The notes under the pieces: generated by a model
The model's database searches: none
What the model was told of the DNA's origin: nothing
The model's input: the letters and a program-made list of their open reading frames with translations, nothing else
Program-made: the position numbers and the translations under genes
DNA from: Hydrolagus colliei
Lineage: Eukaryota
Assembly (NCBI GenBank): GCA_035084275.1
Contig: CM068742.1
Location: 57,846,001 to 57,910,000, forward strand
Direction: 5' to 3'
Length of the DNA: 64,000 nt
In this document: piece by piece, positions 1-64,000 of the stretch
How the letters are laid out: each line of letters begins with the position of its first letter
Position numbering within the stretch: the stretch's first letter is position 1

Positions 1-355
1 GAAGGAAAGTTAACTGAACAATGACAGCGGCGGCTGCTTTCTCAATAACATGTTTGCTTTCCTCTCTTCTGCCACCAATGAGAACAGTGTTCAGACGTGT
101 AACTTTTGCACTAGTTTAAAGATCTCTCTGAACTGCCTGGTCGCTGTGTGTAAAATGATTACAATTCTTAAGTATATATTATATTATCATGTAAATTATT
201 ATTTAGTCTATTATTAATATGCTATTTAAAAAAATATATATATATTTTTTTAAATTATATATTTTTTTATATTGGGTTTTCTGCCGAATATCCGGCAGGC
301 GCTTTAATCGGCACTGGCCAGGTCCTGAGGGTGCCGGATAAACAAGCTTCTACTG
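1..355. mobile_element. Right-hand part of a non-autonomous Tc1/mariner (pogo/Tigger-like) MITE, cut by the window edge
   Basis: Colinear with 37011-37374. Ends in GGATAAACAAGCTTCTACTG followed by TA (356-357), the same terminus as the complete copy. Confidence 0.8.
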
Positions 356-2530
356 TATCGCTATTCATTCTCATGAATATATATCTAGTTTCCTCTTAAA
401 TATGTTGATGCCTTTTGCTTCAAATGCAGCTTCTGACAGTGTGTTCCATATTCTCACCAATTCAATAAAATTACCGGCTTTATACCAGCCGCTGTGTTCT
501 TATAATTGGGAAACCTTATTATAAGCATCAGTGAGATTTGTAACTTCACTATCTAACAAAAATTAACACTACGGTTCCTCAGACTTGAGATTGATGCAAA
601 ATACAATAGTTTACTTGTCATTTACTGCAAATAGATATCGACCTTTCTGTTGTCCACACAATCCCAGAAGCATTTTTTCTGTAACACTACAATTGTTTTT
701 TGTACTGAATTCAGCAAACCTATTTTGAATTAAGGGAACACTGGGTACCTGCTGATGAAGGGTTAATGGTTCTGATTCCCTGTCACGATGTATCAGTAAC
801 AGGATAATCAATGACATGAGGCCAAATCCATTAATGCTATTCTACTGATGACATTGAGGGATGTGATGCTAAAAATAAAATATGATCACATTTTTTTGCG
901 GTGTATTAGAACATTATCTTCATAAACAGAAGGTATGTTGAGTTTTTTGAATAAATTATCCTGATACATTACCATGGTTATTATAGTTTGAATTGATGCA
1001 TGGTATGAATTAACCCTTCAAAAGTGTATCCTAAGTTCCAGCGCAAAGTACGAGATGTATAATGGGATGGAAAGGAACAAACTTAGCTCAATGATTATCT
1101 AACCGGCAGATAGAACATTGTGTTTGTCTGAAGTGATCTAACTGCTTCACACTGACACAGCATTCAAACATTCCCCTCTTCTGGATTGTCCTGGCAAGCT
1201 TGTCACTTGCTCTCAGTAGAAGGTGACGTGAGAGATTGATAAACGCTTGTCTTGAATTAATGCTGTGAATTGTATGTTGCTGCATGACTAATTGCCTCAC
1301 GTTCACAGAGAACTAAACAGTCATGGACTGTCAACACATTCTACTCTCTGAAAATTTGGAACTCCCTCCCTCAACCTTTGCATCATCCGCTCCTTCCCCA
1401 TCATCAGGTTGTGGTTGAAGACCTTTCAATTCGCCCGAGCTTATGGTTATATTCCCCATCACCTCATGAGGTCTTGTGGAGCAAGATGCTTTCCTAAGGG
1501 AAAGAGAAGAACAATCATATATTCTCTTGGAGTTCTTCACAATCAAGTTTTGGATGAGTTTCCTTTTGCATAGAGAAATAACATTGTGCTCTTCCAAACT
1601 ATTCTTGTCACTCCTCGTATGAAATACAGTAATTCTGAGTATCCTGATTGAAAATGTTGTATTAACAAATTAGTGGTTGTCAATAGAATAGGTATACAAA
1701 GATGTGATATAGAGGATATTTTAAAATATGCCTGTCCTATCACACATTTATGCATATTTATGAAAAACATATTCAGATCAATTTTGCAGTATTTCTTCAG
1801 TGTTTTGAGTGGGGATTCCTTCCAGTAATTAGTTATTAGTCATAATCACAAATGTTCCATTAATTTTAAGGAAGCCTAAAAATAGATCAAATTATAGTCA
1901 ATTTGCTAATTCTTAGATAATTAGTTAGAAATCTAAAAATGTTGTTAAGAAATATTACACATAAGCAAACAGAAAATAAATTCTGGTAAATGACTGATTT
2001 TGCTGAAAATTTAGCAATAATATAGCTCAATTCATAGAAACATCACAGAAATAACTTAAATCAGTCCTTTTGTTGCCCTTGGCTTGCAGCTTCCACGTGG
2101 TCATAAAGAGGTAAAGAAAAAGTTCATTTGAATTCTGTTGTCGTACAAGCTGAAGTATTCTAAGTGTCTGCAAAGTGAATCACTTATTGGAATGCTGCAC
2201 ATGACCCAAAGACTTGCAGCAAAGAGATGAGCTTGATGCTTCTCTTAATTATTTTTAGTACCATGTTTTTGAATAATTTTGCTCAGACATAAGAATATCT
2301 AAAGATCATTGCTGCAATACTCATAACCTTGACTTTCAGTTCGGTTCACAAAAAGCTTTATAATATCAGTGTGTAATTGTACCACTTTCTGCTCATAGTC
2401 AGTGGAAAACATGTAGCCATGGCTCTGCTCCCGAAATTTACAGCGCTGAAATAAACAGGATGTCTTTTGTAGATTGGATAATTTTAATTAATTAAAAATA
2501 TAGTTTCAGGCAGGAACTATTAAGTGTCTT

Positions 2531-2680
2531 AATAATAATAATTCTTGCATTTGATGTAGTGCCTTATCACATCTTTCAAACCTCTCAAAGCGCTTCACAG
2601 GATACAATGTAAAGTGTAGTGATTGCGTATTTTCTGGATGAAACGTGGCAGTCAATTGCGCTCAGCGGTGACCAATTTTA
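2531..2680 (-). mobile_element. 3' fragment of the tRNA-derived SINE
   Basis: AATAATAATAATTCTTGCATTTGATGTAGTGCC...CTCAAAGCGCTTCACAGG is the reverse complement of the SINE tail. Confidence 0.75.
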
Positions 2681-3509
2681 TTTTTAAAAAGGGATTATTA
2701 TCCAAAAAAAGCAATTCGCCAATCGACTAAACAGAGGTAAAGATAAATAGAGGTGTGTGGAATAAGAAAAATTGTCTAACGTTTCACCCTGCCTTCATTC
2801 TTCTGGCTCACCCACACAATCTTACCAAAGATTACTGCATGCCAATCTTGGCCCTACAAAATAATAAAAAAATTAACTTTTTAAATGTTAAAATGTTGCA
2901 GGGTTTTGTTCCATAATGGACAAAAAGCTGAAGTCGGAGTTACAACATGATTCACGTTTATAAAGCATCTTTCATGTCGGGAGGATGTCTCAAAGAATTT
3001 GTGAGATATATAGAGTTCACAAAATTACAAAGCGAGGTTCTTGTTTCCTCTCAGTCAAAATAATCGTTCAGATTTCAAAACATCTACACCAAATTTGTTT
3101 TGATTTGACAATGAGATTGGCATTCATTAGCTATCCTGTGCTTGGCAGCAATCTATGAAGATGTTAATTTAAAGTATTTTATGATCATTCAGTTGCTTAG
3201 GAAGGGGAAAATTGCAATTTCATGAGTTAGCCTCAGATGGGTCATTTATTAGCGTGAAACACACATTTGATTAACACGATTGAGCATGATGGCATTGACA
3301 GAAATAGCAGGCATTGAAAAACCTTTTGTTCAGTGCACCAGTGACTTGATTGTTTAGATAGGAGGTAAAAGGAAAGCATTCTTTCCTGCTTGTTTATTTG
3401 TGCTTTTAGCACACTTAACAAATTGGATGGTACAATGGATAGAACCCGTATAGTTGCCATAGTCAGAGAGACAGCACATCTTACATAGCGAGCACTGTAT
3501 TGAACAAAG

Positions 3510-3715
3510 CTCTACAGCAGGCATTTGTAACACAGGTGGCACTGTTGGTACAATTGTAAAGCAAGCATAGGTGACACAGATGACACTGTTGGCAAAATTG
3601 GCACAGATGGCACAACTGAGAACTTTATAACAGATGGGAAATTTGGCATGGTTGACAAAGCAGGTCTGGCTGGGAAAATTTCCACAGATGGTATCATTGG
3701 CACTAGGAGAATCAC
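3510..3715. repeat. Degenerate 9-nt periodic repeat (GGCACAGAT-like)
   Basis: Units such as GGCACTGTT, GACACAGAT, GACACTGTT, GGCAAAATT, GGCACAGAT, GGCACAACT and GGGAAATTT. Confidence 0.6.
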
Positions 3716-3929
3716 TTGGTTAAATGTGACATCGCAAACCTACAAAACTATGCAGTCTCCTATAAAACACTGCTTGATTAATTATAGCTTGCTGTCTTTG
3801 GGGTTTGACTGGAAAGTTGCTCCAACCTGCTTCAATAGATAATCAAGAAATACACTTTTGCCATTTTTTCAACATACATGAAATGAAAACAATTATGTGC
3901 ATTATAACAAAATAATTTGCATTATTACA

Positions 3930-4232
3930 GTACTTTGTATTTATAAATGTATCAAAATACTTTACAATAAATACTAGCATGTGTGAGCAACCATTTGCTC
4001 GCAGCAAGGCTCAACAGAGAGCCATGTGGTGAATGCTTAACTAATTTAGAGAATTGTTAGCCAAAACAACAGTATAAACTTGTTTTTCTTTTCAAATCAA
4101 AGATCGTTAATATTCACCCGTAAGCAGGCAAACAGAATCTCAGTTTAACAATTCATCAGAAAGATGATTCCTCCAACAGTGCAGCACTCACCCAATACTG
4201 GTCTGGAATATCAACCTAGACTTTGAATTCAA
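3930..4232 (-). mobile_element. Old Deu-domain SINE (SacSINE1/AmnSINE1-like)
   Basis: CAGTTTAACAATTCATCAGAAAGATGATTCCTCCAACAGTGCAGCACTCACCCAATACTGGTCTGGAATATCAACCTAGA resembles the reverse-strand Deu core as recalled, and matches other copies in the window. Confidence 0.65.
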
Positions 4233-4827
4233 ATCTTTACTTTTACACATTGGGACAAGGAGTAGGAGAAATATGACTTGCAAAGTCATATTTATTATTG
4301 GTGATAATTATCCCATCTTAAATTCCATTTTATACCCAATAATTTCTATGCAATGAGAGGCTATGTTTTAGTTGTTAAATATGGTTAGAAATCCAAACAT
4401 GAATAAATCTAGTCAGTTTGACTGATTTAGAATGGAAGCCATCACCCGTCCTGTTGTATAGTGATAATGTTATCATTGTAGTTGGATGCTGCATGTTCAC
4501 CAAAAGCAATAAGAAACTGCATAGCAGAGATGTGCATGTTGGCCATGTTAAGGTCAAACTTGTGAAATGAAGCTAACTGAGTCTACTCCCAGCAGATTTG
4601 TAGCCAATGCTCAGATTTGGACAATTTAAACTTATAAACTACTTAATTTGCCACATGGTATTTGGAGCAGAAACATCCATACATTATGTAAATTTGTCAG
4701 ATGTAACTGACATCTGCTGAGCATTCAAGGGCATCCGTAAGGTGTATCTTAGTTGTAAGTCAGTGCCTTCATATTTCCTATAATAGATGTTGCCTCTTGT
4801 CAACATGTTATGTTGTTAATAAAAGTA

Positions 4828-4905
4828 TAGAAACATAGACGCAGGAGGAGATTATTCAGTTCCTCGAGCCTGTTCCGCCGTTCTATTGGATCATGCTTGA
4901 TCTTT
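4828..4905 (-). mobile_element. CR1-clade 3' tail fragment (HER1/HE1-like)
   Basis: GCAGGAGGAGATTATTCAG...CTCGAGCCTGTTCCGCCGTTCTATTGGATCATGCTTGATCT resembles shark CR1-type 3' UTRs. Confidence 0.55.
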
Positions 4906-5297
4906 TAAGTTGTGGAAACAACTGCAAATACATCAAAAAATGAGCTGAGGTATCCACTAGAGCTGAGGTTCATCATATTGATGCTGTCTACAATTTATAA
5001 AGTAAGAATTGTTAGGGAGATTGCATGAATAACAATCAACAAAGATATAGAAGAATGAAAGAGGAGCAATCCTGATTAATCACCGTACAAACATATGACG
5101 CAAAGGAAAAGAGCAACAACAGTCTCAATGCCTTTCAATGGGTGTAATTGTTATGAGTAGTGACATTTGCTGTAGAACTAGGAGAGGAGTAGAGCACATC
5201 CTTTCAATGTTTCAGCGGCCCACATTTTTTGTACACACAGCAATGAGGAATTAATGTTTTAAATATAGCAGTGACACACATAATTGTTTTTTTCTAG

Positions 5298-5514
5298 CCT
5301 TTCCGTCGAGTGACTTTCTCTGTGGTGAGTCAGCCTCAGGATCCACATCAGGGCTCCCTGCAGAGCTGCTATGATAGCGGTTTGGAAGAATCAGAAACGC
5401 CGAGCAGCAAGAGTTCATCGGGACCAAGATTAGGCTCACTCCCACTTCCAGAAGACAACTACGAGAGGACCACTCCTGATGGCAGTGTTGGTGAAGCAGA
5501 GCATATGGAAAATG
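5298..5514 (+). CDS. PCDH7: Internal coding exon of protocadherin-7 (cytoplasmic tail with the RRVTF PP1-binding motif)
   Basis: Acceptor TTGTTTTTTTCTAG ends at 5297 and donor G|GTAAGG starts at 5515. The exon is 217 nt, phase 0 to phase 1. It translates PFRRVTFSVVSQPQDPHQGSLQSCYDSGLEESETPSSKSSSGPRLGSLPLPEDNYERTTPDGSVGEAEHMEN, which I recognise as nearly identical to mammalian PCDH7 and distinct from the PCDH1 equivalent. Confidence 0.95.
5488..5496 (+). other. PCDH7: Alternative internal 5' splice site (TTG|GTGAAG), 24 nt upstream of the main donor
   Basis: Same phase (1) as the 5515 donor. Its use removes 8 codons, as in PCDH7 isoforms reading DGSV-DSRP versus DGSVGEAEHMEN-DSRP. Confidence 0.65.
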
Positions 5515-8500
5515 GTAAGGGTGCATCAATCATTAATTTATACATTTATATGCATTTATATTCTCAGACCATGAAGTAAATACACCACTTACTTGATGTG
5601 TGCACAAATATCACAACCAAATGTGAAACAATGGGTTGCGTTATGCCTTTGTTGGAGTTGGTCTCTAATGGGATTTCCCCCTGATAATTGTGCATTTTCA
5701 ATAGTGCTATATCTAATAGCAACTGGAATTTCAGTTCAGATACCCTATCAATAATAAAATTCTGTCTCATTCAACTCAAAGCCTCTGTGTTTCACCACAA
5801 ATTAAATAAAGAATATGACTTCAGCACCTGTAGGAAATTACTCTTTGATCCTCTGAGTTGGCAAGGCAAATGTATTATAGTTCTGTATTGTGATATCATT
5901 ATACCATTTATAAAATCATATACTGCGTTTTGTAATTGATCTGGTACAGAATACACATGACTTGGAACCATGATTTGGTAGACTCCCGATCAATACAGAC
6001 TGGCCAAATAGTGGTGATAATTACTCTATTATCTAGATAAAATCGTCATTTGTTTAAGACTTATTAGACATTGTAATTGTATCACAACTTTTTAGTCACC
6101 CTTTAGTTTCATACAAAAGCCCCAAACTTTTGTTTGCGTTTGTAGTTTGCATTTGTCATGCAAATTAGTAAACATGTATGACATTTTAAGACAGTGATAT
6201 AACATTAGTATTTTGATTGACATGTAGGGTGGGGGAAAAAAAATCGCTTATCAAGTAGGAACAAAATCATGCTCATAAATTTATTTGGGAAAAAACCTGG
6301 GAATAGTTCAGGTATGTCATTGAACCGTTTCTGGGAAGTAAAACTCACATAAGTCAAATCACTCAACACCAAAACATTTAAACATGACTTAACGTGAAGT
6401 CCGAGTTGCAGGCAAACTGTATAAGTCATATAAAATCTGATGTAATCAAACATCACCATTGTGATTGCATGAATCAATGTAGCTGGTAAGTGCATATGTG
6501 GTACTTTGTCATTGCACCCGGTAAGTGCACATGTGTTGATGGGTTAGTATTGTCATTTCCCACAATTGATTGCAGCCGAAAAGAGTGGGAGTAATGCAGG
6601 GTTGGGGTGTAGCATTATAAGTTAGGTGATTATTAGGAGTAATGCAAAGAAATCTTAAGTGGTTTTGTTAGGAAACAGAATGGAACTCGCGTGAATGTAT
6701 GAAATGGGCAATTATATGATTTTATAAAGATAAGATTTATGCAAGTTTTACTGTATTGTGTGAAAGTAGGGCAGATCTATTGTTTGGGTTTTTGGATGTT
6801 CTCAGAAGAGGCGCTTTCTGCTGCACTGCAGTTTCAAGTCAATGTTTGGCCAATGTTTTTCCAATGTGCAAGAAAACCTATATCAGCAATCATTCAGGTT
6901 CATGTTTCTGAATAAAGATGTATTGACTTGAAAGAAAGATAAATCAGTCATTTTGTCAGGAGATTGGCATTTATGCTATGCATAAACAAGACAGGTTGCG
7001 TCTGTCAGCAGTTACTGAAACTTTGCGGTCATATTTTGCATTGAACTGCATTAGGATTAATTACGTGAAAAATAATCATTCTGCTAATGCTGTGTCTGCT
7101 GGGTTGTCATATATCCAGACACATATTTCATTATTATGTAAATGCGGTGTGCTTTATTATATAAATGTCAATTACATTTTTTAAGGGAAAATGCCCCTTC
7201 TGAAAATAAATTTTCCTCCATCAGTAATTTTTTTCAATATTTTTGCTGCTAAAAATTCTTTTGAGAAAAGCGATATTGCAAACTTAAAAGCTCACCCGTT
7301 AATTGTATTTATAATCCACTTTATCTCAGTCTCCTCCACAGTTGACATTTTAGTCACCCATTTCCTCTTCCATGCAATGACTTTACTTCATACTTTACTA
7401 TAAATCCATAGAACTTAGTTACTTGACACATTAAACTCTCAGCCATTGATTGGAGTGAGTTCTATCATGTGGCACTGCTGAGTGGGGTGCCTTGCAATCA
7501 CAGAACATTGAACCCCCCGCTGGAGGAATGCTGACTTTAAAAATTGGAATCTCGTTCCATTGAATAATATACATACTCTTTGGGAAGCATGACATGGGAT
7601 TTGCTTGGAACTCAACCTGTTGACCTTCAGAAAAGTCACCAGTTCATGAATAATCAATTTAGGAAGAAGCCATAGCAATTTAGTACTGAATTGTATATAT
7701 TCAAATCTGGATCCATACTTATTAAGCATTTAGCCTTCACCCATCATGTTGAACTTTGCTGCAAATTCTCTGAACCAGTTCAGAGAATAGTATGTCAGCA
7801 AAACTAACACCAGGATGTTATTGTGACTTTGAATTCAGATATCTGACTCCAGAGAAACTTTACTACACATTTAGGTGATGTTGAGTTATCAAGTGCAACA
7901 TTGCATCTATTTTTGGAAACTAAATAAGTTTCTACGAAGACAGTGTTACCTTATAACCTACCATTTTGTACGCGTAAATAGCAAAAGAAAACTGGAAGTG
8001 CTGAGACCTATGTTTTCAGCACATAAATCAGATGGAACTATTGTAGGTGACTTTGCCTTTCCAGCCTAAACTCTGGTGCCATAACATATAATACCACTGC
8101 TCTTCTTGCCTTAAACTGGTGAGAGGAAGTGATATTTTCCTTTCTGCTGAATTGTACAAACGTCATATGATAAAAACAAAATTCACGTAAACAACAGGTG
8201 AGGAATAAAATCTAGGGTAAGGTAACAGGGTGAAATACAAAATGATGATGTGATATTGAATTGTATTTTTCACCCTAATCTTTTGTAGGAAGGCACATTT
8301 GAGTATGTTTTGTATGAAAACTAGGACGATATCAACCAAGAAACATCTTTCAAGATAATTTTAATTCAGATAAAACTCACCAATATCTCTGATAGGAAAG
8401 GCTGCTTATTTGAAAGAAAACATAGATTGACTAGTGCTTTGACTCTGAGTCAATGCTGCTGATAGTGTTGTATTTAACAGAACAGAATAAGTGTATGCCT

Positions 8501-8737
8501 ATTGATTCTTAAAATTTATAAGAATCTAGTGATTAATGGAGTGAAATTATGCCTGTCTAAAAGTAGAACATATGGTACTACATAAAACTAGGGATAGTCT
8601 AGGGAAGACATCAATAGTAAATGAAATTGGCAACTTATAGATAGATTAACTCTTTTACAAACAATATTGCCATTCATCTGCAGATGATATCATTCATCTA
8701 TAGGGATTTTCTATTAATTTATTTTAATAAGTATGTA

Positions 8738-8981
8738 ATATTGCTGTTAAATTAATAAACAAGATAACAATGGATATTAAAAGATAAGTAGCAACAAGCC
8801 AACAAAAAGTATATTGTACTTTTAAAATCATCACGGCCGCTTCAAAGGAATATATTCCATATTGCTGTTAAATTAATAAACAAGATAACAATGGATATTA
8901 AAAGATAAGTAGCAACAAGCCAACAAAAAGTATATTGTACTTTTAAAATCATCACTGCCGCTTCAAAGGAATATATTCCAT
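8738..8981. repeat. 121-bp tandem duplication
   Basis: ATATTGCTGTTAAATT... starts at 8738 and at 8859. One difference seen (CACGGCCG versus CACTGCCG). Confidence 0.95.
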
Positions 8982-9575
8982 GGAGATAAATCTGTAATGA
9001 GTGAAGAAATTAGATAGCTGCAAGATACTGTATGTGGGGAAAGGAACACTGAAGTCTGTCCTCAAAGCCTAGCCAGGTCATAAGCTATTTGGTTCAGAAC
9101 ATTAACACTAACAATGTGTCTGGAGAGACTCAATGTTATCTTGTGGAAAAGGAAGCTTTTTAATCAGCTTTATCAACAATACATTAACAGAACTGTGTTT
9201 TTAATACAATCTACATCTCCCTGATTACTTAAAATATTGTTAAAATAAAATTGCATTTTGGCTTAACTTTAGCTTGTTATTGTAACTGCAAATGATTCAA
9301 GAAAAATTAATCTGGCCCAGTGCATATTTCATTCTTTTAGATTTAGTCCAATGAGCTACTTATCTCAGCAGTTATATATTGGTTTGTGATATTTAATTAA
9401 GTACTAATTTGGATAAACCACATTCCATTAATAATATCAAGTTCCACTGCTGATTATCACACTGGTGCAGCACTGCATCATTCAAAACTATCACATTGTC
9501 TGCTGAATAAATTCACCATCAGCATATTATTCAAATATTTTGTTAAAATTGGTCTAAGCTCGAACCTAATGTGGA

Positions 9576-9606
9576 AGGACTATGTCACAATGTGTGACAT
9601 AGTCCT
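9576..9606. repeat. Perfect 14-bp inverted repeat with a 3-nt loop
   Basis: AGGACTATGTCACA-ATG-TGTGACATAGTCCT. Confidence 0.9.
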
Positions 9607-10929
9607 ACTTTGCCTACTTTCATTATCCAAAGAGAGATGGTAAAATACACTACAATATTTAGGGATGTGAAAAACTGGTCAGTTCAGTTGAACTGAACCA
9701 AGCTCCTCAAAAAGTCAATCTCATGCTCTTGTTTCTCTCTAATACTAATATTCTTACTAGTGCAATATGTTAACATAAGAATGATATCTTCTTGGTTCTA
9801 TTGTTTGATTTAGCAGAATAATATTCGCAGAAACACTGAACATAGGTTATTTTGCTCAAAGCACAAAAATCTTTGTGCACTTTTGCACAAAATGTTAGTC
9901 CATACACTACCTCATTTTGATATTTTCTATTAAGTTAAACAATTATGGTTTGCAAACTACACCATTGGACTGGTTTCCACTGGTTCTCAGAACAAATCTA
10001 TAATTGACTCCTGTTTTTCAAAGTAATTCAGTGCCTTTTTAAACCTTTATTGTGATGCTCACTTTTTCTGGGGAGAAGCTAATAATGGATAATTTGAAAA
10101 AAAAACATTACTGTTAAGATAGAAAATGCAATTGATGAAACCAGCACCCGGTGGACTCATAATCCAATCCACCGTGCATATTACTTTACTGATGCCTACA
10201 CAAAGTGCTGCTGATGATTTATGATGCATAGGGGTCTATATTAGTTCTGCAAATGCAGAAATCCACTGCATTTCCTAGTTCTGGCAAGAGATTAAAGGAA
10301 TTGCCAGATATGTTAAGTAGGTCTTTCATGTGGCCAAAGTCAGTGCTTGATTTGTTTTAAGTTGAGTAACTTTTTTGTGACCTGCCGCTAAGTATTCTTT
10401 ACTTCAGAAACCCAATCATTCCACTGTCAATCTCCTCTAAGCTCTGTGCTGTGCTACAGCATTGGGGATCTGCCCTCCATCCCCAAATAGCTGATCCTAC
10501 CTCTCCATAACTGCTCTACAAAGACCTCCATTGCCCTGTCAGGGAAAGGGCTTTTGCAAATCCTATGATTAATTATTGGACCCAGATGCTCAGCACTCCA
10601 CAGCTGGATTAGTGTTTTGCGCATGCATAAATTCAATTATTGGCCACGTAAACTCTGAATTCAGATTAATTGCCGATGCTTGCTCACACTCAACACTTGC
10701 TAAAGATGACAAATTTAAACCTGTATAATCTGATAGTGAGCAGAATTGCTCCTATTGATTTGTTTGCTGCTATATCCTCAACATATAGAAAAATGTGATT
10801 TACCTGGGTTTCTATGAATCAAGCTGAATTGTCTTCTTTTTCTTCGTCTGCAAAAAGATATCTCCTGTTAAGAGCAGGACCTGGATAAAATCTATTTAAT
10901 TATTATTATATACAGTAGTTACTTATTTA

Positions 10930-11170
10930 GAGAATAAGTATTTTTTTTCATACAGAGCAGTTAGGCTATGGAATTCCCTGCTGTGAGCATTGTTTAAAGC
11001 AGAATCCATATTGGCCTTCTAAAGGAAGCTAGCCAAATACCCAAAAAAGAAACACTTGCAGGGGTAAGGAGAAAGGGTAAGTAAATGGGACTGAAAGGAT
11101 TGCTCTTGAGAGAGCTGACATAGACACGATGGGTTGAATGCCCTTCTTCTGTACCATGAATGTTGTGGTT
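10930..11170 (+). mobile_element. Degraded CR1 3' end
   Basis: Remnant of the FFxQRxVRLWNSL motif followed by a CR1-type 3' UTR (GACACGATGGGTTGAATGCCCTTCTTCTGTAC), colinear with the end of the 19712 CR1. Confidence 0.75.
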
Positions 11171-11299
11171 CTCTAAAACAGGAAGAGAAACGTTTAGGAT
11201 TCTGTCTCAAAATGTTTGCTTAAAGATAAAGATGTTTGCATAGAAACAAGATATCCTACTTGGCTGGTTTATCCTGCAAACGATGAGCGGAGAGGCATT

Positions 11300-11956
11300 G
11301 TTTGTTCATGCGTTCATCATATCAAGGCTTGACTATGGGAACTCTCTCCTCGTCAGCCTTCCCAGCTCCTCTCTTCACAAGCTACAGATTATTCAGAACT
11401 CTGCAGCTCGTGTACTCTCCTGCACTAGGCTCGGCGACCACACCACTCCCACCCTCGCCTGTCTCCACTGACTCCCCATCCCCCAGAGGATCAAATGCAA
11501 GATCCTCGTTCTCACTTTCAAGGCTTTTCATGGCCTTGCCCCTGCCTATCTCTCCAACCTGCTGTCTCCCTATCGGCCTGCACATCCCATCCGTTCAGCG
11601 ACCTCTGGCCTGCTCCACGTCCCCCTCCCGAACCGCCCTACCATCAGTGGCCAGGCTTTCAGCCTCTCTGCCCCCACACTCTGGAACTCCATCCCACAAT
11701 CCCTTTGCCTCGCTTCCTCCCTTTCCTCATTCAAGGCCGGTCACAAGACCTTCCTCTTCAATCATGCCTTCTGCTGCCCTCCTAACTCTCCCCCCTCTCC
11801 CCCCTCTCCCCCCCTTTTCTAATCTCTGTCCCCTGCCTATACCAACCCTTCCCCCCACCCCCCAACCCCCCGTTCAGATCCCAACCTAACTGTTCAGCAC
11901 CTTAGGACGTTCTCCCAATGTGAAAGGCACTCTATAAATGTAATTTTGTTGTTGTT
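11300..11956 (+). mobile_element. L2-clade LINE 3' fragment
   Basis: HAFIISRLDYGNSLL...LQIIQNSAARVL...LWNSIP...KTFLF, then a C-rich UTR and a TGTAATTTTGTTGTTG tail. Confidence 0.9.
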
Positions 11957-14089
11957 TTCATATTAACAAAAATGCTTATGTAATTGATTAATCAATCCTC
12001 TCTTTCTCTAAAGGAAGTGATCAACCCCTTCTTGCTAGGAATAGTTTCATTGCACTGCATAAATACTATAATTAAACTATACAGTATGTGCTTTGAGACA
12101 TTGATAAGATGTGAAAAGCACTATATCAAATCCAAGGATCATTATTATTATTGTTATTATATTTGGTTGTGTATGCTACTAATTTGTGTTGTTCTGAGGA
12201 TCATTGATTATTCTTTGCTTTGAACATGCCTTCAAGTAAACTCTTAAAATAACTTGAGCTAATTCCTGCTGTAATCCAACCTTCAACTCCTATTGTACAC
12301 ATATTCAGTCCTGACATCTTGGGTCTTGTGGTATGAATTAACCAGACATACACCCTAGGTAACTAGATCATTAAGCAGCTGAGGTTCTGCGTAATGTAAA
12401 GAGCATGCATAACAATGACAGGGTTGGAAACTCTGAGTGCTTTGTTACATTGATTTTAATAGACAAAGCTATTCTGGTATACAGGAGTGGAACCTGTTTT
12501 AATGGTACAGCGTTCAAATCATCTGTGATTTGAGTTCATATTGGTGAGTCATTGACAAGCAAATTAGTATTTAGTACTGGAATCTAGCAATTAATTTTAT
12601 AATTGGTGTCTTAAAACCATTGCCTATTTAACAATGCAGAATGGTTATATTTGTGATCATTGGTTTCTTTAATACAATCTTGTGGTGGCTCATATTGAGC
12701 TTAAAAATGATCAGATCATTTCCTGTAAGTTAACAAGTTGTCCATATGTATGTACAGAATGACCAAAAATGGTGATACCATTACAATGTCTAATAAGTCA
12801 TAAATAAATGATTATATGTTTCCTATGCCAGTATATATAAATAGTACAGTATATGTATTTTAGATCATAGGATAGGTATCACAATGTTTTGGTTACTCTA
12901 TAGTAACTGCATGTTGGGAAGTTAAATGAAATAAAGTGAACCAAAGGAATTGATAGCAACAAATTGGAATAATATGTAAACAGCTTTGTTCAAGGAGAAA
13001 TAGCCTTAAGCTATGAATATTTTACATTGTTTCTTAATTAAATTTAAAAAAGGAAGAATTAAACAGCATGAACATAAAATTTTGAAAGATTAGAGAAGAT
13101 AATCCTTATGCATTAATTATATTTGCAAGATAATGTGTTGGCAAACATTCCAAATATTGAGAATATATTTCATTTTTTGAATAAGTTAATGCAAATATAC
13201 ATGAATGAGTAGTTGTTATGCAAAATATTTGCAGGCATGTATTAGCCTAAACATCTAGCACATTCTAATACAAAACCAGAAATGTGAAGCAGTTTGCATC
13301 AATTGCAAAAGGATTTTCATATTGAGATCAGAAGTCAACTATGAAATGTGAGACAAAATGGCTCATACAATAAGCTATTGATCAGGTCACTGAATGAAGT
13401 GGAAGAAGGGTGCATTATGGTTGAGCAATTATCTATGCCAGGGCTTAACATAAGAAGTATGATTACCATGCACATAATATTTTGTGACTGCAACTCTTGG
13501 AAAATAAAAGTCAGCATTTTAAGCTAAATGAGATAAATAAGAAATAAAATAGCTTCATTAGAAATTGTCATTTCAAATTGAATGCTCTGGCACCTGTGAT
13601 CTGTATCAATACTGGTTGTAATCATATAAGAAATATGCAACATATATTTTCTGAATATAGACTGAGCCTTTAGAGCAACATGTAATTGGAAATTAGAAAA
13701 CAGATTAAACGATCTGGATAAACTACAAATGAACATTGACATTTATCAGATTTATATCCTCATTACATTGAAAGTAAGTTTCAAAACTGAGTCTTTATTT
13801 ATGTCAGAACTAACTAATTACTCATGCTGGTTTTTCTAAGTATTAATGGTTAATTAATAGTTAACTAATTCTAATGTCTGTTAAGAGATCACATCCTGCG
13901 CCTGAAACATATTTGTCATTGATTTTTCAATAGCATATATCTATTAATTTGTATGTGTGATTTACCAATCAGTAAATTATACTGTATTGGGATTTGAATG
14001 CATTTGGCATTATAAATTCACAGCTGTAAATGTCAACATATATATATATTAACCGCCAAAAAAAGGAAGTACAGTAGTTGATAAATTTT

Positions 14090-14560
14090 CCAAATTTAGA
14101 GGGCAAATCTTCAAGTCCAGGTGGATGCAAAGTCTTAAAGAAACTGGGAAGGAGATAACTGAGGCACAAGCATTTATATTTAAGCGTTCTGTATAGAAGA
14201 AATTTGGAACAGAGAATAGGGCAGCAAAAGGAATACTCTCTTTTTAAAACAAAATCTGATTCAAAAACTACATTAGCTGATTGTTTGAGGAAAGGTTGGA
14301 GTCTACAATAAAAGATGAAATAACTAAATAACTCAAGAGGGAGAATATGATCACAAACAACCAGTATGGATTTATGAAAGGAAGGTCACTCTTGACTAAC
14401 CTTATCGAATTTTTTGAAGAAACAGATAAAGTAGATAAAGAAAATGCAGTGGATGTGGTATTTATTGATTTCTAGAAGGTTTTCGATATGGGACCGCATT
14501 AGAGGCTCATGGTTAAAATCAGGGCCTATGGAGTTATGAAAGAGGTAGCAGAGGACATAT
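14090..14560 (+). mobile_element. Old CR1 ORF2 (RT N-terminal) fragment
   Basis: Reads QYGFMKGRSLLTNLIEFFEE...AVDVVFIDF*KVFD...RLMVKIRAYGV. More degraded continuation is likely near 14950-15130 and 15465-15620. Confidence 0.85.
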
Positions 14561-15152
14561 GAACCTGTCTTCCTGTCTGTAGCTCAGACACATGTCCCTT
14601 CCCATTAAACGATGTTCCACCAGTTTGAAGTGCAGAGTTTAAGCAGCAGCTGCTTGCTGCTCTGCAGGCCAATCAAGGTGGATTTCAGCCGCTGGACGTG
14701 TGAACATGTGTTCATGAACTGGGACTTCAGGTAACCCCTTCCTGCAGCTGTCACCCGAAGCTTGAATTTCCTTATCAGCTATCTGGCAGACACATGCCTT
14801 CAGCGTGGTACGAGGATCTCTCGCTACACTTATTATTTCTGAAAAGATCATAAAAGGTCAAGTGTTGAGATTTGTTTCCCCATAGGAATGGCATTGAACA
14901 AGCATTTACATAAGCCTAAGACAAAATGTTCTGCTATTTTATTCCATTGATATGAAGCGCATCTTGCAGACAATGTTGCAGCTTTATATTAGTCACCAGA
15001 CACATAAAATACTGTGTTCTATTCTAGTCAGAAATTTACAATATAAAAATATATTGGGATTGAAACAGCAGCAAAAATCAACATGGTTGCAAATGGGATA
15101 AATTGTGAAGATAGACTTGATAATGTGGGCACCCCTATTTATCCTGTACTTT

Positions 15153-15460
15153 TAATAAAAATCCTTGCATTTGATATAGCACTTTTCACATCTTATAGAT
15201 GTCTCAAAGCGCTTCACAGGATATACTGTAAAATAAATTGACTGTATATTTGTGGGTGAAACCACAGCTAATTACTCACAGCAGTATCCCACAAACAGTC
15301 ATGGATTGAAAATGACCAATTTATTATTGTTATTTTGGGGGGGAATTATTATTAGGCATGTGGAGTAAGGAAACTTACGCAAGGTTTTGCCCTGCCTGGA
15401 ATTGAACCCAGGTCTCTCGCTTCCAAGGCGAGTGCTCTAACCACTGAGCTACAGGACTCC
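15153..15460 (-). mobile_element. Full-length tRNA-derived SINE (~310 bp)
   Basis: The minus strand starts GGAGTCCTGTAGCTCAGTGGTTAGAGCAC (A box), has GGTTCAATTCC (B box) and ends ATCAAATGCAAGGATT. Confidence 0.92.
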
Positions 15461-17397
15461 ACTTTTGCGAGGACCAGTGCCGTATGAATTGGGATTGAGC
15501 AGCTCAATCTAAAACCAAATTGTGGTTTTGAAGTACAATGGCTGAGATCAACTTTGAGGGGAGACGTGAATCTTTGTGGACTGAAGGGCATCTTGAGGTC
15601 TCCTATATTCTGATGCCTTTTAAATATTAGTAATTTTGAATCTTCTTTTGAATTAGGTGAACATATCCACAGGTTAACATAATACTAATTATTAATAACA
15701 GTACCAATGTTACTAAAATACAGTTTTAAATACATGAATGAAAGATGTTATATTGACAGTTTCACAAATATTACAATTATGACATAAAATATACAATGAA
15801 ATCCTAAATCAGTAGCATCTAATAATAATCCAGAGATAATTGAATGCGCAGCATTAAAATACACTTTATATGCATCATCAAGGTAGTTTCATGAATACTT
15901 AGGCTCAACAAGGATGGTTGGTTGCAAACTGTGGTAACATATGTAACGAGGCATTCTGATAATCCTTTATAACCAAATACAGTAGTCCATCAATGTAGTC
16001 ACAGCAAAGTAACACTTCTTTAGGTGCAAATTTATGTGTGCATGCCCCAGTGTATATGTTTGATGCACATGAATCTCTTTGCTCAATGAAGTGAAGTAAA
16101 AACTTTTGGAAAGATCCATAAGAATTGCAACATTTGTTTTTGGTGGTATAGTTTTGGGAAATTTTAACAATGTAATTGAAATAGGAATTGTGATTGAACT
16201 GCACAATCCCAAACCAAATGAAGTTCGAGTCCAAAGGCTCAGATCAACTTTGAATAGCACAATCCTCAAAGAGGTTTTGAATGCTGTTTAAATTAAGAGA
16301 ATATCTTGGGAATAGGTTGTCACATTTTGCGCACAAAATATACAGCCAATTTACTTTACAATACATTCTGTGAAGCTCTTTGAGGCATCTCAATGACATA
16401 AGGCACTCTATCAAATGCAGTTATTATTATTTTTAAAATTATGATCTAAAATCAGTCGAATGACTGTAATATATGAATTTATTTTCAAAAAGTGTATTTT
16501 TAATATCCTAATATGTACAGTAATGAAATGTATGGATTTATTCACATTAATATTCATCAAAGGAGTTTGGTGTTGTGTCTTGGTTCCTTGAGATACAAAA
16601 GATATTTGGGCTACCAGAACAATTTGTTTGAAAAGTACTGCACAGTACTAAAAAAAAGACCAATATACAATTAAGGCGGCAGGTTATTGTCCGAAGGAAT
16701 GCATTTGCAGTATGTCAAGAAACTGTAATTTTTATGTTTACTGCTTTTTACATTATGCTTATTGAAAAAGATCAGTTAAATTTGCAGAGCAACCAACCAA
16801 CTGCTTCCAATGCAATATTGCCTGCCTAGCGCACATGCATTATTTGTGATTCCCAGAGTTAAAGAGATTAAGTGACTGTACACTTACAATTATTGAGCTC
16901 CATTACAGACATTTTAAATGTTAAATTGCACAGTTAATTTAAATTTCCATAGCAGTCCATAACAGACTCATCAAAGCATACTTGATTCTCGTCAACTCAT
17001 GATGCTTGCTGACTGAAGAATTCAAATGAGATTGATTCAACACTCATTTTTATTTGCAGCTATCACCTTGTTCATTTCCTCATGAAAGTCAAAACATGCT
17101 AAAAATGTTAAAGAAGGTGGAAAATGTAAACCCGATTAGAGGCAAAAGGGGGTTGATTTTGAAGAGCAGCGTTGTGATGCTTATAATTTTCTGGCAATGA
17201 TTAATTCAGTGTTTTCAAATTTAAAACTTGAACAGCAGTGTTATAACATATCCCATGGTGCTTGACAAGATCATACAAATGAACTCTGACTAAAAAGGCA
17301 TAACATACCCATTCCCTGCATTTAAAAATCTCATCAAAATAAAACAATGGGGAGAAATTTGCCTGGTATGTAAATTTGCTCTATTAACATAGCTTAT

Positions 17398-17710
17398 AAT
17401 AATAATAACCCTTGCACTTGATATGGCTCCTCATCACATTGTTGAGACATCTCAAAGAACTTCACAGAATATATTATTAACTGGATGGACAGGGGGTGGG
17501 TTGGTACTATTATAGTAGTAACAATAATAATACAGTACTTGCATTTGATATAGTGCTTTTCTCATCTTCTAGACGTTTCAAAGTGCTTCACAGAATATAC
17601 CATAATGTGAATTGACTGTATATTTGTGGGTGAAACACGGCAGCCAATTGCGCATAGCAATGTCCCACAAACAGTCATAGATTGAAATGACTGATTTATT
17701 ATTGTTTTTA
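17398..17710 (-). mobile_element. Two adjacent SINE 3' fragments
   Basis: Two CTTGCA(C/T)TTGATAT tails at about 17411 and 17538. The second extends through GTCCCACAAACAGTCAT. Confidence 0.8.
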
Positions 17711-19494
17711 TCATTGTATTATCCCTGGAAACGATCCATCAATTGACTATCAACTGGGTTTCTGCTTATTGTTAGGTAAACAAAGACGTGTAGAGTAAGA
17801 AAATTGCTTAGGGTTTAGCCCCGTCTTTGAATCAAATCCGGTTTCTATCGGTTGCAAGGTGAACTCGCTAACTATTACGCTATAGGACTCCAGCTTTTTA
17901 GACTCTGCTGAGCTTGACAAATTCAGCCTTAACTTTAAAATCATAGTTTTACAGTGTGACAAAAAATAGAGAAAATCAACTTCAAAATGAATATTGTATT
18001 AATATTTGGCAGTGAATTTGCCAAATTTTGGATGTACTCAAATTCAAATTCTATGAAGATAGTATTTTAAATATACTTGGCTCATTCTGTGCCAATCTAC
18101 AGCATATTCTTCCTCTTCATCAGGAAGCCTGGAAAATTTGTGCAAACTTCTCAATTATAATCTTTGAAATTGTCCAACTCTTCAGGTCTCCATGACATCA
18201 AGCAGAATTCAATCTAAACTTATTTTGCTTTGCAGATTAAAAATATTTACATATTGATGGCCTGTTGTGGATGTAACACAGACACAAAAATTAGTGGCTC
18301 ATTAACGGGGAATAACCGAGATGTGAAAAGCCTATTAATTTAGACTTAGTTTGAATTAAGTCTTATTTAAGATTGAACCATTTCAAGCAAACAGTGCAGA
18401 TTATGTTAATTGAGACTGGAGAAGCAGCATGCTATCCACAACAATTTGTGTGCTTTGTTTACACAATAGGCACATTTTGCTGCAAAACTCAGGTGGTGAA
18501 AGGTGGTATCAATTATAAAAATTATTTATGTGTTATTATTACTCTCCACCATACATTCAGAAAAGCGGAAAAAGTAAAAAATATAAATCAACTGAGGAAA
18601 TTATCTTATTGTGAATTTATTTATGTAAAAAAAATTGGGATGTGAACAGCTACAAGCAGCCGAGAGATTATTTCAAGGACAAAAGGTGAAAGCTAAGAAC
18701 ATGCAAGTCACAGAAATCTTCTGTGCAACGTGCCTTACAGTATAGCAAAAATTAAATCTTACCTAAGGTGGTACCATATAAATAAAATACAAAAGTGAGT
18801 TTCAGAAAATAAATGACATCAAATTCTGGAGATTGGTAGTGGTCAAATTATATCAATATCTGCTATTTCTCTTGAGTATGAGATGACAACCAGCCCAACA
18901 TTCCCATTCAATTAATAATAGCCTTGAGTGAGTAAGGTGATTCAATGAGAGCTTTTAAGTTTTCATTTGAATGTTTTTAAATTAAATATTTCCATGTGCT
19001 TGGAGAAACATACTTTTTTCAATGATATCAATGTAGACAAATCCAGAATCATAGTGTAATAATTATTTTGAGATGCTTTTCAAGCACCTTTTGTAACATA
19101 TTACCTCCAAATTAGTGGTAACAATTCTGCTCTAGTTAAATTTCATAGCTGTCCTCTCTAGAGTATCTCACTGTCAAAACTGTCTTTACTTACTGAACTT
19201 GAAACATTCTATTATCTGAGCAGGTGTGGGATATGTATGTAAGCGTTCCGTGTTTCTAAAGATCGCTGCATAGAAATTGTGGAATTTCAGTTATAAATAT
19301 GTCATGAGCAATGGGAATAGCTTTAATATTGTATTCCCTGGCGAATGTCTGCCAATCTTTCCATTGTTTCATTATTCACCTGGATACCTAATCATATTTA
19401 ACACTTTAGATCTTAGGATGCACCAGCAATATTCTTCATTAAGCGAGAGATGAGTGACCGATTCATAGATTATGTTGACATTGAATGATGGAGG

Positions 19495-19711
19495 AATATT
19501 AGCCAGGACTTCAAGAGAGTTTCCTTGCATTTCTAAAAATATTGCCAAGGGGTCTCTAATATCTACCTGGACCATCAAACCAAATGTCAGTTAACTTCTC
19601 ATCCAACAATGCAGTATTTCTTCTTAACTGCACTCGAGTGTCAGGTCTACATTGTGAGGTCAATCCCTGGAAGGGATTTTGTACCCACAAGCTTCCGATT
19701 TAGAAGCAAGA
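19495..19711 (-). mobile_element. Old Deu-domain SINE interrupted in its tRNA head by the CR1
   Basis: Deu-like core (CTCATCCAACAATGCAGTATT...ACTGCACTCGAGTGTCAGG). The head appears to resume at 22934 (GAGTGTTGAGGCAAACTGG; compare 27270-27300). Confidence 0.6.
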
Positions 19712-19793
19712 TTCATAGAATCATAGAATTTTACGGCACAAAAGGAGGCCATTCGGCCCATCTAGTCTGTGCCGGCTCTTTGAAAAGAGCGAT

Positions 19794-22690
19794 TCAATCC
19801 CACTGCCCTGCCCGCTCCCCATAGCCTAATAGACCTGTTCTCCCTAAATAAAGATCTAATTCCCTTTTAAAAGTTGTTATCGAATCAGCCTCCACCACCT
19901 TTTCAGGCAATGCATTCCAGATTCGAACAACTCGCTGAGTGAAAAAAATTCTCCTCAGCTCCCCTCTACTTCGCCTTGAAACTATTTTAAATCTGTGACC
20001 ACGAGTCACAGATTCGCCCACGAGTGGAAATAGTTTTTCTCTATTTGCCCTGTCGAAACCCCTCATGATCTTATAAACCTCTATTAGGTCTCCCCTCAAT
20101 CTTCTCTGCTCCAGAGAGAATAACCCTAGCCTATCTAGCCTCTCCTCATAGCTGAAGTCCCTCAATCCTGGCACCATCCTAGTAAATCTTCGTTGTACCC
20201 TTTCCAATGCCTTCACATCCTTTCTGTAGTGTGGTGACCAGAATTGAACACAGTATTCCAGCTGAGGCCTCACCAAAGTCTTATAGAGGTTAGTCAGCAC
20301 TTCTTGACTTTTGTACTCTATACCCCTATTTATAAAGCCTATTATCCCATATGCCTTCTAAACAGCCTTGTCTACCTGTCCTGCCACCTTCAACGAGTCA
20401 CTAACACAAATCCCCAGGTCTCTCTGTTCCTTCACACCATTTAAAATTGTACTATCTAGCCTATATTGCCTCCCTTCATTTCTTCTCCCAAAATGCATCA
20501 CCTCACACTTCTCTGCATTAAACTTCATCTGCCATGTGTCTGCCCACTTTACCAATTCGTCTATATCCTCTTACAGATGGCTACTATCCTCCTCACTATT
20601 TACTATTCTCCCTAACTTAGTGTCATCTGCAAACTTGGAAACTGTACTCCGTACACCCAAGTCCAGATCATTGATGTAGATTACAAACAGCAATGGTCCC
20701 AAAACTGATCCCTGTGGCACACCACTGCTCACTTCCCTCCAATCTGAAAAACAGCCGCTCACTACAACTCTCTGCTTTCTGTCTCGCAGCCAGTTGTGGA
20801 TCCACGCTGCCACTGTCCCTTTTACGCCATGGGCCTTTAATTTCATAATAAGTCTCTCATGTGGCACTTTGTCAAATCCTTTTGAAAGTCCATGTAAACT
20901 ACATCAACTGCGCTACCATTATCCACCCATTCCGTTACCTCATCAAAAAATTCTATCAGATTTGTAAGGCAAGATTTGCCTTTAACAAATCCATGTTGAC
21001 TGTCCTTTATTAGCCTATATCTTTCTAAGTGAAGATCTACCTTGTCCCTGATTATGGACTCTAGAAGTTTGCCCACTACCGACGTTAGACTGACTGGTCT
21101 GTAGTTACCAGGCTTGTCCTTCTGCCCCTTTTTATACAAGGGAGTAACATTAGCTATCCTCCAGTCCTCTGGCACGATCCCTGTGTCCAAGGAAGATTGA
21201 AAGATCTTGGCCAGAGTCCCTGCTATTTGCTCCCGTGCCTCCCTTAGTAACCTAGGTGACTTATCCACCTTGAGCGACGTCAACCTTTTTAGAACGTCCT
21301 CTCTGGTTATAATTATTCTATCCATTTCTCCTACCCTCTCCTCCAATACCATGGCATTGGCTGTATCCTTTTCTTTTGTGAAGACAGAGGCGAAGTACTC
21401 ATTCAGTACATCAGCCTTGCCCTCTGCCTCCACAATGAGATTTCCTCCTAGGTCCCTAATTGGCCCCACCCTATCCTTGACCAACCTTTTACTCTTAATA
21501 TGTTGGTAAGAAACCTTAGGGTTCCCCTTAATCTTACTCGCTAATTGTTTTTCATGCAGTCTCTTTGCCCCTCTAACTTCCTTTTTTAGTTCTATCCTAC
21601 ACTTCCTATATTCTGCTTGGTTCCCTTCTGAATTTTGTGCCTGACACTTATCAGAAGCCTCTTTGTTTTGTTTTATTTTGGCCCCGATTTCCTTAGTCAT
21701 CCAGGGAGGTTTGGATGCCTTACATTTCACCTTTGTAGGGATGCTTTTGACCTGTGCCTGAACTATCTCCTCTTTGAACGCTGCCCACTGCTCGTTAGTT
21801 GTCTTACCTGCCAATTTTTCTTTCCAATCCACCTTGGCTAGGTCCCACCTCAACTCATTGAAATTAGCCCTTTTCCAGTTGATTGTCCTCACCTGTGATC
21901 GTTCCTTATCCCTTTCCATAATTATTCTGAATCTAACGATATTGTGGTCACTATTCCCTAGATGCTCACCTACAGAAACCTGTTGAACTTGCCCTACCTC
22001 ATTTCCCAAAACTAGATCCAGCAATGCTTCTTTCCTCGTTGGACTGGAAACATACTGATCAAGAAAGTTGTCTTGCACACACTTCAGGAATTCTTCTCCC
22101 TCCTTGCCCTTTACTCTACTATTCTGCCAGTCTCTGTTGGGATAGTTGAAGTCACCCACTATCACTACTCTATTAGCTCTGCATTTCTCCGTGATACGCT
22201 TGCAGATCTGCTTGTCTATCTCCTCCCCACTATTTGGTGGTCTATAGTATACCCCTAACAGTGTAACTGCACCTTTTTTATTCCTCATTTCTAACCAGAT
22301 AGATTAGGTTTTTAGTCCTTCTTCCACCTCGTTCCTTTCTAAGGCAGTCACTGAGTCCTTAACTAAAATTGCCACCCCGCCCCCTTTTCTCCCTTCTCTA
22401 TCCCTCCTGAATACATTATAACCAGGAATGTTCAACTCCCATTCCTGCCCATGCTGGAGCCAAATCTCTGTTACTGCTATAACATCATATCGCCTCGCAG
22501 CAACCTGAGCCTGCAGCTCACCAATTTTATTTCTCAAACTTCGTGCATTTACATACATGCACTCTAAGGCACAAATTACTTCCTCTGCACTTTTCTCCCG
22601 TCTTACCCTTACCCCTGTCCTCTTTATTACCCCTCCCGTATCTGAACTACTGTTCAGTTTCCCACCCTCACCCCCCGGGATTAGTTTAAA
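19794..22690 (-). pseudogene. CR1 ORF2 (APE endonuclease plus reverse transcriptase), disrupted
   Basis: Motifs YVNARS, IAVTEIW, VYYRPP, GDFN, LLDLV, SDHN, YRPVSLTS, QHGF, PQGSVLGP and FADD. Premature stops at 22304, 20571 and 20358, a frameshift near 20880, and a probable 7-aa deletion in KSP[GPDGxHP]RLL. Confidence 0.95.
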
Positions 22691-22933
22691 GCCCCCCCCC
22701 ACAAAACTCGACAACCTCCCTGCAAGGAGCTTGGTTCCAGCCCTGTTCAGGTGTAACCCATCCATTTTGTACAGGTTCCACCTACCCCAGAATTGGTCCC
22801 AATGGTCTAGGAACCAGAAACTCTCCTTCCTACACCACTTCTCCAGCCATGCATTGATGTGCCTTATTCTAGCATTCTGGAACTGGCTTGCTCGAGGCAC
22901 TGGAAGCAACCCAGAGATCACCACTCTGTTGGT
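22681..22933 (-). pseudogene. C-terminal part of CR1 ORF1 (SGNH esterase-like domain)
   Basis: RVVISGLLPVPRAS...INAWLEKWC...FLDHW...DGLHLNRAGT. Confidence 0.88.
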
Positions 22934-23374
22934 GAGTGTTGAGGCAAACTGGCTTTCCAACTAAATTCACATGTGTTCATATCTGATGTGGCCTAAGTAT
23001 CTATTATGATATCCATCTTTAATTTCTGCTGTTGGAATGAAGGAGAACGAAAAACAAACTCAAAAGTATCAATTTAGCTTTGATTGCGTTATTTTATAAC
23101 CTTTAAAAACCAGCAGTGTTCTTAATAGTTGTAAGCAGGATTAGAGATATCTAGTAGATTGTTGGGGTACAGCAATAAAAGCTAGGATCACTGCTATCAG
23201 AACACTACCACATCAATAGTAAATTAGTTGAAAACTGATCCACTTACATTCAGACCAGTTTCTTGAAGTTCAAAGTGTAAAATCTTAATAATATCTCTCC
23301 ACCATTGCAACTGGACATTTTGGAGAAATTAGAAATCTGCCATGAACTCTATTTTTTATGTTTTCACCCGTTAT

Positions 23375-24039
23375 GTCTTTCCCCACCTCCGCAACATTTC
23401 CCTACTGTGCCACTACCTTACCCCCAAAGCCGCTGAAACCCTCATCCACGCCTCCATTACATCCCAGCTCTATTATGCAAATCCCCTGCTGGTAGGCTTT
23501 CCCAATTCCTTCCTCCACAGGCTGCAGATAATCCAGAATTCTGCGGGCGGTGTCCTATACCATTCCAAACTCCGTGACCCCATCTTCCCCATCCTTCCCC
23601 ATCCTTCCCCTTTGCTCCCCATCATCCAGAGGATCCAATTCAAGATCTTGGTCCTCACATTTAAAGCTCTCCACAATCTCACCCCACCCTACATGACCTC
23701 TTATCCTCTTACCAACCTGCCCGCCCTCTCTGCTCAGCAGGCTTTGGCCTGCTCCATGTCCCCCAACCCACCCGACCAACTATTGGCGGGCCAGCCTTCA
23801 GCCACTCTGCCCCCAACCTCTGGAACTCCATCCCAAAGTCCGTCTGCCTCGCTGCCTTCCTGGCCTCCTGCAAGTCTCGCCTCAAGACTCTCCTCTTCGA
23901 TGGATTCATCAGAAAATCCTTATCTCCCCCTTCCCTCCCCCACATCCTCAGCTCGGGTCTGAAGCAGTAACTGTCCAGCGCCTTGGGACGTCCTCCTGAC
24001 ATGAAAGGTCCTATACAAATGTGATGTTGTTATTGTTGT
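23375..24039 (+). mobile_element. L2 3' fragment
   Basis: HLRNI...AAETLIHASITSQLYYAN...LQIIQNSA...IQFKILVLTFKALH, with the L2 tail. Confidence 0.9.
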
Positions 24040-27000
24040 ATACAATGTGTATAAATCAAAACATACTCTTTATTCAGTAAGCTCATTCAAGAAATGTATT
24101 TGATTTGATGTTAAGCCAAACAAATCCAGGAAGTTTTTGTAAGGATGAAGGGGGATATTTGTCTTTGTCTTTCTGTTAGTTTACATATTTGAAGATTTGA
24201 GCTGATCATCAGTAGATCTTCTTACCCTTTTACTCCTTTTGCTTTTTCTTGCTTTCATTGACAACCTTAGGGAGAAACATTGGGAGGAAAATCTGTTTCT
24301 TTAACAAACATTAAAATAGAGCAAGAAGCAATGATATCTGAATATGTATCTCACATTATACTTAATTTTGTTTGCATCATTAAGATACATACAGGTGATT
24401 AATCTATTGAATTTAAAATAAAAGTAAAATGGGGACCTGTGAAGCTATGGTTCAATTTTTCAATAAATGCGTTACATGTGGGAGTCTCAAAACTAGTTAA
24501 GATGCATGATTTTGAGGGATTGATCTTATCTGAAGATGCAAAGAAGGGAGCAATCAGAAAACCTCAAGAGTGAGCTCTGTTCAGATGAAAAGGCTCAAAC
24601 CAACTTGGCATTAACAGGTCTGTATGTGTGACATTGTTAACATAATGATCGTGTACACAATTACCACAGAAATTTTTTTTTGTTAAACAGTCCAAAAATA
24701 GTAGACTTAATATTGGCAAATGAATGTATGTACACCACTGGGTCTATATAAATGTTTAATTTTTATTCACTACAGTGAAATTCTTCAATATTTTGATGCC
24801 ACTTCGTGGTTTTACATTACTGTTGAATGTCATGGATCATTCCCCATGACTCTTCACAAGATTTCCTTATCTTCACAAGAGATCACAAGAAAGGTTCAGG
24901 TGAAGTAGGTCCTAAGGCCTAATCAAGCTAATCTTTCCAGAATACTAACCTTTGCATTTTTCCTGCCATCCTGGTATCTCACTCCATCCAGTAGCTGGTG
25001 ACATTATTTGCAAACAAGTACTTTATGCTTTCTGTCCTGAACTTGCACTTCACAACACAGAGCTTATGTCTTCAATTCCTACTGTGCTGGATTGTTTGAA
25101 ATTATTTTTATTGATGTATTATTTCTGTCTTCTTGAACAACATGCATTATAAACCATTATAATTTTATAATTTATTTCCTGTGATTTATTATGTTAATCT
25201 TAAGAACAAGTTGGTTTTAGCATATAAGACCATGTTGCTTTAAAATTCAAGATTGTGCAGATTTGTGGGAATTCTTAAATCTTCGTTGTTACTTTGTAAG
25301 ACATTTTAAAAAAATCGTATCAATTAACATTTTTGTCAACTGCACAAGCCTAAAATAATAAGTAACATGGTCTTACAGGGTAAGACTAAATGGAATTCGA
25401 GGCTTCTGGCTATTCCTCATAGCTCATCTCTCTTGAATATCGGCCTTATTAATCCTTCTTTTATGCTTTTCTCTACAGCTTATGATTTTGTAAGTATAAA
25501 GTCACTTTGTTAAAAAAATAAGAAAAGAGCATGTGTGGTTGTTTTGTTTAACTGCTTGCTTTGCTCATATATATATCAAAGCAGCTATTTCAGATACAGA
25601 GAGACAAAAACTGCAAGATGTATAGCTTAATCTACTCTGCAGTGTTGTGTATTTTAAGGGTTATGGAAAAAGGTAGAAAATAGAATGAATAGATCTGCCA
25701 TGACATAATAAAATGGTAGTGAAGACTCAATAGACTCAATAGACATCCCTATATTCCTTTGTTTCCACTGCTAATTCATTTGACTAGGAAAAAGACAGTA
25801 CTGTAGTTTGGGGCAGATGAACAAATAGTGTTGAATCACAGATGAATTTCACTGGAAAGGGATGGAAGAATGCCTCATTCCATATCCCTTTGCTAGCTGA
25901 GGAAGGCTTCACTCTTCGATCTTTCTTTGCCTTTAAATATTAGCTGATCCATCAGATCCATCGGCATACATTGACTCAGCTTGATGAACTGTAAGTGGCA
26001 GTGATCAACAGTTTAATTCTTCAGGAGGTCAGTAGAGTTACCAACAATCAATAGTGACAATTCTTGTGGCCAAAATGTTTCAGCCCTGGAGATTCATATC
26101 ACTGAATAGGAGAAGGTAATATACCAATCTAAACGTAACTACAGCTTAGATTAGGTTGATCTCCCAGTAACTGTTGTCTCATAAATATTGATGTTCCACA
26201 GACATTATCTTTTGGATTTTGCTGCTATTTGTGTTTCAGTCTCACCTTTAGCACTACAGTTAAACTGGAAACGTTTTCTAGCACCTTGGGATGTCTTCCC
26301 AACATGAATGGCGCTCTACAAATGTAATTTTGTTGTTGAATCACATAGGGTAGAAATTCCATATTTACTGTATTAATGTAGCATTACAGAGGGCCCAGAA
26401 TTGAACTATTTCTTAAATCCATCTTTACTCAATATTTGAAACTGGTTTCTTGTGAGTTGTTTTACAAAATCAGCTTCAAAATTCAACAACTTGTTATAGT
26501 CTAGACTCTGTAAATTCATGCATAAATGGAGCATATCTGGATCCCAGTGGAATTGCTCCCAATTCTGTTCACATTTGCGCAAGGTGTCCAGGAAGTCAAG
26601 TCTTTCATTGGATAATTAATACGCTTTGGAATTTAATTTTTTATATGGAACAATCGTACATAAATGCTCTAATGGTCTTATTTGATCTTAAACTCCGGTA
26701 CTTAAAACTCTTCACTAACCTTTATTTTGGCAGGAAAAACTACTGTACACTTTAATTGATGACCCACTCTATCTTCTTTGCTACACAGATAGGCTAAGTT
26801 CTCACGGACATTTGTCATTGTTGAAGGGAATAAAGCATGTAATATGTGATGGGATAATCATCAGCTCTGATAATTATCATTATATGTTACATTATTTTTG
26901 ATACAGTACTTGTATTTGAGTCCTACGTGACTGAAAAAAAGTCATAGGATCAGTGATAACTAATTCGGCTAAGGGATCATGTTCTGCTATTTTATTCGAG

Positions 27001-27129
27001 GAATGTCAACGCTTGATATTTTTACTTTCTCAATCTCAGTATCCCATAATTCCTAATTATCTATTTATTTGCCTTTAAACACTTGGAACAATTTGTGCTT
27101 TGACAGAACTTGCAGTCTTAAGTCATGCA

Positions 27130-27300
27130 GTGTCAGATTTAACATCTCATTCAAAGGATAGCACCTCTGCTAATACAACCCTGTTCTAGTGCTGCACTGG
27201 AGAATTCAAATGGACTCTTGAGTTAAAGTCCCGACTTTGACTTGAATTCACCACCCTCTGACCTGCAGGCGAGTGTGTTACTAACTGAGCCAAACTGACA
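27130..27300 (-). mobile_element. Old Deu-domain SINE, 5' half
   Basis: TTAACATCTCATTCAAAGGATAGCACCTC...GTGCTGCACTGGAG...CTAACTGAGCCA (tRNA head). Confidence 0.7.
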
Positions 27301-27595
27301 GCATTTGCCTGATCTGACAGCTCAGGCTGACATTTGCTTCAGTGTTGCAGTGCTCTAAGCTAGCTGTAATGTGTAGGTCTTCAGAGTCCAAGAATCAATG
27401 TCTGTGCTGTTTTGGTCCCTTTTGTATGAAGAGATTAAATAAGTAAAGGAAGGATGTTCAACTACCTGACATTTGTAAAGATTTTCAGATTTTCTGAAGG
27501 AAGTTAACCTTAAAGTACAAAACTCCCACGCAGCCAACTCCTTGAATCTTTCTCTGACATGGCATGCTTAGAGCTGTTGTATGTTGTGTTCCATC

Positions 27596-27850
27596 ATTAT
27601 AATAATAATAATCTTTACATTTGATGTAGCACCTTTAATGTCTTCTAAACATCTCAAAGCACTTCACAAAATACCATAAAGTGAATTGACTATATATTAG
27701 TGGAAATAATCCTAATCTTTGGATTTGACATACCACCTAACATTAAAGTGTCTGAAAACTGTATTTGTGTGTATATATGGCAGCCAACATGCAAGCAACA
27801 GTGTCCTACAAACAGCCATGAGGTGAGTGACCATTGTTTTTATCTATGGG
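27596..27850 (-). mobile_element. SINE 3' fragment
   Basis: Tail and GTCCTACAAACAGCCATG body, with a ~60-bp internal insert. Confidence 0.65.
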
Positions 27851-27902
27851 ATTGTTCACTGGGGTACCAGTGGAAGCTTCCTTCTCTTTTTGATTTTCAA
27901 CA

Positions 27903-28208
27903 TAATAATAATAATCCTTGCATTTGATATAACACCTTCACGTCTTCAAGACATCTCAAAGCTTCACAGGATATACTGTACAGAGAATTTACTGTATCTA
28001 TGTGGGCGAAACGCGGCAGCCAATTGTGCACAGCAGTGTCCCAAAAAAAGTCGTGGATTGAAATGACCAATTTTTATTATTTTTATTGAGGGATTATTAT
28101 TAGGCGTGTGGAGTAAGGAAACTTGGCCAAGGTTTTGCCCTGCCTGAAAGTTAATCCAGGTCTCTCACTTGCAAGGCAAGTGCTATAATCACTAGGCTAC
28201 AGGATTTC
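27903..28208 (-). mobile_element. Full-length tRNA-derived SINE
   Basis: Colinear with 15153-15460 from the (TAA)n tail to GCTACAGGATTTC. Confidence 0.9.
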
Positions 28209-28214
28209 ATATAC

Positions 28215-28330
28215 AAACAGGCATATGGGACCTTGGTTTAATGTCCCATCCAAAGGACGGCACCTCCGACAATCCAGGGCTCCCCCAGCACTGTACTGGA
28301 GGGTTGGCTTGGATTATAAAATCAAAACCC
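28215..28330 (-). mobile_element. Deu core fragment
   Basis: CCTTGGTTTAATGTCCCATCCAAAGGACGGCACCTCCGACAAT...CAGCACTGTACTGGAG. Confidence 0.7.
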
Positions 28331-28491
28331 TGACATTGCTAGATATGTTAAAAGTGCAAATCAAGGTTATCTGAACAAAGATGGGGTAGAGAGGATAGCT
28401 TACATTTCAGTTTCCTTAATAAAAGAACCCAGGTCTCTCGCTTGCAAGGCAATGTCTCTAATGACTGAGCTACACGACTTCATAAAATGAT

Positions 28492-28655
28492 AAAGAGAGC
28501 GAGGAGAGACTGAGAAATATACACAGATGAAGACTGAGAGAGTGAGACTGAGACTTAGCGAGAGAGATACAGAGGGAAACTAAGACCGAGAGAGACTGAG
28601 ACAGAGAGATAAAGAGAGAGCAGAAAGACTAAGATATATACGGAGAGCGAGAAAA
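28492..28655. repeat. GA-rich low-complexity tract
   Basis: Degenerate GAGAGACT units. Confidence 0.8.
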
Positions 28656-29149
28656 ACAAGGAGTATAATCTAAATGTATAATCATAATAATAATCCATGC
28701 ATTTAATATAGCTCTTTTTATGTCTTCTAAACGTCTCAAAGTGCTTCAAAAATATACTGTAAAGTGAATTGACTGTATATATCATGTTCATATGTATGTC
28801 GTCAGTCATAGAAACCAATAATGATTTCGAAGAGAAGTAAAAAAGAATATCTTTAACCAACATGACCTGTTTATTGTAAACAGGTTTACCACTGTTTCTG
28901 TCATTCATCTCTACCACATTTCACAAAATTATGTTGCCATGAAACATAATTGATTCAATGAAATATGACATACAGAATACGTATCAAATACAAACAGTTT
29001 TTACTGGGTTATTGTGGATTCTGAATTATCCAGGCATTTGAAAATAATCAGTTGCATACAAAACAAGTAGATATACAGTACATAAAATTACAATACAGTC
29101 TGAATACAAATTTACATTTATATAGCATATTTCACATTAGGTGGACGTC

Positions 29150-29500
29150 CCAAGGCACAGACATAATTGCAAAGAATTTGGCCCAACTGGTCATGTCACT
29201 GTTTGTAATTCCACGTGAGTCTCCATCTCTTTTAATCCCCTCTTCCCAAACCTTCTATTCTAATCTCCCTCAAATATGCATCACAATTCCTCTTGAATAT
29301 GTTGATGTTTCCTGTTTCAACCATAGAATCCATCAGTGAGTCCTTACAACCCATAAAGAGATTTCTCCTAGAATCCTTTTGGTATCTGCTACTCTCAGTT
29401 TTACAGTTCTGTCTCTTGTTGTGGATTTACCAGCGAGTGGAAACTGTCTATTAATTTCTACTTTATCGACTTCTATCATAATTTTAAACACTTTATCGAA
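29150..29500 (-). mobile_element. Degraded CR1 3' end
   Basis: The minus ORF contains VFKIMIEVDKVEINRQFPLAGKSTTR, paralleling VYKIMRGFDRANREKLFPLVGESVTR of the large CR1. Confidence 0.75.
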
Positions 29501-30092
29501 TCCTTTCATAACTATAAAATTTCCTAATCTTAAACATGCATTTGATACAAGCATGTAAAACTTCAGTAAAAATAATGCAAACAACAATATTGTTGTGGAA
29601 GCTCATCAATGTTATTTGTGAGCATTTTCTATAAAAAAAGCAATAAATGTGGTGAAACTGAGAAAGAAGGTCAGATTTTGCTTCAAGACATAGCAAATCA
29701 CAGACATTTTGACAAAAAGTAAGTCAACTTCCTCCAAAAATTTGTACTTGTCCTTCAATTCAGATATTTTTTCTTCTTACGTTTAAATTTTTTACATTAA
29801 CTCAAATCATACCTTAAGAAATCAATATTTTTCCAGTTTCTTTCATTGTGATGGAGATCTTGTTCTGTTTTGATGAGTTTCTTGCCAGGAGTAGCGTCAA
29901 ACATATACCCCATAGATTCATCAAACTTTGAAAAGCAAAGCAACTACCACAGGACACTTAGAGCAGGGTTGAATTTACTTCTACTTCTAGCTTCTCACTT
30001 TAGAGGTGTAGAACCTCTCACCCAATACAGCCGTAATCCTCATCCACTGTATCATCGCTTCCCGCCTCAACTATTCCCATGCCTTCCTGAAC

Positions 30093-31450
30093 ACAACAGC
30101 AACAAAACAAAATTACATTTATAGAATATCTTTCATGTCAGGAGGATGCCCCAAGGTGCTGAACAGTCTGGGGTCAGTACCCAAGCATGGGGGAGGGGTG
30201 GGGTAGGATTGAAGGGAGGCAGAGAGGTGGGAGGGCAGCTGGAGGTTTGCTTGAAAAGGAGGGTCTTGAGACCGGCCTTGATGGAGGCAAAGGATGAAGC
30301 GAGGCAGAGAGAGACTGCGGAATTGAGTTCCAGAGTATGGGGTCAGAGAAGCTAAATGCCCAGCCACCGATGGTAAGATGAGTTGGGCGGGAGAGCAAAC
30401 TGGAACCCTCTGAACGGAGATAGTGGGCAGGTTGGTAAGGAGGCAGCAGGTTGGAGAGATAGGATGGGGCAAGGCCTTGGATGACCTTGAAAGAGAGGAC
30501 AAGGATCTTGATTCTATTCTCTGGGGGATGGGGAGCCAATGGAACCAGGTGAGGATGGGGGTGATGGGGTTGCGGAGCCTGGTGCGGAGCTGCATAGTTT
30601 TGGATGACCTGCCACTTGTGAATGGAAGAGTTGGCAATAACATTGAGGAGGAGTTTCTGTAGTCAAGCCTTGATGTGACAAATGCATGGTGAGGGTTTCG
30701 GCAGCCTGAGGGATGATGAGCCACTGGTGGAATCTGGTGATGTTGGAGAGGTGGTGGAAGGCAGTGCTGGTCGTGGTGCGAATGTGGGGGAGAAAGACAC
30801 ATGGAGTGAGGTGGAGTGTACAGCCGTGGATGCAGATGCTGTAGTGCCTGAGGTGTGGAGGTGCTGACCCTGGCCAATCATGAGGGCCTCAGTCGTTTGG
30901 ACGATCAACTAGAGAAAGTTGTCTCTCATCCAGGACTTGATGTAGGACAGGAAGGAAGCCAGGATGCCAGTAGTCCTGTAATTGAGGGTAGAGGTGGAAA
31001 GGTAGAGTTGGGTGTCATCCGCATACATGTGGAAATTTACCTCATGTCTGTGGATGATGTCACCGAGGGGGAGCATTTAGAGGATGAAGGAGGGGACCGA
31101 GGACAGAGCCCTGAGGATCGCTGCACAAGACAGTTCGGGGGCTGGAGTAAAAACCGTTGGCAGAGACGAAGTGGAGACGGTTTGAAAAATGGGACCTGAA
31201 GCAGTCTAGGATGGAACCTTGAAGGTTGAGATGGGAGGAGAGACGGTGGAACAGGATTGAATGGTCTGCGGTCAGATAATGATATGGTGGATATGGTAGT
31301 GATGACAGAGGAGGGAATGACAGTTTTGAAGTTGTGGAAGGAGGGATAGGTAGGAGTCAGTGTAGTGTGGAGATGGGGAGGTGGTGGAAGTTGGGTGGGC
31401 AGTGGCAACTGAGCAGCATCTTCTCGCAGTGGGATTCAAAGTAAAAAATC
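30093..31450 (-). mobile_element. Longer L2 fragment with internal deletions
   Basis: (CAA)n tail at 30093, HAFVTSRLDY, and RT motifs [11 protein letters not shown] (~31005-31037) and PQGSVLGPL (~31090-31115). Confidence 0.9.
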
Positions 31451-31782
31451 TGCAAAGAAGGCGGAGAGAGCAGAGGAGCCGTTCCTCACCAGTGTCCCCA
31501 GCTCCACTATTCACAAGAACCAACTAATTAAAAACTCCACCGCCCATATACTCACCCACTCTAAACTATATACCTGTACGTCCATTACACTAGTCCTTGC
31601 CAGACTTCAGTGGGTCCTTATCACAGAAAAGATTGACTTCAAGATCCTCACAGTCATCTTTATATCCCTTCATGCCTTAGCTCTCCAACCTGCTTATATC
31701 CCACTCCACTACCTGCCTCCACTACTCGGCTGGTTCCAGCCTCCTGCTTGCCCCTTTTCCCATCTGCTCCACCATTACGGTT

Positions 31783-31826
31783 TATATGTGTATATATTTT
31801 ATATATGTATATATATATATATATAT
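31783..31826. repeat. (TA)n microsatellite
   Basis: Imperfect TA run directly 5' of the SINE. Confidence 0.9.
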
Positions 31827-31829
31827 TGT

Positions 31830-32157
31830 GGAGCTCCTGTAGCTCAGTGGTTGGAGCATTCTCCTTACAACCTTGAGACCTGTGTTCGAATCCAGGCAGA
31901 TCAGAGGGAAACCTTGGGCAAATTTCCTTACTCCACACACACACATAATGATAGTCTGTCTAAAAAAAAACACAACAATAAAAACATTGGTCATTTTCAA
32001 TCCATGAACGTTTGTGGGACACTGCTGTGTGCAGTTGGCTGCTGCGTTTCACCCACAAATGTACAGTCAATTCACTTTACAGTATACTCTGTGAAGTGCT
32101 TTGAAACGTCGATAAGATTTGAAAAGTGCTATATCAAATGCAAGGATTATTATTATC
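31830..32157 (+). mobile_element. Full-length tRNA-derived SINE (variant subfamily)
   Basis: GGAGCTCCTGTAGCTCAGTGG (A box), GTTCGAATCC (B box), tail CAAATGCAAGGATTATTATT. Confidence 0.92.
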
Positions 32158-32708
32158 AGGGGCCATTAAGTCCGAAACTTTTAATTAACTTCTTCAATCT
32201 GTTTCCCTTGCCTCCGTCTGCCAAGTTTGCAGTTCACAACTTAAGATGTTCCTCTTCAACTGTGCTTTCGGGCATCCCCATTTCCCCTGTGTCAATGGTA
32301 CTATATAAATGCAATTTGTTGTAGAAGCACATTCTAGTGATTATTTTGCTTCTTTCCATTCTCTAAAGCATCATACCTTCTTGAAACCAACTTCCAGTGT
32401 ATAAATTTTATAGTACCTTTCAATTGCTCCACGAAAAATAACTTTATTATTAGGTGGTGCAAATATCACATTCAAAATTATTATCGTCTGAAAAAGTAAA
32501 CCAGCGTTGTCAATCCAGCTCATTTGGTAACACTCCTGACTTCCCAATTGTTTGTGTCATTTAGCAGTGTGCAAAAATTGGCTGCTGCATTTGTCTATAA
32601 AGTACAGTCTCTACTCTCAACAATAACATTTGTGAAGCGACTATTTAATGACACGGTAAGGCAATTATCGGGACAATTATTCAGTAATATTCAGTAATAT
32701 TACAGTAA

Positions 32709-32752
32709 TATTGTGATGTGGTCAATGTAATAACATTGACCACATCACAATA
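32709..32752. repeat. Perfect 20-bp inverted repeat with a 4-nt loop
   Basis: TATTGTGATGTGGTCAATGT-AATA-ACATTGACCACATCACAATA. Confidence 0.95.
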
Positions 32753-33324
32753 GTTCAATATAGAATGATTCCTTATTCAGGATCAACTCATTGGGCATAG
32801 AATCTACGTAAGATACTCTTTCTTTTCTTATTCTCTTGTGGTCAGCATCAATCTTGGCACAGTTGTATGAAAAGAGCAAAGTTTTTTTCTCTTGACAGTG
32901 TTTGGCCTGTGGCTTTAAACGTCTTTTCACAATAGTAAGTTTGAGCTCTGCCTCAATATTTTGTTTAAAAATTCTGATTTATGCCAAGCCCTTCCATTGA
33001 AATTTTGTGCCAGTTGCGGTAAGGCTTTTCTTGTAATTGATGATTATGAATCTTGATGGGTGCCTCCAGCACCTTTTCACACATCACAATTTCACACAAT
33101 GTCAGAATTCTCCGGCAGGTCCATAAACTAGATCATCCGATAGCCAGAAGAGCTGATAAAATCCAGTACTGGTGAAACTGTAAATCTTTTGTGGTCACAA
33201 GCTGGAAGCATGGGAAGTTTGCATACAATTCATCACTCGCCCACCTTCAGTGCTGTCGAAAGTGGGTGAGAAAGTATCAGAATAAAGGTGATTTAGGTTT
33301 GATGCATTGTATAAGGTGTACGTC

Positions 33325-33560
33325 TGGCTCAGTTGGTAGCATTCCTGCCTCTGAGTCATAACATTATGTATGGGTTTAAGCCCTTCGTTGGAATATTCAA
33401 CTCACACTCTAGGCTGAGAATACTGCATTGTCAGAGGCGCTGTGCTTCAGATGAGTTGTTAAATAGAGTCTGCCTTGTCTGCCTGTTCAGATGGATGGCA
33501 CTGTTCAAAACGAGAAGGAAGTCTCCCCAGGTGTCTTGGACAAATGTCTCTTGTCAATGT
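33325..33560 (+). mobile_element. Old Deu-domain SINE
   Basis: TGGCTCAGTTGGTAGCA head, then TACTGCATTGTCAGAGGCGCTGTGCTTCAGATGAGTTGTTAAA core. Confidence 0.75.
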
Positions 33561-34772
33561 TGCTTAGTCTGATATTTCATCAAAGGTCCATGATGAATTT
33601 ACAAATGATCAATGTAAACCAGCTTTAGAAAATATTGAGATGCTTTCTCTGAACTGTTTAATCCATTTTTGTAATTGCATGAAAACAATCAGAAAATGGG
33701 CTGAAATCATCTGTAAAAACTAATGTGAAAATTTGATTGTGTTTGAACTGGATTTTCATCACTCTTTTGCTGATCATATTAGAATAGGGTCAATTGAAGG
33801 ATTTCTCTTTAGATTTCTACAAGCATTTCAACTTTTGATTTCCTTTGATGTAATAATCCAGACTGGCCCTTGAATTTGCCCCTAGGGACAAGGAAAATCA
33901 GACTGAAGCTCAGTTTGAAATTAAAAGTGGCATAATGTGTAACCAGGATTAAAGATTAATAAAATGGAGCTTATATGTGACTTTAATGAAATGATAGAAA
34001 AAAACAAAATATCAGAAAAAAGGTCAGAGTTTAGTCGACTTAATTTATTACAGGCAGTAACATTAAAAATACAACTAAGTGTCTCCAAAGATTATCTCTC
34101 TGAAGTCTCTGCAAGAAATCCTGTGCCCAACAAAATGAAATTATTTACTTTTTTCAGCATGTTAACTCTTTCTCCATTTCAACACCAAAACAAAACATAC
34201 CAAGATCAACATTTTTATTTGAATGTTTGAAGGGAGCTGTAATCTCAGAAACATCATTGCATATCTTTCTCCAATTCTCTAGCAAACTTTAAGCATCAAA
34301 ATAATAGTTCTAGTGATCACTATGCTGAAGAATTTATTTGAAACACACTTGAAAGAGATGAACACATTTGAGCATTCTGAAACCAAACATGATTATTTTG
34401 CCACTGACTGGCATGGTGACAAGATTGTTCTAATGCAAGTGATGTTTTGAATGCAACTCAAGGATACTATAATTTCAAATAAAGTTAGATTGCCATGTAT
34501 ATTTTGAACAAATAGACAGGTTTTTCAAGTATTTGTTTCACAAACTGAATTTACATCTCTCGTTTCTGTGTGAGCTGGGAAATGAAAAATGCAACTGTTT
34601 GAATAATGTTACAGTGAGTTGATTCCGATGGCTTTGTCTTCAGGAAGAGTTCCACACATTGCATCATTCTCTCATATTTTCCATCTACCTCCAGGCATTT
34701 TTTGTTCTATTTGGGTTGACAACAAAATTGAAATAGAATTCCTTCTGCTACATCATGCCAGAATAATACACT

Positions 34773-34845
34773 TAACAACAACAACAACAAAATTACATTT
34801 GTATAGTGTCTTTTACGTTGGGAAGATGTCCCAAGGCGCTGAGTG
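34773..34845 (-). mobile_element. L2 tail-only fragment
   Basis: (CAA)n-AATTACATTTGTATAG...GTCCCAAGGCGCTG. Confidence 0.75.
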
Positions 34846-34871
34846 ATGCACTTCTGGCTACTTACTTAGTA

Positions 34872-35175
34872 GTAATAATAATCATCATCCTTGCATTTGA
34901 TATAGCGATTTCCACATCTCTAGACGTCTCAAAGCGGCTTCACAGAATAGATAGTAAAGTGAATTGACTGTATCCTTGTGGGCGAAACATGGCAGTCAAT
35001 TGTGCACAGCAGTGTCCCACAAATAGTCATGGATTGAAGTGACCAATTTTTTGGGAGGGATTATTATTAGGCGTGTAGTGTAAGGAAACTTGCCCAATAT
35101 TTTGCCCTGTCTGGAATTGAATCCAGGCCTCTCACTTCCAAGGTGAGTTTTCTACACACTGAGCCACAGGACTCC
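34872..35175 (-). mobile_element. Full-length tRNA-derived SINE
   Basis: Colinear with 15153-15460 and ends CACAGGACTCC. Confidence 0.92.
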
Positions 35176-36227
35176 ACTCCAACAATGATTACTTACCTAA
35201 TAAATAATAATAATAAAATAACAATAATGATAATTCTGAAAATGGATATAACTTTTTTATATCGAGATATCTCAAAGCACTTCACAGTGATTTCTGTTAA
35301 AGTATACAACTGTATTTATAGGTTAATATGACAGTTAATTTACACACATAGTAGCTTACAAACAGCTACGAAGAGAATGACTGAAGATTTTTTTTCTCTG
35401 TGTGATTACTGGCCAAGACACATGGAGAAACAACATTTTTTGAAAAGTTTTATAGGTTCTTTAATGCCCTTTGAATAGGCAGATGGAACGTTAAGATAGC
35501 TTCATCTTAAAGATGATGTTTGAGATTGTTCTATTCTAGACCATTAGAACATAAACTCATTCAAAGAGGCATCTCCCAAATTGGCATAATATCTTTTACT
35601 TGTCAGGAATTTAAAGGGTGTTCCATTCCCTGCATAAAGTTCACATCGATATTACCCACAAGGGTGACACCATTTTTAACTCTTTGGATATGATTGTTTA
35701 TCTACAAACGTTTGTAGAAAGGTTTAACTGATTTCTAAATATAGTCAAAAATACCTTGCTAACTTCAAGAGTTTGAATGTCATTGCTATGTACAATTGAA
35801 GGTTGTTTAGTTTTACTGTTTGGTTGCCTTTGAGAAGTATAGAAGTATAGAGGATTATATTGATTTATTTTGCATTTTATTTCACACCAAATGTGTGAGG
35901 AGTGAGATTGTCATAAACAGCAATTTTTGCTTCAGTAAAGTGGGGTAGGTTCTGTCAATTCAGATACTAAAAATGCAGTGTTCCCTCAGCCCTATATCGG
36001 ATTGTCAGCCTAGACTCTGAGTTTTAAGTTCCAACATAGGGTATGAATAAACAATCTTCTAACTCAATAATTCGAATGCTACTAATTGATCCAATCACTT
36101 GGACTGCTTTTTCTAACAGGCAGAAACTCTTCAGCATTTGTACAGATATCATCTGTTCATTTATATTAACTTGAGAGTATTTTTTTAAAAGAAAAACTAA
36201 CTGTGCACTTGGTGTGCATTCTGAAAA

Positions 36228-36583
36228 GTGTATCTTTTCAAATCCCTCCACTCCTCTGCACCCCTCTATCTCGCTGATCTCCTCTCCCCCCGACCCAGCA
36301 CCCGCTGCCTTCGCTCCTCTGGGCCTGGCCTCCTCCATGTCCCCCGAATCCTCCGCTCCACACTCGGCGGTCGTGCCTTTAGCCACTACGCCCCGAGGCT
36401 CTGGAACTCCCTTCCTCACTCGCTTCGCCCCCTCTCTTCCCAGTTTCAGGTCACAGTTGAAGACCTCTTCGACCGAGCTTTTGGTCACCTTCCTGCCCCT
36501 GGCTCGGTCCTGGTATCCGCTACTGTGAAGCGCTCTGAGACGCCATCCAGGGCGCTATATAAATTGAAGTTGTTGTTGTTGTT
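36228..36583 (+). mobile_element. L2 3' fragment (second subfamily)
   Basis: FKSLHSSAPLYLADLL...LRSSGPGLLHVPR...GGRAFSHYAPRLWNSLP, with a (GTT)n tail. Confidence 0.9.
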
Positions 36584-36612
36584 GATCTCATTTTAGTTAA
36601 CATCAGCAAATA

Positions 36613-37374
36613 CAATAGAAGCCCGTTTATCCGTGACACGATCAATCGTAACTTCCGTATAACCAGCAATGCAAAAAATAGGTCCGCATTCGATAAACCG
36701 GAATTTATCCAGAAAAATGCATTTTTTTGGGTGTTTTGTGTTGTGTCAGTATTTTGGAATGCTGCTACTAGGTGCCTGATGGTGGCGCTAGCTCAGAATG
36801 CTGTCGGTACTGTAAAGCAATGCACTCTCCAGAGTGTACTCTTTGAGAGGCAGAGCGGAGTGAGTTGATTAATTTAGATGTAATTTAGCCACAAAACAGC
36901 AAAATACACACACACACCCTGAGCAAAGCTTGCAAATCAATTCATTAGCTTTTATTTTAATGAAAACGATTCATCCCTGCAATGCTCGTTTGCATCGCAA
37001 GGCTTTTTTGGAAAGAAAGTTCATTGAACTGAGCGGCCGCCGCTCATTCTCTGCTTTCTCAATAACACATTTGCTTTCCTCTCTTCTGCCCCCAATGAGA
37101 ACAGTGTCATTCAGACGTGTAACTTTTGCACTAGTTTAAAGATCTCTCTGAACTGCCTGTTTGCTGTGTGTAAAAGGATTATTACTATTTGTATATTATA
37201 TTATCATATAAATGATTATTTAGTCTATTATCAATATGTTATGTTTTTTTTAATTAAATATATATTTTTTAATGAATAAAGTTTTTTGTATTGGGTTTTC
37301 TGCCAAATATCCGGCAGGCGCTTTAACCGGCACTGGCCAGGTCCCGAGGGTGCCAGATAAACGGGCTTCTACTG
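36613..37374. mobile_element. Complete 762-bp Tigger/pogo-like MITE
   Basis: TA|CAATAGAAGCCCGTTTATCC ... AGATAAACGGGCTTCTACTG|TA gives ~20-bp TIRs and a TA target duplication. No transposase ORF. Confidence 0.9.
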
Positions 37375-37504
37375 TAGTTTGTTGGGACCCTGAAAAGGCT
37401 GGGCTGGTAGAATAAGTGGAGCAGTGTTTATTTTAACCAAATTGTTTGCTTCCTGGCGGATGGGGAAAAAAATTGCACACATGATTCTCCAGGTTTTAGA
37501 TGGC

Positions 37505-37935
37505 AGCCAAGCTCAGTCGATGTCAACTCGTTGTTATCACTCTCACCACTGAGTTAATAGGTTATGATGTGAGTCCACATGAGGACATTGAGCTCTCTGT
37601 CGAAGATAACATTCCTGTACACTGCTGAGGGTATGCTGCATTGTTGGTCATAATATCTTTCAGGTGTATTTTTAAACCAAGCCTATACTTAACTGTTCAG
37701 GTGATCTTTATTGATCCCATGGCACAATTCAAAAAGAGAAAAGGATTTCTCCTCTTGGTGTCATGGCCAGCATTCCATATAATTGGTGACTGACATTAGT
37801 AGCTTGGAATATTGGTATGGTCAAATTAGCTGCTGCATTTGCCTGCAATACACATACTCTGCAAGAAAATCCTATGACGGGTTTTGGGATGACTCAATGA
37901 CATGATAAAGAGCTATATCAAATGCAAGGATTCCT
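37505..37935 (+). mobile_element. Old near-full-length Deu-domain SINE
   Basis: Degraded tRNA head, TGAGGGTATGCTGCATTGTTGG core, GATCCCATGGCACAATTCAA, and a CTATATCAAATGCAAGG tail. Confidence 0.7.
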
Positions 37936-39559
37936 AATATATATTATATTTTAGCAAGAGGTGAGACACATTCATTAAAATGGATGGGAGAGTATATTGC
38001 TTCAAGGAGTGAAAAGCTAAAGGAATATTAAATATCAAAGATTATTGATATTCCCATAAAAATCATTGAAACAATTTGAAGAGGAAAAGGAACTACCCAG
38101 CATAATTGAAATTTTATATCTATCTTTGTGAGATGTGATAAACGCAGTAACGATTGGATTTATTCCAGATACCATCATTCTAGTACGTCCTTGAAGCTAA
38201 GCATAATAAAGACGTTTGGTTTCTAGGATGTATAAACACCTTGAAATGATAAACCTGAAACATCATTTAGAGTTACACATATTTTGGAGAAAGACAAGAC
38301 ATTCTGTTGATTCCAGAATTAGCTACAGCTAGAAGAGTCACGGTGGCCTCATGAAATCCATTTGCTTTGCTGATCCCAAATAAATAATCCATCATGGCAC
38401 CTGGGCTCCAGCCAGTTATATTGTGAGATTCTCAAATGAGAAACCCTGCCAGAGCTTTCAATAAGTCATGGATACATTGTCACAGATGTTATGATAACAC
38501 TTACAGCACAGCAGTTTGGGGTATTTGCTTGCAGACTAATAAACTGGGATTCTGCTAGGCCTTTGGTAACACTAACTGTTAGTGAGGGATTTTCACAATA
38601 ACACATTGAAAAAGGCTTTACGTGCAATGCTGACCATAGATTCAGTCCATGAAACGGATCGAGAATGTGACAATTCAGTTGGAATCCTTAATTGAAGAAC
38701 CCAGAATTAACTCAAGCTGACTTATGGGAAGTCCTTCCAAAACAATTGGAGGTATCATTGGATAAATGTTCTGTGAGTTGATGGGATCTGCCTTATTTTC
38801 CACTAGAAAGTCTTAATTATGAAATCTCATTGGACATAACCATGGTTTAGATAATAATATATCTGCAATGTTTAATGCTCCTAAAGAGTAAGATCTATTA
38901 TTCGGTGACCTGGAAAAGAAATGCTATCGAAACCACCCAGAGAGTGTCAAAAACAACAACTTATATTTATATAGTGCTCTTCATGGCAAGACAAAGGGAT
39001 TGAGTGAGAGAGTTGCGCAACTTCGAGGCATAGTGTCTGAAAACACAGCCATTGATGATGAGGTGGAGGGTTCAGAGGACAAGGAGCAATTTGGGACAAG
39101 AAAATAAACTAATCTCTGATCCCAACACAAATGGGATTATTCTCACCACTTCTGATAAACCTGAAAATTAAAGGCCTGACAAATGGGATCATTTTAGTTA
39201 GACAAGCACTTGGAATTCTACCATTGCTTTGCAGTGGTAAGTTGCATTGTTTTAATTGGTTGAACTCAAGCAGTAGCTCAAGGCTTGAGGACTCTGGAGT
39301 CTTCAACTCATAACTCTTGCCCACCTCCACCTAAATTATTTTGAATGAGGTACATGGGGTGACTCTCTGGGGATAAAGCACCTCCTCTCTACCAAATCGT
39401 CCATGCAGATGAGAACATTTCAATGGTTTGATATGAATATTTAAGCATTGAGGATGAACATTTCAGTGTGATAGATACCAGGCTGACCATAATCCCTCCG
39501 CCCCATTTATATAGTAGCTCACAAAGCTGACTGAGTAGCTGAGTGGGGGATGCCTAAGT

Positions 39560-39990
39560 AGGGTAAATGATGGGAGGAAAAGGAAAAAAGCATGGTTAAA
39601 ATTGGTCTTAGTGCAGACTCTAAAGGTGGTTTATTCACAGCTTGGTCACAGGCTGGACTCTGAGATGGAATTCCAGAGAGTGGGTGCAGGAATACAGAAA
39701 GCTTGCTGACCAATAGAAGGGTGGATCGAGCAGTGCACATGAAACAGGCAGCTGTTAGCCGAGCGTATGGAGGGGCCAGGACAGTAGGGTTTCAAGAGGT
39801 CATAGAGGTAAGGTATGGTGAGACACTGGAGAGATTTGTATATTAGGACTTGAACCCCTGAGGGATGGAGAGGCAGAGTTTCTGAGTAAGGATGGGAATG
39901 GTAGACTCATTGAGCCAGTGATGGGACAGGACAAGGGCTATAGGATTGTGGATGATCTACCACTTCTTTTTATAGGGAGGAGTTGGGGAA
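39560..39990 (-). mobile_element. Old L2 fragment
   Basis: GATGGAATTCCAGAGAGTGGGTGCAG...GAAAGC is the reverse of the AF....P.LWNS.P motif. Confidence 0.6.
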
Positions 39991-40214
39991 TTTACTGTAC
40001 AGGGCACTTTAATAATTGAGTACTTCACACGTTTAAGTAAAGACTGGTCTGGAGCAGCTCATCAGAGAGATAATTTTGGAGAACTAAGGGAAAACAATAA
40101 ACAGGATCTATGTTTTGAATTAATCATTGAATTGATATGTTTAAAAGGGAACATTAAACATAATTTAATTTTTAATTTTTTTCCAGTATTCAATGTATTG
40201 TGCACTTCCATCGG

Positions 40215-40350
40215 TTATCCTGCCTCCCCTCTCTTCCCTCCACCCTCTCTTCCCTCCCCAGCTCAGATCTGAATCACTGACTGTCCAGCGCCTTGGGACA
40301 TCCTCCCAACGTGAAAGGTGCTATACAAATGTAATTTTGTTGTTGTTGTT
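40215..40350 (+). mobile_element. L2 3' UTR and tail
   Basis: CTGTCCAGCGCCTTGGGACATCCTCCCAACGTGAAAGGTGCTATACAAATGTAATTTTGTTGTTG. Confidence 0.85.
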
Positions 40351-41696
40351 ATTAAAGGATGCCTAAAGGAGAACAGGGTACTCAATGTTATGTGTGTGGT
40401 ACAGGAGGATTCTTGTTGAAGACATTAACAATTTAGTATTTATTGTAGAAACCTAAGCTCCAACTTTGAAGAGATATTCGAAATTATGCACATTTGGGGG
40501 ACAACATGCTAAGGATCTCTCATGTCTCCCAATTGGAAATGTGTTATTCAAGTACAGTAATATACAATGCACCTTTGCAAATATTTAGATAGAAGAAGAT
40601 CGAATTGTGACTAATATGTCCTTATTATATGAACATAATAAGAGTTGGATGTTTTAGACAGTACTGTATCATGTGCATTATTATTTCTGATCGTTCCTTT
40701 GAAATATTAGGATATTGTGGATGCGTCACTCCTGGAATTATCCTAAGTGCACTAATCTCAGAGTGGTTGTGTTTCCTTAAACTATAACAACAATAAATAT
40801 AAATAAGTGCAAAAGGAAAATATATCCCAAACTGTCCTTCATCAAAGCCTGTTTGTCTCTTATATTCTGGAAGGATGAGTTCAAAACGGCCAAAGGGTCT
40901 CCTTCATTTGAACTCTCTTGTGATCTTATGCCGAACACTGTGAGTTTCCTGTTTACATCATCACTGCCCATCTATCAGACTGTAATTGTAAAGGCAGTCT
41001 TCTAGAAGCTAAGAGAATTCATTAAAACTAGGGGACAGAGAAAATGTCTAGAGAAAGATGATCAAAATTAGCAAAGGCAGGAAATGATAAGAAAATATTT
41101 TACATAAAATCAAAGAGAAATAATATATGAAGGTAGAACTTCTTTTAGGGATTGGAATAATAAGCAGGAGCAAACCATGATTCAGAGACTCAATTCATTT
41201 TAGTTTCATCGATTCAAAACTTGTGCAAACCCACAAAAGGAATTAATTCTATTTAAACATCTTCCCACCTGTCAAACACTAATGGCTTTACAGTTAACCC
41301 AAAGCAACATATTACGTTATCCACGCTATGCTATGGGCCCTAATATTAACTCATTAGAGATCATTTAACTTCAGTCCACTTCCCCCAGAATACAACTATT
41401 CTGAACACTGACAGCTTTTACTGTAGGCTCTGTGAGATATTAGCAATTATCTCTTCTCCGAACAGCACAGTGAATGGTTTCTACTTATAAAATGCATAAA
41501 GTAGTAATTGTTGCTTAAGTAATCTTAAAAGCTAACCACTCACAAAGTGTTCATAGTTTCAAAAATATGTTAATTGGAGGTAGTCAAACAGCAAAAATGC
41601 CGTTATTATGTTTCATTTCTGGCAAAGTCTTAACTAGTTAAACAAAATCACTTTGGGCTGCACTCCAGTCAATGACATGAATGATGCTACCCGTAT

Positions 41697-41900
41697 AACA
41701 ACAATTTGCATTTATTTAGCACCCTATAGATTAATAAATTGGAGTGCTTCACAATGGCGGACTTGGCCAAGGGAAACATGGGACGGTGACCATAGGCATG
41801 GTTAAAGAGGTTTAAGGAAGGATTTAAAGACAAAGAAAGGGCAAGGTGTGGGATAGAGACAGGTAATTCCAGAGGTTGGGAGCATCCTGACTGAAGGCTC
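41697..41900 (-). mobile_element. Old L2 3' fragment
   Basis: AACAACAATTTGCATTTAT tail and an AATTCCAGAGG motif. Confidence 0.6.
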
Positions 41901-43489
41901 AGGTTGGGAAAAATCCATAGCAATCAAAGAGTTTAGTTTGTTCAGTTTTCATACCCAATCATAATCAATATGAAAGCAGAACATCAGCGCTTGATTCCAA
42001 AGATTGATCACTGAATTTAAGAAGTGGAATAGACTGCCAAACCATTGCTCAAAGAATGGAATAATCTTATATCATGGCACAGGCCATTCATTCCTATGTC
42101 ACATTTCATGAGTAACACGTAAAAGTTATTTGCAACTCAATTCCTTATTTTTCCTCCACCCCTTGTGATTCTGCTTCCAGACAAGACCTTGGCTCTATAT
42201 GATTAGCTATTAAAATAGTTGCAACACATAACATACTCCAGGTAGAAGTTTAACTTTTTTTGGTTCTTTGTTAAAGCAATTTGTCACAACGTACAGGCAA
42301 AGTGTATTCCCTCTCCTGGACAATGATGGGAGGATCGATATCTGTCGTGCTTAGTTCTAATCTGCACCCTGTTACCTAGTATGCAGGAAGGAATACACAA
42401 CGTGAGCTACAAACAGCTCTCATAACTTGAAAAAGTGTTCCAAGCCAGGGAAGGATCGATAGGATAAATAGAAGAATTTAATTGGGAGCAGAAATTGCAT
42501 CTCGTAATGTATTCAGAAACAATGGTATTAGAATTACATAGAATATTCTAGCATTGGAAAAGACTATTTGGCCCTTCTAGCCCATAACAGCATTTGTACA
42601 GCCCAGCACATCCTCCTCATCCTGACTCATCTATTCCTCTATTCCCCTCTCTCTCAGATATCAATCAAGTTTTCTTTCAAACTTTATTAAAATTTAGCAC
42701 TGTGCATTGCATTCCTAGGAGCATAGTACAGCTTTGGACACTATTAACTGGTGAAACTAGCAGTTTAACTCAACATAAAAGGAATACAGAAACTTAGATC
42801 GCTCATGTCAACTGAATTAAAGAGTTTCGCAAAATTCTTAAAATTTAAGATGGTGGTGTTACGGTTAATACAATGAGGATTTTAGGCTTCAGTTTACAAT
42901 ATTGAATAATAGAATTCCATAATAGAGTGAGTCAATTAACTAAATTCATTACTGGACTCTATACCTCACCCTATTAGACAGTATAATTTATTTCTAAGGA
43001 GATTTAAAAAATAGATTTTGTAGCCTTGACTGGATTTGCAAATTACTTCTGCCAACTCAGTCTGTTACATAATCATGTTGACAGGTCCCAAGGGGTCTGT
43101 AGTTCTGGTGTTGTGCTCTGTTGACTGGTCTGCCATATTGAATTCCATAGGGTCCTGTTGTATAAGTTAGCTTATCTATTTCTGTCAGTTTTTTCTGTCT
43201 CCTCATTTTGTTACATGGTTCAGATTCATAGCCCTATCGTCTGATTTTGTAACCTCGATCTTTTTTGAGTTCTGTTGCATATTTCTAGCATTGGATACTG
43301 TCACCTCCTTGTGTTAACACAGGAACTTAGGAATGTGCAGAATAGAAAAAGAACAGTTTAATTTTCAAATGATATCTCTCCCTGTCTAACATCTCTTGTC
43401 AATTTCCTTCACGGTCAATAGTCCATCAAATCCCACTTGAAACTGCTTCCATTGCTTCTCTGAGCAACATGATTCCTCAGTGCATATCA

Positions 43490-44190
43490 GCCTTGCTGAA
43501 TTGGCAGAACACTCACCTCTGGGTCAGAAGGTTATGGATTCAAGCTCAATACTAGAGACTGTGGGGCCGCAGGCTAGGCTGAAACTCTCGTGTAGTAGTG
43601 TCAAATCACTACATTGTTAGAAGTGCTATGCTTTGGATGGGGCGTTAAATTAAGATCATATCTGCCTGTTCTTTAAAAAATGACACCGTTGGAAAAGTGA
43701 AAGGATAATTTCCCAGTGTCCTGGCCAGCAATCTTTGAGAATAAAACACTTAATCAATTCTCGGCAGTTTGTGGGACACCCACTAATCAAATTGGCTGCT
43801 TTGTTTAATTAAACAATGGCTTGGTTTGTTGAAGGCTGCTTTGTAGGCTCTAAACAAGTGTAATTTTGTTGTTGTTGTACACTTAGTTGTGTGAGCATTG
43901 GATATTGGCTGTAAATACCATGGTCAGCCATCCATCATTTTGACCCTACCCTGACTCCTCCCCTCACCATCTTTCCCTCCTTTTTCCCCTAATCCCACTT
44001 CCATGACTGTTTGTGGGACACTGCTGTGCGCAATTTGGCTGCCACTCTTCGCCCACAAATATAGTCAATTTTTTTTACACTTCTTCATCCTGTCCCGACC
44101 CCTCCCCACCTGCTCTTGTCCCTGCCTAACTGTACAGCGCCTTGGGACGTCCTCTTGATGTGAAAGGCGCTATATAAATGTAAGTTTTGA
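43490..44190 (+). mobile_element. Cluster of an old Deu SINE, L2 tails and a SINE body fragment
   Basis: tRNA head and Deu core at 43490-43830, L2 tails ending near 43878 and 44190, and a SINE body at 44001-44080. Confidence 0.65.
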
Positions 44191-45103
44191 TTGATTGATT
44201 TTGAGACTGATAACATTGAGTAATATGTGTGGACACTGGAAGTTGAAGTTGAGGCAATTGTGGTGTCTTGGTGTTGAAAAAATAATATTTAATAAAGATC
44301 TAGCTCTGGGAGAAACATCAAATAGGTCTATAATATCCAAGTCAGATTTGTATGTGTCAAACTAGTCCTCAAATTTACATTGAGTAGGATAAAGCTGCCT
44401 CATTCCAAATGCGATGCTATTTTGTTGGCAATTTATTTATCTAGAAAGAATCTGCATTTTCATAGCATTTTACGATGTCAAAATAGCTCAAAGTGGTTTA
44501 CAGTAATTACTAGCATTAAATAATTTACAAGTGGTTGGAAGTGTTGATTGAGTAACGGAAGCTTCATTGAGTTTAGAACAAGCATATAGTTGGCGCTTTT
44601 GTTGATGAACTGCATTTAATCCCAACCATTCCTGCTAGGAACGGTTAATACAGTTGGTAAAAACAAAGTACATTCTGAATCAATACATATTTGAAAAGAT
44701 TGGTGATTTGCAAATATACAATACCAAACCATTATTGCATCTTGACTGGTTTCTCCTCTACTATAAAGTATGGTAGTACTGTATTTTAGTAAGATTTTGT
44801 AATTAAAATGAATTCAATCCCCACTTTGGACTTTGGGATTGGGATAGTGTAAAATGATATTCCAATGCAGTACAAGGATGGTGCTGCATTGTCAGAGGAG
44901 CTATTCTTTGAATGAGACAAACTATAACTTGCTTTTACATAACTCTTCATGTGAATTTGAATCTTGGAGATCTAAACATTGAGATGTTTAGGTCGATTTG
45001 AGATGTCTCAATGACATAATAAGGTGCTGTATCAAATCTAAGGATTATTATTATAATATACTGTATGTGGTTTCATAAGAGGTTCAATATAATTGAATAT
45101 CAT

Positions 45104-45430
45104 GGAGTCCTGTAGCTCTACACCTTGCTTGCAAGGTGTAGAGCACTCACCTTGCAAGCAAGAGACCTTGGTTCAATTCCAGGTAGGACAAAACCTTTAA
45201 CAAGTTTCCTTATTCCACACTCCTGATAATAATCCCTCGAAAATAAAACAATAAAACATTGGTCATTTTGATCCATGACTGTTTGTGAGGTGTTGTGGTA
45301 TGCAAGTGGCTGCCGTGTTTCGCCACAGATGTACAGTCAATTCACTTCCGAGTATATTCTATGAAGCGCTTTGAGACGTCTAGAAGTCTTGAAAAGTGCT
45401 ACATCAGATTGCAAGTATCATTATTTTTAT
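45104..45430 (+). mobile_element. Full-length tRNA-derived SINE with a rearranged A box
   Basis: GGAGTCCTGTAGCTC start, GGTTCAATTCC B box, standard body and tail. Confidence 0.9.
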
Positions 45431-45599
45431 GATACGTCCTATATCAAATGCAAGTACAGTATCATTATTATTATGATTATTGGGACATGCTCCCAACGTG
45501 AAAGGCGCTCTAAAAGTGTAATTTTGTTGTTATTGTATGATTATTATTGGCAGAATTTGACACCAAAGTGGGGAGAAAGGGGAGGTGATCATACTTCTA

Positions 45600-46010
45600 A
45601 AGGAAAGCCTTCAGGTGTGATTTGAATACATCTCAGAGGCGAACTTATAGAGATGTGTAAAATTTTAAATGATATTGGAAAAGCAAACATACAGAACAAT
45701 ACTTTAGGATGAACAATGAACAAAGAGGGCACAGGTCTAGAGTTGCAAAGGGCAATTTGAGGTCAGATATCAGGATGGTTTTCTTCCTTGGAACAGATGG
45801 TCTGGTGGGTTGCTTGAGGGCAGGACATCGGACCCATTTGAAAACCAGCTTGATTTTGTGTAAGGATTAGATAAAATAAAATGAAGGGCCTTCTTCATCA
45901 AAACCAATCTTGCGATAAACAGGAATGGAGAAAATGCAGGAGAATAGGACTAAATGAATGGCAATTTCAGAAAGCTAGCACAGACACAATGGGCTGTGTT
46001 ATATATTTCT
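45600..46010 (+). mobile_element. Degraded CR1 3' end
   Basis: CTCAGAGGCGAACTTATAGAGATGTGTAAAATT (LRGELIEMCKI) and an AGCTAGCACAGACACAATGGGCTG UTR. Confidence 0.65.
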
Positions 46011-46566
46011 ATGGTCGGTTGACCTGGAATAGGACATTAGAAGTGATTTCAGCAGCTCGGATCTTTTTGCAAGAGACATTGAGATCAGTTTGTAAATTTG
46101 CAACCCCTGTTTATTGTATTACTAGCACTATTTGCAGTGAAAATCACAAATTTTAAATCGTCAAAGTCCCATAAAATGAAATGAGAAAGAGATTCCAGTC
46201 AAAATGTTTGATATTTTAAACATTCCCATTTGTAGAGGTGTAGAACTGACAGTATTAATTATTCACAAGAGAGATCAGTTACGAATTTTCATTCCAATTC
46301 GTATATATTTGTTTCTTCTAATAATCTTTATTTCATTTACCTGTAGTAATCCTGACCTCCTCTTGATTTTTTTCCACTGCACTCCCACTACAATTTTTGG
46401 TCTATAATTCCTACTGTGTGTGTCGTAATGATTTTTTTTAATATCAGGTCTTCTTGATCTCTGACTGACAGAAATCTTTATTACCTTTGCTTGCCTGCAT
46501 TTCTTTTTATGTGGAGTACAGTCTATGATCTCAGTCAAGCTGTCTGTATTTTCTGCTATCCGTTAG

Positions 46567-46634
46567 TTGCCACCACTGCTGGCTCCACTCCCCTCCCAAT
46601 ACAAAACTGTACAACAGAGGTGTATACTGAGTAG
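46567..46634 (+). CDS. Candidate alternative terminal coding exon of PCDH7 (speculative)
   Basis: Acceptor CTGTCTGTATTTTCTGCTATCCGTTAG. In phase 1 it reads VATTAGSTPLPIQNCTTEVYTE, followed by TAG TAA. Confidence 0.35.
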
Positions 46635-46754
46635 TAAAGCGCATCAGCAAGGTGACATCAAGTACTTCCCTCACTATTGGCAGAATTTACAATTCTTGCT
46701 TTCCAGGATTTTCTTGGATATCAGGGAAGGTGAACCAGCAACAATTAAGAACCC

Positions 46755-47070
46755 AACAACTTGCACTTATATAGCATCTGCACGTAGAATAACATTGAAG
46801 TAATATACAGAGTGAATGGGATGACTGAGCACCAGACAAGTTGGGAGCATGAAAGCATAGGCAAAGAGGTAGATCTTTAGGTCGTTTTTTAGGCAAGAAG
46901 TGAAGTGTGGTGTGAATAGATTTTGATACGCTTTGAGACATCCTCCCGACATGGAAGACACTTTACAAATGTAAATTGCAATTTAATTCCATTGCTTTGT
47001 ATTTTTGAAGTGAGTTCCAGAGCGAGAGGATACATTGACTGAAAGCTCAACCACTGATGTTGGGACAGAA
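46755..47070 (-). mobile_element. Old L2 3' fragment containing an opposite-strand tail fragment
   Basis: CAACAACTTGCACTTATATAG tail, and LKNDLKIYLFAYAF on the minus strand. Confidence 0.6.
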
Positions 47071-47124
47071 GGGGGCAAAATTTGAATTTGAGGAAAAAAA
47101 ACCTCGAAACCCAAACTATGATCA

Positions 47125-47286
47125 ATCAATCCATGACTGTTTGTGGCACAATGCTGTGCACAATTAGTTACCATATTTCACCCACAGTAAAATCAATAAA
47201 CAGTCAAATCACTTCACAGTATATTCTATTAAGCACTTTGAGATAACGTGTTAAGTCGCCATATATAAAGCAAGCATTATTATTAT
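47125..47286 (+). mobile_element. SINE 3' half
   Basis: CAATCCATGACTGTTTGTGG...CAAGCATTATTATTA. Confidence 0.75.
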
Positions 47287-48882
47287 ACCTTTGTGACAAC
47301 AGCTCGTGAGTCAATTTGCATATGCTTGGTTATGTATTTGTTGCCAAAGGTTGTGCAACATGGGTCACAATCTGTTCATTTCTGCAACTCTCTTACAATA
47401 CAAACATAATAACTATATACTGGACATGGAAAAGCCAATTGGACAGTATGACTACCATCCTGCTGTTAGATTGCCCTTCATATGATGAGTGCCTGGCAGT
47501 GAACATATGGTCCAGCCGTAGGCTATCCTTACCTCAATGATATTTCACTTGTGATGCCTAGGCCCTTTCACAGGTTGATCCATTGGAGCTCCAGTCTTAC
47601 ATTCTGGTGCCAAATGGTGCAACCACACAAATAAAATATTTGACAAACATTCCCAATCCAGTCATTAAAAATAAGCAGAGAAGCTCCTATCAATATATAA
47701 AGGCCACTCGTTGGAGCTGTACATGTTTTACACGGTGCATACTGGCAGGAAAATGTAAAGAATTAGACAAGTGCATATTTGCTATCAATAATAGAGCAGG
47801 AGCTCATTCAATAGGAAGTTCCACATTTGTTGAGTATTTCTGTGTGCAGGCAGTGATAGAAAATATCAGAATTCATAACCATTATTAACATTGGTCTGCT
47901 ACATATTGAATAACCATATATGAGAATATCTGTCCCTCTTTTTCCCCATTCCTGCCCATATCAGAATTTCCTACTGGCACTGGTTAGCATGGATAATACG
48001 AATACTACTACAGTACTAATAATAATCCTTGCATTTGAGACGTTTTTGAGAAGTGAATTGACTGTATATTTTGTTTTCTAGTGAGATTCAACAACAGTGA
48101 GACTCCTTTGTAAATTCAGTTTGAAACTCCCACACTTTTCATCCCCATTGTTGTTTTAATACACAGTGGTTTACAAATCAGTGCCTAAGTGAATGAACTG
48201 TTGCCTGCTGCTAATGCTTCCTGCACAGTTGCCTGTCGAGTACAAGCGAAACGTGAAAAATGTAAAAACAAAATCAGCGAACGTCCTCCAATGCATTATT
48301 CAGCAACATATGGAGGAACAGATAAATTATTAAAGCAGTCTAGTAGCCAAAGCAAGTTCAGTTTGTAAGAACCTATTAATACAGATATTTGCAGAATTCA
48401 CTTCAGGGAACAGTAGAACGTATTGCCGCCATATGCTCGCGTGCTTACGATTTGATTGACTGAAACTACAGTTCATTTAAGTAATTCATGGAAATGAAGG
48501 GCAATTTTAGCTTTTACACCGACATTAGTTATTTTCACTGATGTATTCCTGCAATGGTACAATTCAGCATTTTTTTTTGAATCACTGAAAATAATGAAAG
48601 CTAAGATTAACAGGGAAAACTGTGATTTATTATTGTGCATTACTAAACAGTCAAATTAACAATCTAAGAGCACACGCCAACTACCCTTTGCCTTCTCCCC
48701 ACTGGGCTGGTGTAACAATTCCTGATGGTCAAAGGCGACAGCATTGTCGCCAGCGCTAGCTGTGAACATATTGGGCAGCATGGACTGTAGCTGTTTTCAA
48801 AGGAACAATATGGAACCGTTCTTGCATCTCGACTGGTTCAGACATTTTGCAGAGACTTGGTTTACTGAGTTTTGAATGCTCT

Positions 48883-48906
48883 GTATGTGTGTGTGTGTGT
48901 GTGTGT
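48883..48906. repeat. (TG)n microsatellite
   Basis: TGTATGTGTGTGTGTGTGTGTGT. Confidence 0.9.
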
Positions 48907-49672
48907 AACCAAGCATGAACAATTTACTCTTTGTGAGACCATCTTGCCAGTTTGGTCACAAAAGAATTGGACTGCACGATGTTTGCATTATAATGCAAGC
49001 AGGATCAGTAACTATTTTCGGGTTGTGTGATTAATAGTTAATAATCTCCTAAAAGCAAAGAGACAGAACAACAGGTCTGGTGGCATTTTCGTAGAAGATA
49101 CACCACAGATAAAGCTGAAACCCACAAGGTGATCTCATAAAGAAGCACGGCCGACAGTATTTGGAGTAAGATGAGCTGCCCATCTGCCAGTCTATTCTGT
49201 GCCTGGAATGGTTTAAACTCATTTGTGCGGTGAGTGAATTTTGTACAAATTATGCACAATACAAATTAAAATGCTGATACTGATTCAAATGGCTTCTGGC
49301 ATGTTGATAGATTTGAAGTAAAGAGCAACATTTAAAACAATGGAATAGAGAGTGCTTGTCACAGTGGAATTGGTGGCAGTTTTCTTATTTCACTGTTGTG
49401 GATGAGCGCAACATGTTTTGTACAATTTGTGTTCATCTACAATTTACATTATTTTGTGTTGCTAATCCATGTTTTACATCCCAATGTCATGTCTTAGAGA
49501 GGGAATAGCATTGAATGGATCAATACAGTTACAGTGACCATAGTCTTCTAGTGGTTTATTTTCAACATCCTCTGCTTGTTGCATGCTGGTTTTTCCAGTA
49601 AAATGTCTAATCTTCTCCCCTCTCCAGAATTCTGTCATCTTGCATGGATATCTAGATCAAGGACTGAATTGT

Positions 49673-49740
49673 GTGGGGGACAGGGGTGGGGGTGGGTGCA
49701 GGTTGGGTGGTGGGTGGGGGAGCTGCGGAGGGGGAAGGAA
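49673..49740 (+). repeat. G-rich tract, potential G-quadruplex
   Basis: Eight runs of three or more G within ~65 nt. Confidence 0.6.
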
Positions 49741-52324
49741 AGTTGACTGAAAGAGTAGTAGGAAAGATAATGCTTAAGGTTGATTTCAAAGACTGAGCTT
49801 TCCAACTATTTTTGCTAGGTAGTGTTCTTCCTCCCCTTCAGCATTTATCTTTCCTTACATCAAACGCAACTGTGAACTGTGCTTGAAATAGCAGCCTATT
49901 CATTACCAGGCTCTGGTTTGTACAAATCACAGGAGCCTTTGGTGTCAAATAGAAGTGATGTCAGAAACCTCAACTGTTTGTTCACAGAAAGTGAACCAGT
50001 TGATATACAAGATTCTTTAAGGATTCAGTAATCAAATGCTTCCAAGCTGTGTCCCTTTTTAATTATATAGAACTCACTGCCCTCTCTCAGGAATATCACT
50101 GAGAGCCTTTGAGAAGATAGTCTTTAACTTTATCCAAAGCAACCATTGAGCAACACTTTCCAACACAAGACAAGCTTTGAAAAGGATCATCTGTTCTAGA
50201 GATCCTGTATTGTTTCTCGAGCCAGTTCAGTGGGTTAATTTACCACACACGTTACACAGCAATGTATTGCTGTCTTGATTAAGATTATAATTGTTTTTGA
50301 CAGAAAAGCTTTAAGCATTTCTTGCTTCCCCATATGTAGAGTCAGTCTTGACATCAAGATACTGAATTGTCAGCCAAATAGTTACCTGGCACAGTCAACA
50401 ATGTTTGGAGTGGGGATTGGAACATTTGTCAGATTATAGTATTTGAACAGAACTGGTATGGTGACTGAATGATTGGTGACTGGAAAGGTAGTGGATAGTT
50501 TCTTTCATAAAGAGTTTTGATGATATCTGTAAGGAGCAATTTAAAAATGTTAATCGTAAAATTGATCTATTAAAAAGTCAACACATGACAATTGACAAAT
50601 ATAAATAGTGTCAACAAATAGATAATTCTTAAAGGTCAGAGAACAGGATACTTTAAGACAGGCATTGGAGTAATTTTTGTTTGCACTAACTCCAGTACAT
50701 TTGTAGAGAAGTAGAAGGAAGTTGATGTCAATAAAGTGTACATACATTGAAAATAGCAGTTAAGATATGGGAGTGAGATACTGTAACAACATTTTACTGG
50801 AGTGATTGGAAAAGTGGCCTCATTACACGTCACATAGTACTAAATTTGACATTTTTATTCATATAATAATACAAATTTTTAGAAGTGTTCAGATAAAATT
50901 TCTGACACTCAGAATAATTGGTTTATTTCTTAATGAAGACAGCAATATCAATAGCACCCTGTGCCGCTTTCAACAATATCCCATTCTCCACGGAGAGTGT
51001 GCATTCCATTCCAACAATCTATTCCAACAGTTTATCTGTGGGATTTCCATGTGTAGGTGGGATGCGTGGAAAGCTCCATTTAGTTTGGATACTCTTAAGC
51101 ACAGTGATAGAATTCTGTAGGTGTCAGACACTCGGCTGACCAAAACAAAAATAGCTTATTTTTGTATCCTTATGTGGTAATGCTGTTTCCATAAGGGATT
51201 TGAGGAATACAGTAGTTCTTCTGGTCTGAATTTATATCTCTGAGCTCCATTTAAAGTTAGCAGCAGGAAATGTGTCAGCATTCTGACTGAATCAGTAATC
51301 ATGGGTTAACTTATGCTATCTCTGACCTTCCACAACCCTGTCCCTGGTTACCATTAAATGTGGCCCAGTTCAAACAAAGGGAACAAGACCCACTTAACAC
51401 AGAGAGTGATTTAACACTGGCCTGTCAGAAAATTTCTTCCACCTCAATAATTTCAAAAGCTAAAGTTGCTTGATTGTCTGCAGATTCCTTTGTCAGCCTT
51501 CTTGCTCACTTAGGAGAAACGGCAGACCAGTTATTTCCAACTCATATAACTCAAATGGAAATAAAAGTGTGACTGCATTCACCTCACCAGAAGGCAGAAC
51601 TGTTAGTTATTACTGGAGCTCAGTAAGGGGTTGACATATGCATTCAATGAGGACAAAGCAGGTATGGCAGCATAAAAAAACCAAATGCTGTCAAAATACA
51701 AGATGTTTCAATGACATGCGGTAAATGCTTGTACATAGAGTGAATTGTTGGAAACTATGAGTTACGTTGGTACAATGCAATATTTTTACTAGAAGCTGTC
51801 AAAACTCAAGAAAGAACAAATACACAAACAGTTCAAGAACACTTATATATTTTTCGGGATATATATTGGTACCAAGTGATAAGGCATAATTTTAGAGCTT
51901 TTTCGGGCTACACAACAAAGTGTTGTTTATCTGGAGCAGCACAGGTTTTTGCAATGAAGCAAATCCATTACCTCACCACAGTGTTGCCAATAGATACAAA
52001 ACCGAAAAGAGCAAGAGAGACAGATCGCAACACATGCTTGGGACTGGATTCTGAAAATCAAGTTCAAAATTTCTCACTTGCCTACGCTCAAAATTGGTAA
52101 CACCAAAAGTTGTCTTAAAATGTAACATTATGCATAATTTTGGTAAACAGGCATAAAACAGCCAATTCTCCCAATTCCTTTTGAGGTCATCCGATTTCAT
52201 GGCCGAGGAATTTTATTCCCTTGAATTGCAATGGAAGAAATTATAGAAATGTAAGTTATACACTTATCTGCATTCATAATGACATTGCAAATGTGGCTGT
52301 TGCTGTGACAATAATAATGATAGT

Positions 52325-53386
52325 AATATTAATCCTTTCATTTGATATAGCGCTTTTCACATCTTCTAGACATCTCAATGCGCTTCATAGAATATACTGT
52401 AATGTAAATTGACTGTATATTTGTGGGTGAAACACGGCAGCCAATTGCGCACAGCAGTGTCCCACAAACAGTCATGATTCATAATGACTAATTTATTATT
52501 AATATTTTTCAAGGGATTATTATTAGGAGGAAGGACTACTGAAACTTGCCCAAAGTTTTGCCCCACCTGGCAAAACCTTGGGCAAGTTTTGCCCCACCAG
52601 GTCTCTCGCTTGCAAGGCGAGTGTTTTAACCAGCTTCCTTCAGCTAAATTTGACAAGACAGAAGGTTCAACCCCCAATTATCCTTCCTTCCACACATCCA
52701 GTCCCTCACCAGCACTGCTTTCTTCCATCTCCGACGCATTGCCCGTCTCTGCCAATATTTCTCCCCAAAAGCTGTTGAAACCCTGGTCCATGCCTTTGTG
52801 GACCAGGGTTCTATTCAAATGCCCTCGTCGCCCGTCTCCCCTCCGCTACAATTCATAAAATCCAGCTCATACAGAACTTCACCGCCTGCATTCTCACCCA
52901 CACCAAACTCAGCTTCCTGATTACCCTAGTCCTTCCTTGCCAGACTGCACTAGCTCCCTGTCCCAGAGAGAATCGATTTCAAGATCCTCACGCTTGTATT
53001 TAAATCCCTCCACTCCTCTGTACTCCCCTACCTCTCTGACCTGCTCTTTCCTTACAATAATACCTGTTACCTTCGTTCCACCGGGTCTGGCTTCCTCTTT
53101 ATCCCCCAAATCCTCCGCTCCACGATCAGCAGCTGTGCCTTCAGCCACTATGCCCCGAAGCTCTGGAATTCTCTCCCTCACTCCCTTCGCCTCAATCCCT
53201 CCTTTCCTGTTTTCAGGTCTCGGCTAAAGAACTTCTTTTCGACCGCGCTTTTTGTCACTTTCTTTCCCCCCCTCTGGCTTGGCCCCGGGATCCGTTATTG
53301 GGAAACACTCTGAGACACTGTCCGGCATGGAGGGCTCTATATAAATCCAAGTTGTTGTTGTTGTAACCACTGAGCTACAGGACTCC
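52325..53386 (-). mobile_element. Full-length tRNA SINE split by an L2 insertion
   Basis: SINE tail-to-head runs 52325-52632 and resumes as TAACCACTGAGCTACAGGACTCC at 53364-53386. Confidence 0.9.
52633..53363 (+). mobile_element. L2 3' fragment with a 6-bp target duplication
   Basis: L2 ORF remnants (HIQSLTSTAFFHLRRIARL), a (GTT)n tail, and TAACCA on both flanks. Confidence 0.9.
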
Positions 53387-56300
53387 ACATGATGATGTAC
53401 ATAATGTAACTTTTGTGGAGTTATATGAATGCCATTTTACTGCTGAGCTAGTTCAAACTAGAAGTCATTTGAGTTGCCTGCACATTTTGTAAAAATCAAA
53501 ACAGTTCAGGACAGTTTTAAGTTTTTTTTTCTAAATGAACCTATTCAATAGTTTTGTCTTCACTTTTGTCCTTTCTATTCTAAAATGGAAAACTCCCGCT
53601 GGCATATGGTTTTACAAGTGCCATTATTCTCCAGCACGTTGCCAAAGTGACCCATTTTTATGTGTGAGTCCAGACAATGAGTCTTGGCAGGCTATTCAAT
53701 TGTGCAGGAACATTGCAGCTAAACTCAATCCTATCCTTAACACATTTTTCTGGATCATGATAATGGGTATCAGCTTCAGCTGAATTTTCTCTTCTCCACC
53801 CTAGGTACATTGAAACTAATTGCAGGCCCCTCCCTCCTCATCCTCCCCAGTAAACATATCTCTGGAGACAGAAGATTTTCCATAAATGTTTGCTCAATTA
53901 TCTTTGGGGATTAATGGTTAAAAGTTTGTTATCAATGGTGGGGCAGTGAATGTGGAGGAAATTAAGTGATACGGAGTAATTTTGATTTGCAATGGTGATT
54001 CTCGTGTAGAATTCAAAGGATTTTTACAAATTTACTAAAATTCTGGGCGAAATCATGGCTAACACTGCATCAGATAGTTTGGTTGTTCACTTCATAGCTG
54101 TTTGTCAGAAATTGCTTTGCATAAATTGTCTGCTTCTTTTCCTACAAATACAGTCACTACACAAAGTACCAATTTTCTGTGAAATACTTGTAATGGCTTA
54201 ATATTATAGAAACAATATCAAATGCAAGCATTATTCATTTACTACTTCATTACATCATATTATCATCAACACAAGCTTTTATTTTATCAAAATAAAATAT
54301 ATATAATAAATTTCATAAATATGAAGTGTAGAATTTCATGTTTTGCTATGTAATAATAATCCTTGCATTTGATATCCTTACATGCATAATATCCTTACAT
54401 GAGGTTATATCAGTATTCCCAAGACCAAGATCAGGAAACTGACTTTATAGTCAATTTGCTGTCTTTTATTGGCTGTGAGAATCTTTGACCAAGGGTAAAA
54501 GTACTCATTGTTGAGGTGAGCCAGGATTTTATGCTAATGGTAATCAAGTAGCACATTTCTGTTATCCCTTAACTTTTCTTTCTCTTAGTTAAGTTGCTTT
54601 AAGGAATACTGTAAATGTTTCCTCTAAGTATCTGTTTTTGTCAGCAAATGTAGCTGTCATTTGCACCAGCAGGATTCAATAACCTGCCATGCAATCAATA
54701 TCTGGAGGATTGTTGGCCAGGTACAAAGGAAATCCTTTCTCGTTTGAAAATTTTCAAATTCATCTAAACACATAGACAATACTTCAGTTTAATATATCTT
54801 GTGTAAAGCAGCACCTCAGCAAAGTTGTCAAAATCTCTATTAGCCAAGTGAACTGAGGACAAAATCCTTAACTGTTACCTAATTGCAAAGAATGGTAGGT
54901 ACAAGATTGCAAGAGCCTGAGCTTTGGGTTCCAAGAGCATGCTCACATTTGATATAGCTGCTTTCATGTTGGGAGCCTCATAAAGTGCTTCACAGGATTT
55001 CTGTGCATATTTTAGGCGAGCAAGCAGTCCCAATTCAAGGACTACCGCATTTGCATAGATGGAACTGTTGCAGTTCATGCCTATCACATTAATGTAGAGG
55101 CCTGTAGAAACTCCTGGTTCTAAAATGGCTCTTATCTATTGTCACCATTGGTGATTAAAACCATAGCAACTTCAATGTAAACATTTTCTTCATGGAAACC
55201 CTTTTATGCCACGTAGCAGCCCTGATAAAATATTAAGCTAAGATCACACAGCCTACGTCATAGAAAATTTCTATGGAGAAATACAACATTTACTTTGGAG
55301 GTGTTGTTCTTGCGGATTACACAGCAGTGACATGGGTAGAGTAATGTTTAGCTCCCATTGTTGTAGGTAGGGCATTAACAGCAATGGATCGACAATGAAC
55401 ATTTGGTCCTGCTAGAGCCGTTTTAAATTCAGGGCACACTGTATACTTCAGCACAGTAACATGTTTTCAGATTTCAGCAGCTGTCATGTGTATCAATAAA
55501 GCAAGTGTTTGCCAAAACTTCCCATCCTCTCTTAATACAAAGCCGCTTTCAAAATTAAAGGACTACCGCATCCTGCTGCGTGTGAGCATCCATCAATCTT
55601 GAAAAAAGAATTGTAAGTGTATTGTATTGGAAGTAAATCAATCATAAATTGAAGATTTAGCAGCTGAAGTAATATTCATTATATAAAACTAGACTTCACA
55701 GGGTGATGTGTGTCAGCAATGACCTCGGAACAAATATAATACAGAAGACAATAAGTTGATTGTTGCTTTTCTGCTGCATTTTATGAAACAGTGGAATAGA
55801 ATGAAAAATGACAGTGCTTTACAGTGGCTCAGGTGTCTTCGCAGCTTTAGCCCATTGATTCAATCCACAGTGACACCAGTTTAAATTGGTGCTTACCCTG
55901 ATAAAGTGAGGCTAACTGTTGGAGGTGTTAAAATTACACAAAAAATCAAAAGTTCTCCAGTTCCGATACGATGGCTGAAACACAATTGGCACAGCAGCGG
56001 CAATAATGTGAACACAGAAATGTTTGGATAAATTATTCAGCAGCATAGATATAAAGTTTTATTTTTTTATTTGAAATAATGGGTCACTGCGGCCAATTAA
56101 TCTTTTAAAATTCTTTGCTGTGCTATTCCTAAGTGGAAGAATATCACAAACCAGCATGGATCCCTCAAATAAGCACACTTGTACAATCTTAAATGAGCTG
56201 CTCCCACTACATTAATTAACCCAATTCTACTTCTGCTTTGCACCATACTAGATTTCCCTGACAACAGCTGTACCACCCAACAACCACCCTATCTGTAGCC

Positions 56301-57024
56301 TGACCATATAGTATGATGTCACCCTCCAGTCTTCCACCTTCCATCCCAGTAAGTACTCACTTAAAATGATTCTTCTCCCCTTTTAAACATCAACAAATCC
56401 CTCAAAATGAACACGTTATTAATCCTTTCCCATATGTTTCAAGGTTAAAATATGGAAAACATTTACCACATCAATGGCTTGTAACAGTTGTTTGTTTCTC
56501 ATGACTTGCCTTGGTTATTAATCCCTGAAATACTTTTTCATATCACATCTGAATCATAAACGTGGGTGTACCCCCACCTCCTCTTTATCATTTATATCAT
56601 TACTGATGATCATACCAAATGCTGCATTTTTCCTCATATGTTTTGCGTGGCTGGTTATCGTTAGAATCATGTCTACCTCTGACCTAGATCAGCTGTGCAG
56701 TGTCAATAAGCTTGAGAGAGTCACTTTCCCATTTTGATATGACAAGTTAAGGCCTCAGAGAAAAAATATTATTTCCACCCAAATGTCATGATATATTACA
56801 TTTAAAACAATAACAATGATTGATTTGATATAAAGCCTCATCACGTCATCGAGACGTCAAAGGGTTTCACAGGATTTAATAGGAAGTGTAGTGACTATGT
56901 TTATAAACATAACGTAAATGTTAATGTGTCTGGATTTATTTATGCTTGTGTTATACAATGATGCAAATAGCAATTTCTATTCCTTAACAATGGAGCATAC
57001 TCTTTCTTTCAATATCTCAGGATT

Positions 57025-58090
57025 GAAGCGGAGGGTCTCAAAACCCTCTTCTTTGACCTTTGGCCACCCTACCTGATCCTGACCACCAACTTGGGTCCAA
57101 ATCCTTGAATGTCCAGTAGATTAGGACATCCTCCTGATGTGAAAAGTGCTAACTAATGTAATTTGGGATTTCATTGAGGAAAAATCATTCTTTCTCAGAA
57201 TCGATTTATATGTTTTATTAAGAGAGTAAACCAAAAATCTGATCATGGTCAGACCAGGCTTATTATTAGAAAATAATAATTTGTACTATTATATAATAAT
57301 AAAGTTATAATAATAAAATAGTATGCAATTGGCTACCGCATTTCTCCCACAAATGTACAGTCAATTCACTTTACAATATATTTGGTGAAGCTCTTTGAGA
57401 CGACTAGGAGACAAAAGCGCTATATCAAATGCAAGGATTATTATCATTGTTATAATTATCCTCCATCCTCCTTTTTGATATAAGAAACAGATTGCTGAAA
57501 TATTATGTATGAAAAATTGTTGTAATGATAATAATATTCTTTACATTTGATATAGCAGGTTTCGCGTCGGGAGAATATCTCATAGCATCCCAGAAGTATC
57601 ACAGGATTTCTGTAATGGATAGTGACTGTATTTTGTAGGCAGAAAGCAGCCAATTTGCTCATGATAACATATTCCCTATGTATTATTGATTACTAATCAG
57701 TTTTCCTAAATCGACAACATTGATGATTGTCCCCCACACCCTGCAAAAGAAAATCATGTTTGAGTGAAATAATTTTATTTTGTATAAATAACATTGGTCA
57801 TTCACTTCTTGGCTGTTTGCGAGACGTTGCTGTATGGACATCGACTGACTTATTTACCCACCAAACACACAGTCATTCCACTTTATACTTTATAGTATAT
57901 TCTGTAAAGCGCTTTGAGACATCTCAAAGACATGATAAGGCGTTGTATCAGATGCAAAAATAATTATTATATGCTGTGAAGTACTTAGGGGTGTTCTCCT
58001 ATTGCAAAAGGTATGATTTGTTACATTGTTACATTGTGTTGTCCTCCTGACATGAAAGGCACTATACCAAATATGAGGCTTATTATTATT
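57025..58090. mobile_element. Cluster of short L2 and SINE tail fragments in both orientations
   Basis: Tails at about 57025-57165 (+), 57325-57445 (+), 57520-57670 (-), 57790-57970 (+) and 58040-58090 (+). Confidence 0.65.
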
Positions 58091-58689
58091 TATGTACCAA
58101 AACAGTGAGAATTTCAATTGTACTCACACTGTTAAGACAGCTGTGTCATTTGGGGAAACTGTTGTTAGTGCAATTTATTGTGCTGTGAGTGGAAAAGTGA
58201 TGACGTCATGATTTATTTGAACTGTCTCGATGACAACTGGAAAAAAAATTCAGATGTTCTTTGGATTTAGTCCAATTCTTTCAGTATTCAATGAATAATT
58301 GTATTTAAAGTCGTAACACTTTGAGGACTACTGCAGTAAACAAAATGAATAGAAATGAGTTTCATCAGCATGATTCAGTCTTCACTCATGCTTTTCATAA
58401 ATTTTTAGAATCTCATTTTATTACCAGAATGTGTACCTGTGGTGTGTATGTATGGGTGTTTTTATATATGGTGTGACACGTTTAGGATGGTGTGTAGAGC
58501 TATAACCCTGTGTGAAGGGTGCTATTCAAATACTATTTGTGTATGCAGTGTTCAATGTCATTGTGCATGTGTGCTGCTGTGCATTTGATGAGTGTAGCGT
58601 GTGTGTGTATATGATTTGTATGCGTAAAGTGTGTGTGCATTGTCTGATGGATCAACATGGTTTATATTGGGTGACATGTGGTCTGCATC

Positions 58690-59160
58690 CAACAACAACC
58701 TGTACCTATACAGTACTCTTCAGGCAAGTAGCATATTGGATTACTTCATAGCAATGTAATCTGATGCCAAGATGGCAAAGGGTGGAAGTGACCAAAAGCA
58801 CAATCGAGGAGCAAACTGTTTTACGTGTGATTTGAAGATGGACTGGAAGTTAAGGCAAGGAGTTCCAGAGAATATGGCCATAGCTGCTGAAAGCACAGCT
58901 GCCAATTGTGAAGTGAAGGGGTATGAGAAGCGTACACTCCAGAAGAGCTGAGCCATCTCAACAAAGGTGGGTGGTACAGGAGTGGAGTGTGAGAGCTCGG
59001 AGAGGTAGGGAGGTGCCACAACATTTGAAAGAGATTTGAAAGTGAGGATCTTGAAATTAATCCCCTCTACAACAGGGAGCCAGTGGAGCCCAGAGAGAAC
59101 TGTGCCAATGGAGTTGTGGAGTCTGGTATGGTTGAGGACACAGGCGATGGAATTTTGAAT
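58690..59160 (-). mobile_element. Old L2 fragment
   Basis: AAGGAGTTCCAGAG...GCTGAAAGCACAGC and GTGAGGATCTTGAAATT...GGGAGCCAGTGGAG are reverse L2 C-terminal motifs. Confidence 0.75.
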
Positions 59161-60936
59161 CCTTTGTTTGCAGTTGATATGTGTGGTCTGTGGAGGTAAT
59201 GTACATCTGCTAGTGTTCAGCTTATTGAAAATCTGATGAATGTAGCACCCTTCACCTAAGATTATGTCTTGGAGCGCTTTACATTGCGGAGTTGAACTAA
59301 TAATACACCAATAAATAATTGTACATACATATTTTAAAATGAATAATCTTAATAAAATTAATATTCACTTATACCAGTATCCATATATATTTAGTTGTGA
59401 AATATTATTTTCATAAATTCAACCATGCCAATTAGCAGAAACAAGTTATTTAATAGAATTCAAATCAAAGATTACCAGAATATTATTTTGGAAAAAGATC
59501 AGAAAAGGTCTTTGATGCCCATCTGGCACCAGTAAAATAAAGCTTCTATATCCCTCAATTGATTTCTTTGCTAAATAGCTTTTCAATTCTCTCTAGAATT
59601 TGCTGACACACCTCTGCTCTACCTTTTCCCTGGGTAGACCATTTCACATATTCTATAAAAAAAAAATTTAGACTGTCTATTCTTCTGAGCTTGAGACTGA
59701 ATGCAACAAGGTCCTTACTGAAATATGGTAATCAGAAGTATACATAGAATTCCAGTGCACTCCAGTGCAATGGTATTCCAGTGTTGTGTAGAGTACAAGT
59801 TTCAATATCACTTCCAGTGACATATGGTCTATTTGATTAGTGAAATGTCTTATGTTTTTGGAACCCTTTCTCCTCTTTGCATTGAGTAATCTCTATTCTT
59901 TAAGGCTCACAACCTATGCACGTTTCCTAGATCCACTGCAGGGAAACTCTTGTTATTTTAGCAGACAGAAAAATATTACAAACCTTACTATAACTAGGCC
60001 ACACAAAAGGGTCACCATTCCTGCTTCCAGTCATCAGGTTGCCTCACACATTCTTGTTAAGCAATCAGATTCCTGTGTATCTATATGTACTGTGTGCATG
60101 ATGTTCCTTTGATTCCTTTCCTGAAATGATATGCCAGCTTGGTGAAGAATTGATTCACTTTCCTTCACAAATCACCTTATGCAGTAATATTTACAGTATT
60201 TAACTTAAATAGAATGTTTTTCATTGTTTAGATGGACTATTGACAATGTATGCTTTTTTAAAAAAAAACTAGATGGGAACAGCTTGCAGCTTTCATTGAT
60301 CCAACAGGGTCTAATATCCATTTCAAATGGAATTAGGATTCAGGACATGGTCTTCTGGTACATTAGCAATAGAGTAATGATTCAGCTGGATGTGGTGCTG
60401 CACATACACAAGAAGCTGATGTCAATATCTTAGTGAAGTGTTAGGTGCTGCACACAAGAAGTAATGTTAGCAGCATGCCCTGTATATTAGTATACGTGCA
60501 CATAACAAATGCTCTTCAATTGTAATCCACATGGGTTTAGATGGTTAATTTGCAGCAGGACCCTGGTACACATTCTGTGGTACTCAACTCTTCACTCTTA
60601 CGAATCTCCCCCCAAATTGGCCAATATTATGTAAGCAGCATGTATCCTTCTGGTGAGAAAGCACACACTCCACAACAGAAAAATAGAAACTACACACGGT
60701 AAAACATGCACACACAGGGGTAAGGTGAAGTGAAGAGGCAAAGGAACCATGGTTGGAATTCCTCTCTCTAACCTGTGAATGATTGTTTGCTCTAGTGCCA
60801 ATCACCAAGGACCTTTCACCTGAACTGTGGTTCATTTTTGCTATTTGGTATTCAGTTGAAGGGAATTCGCTTACCTTTAACAATATTTCCCAAAGCAACA
60901 GTATTAGAGTCTTCCCTTTGTGTTTGTACTTGATTC

Positions 60937-61253
60937 GGAGCTCCTGTGGCTCAGTGTTTAGAGCACTTGCCTTAGAAGCATGAGACCTGTGATCGAATCC
61001 AGCCAGATCAGGATGAAACCTTGGGCAAGTTTCCTTACTCCACTAATCTAATAATAATTCATCCAAAGAAAAACACAATAATAAAAATTATTTCAATCCA
61101 CGACTGTTTGTGGGACACTGCTGTGCACAATTAATTGCAGCGTTTCGCCCATATATATAGTCAATTCACTTTACAGTATATTATGTGAAGCGCTTTGAGA
61201 TGTCGATAAGATGTGAAAAGTGCTATATCAAATGCAAGGATTATTATTATTAT
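60937..61253 (+). mobile_element. Full-length tRNA-derived SINE (variant subfamily)
   Basis: GGAGCTCCTGTGGCTCAGTG...GATCGAATCCAGCCAGATCAGG...(ATT)n tail. Confidence 0.92.
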
Positions 61254-63170
61254 ACTTTCTGCTCAATATCCAGTAAGCATTCCTACAATGATAGTAAGTG
61301 TGAGGCTGAGTTGAAATAAACAAGATAAATCCAACGTAAATCTGTTTATTGCAGCTTCACCTTACTGCAACATAAGGCTGAATAAAAATAATGGGGAACA
61401 TTTGAAATAATCACAATTAATAGAGAATGAAGATAAAAGAAACCAGTGTTTATAGATAAATCATTTGAAGTAGTGCCCACCCCTCCTGGGTCACATTGAT
61501 GTCTGCTCTTGCTGACATACTTGTTTTTTCAGATCCGTTCTATTTGGGTGATTTGTGGACGACATTGCATAAATAATGCTCCTGTGTGTTTCAAGAAAGC
61601 AACAAGAGAAAAGCATTGATTGCAGATTTGTAGATAAAAAGGAGCTCAGGGAGAGGTTTGCTCGTGTGTGCTTTAATAAAATCGGATATAGATCCGTGGA
61701 CATTTTGTGCCTTTTAGTAGATGAAATCCTAAAAAGAAAATGATTAAGCGCAGCATGAGTCAAACATCCAGAAAAAAGATTTTGTGTAATCTCCAACCCC
61801 AACACCGATAAATAGGGTGCTGTGCTATCAAAATCTGTTACTCAGTCGATCTTGCTTTCATACTCTATACTGTCCTGAAGTGTGACATAATTTGTCAGCT
61901 TGGTGAGCAATTGATTATTTTGGTTGACAAATCACCCTATTCAGTAATATTTGCCATGTTTTACTTAAATAAAATGGCTTTCAATATATAGATAGACAAC
62001 TGAAAATTCATGCTTTTTTCAGGGATCTGAACTATTTGCAGCTTTCATTGATCCAACAGCGTCTAATACCCAGTGTGCATTTCAAATAGAATTAGGAGTC
62101 AGTGTAGAGTGTTCTGCTACTTTAGTAACAGTGTATTGCTTCAGATTAATAGGATTTTTTTCAAGGACAAAGTATTCTTTGCTTCATGTGAACTGGCCGT
62201 AGTATATAGTGCACAACATGGTGCAAGTATTGTATAGATAACTGTCCAAAGTAACATCTTATTTCCTATCAATATTTGACTGTGCAATTCTTTGTGTGCT
62301 GAATGCTGACACCTTAGTCAACAGAAAGTGAATGGTAAAATATTGGATCAAGATGAGGCCACTGATCAATACCAAAATGCACATTCTGTTCATCTCAAAC
62401 GTCAGCAGTGCTTTGTAATTGCTGTCTTGGGCCAGAAAGATGGTCACCTGATGGTTTGAAATGGCTTGTAAATCAGACCACTGTGCTGTTTACGACTGAT
62501 GGCCAACTGATCAATTTATTGGTGAGGAGAAGGGGTTGATGGAGCTTCAGGGAATTATACAACATGTCTTGCTTCTCACAGCTGTTATTTTGCCCAGTCG
62601 TCTCTCATGGTGGCAACATGTTGGTAATGAAAACACCCATTTATCTTTTTGATTATAAAACTCCTGACTGCATATTGCTTAGTATCCTCTTGATATGTTG
62701 CATCTATAAAACTAGATTATGGCCATTGGCAAATTGCCAGCATGAAGCACCAGCGACTTTCAGAACAACAGCAAATTGCATTTACATAACATCTTTCAGA
62801 TGAGGGGCTGTCCTTATTATTTATCTAGCTTAGTCCACCCTGTCTATTCAAGCTTTTGCTTATACATTATAAGCAGATGCCTACACCTTTGAACCGTGTC
62901 AAATGACTTGCTGGTCAACCATCAACAATGCCAACTGCAGACTCGAATGTCTCAGTGGAACTAGTTCAAGCCCAGATAATCTCTACCTAAAGAGAATATA
63001 CATATTTCTACAACAACAACTGCAAAAGTATCCACACCAAATGGAAACTTCTATGCATTCCACATATACATAGAAATTCCAGAGATATTTATTTGAATGG
63101 AATGTCCGTATTCTCCCCAGGGATGCATTCTGCTTGCTGAATTCCTAATTGTCTAATTCTGGAGAGTATT

Positions 63171-63505
63171 ACAACAACAACAACAACAAAATTACATTTA
63201 TAGAGTGCCTTTCACGTCGGGAGGACGTCCCAAGGCACTGAACATTTAGGTCAGGACCCGCGCGGTGGGGGGAGGGGCGGAGTGTCGGGGTAGGGGGAAG
63301 GAGAGTAGGAGAGGGGTGAGAGTTAGGGGTGGAGCAGAAGGCACGGTTGAGGAGGAAGGTCTTGAGACCTGCCTTGAAGGAGGAAAGAGAGGAAGCGAGG
63401 TGAAGGGAGTTGCAGAGTGTGGGGGCAGAGAGATCCTGCCGATAGTAGGGTGGTTTGGGTGGGGGACATGGAGCAGGCCAGGCACAGGTTGGCAAGAGCC
63501 AAGCC
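63171..63505 (-). mobile_element. L2 3' fragment
   Basis: (CAA)n tail and SSLSSFKAGLKTFLLNRAF. Confidence 0.9.
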
Positions 63506-64000
63506 TTGTGAACCCCAAAATGTGCTTTAGGGTACTCCTGGGTTCTAACCACCTAAAATTGCCATTGAAAACATTGACAAGCCAGCTTCAACTCTGTCAT
63601 CAGCAGTAGAAAAGGTGAAGACCCTGAAAATATCATTGAGGCCTATGGTGAAAACCCACTGCATTCTGATTGAAAGTTCTGTCAAGATATAATCATTTAA
63701 TGAAACAGACTCAGTAGGCTGAATGATCTCCTCCTTTTCTTGGTTTCTGATATTCATTTTTTGATCCTATATTCAGATATGTCATACTGAACCTGCCCCA
63801 TTATGGCATCTACTCACTCAATTTCCTTCCTTTCAGTAAATACGGAAAGTCTCCTTCAATACTCAGCAAGGCACTTGAAGATTTAAATAGATGTTCACAG
63901 GATAAAACATTTCCTAATTCAGCTGAAAGGGTAATTATATCATTGTCATGGTAAGATAGCAATAAATTAATGTTTCCTATATTGTCATTTAAGCACAAGG

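Follow-up and report, generated by a model that had tools for sequence, protein, structure and literature searches.

Synthesis of the second open reading frame (ORF2) of LINEs is usually explained by reinitiation. For L1 and SART1 this is the mechanism described: ORF2 of the bicistronic RNA depends on the translation of ORF1, and a restart at an AUG or an overlapping UAAUG yields a separate ORF2 protein (PMC2881922 and PMC3708506, in the sections available). Among APE-type non-LTR elements, ORF2 of TRE5-A and TRE3-A from Dictyostelium, which belong to another clade and kingdom than the element studied here, is stated to need a −1 frameshift (PMC5911963, a review). The heptamer U_UUA_AAC is among the most shift-prone in eukaryotes, and −1 sites of the coronavirus class and of LTR-retroelements present it in the phase X_XXY_YYZ, with a structural protein upstream and the polymerase in the −1 frame (PMC5009743); in the available parts of that review CR1 goes unmentioned and LINE ORF2 is treated as not frameshift-expressed. 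G-quadruplexes (G4s) set 6–8 nt past UUUAAAC, the optimum spacer, gave ~7% shifting in vitro in reporters engineered with four-G3 motifs (PMC3919603, in part). As for CR1-group elements, these are described as the dominant retrotransposons in most vertebrates (PMC13343379, in the parts available). A word search of the main text of the same paper for frameshift, overlap, translation, start codon and reinitiation returned none of these terms. In the literature on LINE ORF2 translation we found no statement of the mode used by CR1, and in that on CR1 and non-LTR ORF2 translation no frameshift proposal for CR1; a remark in the CR1 descriptions of 1997 and 2003 is possible. The portions of PMC1965478, PMC6609765 and PMC4255032 at hand contain nothing on CR1 frameshifting.

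The window, a stretch of 64,000 nucleotides from Hydrolagus colliei (CM068742.1, positions 57,846,001 to 57,910,000), carries on its minus strand a LINE copy that is truncated inside ORF1 and whose ORF2 is broken by three stops and by deletions of 21 bp and 1 bp (Table 1). By its architecture and by the likeness of its junction to consensus rows labelled CR1, rather than by RT phylogeny, the element is a CR1-clade LINE with an esterase ORF1. Full-length ORF1 of the family has 304 aa with an N-terminal Cys-pair (zinc-finger-like) region; in the intact copy L141 it matches PF13472 (E 6.8e-11), and ORF2 contains the APE endonuclease followed by the RT (PF03372, PF14529, PF00078). Structure comparison of the modeled ORF2 APE with the L1 endonuclease (1vyb) gave Z 22.6 and rmsd 2.8 over 211 aligned residues, and the best ORF1 match is a Callorhinchus protein (53%). 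A 3′ stem-loop and a short tandem-repeat tail are present, and 5′ truncation is frequent, the ORF1 start being retained in 17 of 80 sampled copies. The family thereby shares with canonical vertebrate CR1 LINEs the esterase ORF1, the APE plus RT ORF2, the 3′ stem-loop, the short tandem tail and the junction motif discussed below (PMC13343379, in part). Two metagenome scans found no relatives, and a pattern for the APE start of another family gave 0 matches.

Elsewhere in the window, fragments of another dispersed repeat with open frames lie at 23333-23999, 30119-30888, 36225-36596, 52859-53227, 58741-59364 and 63169-63552; we take these frames to resemble the C-terminal part of an L2-type LINE (those scanned had no Pfam match). 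A 121-bp tandem duplication (99% match) occupies 8738-8981.

Table 1. The CR1 copy and the parts of its ORF1/ORF2 junction, in window coordinates.
Feature	Position	Strand	Evidence or remark
CR1 LINE copy, 5′-truncated	19709..22927	-	blastn, 97.9% identity to intact family copy L141; Pfam
ORF1 3′ end (SGNH/GDSL esterase)	22681..22927	-	Pfam
G9 run	22692..22700	-	family length 8; one additional G brings the two ORFs into a common frame
Slippery heptamer U_UUA_AAC (TTTAAAC)	22684..22690	-	in ORF1 phase in G8 copies
ORF1 stop TAA, immediately 3′ of heptamer	22681..22683	-	family layout
G-rich tract, 7 nt past heptamer	22661..22676	-	candidate stimulator
CTGAAC/GTTCAG hairpin	22642..22657	-	minority variant, not conserved
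−1-frame linker, 40 codons	22571..22690	-	AUG in no frame; predicted disordered
Predicted strand β1 of APE endonuclease	22547..22570	-	residues 41-48 numbered from heptamer; first AUG 22558-22556, mid-strand
ORF2 (APE + RT), broken	19794..22690	-	stops 22303-22301, 20573-20571, 20360-20358; 21-bp deletion near 21255; 1-bp deletion near 20875
3′ UTR stem-loops and ATTCTATG-type tail repeats	19710..19800	-	fold z −3.66, 0/200 shuffles as low

An earlier note on this DNA, made from the letters alone, had read the junction on the minus strand as TTTGT, nine Gs, a C (at 22691), TTTAAAC, TAA and a G-rich tract, followed by the hairpin arms and a TCCCG/CGGGA pairing, and the letters are indeed so. 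The nine Gs of this copy create a single 218-codon open frame containing both the esterase and the endonuclease Pfam families; since the copy is dead, this in-frame fusion is without function. The family, comprising 640 flank-anchored junctions, is young (median 0.8% from the column majority) and is not built on a single fused ORF: exact junction contexts number 379 with eight Gs (G8) against 58 with nine (G9). In the G8 copies, ORF1 ends with Ala-Leu-Asn-stop, as the note had predicted, with U_UUA_AAC in phase; the linker is open in the −1 frame and contains stops in both other frames. An open −1 frame of ~972 codons, covering APE and RT, extends from the heptamer in 7 of 20 long copies (each of them G8) and in 17 of the 80 copies of a position-ordered sample (13/40 G8 and 4/40 of the 58 G9). 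Since 6.5% of shuffled linkers are likewise open, one open linker alone is weak evidence. Judged by composition, TTTAAAC would fall at a given place with a probability of 4e-5. Inspection by eye of the first 100 flank-anchored copies showed the heptamer intact in 99, a figure that says little in so young a family. This layout, together with the conservation described below, makes it probable that ORF2 of the family is produced, as the note had proposed, as an ORF1-ORF2 fusion by programmed −1 frameshifting on U_UUA_AAC in a Gag-Pol-like manner.

The best-surviving alternative, which we nonetheless consider improbable, is termination followed by reinitiation as in L1 and SART1, whereby ORF2 would be a separate protein whose start is Met45, a non-AUG codon or, in some families, an overlapping UAAUG. 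Its appeal lies in the precedent of those described LINEs and in the position of Met45 (numbered from the heptamer), which is the first Met of the −1 frame in 61 of 80 copies and, at 122 nt past the ORF1 stop, the first AUG in any frame, in a weak context with T at −3 and +4. As the earlier note had observed, the ORF2 frame is without a Met up to the first endonuclease motif. A Met at the same place, three residues before the APE Asn, recurs in the sister of the window family, one older family and Xenopus models, and two shark consensus rows have the stop-start TAATG (PMC13343379 supplement, in part). The linker of two older families also contains a Met in frame. In the window copy, TAA is followed by TCC, excluding the overlapping UAAUG of the SART1 type; and, as a point of difference from L1 and SART1, the CR1 overlap sits on a conserved slippery heptamer. 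Against reinitiation stands the absence of Met45 from other families, which have Leu, Ile or Val at this place. In one older family (four copies) no Met precedes the APE motif. Across the families compared, an AUG ahead of the endonuclease is not conserved. The predicted fold is also at odds with a start at Met45: an AlphaFold model of the −1 frame (pLDDT 81; 12 sequences) has residues 1-37 disordered and β1 spanning 41-48, with Met45 in the middle of this predicted strand, and a start there would therefore cut it. Solved APE-family folds align from residues 36-42 (50 entries, among the matches listed), and exonuclease III has three more residues ahead of the place matching Met45. Reinitiation further leaves unexplained why the linkers of related lineages (135, 126 and 111 nt) differ in multiples of three, and why the synonymous positions of the heptamer are fixed.

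This fixation was assessed in divergent copies retrieved through the ORF1 codons for Asp-Gly-Leu-His-Leu-Asn and not through the heptamer, with the Leu codon of the window family excluded (91 matches against 28 for a reversed control). An exact TTTAAAC lies ~24 codons past this anchor in 12 of 16 loci with tblastn support as CR1 (from the first 30 loci), and in 24 of 36 after adding 20 loci picked by eye. The codon supplying the first U specifies Ala, Cys, Gly, Asn, Val, Pro, Asp, Ile, Ser or His; its first two letters vary, whereas its third is T in 31 of the 33 loci that depart from the heptamer by no more than two mismatches. Compared pairwise, the more distant families agree at only ~25–60% of four-fold sites (one representative copy each, with small counts), yet the heptamer is fixed at its three free positions, for which element-wide codon use gives ~0.016 per lineage. 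The heptamer is thus kept at the nucleotide level beyond coding need in families whose synonymous sites are near saturation. At the protein level, Leu-Asn or Leu-Asn-Tyr forms the C-terminus of 38 of 48 ORF1 homologues, which come from sharks, rays, chimaera, coelacanth, a teleost and frogs. The residue before Leu-Asn is G, T, C, A, S, D or Y and in 0/38 cases E, K, Q, M or W, residues that occur 22 times at position −2 and 15 times at −3, with Glu dominant there; it accordingly always has a codon that can end in U. These 38 proteins are related, so that 0/38 overstates their independence (0.2 if only 7 are independent).

Consensus rows from the PMC13343379 supplement (first 400 letters per row) extend the range of the motif. 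Its nine-letter form occurs there 23 times, and of the 22 occurrences classified, 16 lie at an ORF1 end: alligator, crocodile, bowfin, frog, coelacanth, chimaera, rays, sharks and one teleost row labelled Crack, with species taken from the row codes. Four further rows are unrelated elements and two are dogfish CR1 rows (SquAca_CR1-18 and SquAca_CR1-3) that also have the nine letters in the 5′ UTR, where the motif could have been captured along with a junction or could serve a second function. Starting instead from the ORF1 anchor, the motif was present in 7/7 CR1 rows with anchor and junction visible, among the matches listed. The heptamer is therefore retained well beyond the window family, in divergent families, homologues and consensus rows alike, and by these comparisons it is kept at the ORF1 end from sharks to crocodiles.

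Two observations accompany these comparisons. Several lineages (L104, L105, L107, L110, L036, L053, L059, L077, L078; P0004) place a Tyr codon (TAC/TAT) after the heptamer, mostly followed by the stop, so that with the stop shifted by one codon the heptamer plus TA is still kept. CR1-like proteins labelled as coming from a plant (Tanacetum) and from a bacterium (Carnobacterium), P0050 and P0052, are likely vertebrate contamination of those assemblies.

That the motif is kept for some other reason, with its likeness to a slippery site incidental, seems to us very unlikely; it might then be bound by a protein, as RNA or as DNA, or ORF1 might need Leu-Asn at its C-terminus. The palindromic core of the motif, the conservation of Leu-Asn as protein and the second occurrence in the dogfish 5′ UTRs speak for such a reason. 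Yet a peptide constraint frees the codons, whereas TTA and AAC are fixed along with the T ahead of them; the phase matches X_XXY_YYZ exactly, and the initiation of ORF2 would be left without an explanation.

The reading register that programmed frameshifting predicts was sought in other CR1 families. The sister family (30 copies, 84–90% to the query) shows the −1 register by column majority and by modal distance (117 nt in 9/30, 24 nt less than in the window family), with noise per copy (13, 12 and 5 by mod 3). Among the consensus rows of the PMC13343379 supplement, judged by eye, that of the catshark is open in −1 from heptamer to APE and that of the chimaera is in register with two stops; the others are too gappy for a register reading. 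Four older families each have one mostly open linker frame of 60–75 codons, which in majority alignments falls in +1, 0, 0 and 0, where hypervariable G-runs after the heptamer mask the true register. In two of these four, ORF1 ends by majority on a double stop, which argues against readthrough. Junction G-runs expand after insertion in old copies (L241-L270, L032-L110), with a modal +4 nt upstream in the sister family, and this expansion hides the register in consensus building.

The G-run ahead of the heptamer in the window family varies in length. Counted from coordinates, runs of lengths other than 8 and 9 comprise 24 short matches (5:1, 6:3, 7:20) and 52 long ones (10:24, 11:11, 12:8, 13:5, 14:2, 18:1, 22:1), a smooth fall-off with an expansion bias and no excess of in-frame (3n) lengths; an in-frame enrichment hinted at by the first 100 rows was dropped once the full lists were available. 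A fused G9 subfamily was likewise rejected: G9 copies are scattered in a FastTree reconstruction of G8 and G9 copies (81 rows, with one long misaligned row, L175, left in), where G9 takes 22 changes against a shuffled mean of 27, five of them forced by starred branches, and the best of 39 informative columns as a G9-diagnostic site has p=0.003, none being fixed. G9 is real as a class in read-derived contigs, amounting to ~14–15% of family depth in two samples (depth ~2,000 against 13,000–14,600 for shared words and 29 for unique flank), in agreement with the assembly; among these contigs none joins unique flank to the G-run at the window locus, so it is the class and not this locus that they bear out. 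In contigs of two related organisms one G is lacking and a substitution lies inside the run, which thereby retains the length of 8. G9 is thus recurrent neutral homopolymer slippage, here in a dead copy. A CR1 copy also underlies a gene model from a stingray (P0002), whose name, 'hydroxyacid oxidase 2 isoform X1', looks like a mis-annotation; its esterase runs in frame into the APE at Gly-Gly-Phe-Lys-Leu, a fusion of the kind found in the window copy. Polymerase slippage on G8, yielding G9 transcripts that would code for the fusion directly and drive retrotransposition, could draw on the 58 G9 copies beside 379 G8, their reality in read contigs and this stingray fusion, and is largely refuted, with hardly any likelihood left, by the smooth run lengths, the 22 changes with no diagnostic site, the lack of a G-run before the heptamer in most other families and the interrupted runs of unchanged length in the two related species.

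For programmed frameshifting, the RNA around the heptamer is of interest as a source of stimulation. The hairpin and the TCCCG/CGGGA pairing listed by the earlier note are present in the window copy, but as a stimulator we rejected them: the hairpin is complete in only 9 of 80 sampled copies and broken in two related organisms, and the region downstream of the heptamer folds no better than shuffles (z −1.3 to +0.4). Comparison of local folds with shuffles found no conserved secondary structure there, and the junction has no Rfam match. What recurs is a G-rich tract: in 31 of 33 divergent copies the first GGG falls 5–12 nt past the heptamer, and 21 of the 33 score 1.2 or more in G4Hunter, compared with 0 and 2 for control windows. 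Like the G4-stimulated reporters, the junction joins UUUAAAC to G-tracts, and the 7-nt spacing of the window copy is within their optimum; unlike those engineered four-G3 motifs, only 12 of 33 divergent CR1 copies have four GGG tracts within 53 nt, a count that G-run expansion inflates (PMC3919603, in part). Pairing of the downstream tract with the 3′ end of the element is not supported (the tail duplex, −15.0 kcal/mol, ranks 66 of 194 windows in one copy; the 3′ tail strand is tied up in its own stem-loop). A splice or branch-point reading of CTAA/CTAG was discarded on inspection, the sequence downstream being purine-rich. The 100 nt upstream of the heptamer (22691-22790, minus strand) form two hairpins (z −1.94, 7/200 shuffles) that could be an upstream modulator.

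In the mechanism we propose, most ribosomes would stop after Leu-Asn and release the ORF1 protein, while a minority would slip back by one base on U_UUA_AAC, presumably through tandem slippage of tRNA-Leu and tRNA-Asn, and continue through the linker into APE and RT to give a fusion product of ~1,270 residues. The pause may come from the G-rich tract 5–12 nt downstream, possibly as a G-quadruplex or a protein-bound G-run, together with the adjacent stop, and the 40-codon disordered linker would connect the esterase to the endonuclease. With the viral and LTR sites the junction shares the heptamer, its X_XXY_YYZ phase, the upstream structural protein and the polymerase in the −1 frame; it differs in its non-LTR host and in having a G-rich tract where we found neither pseudoknot nor stable stem-loop, and the CR1 shift is deduced from sequence (PMC5009743, in the parts available).

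The junction feature itself is real and well supported by the comparative evidence. A broader and more tentative extension, which we regard as possible and rather doubtful, is that esterase-type CR1 LINEs across jawed vertebrates make their RT as a Gag-Pol-like fusion via a U_UUA_AAC −1 shift conserved since the split of sharks and bony fish and stimulated by a short G-tract (G-quadruplex or protein-bound) with no pseudoknot, which would make it a natural and ancient frameshift driven by a G-tract, in the retrotransposon that dominates among vertebrates. If frameshifting is indeed used, one seven-letter signal would fix the ratio of ORF1 to ORF2 and the esterase ORF1 would be tethered to the polymerase. 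The definition of an 'intact CR1' would change, and an ORF2 annotated from its first Met would be cut inside the endonuclease. It would also guide the design of CR1 retrotransposition assays and place at hand many natural variants of a vertebrate frameshift signal.
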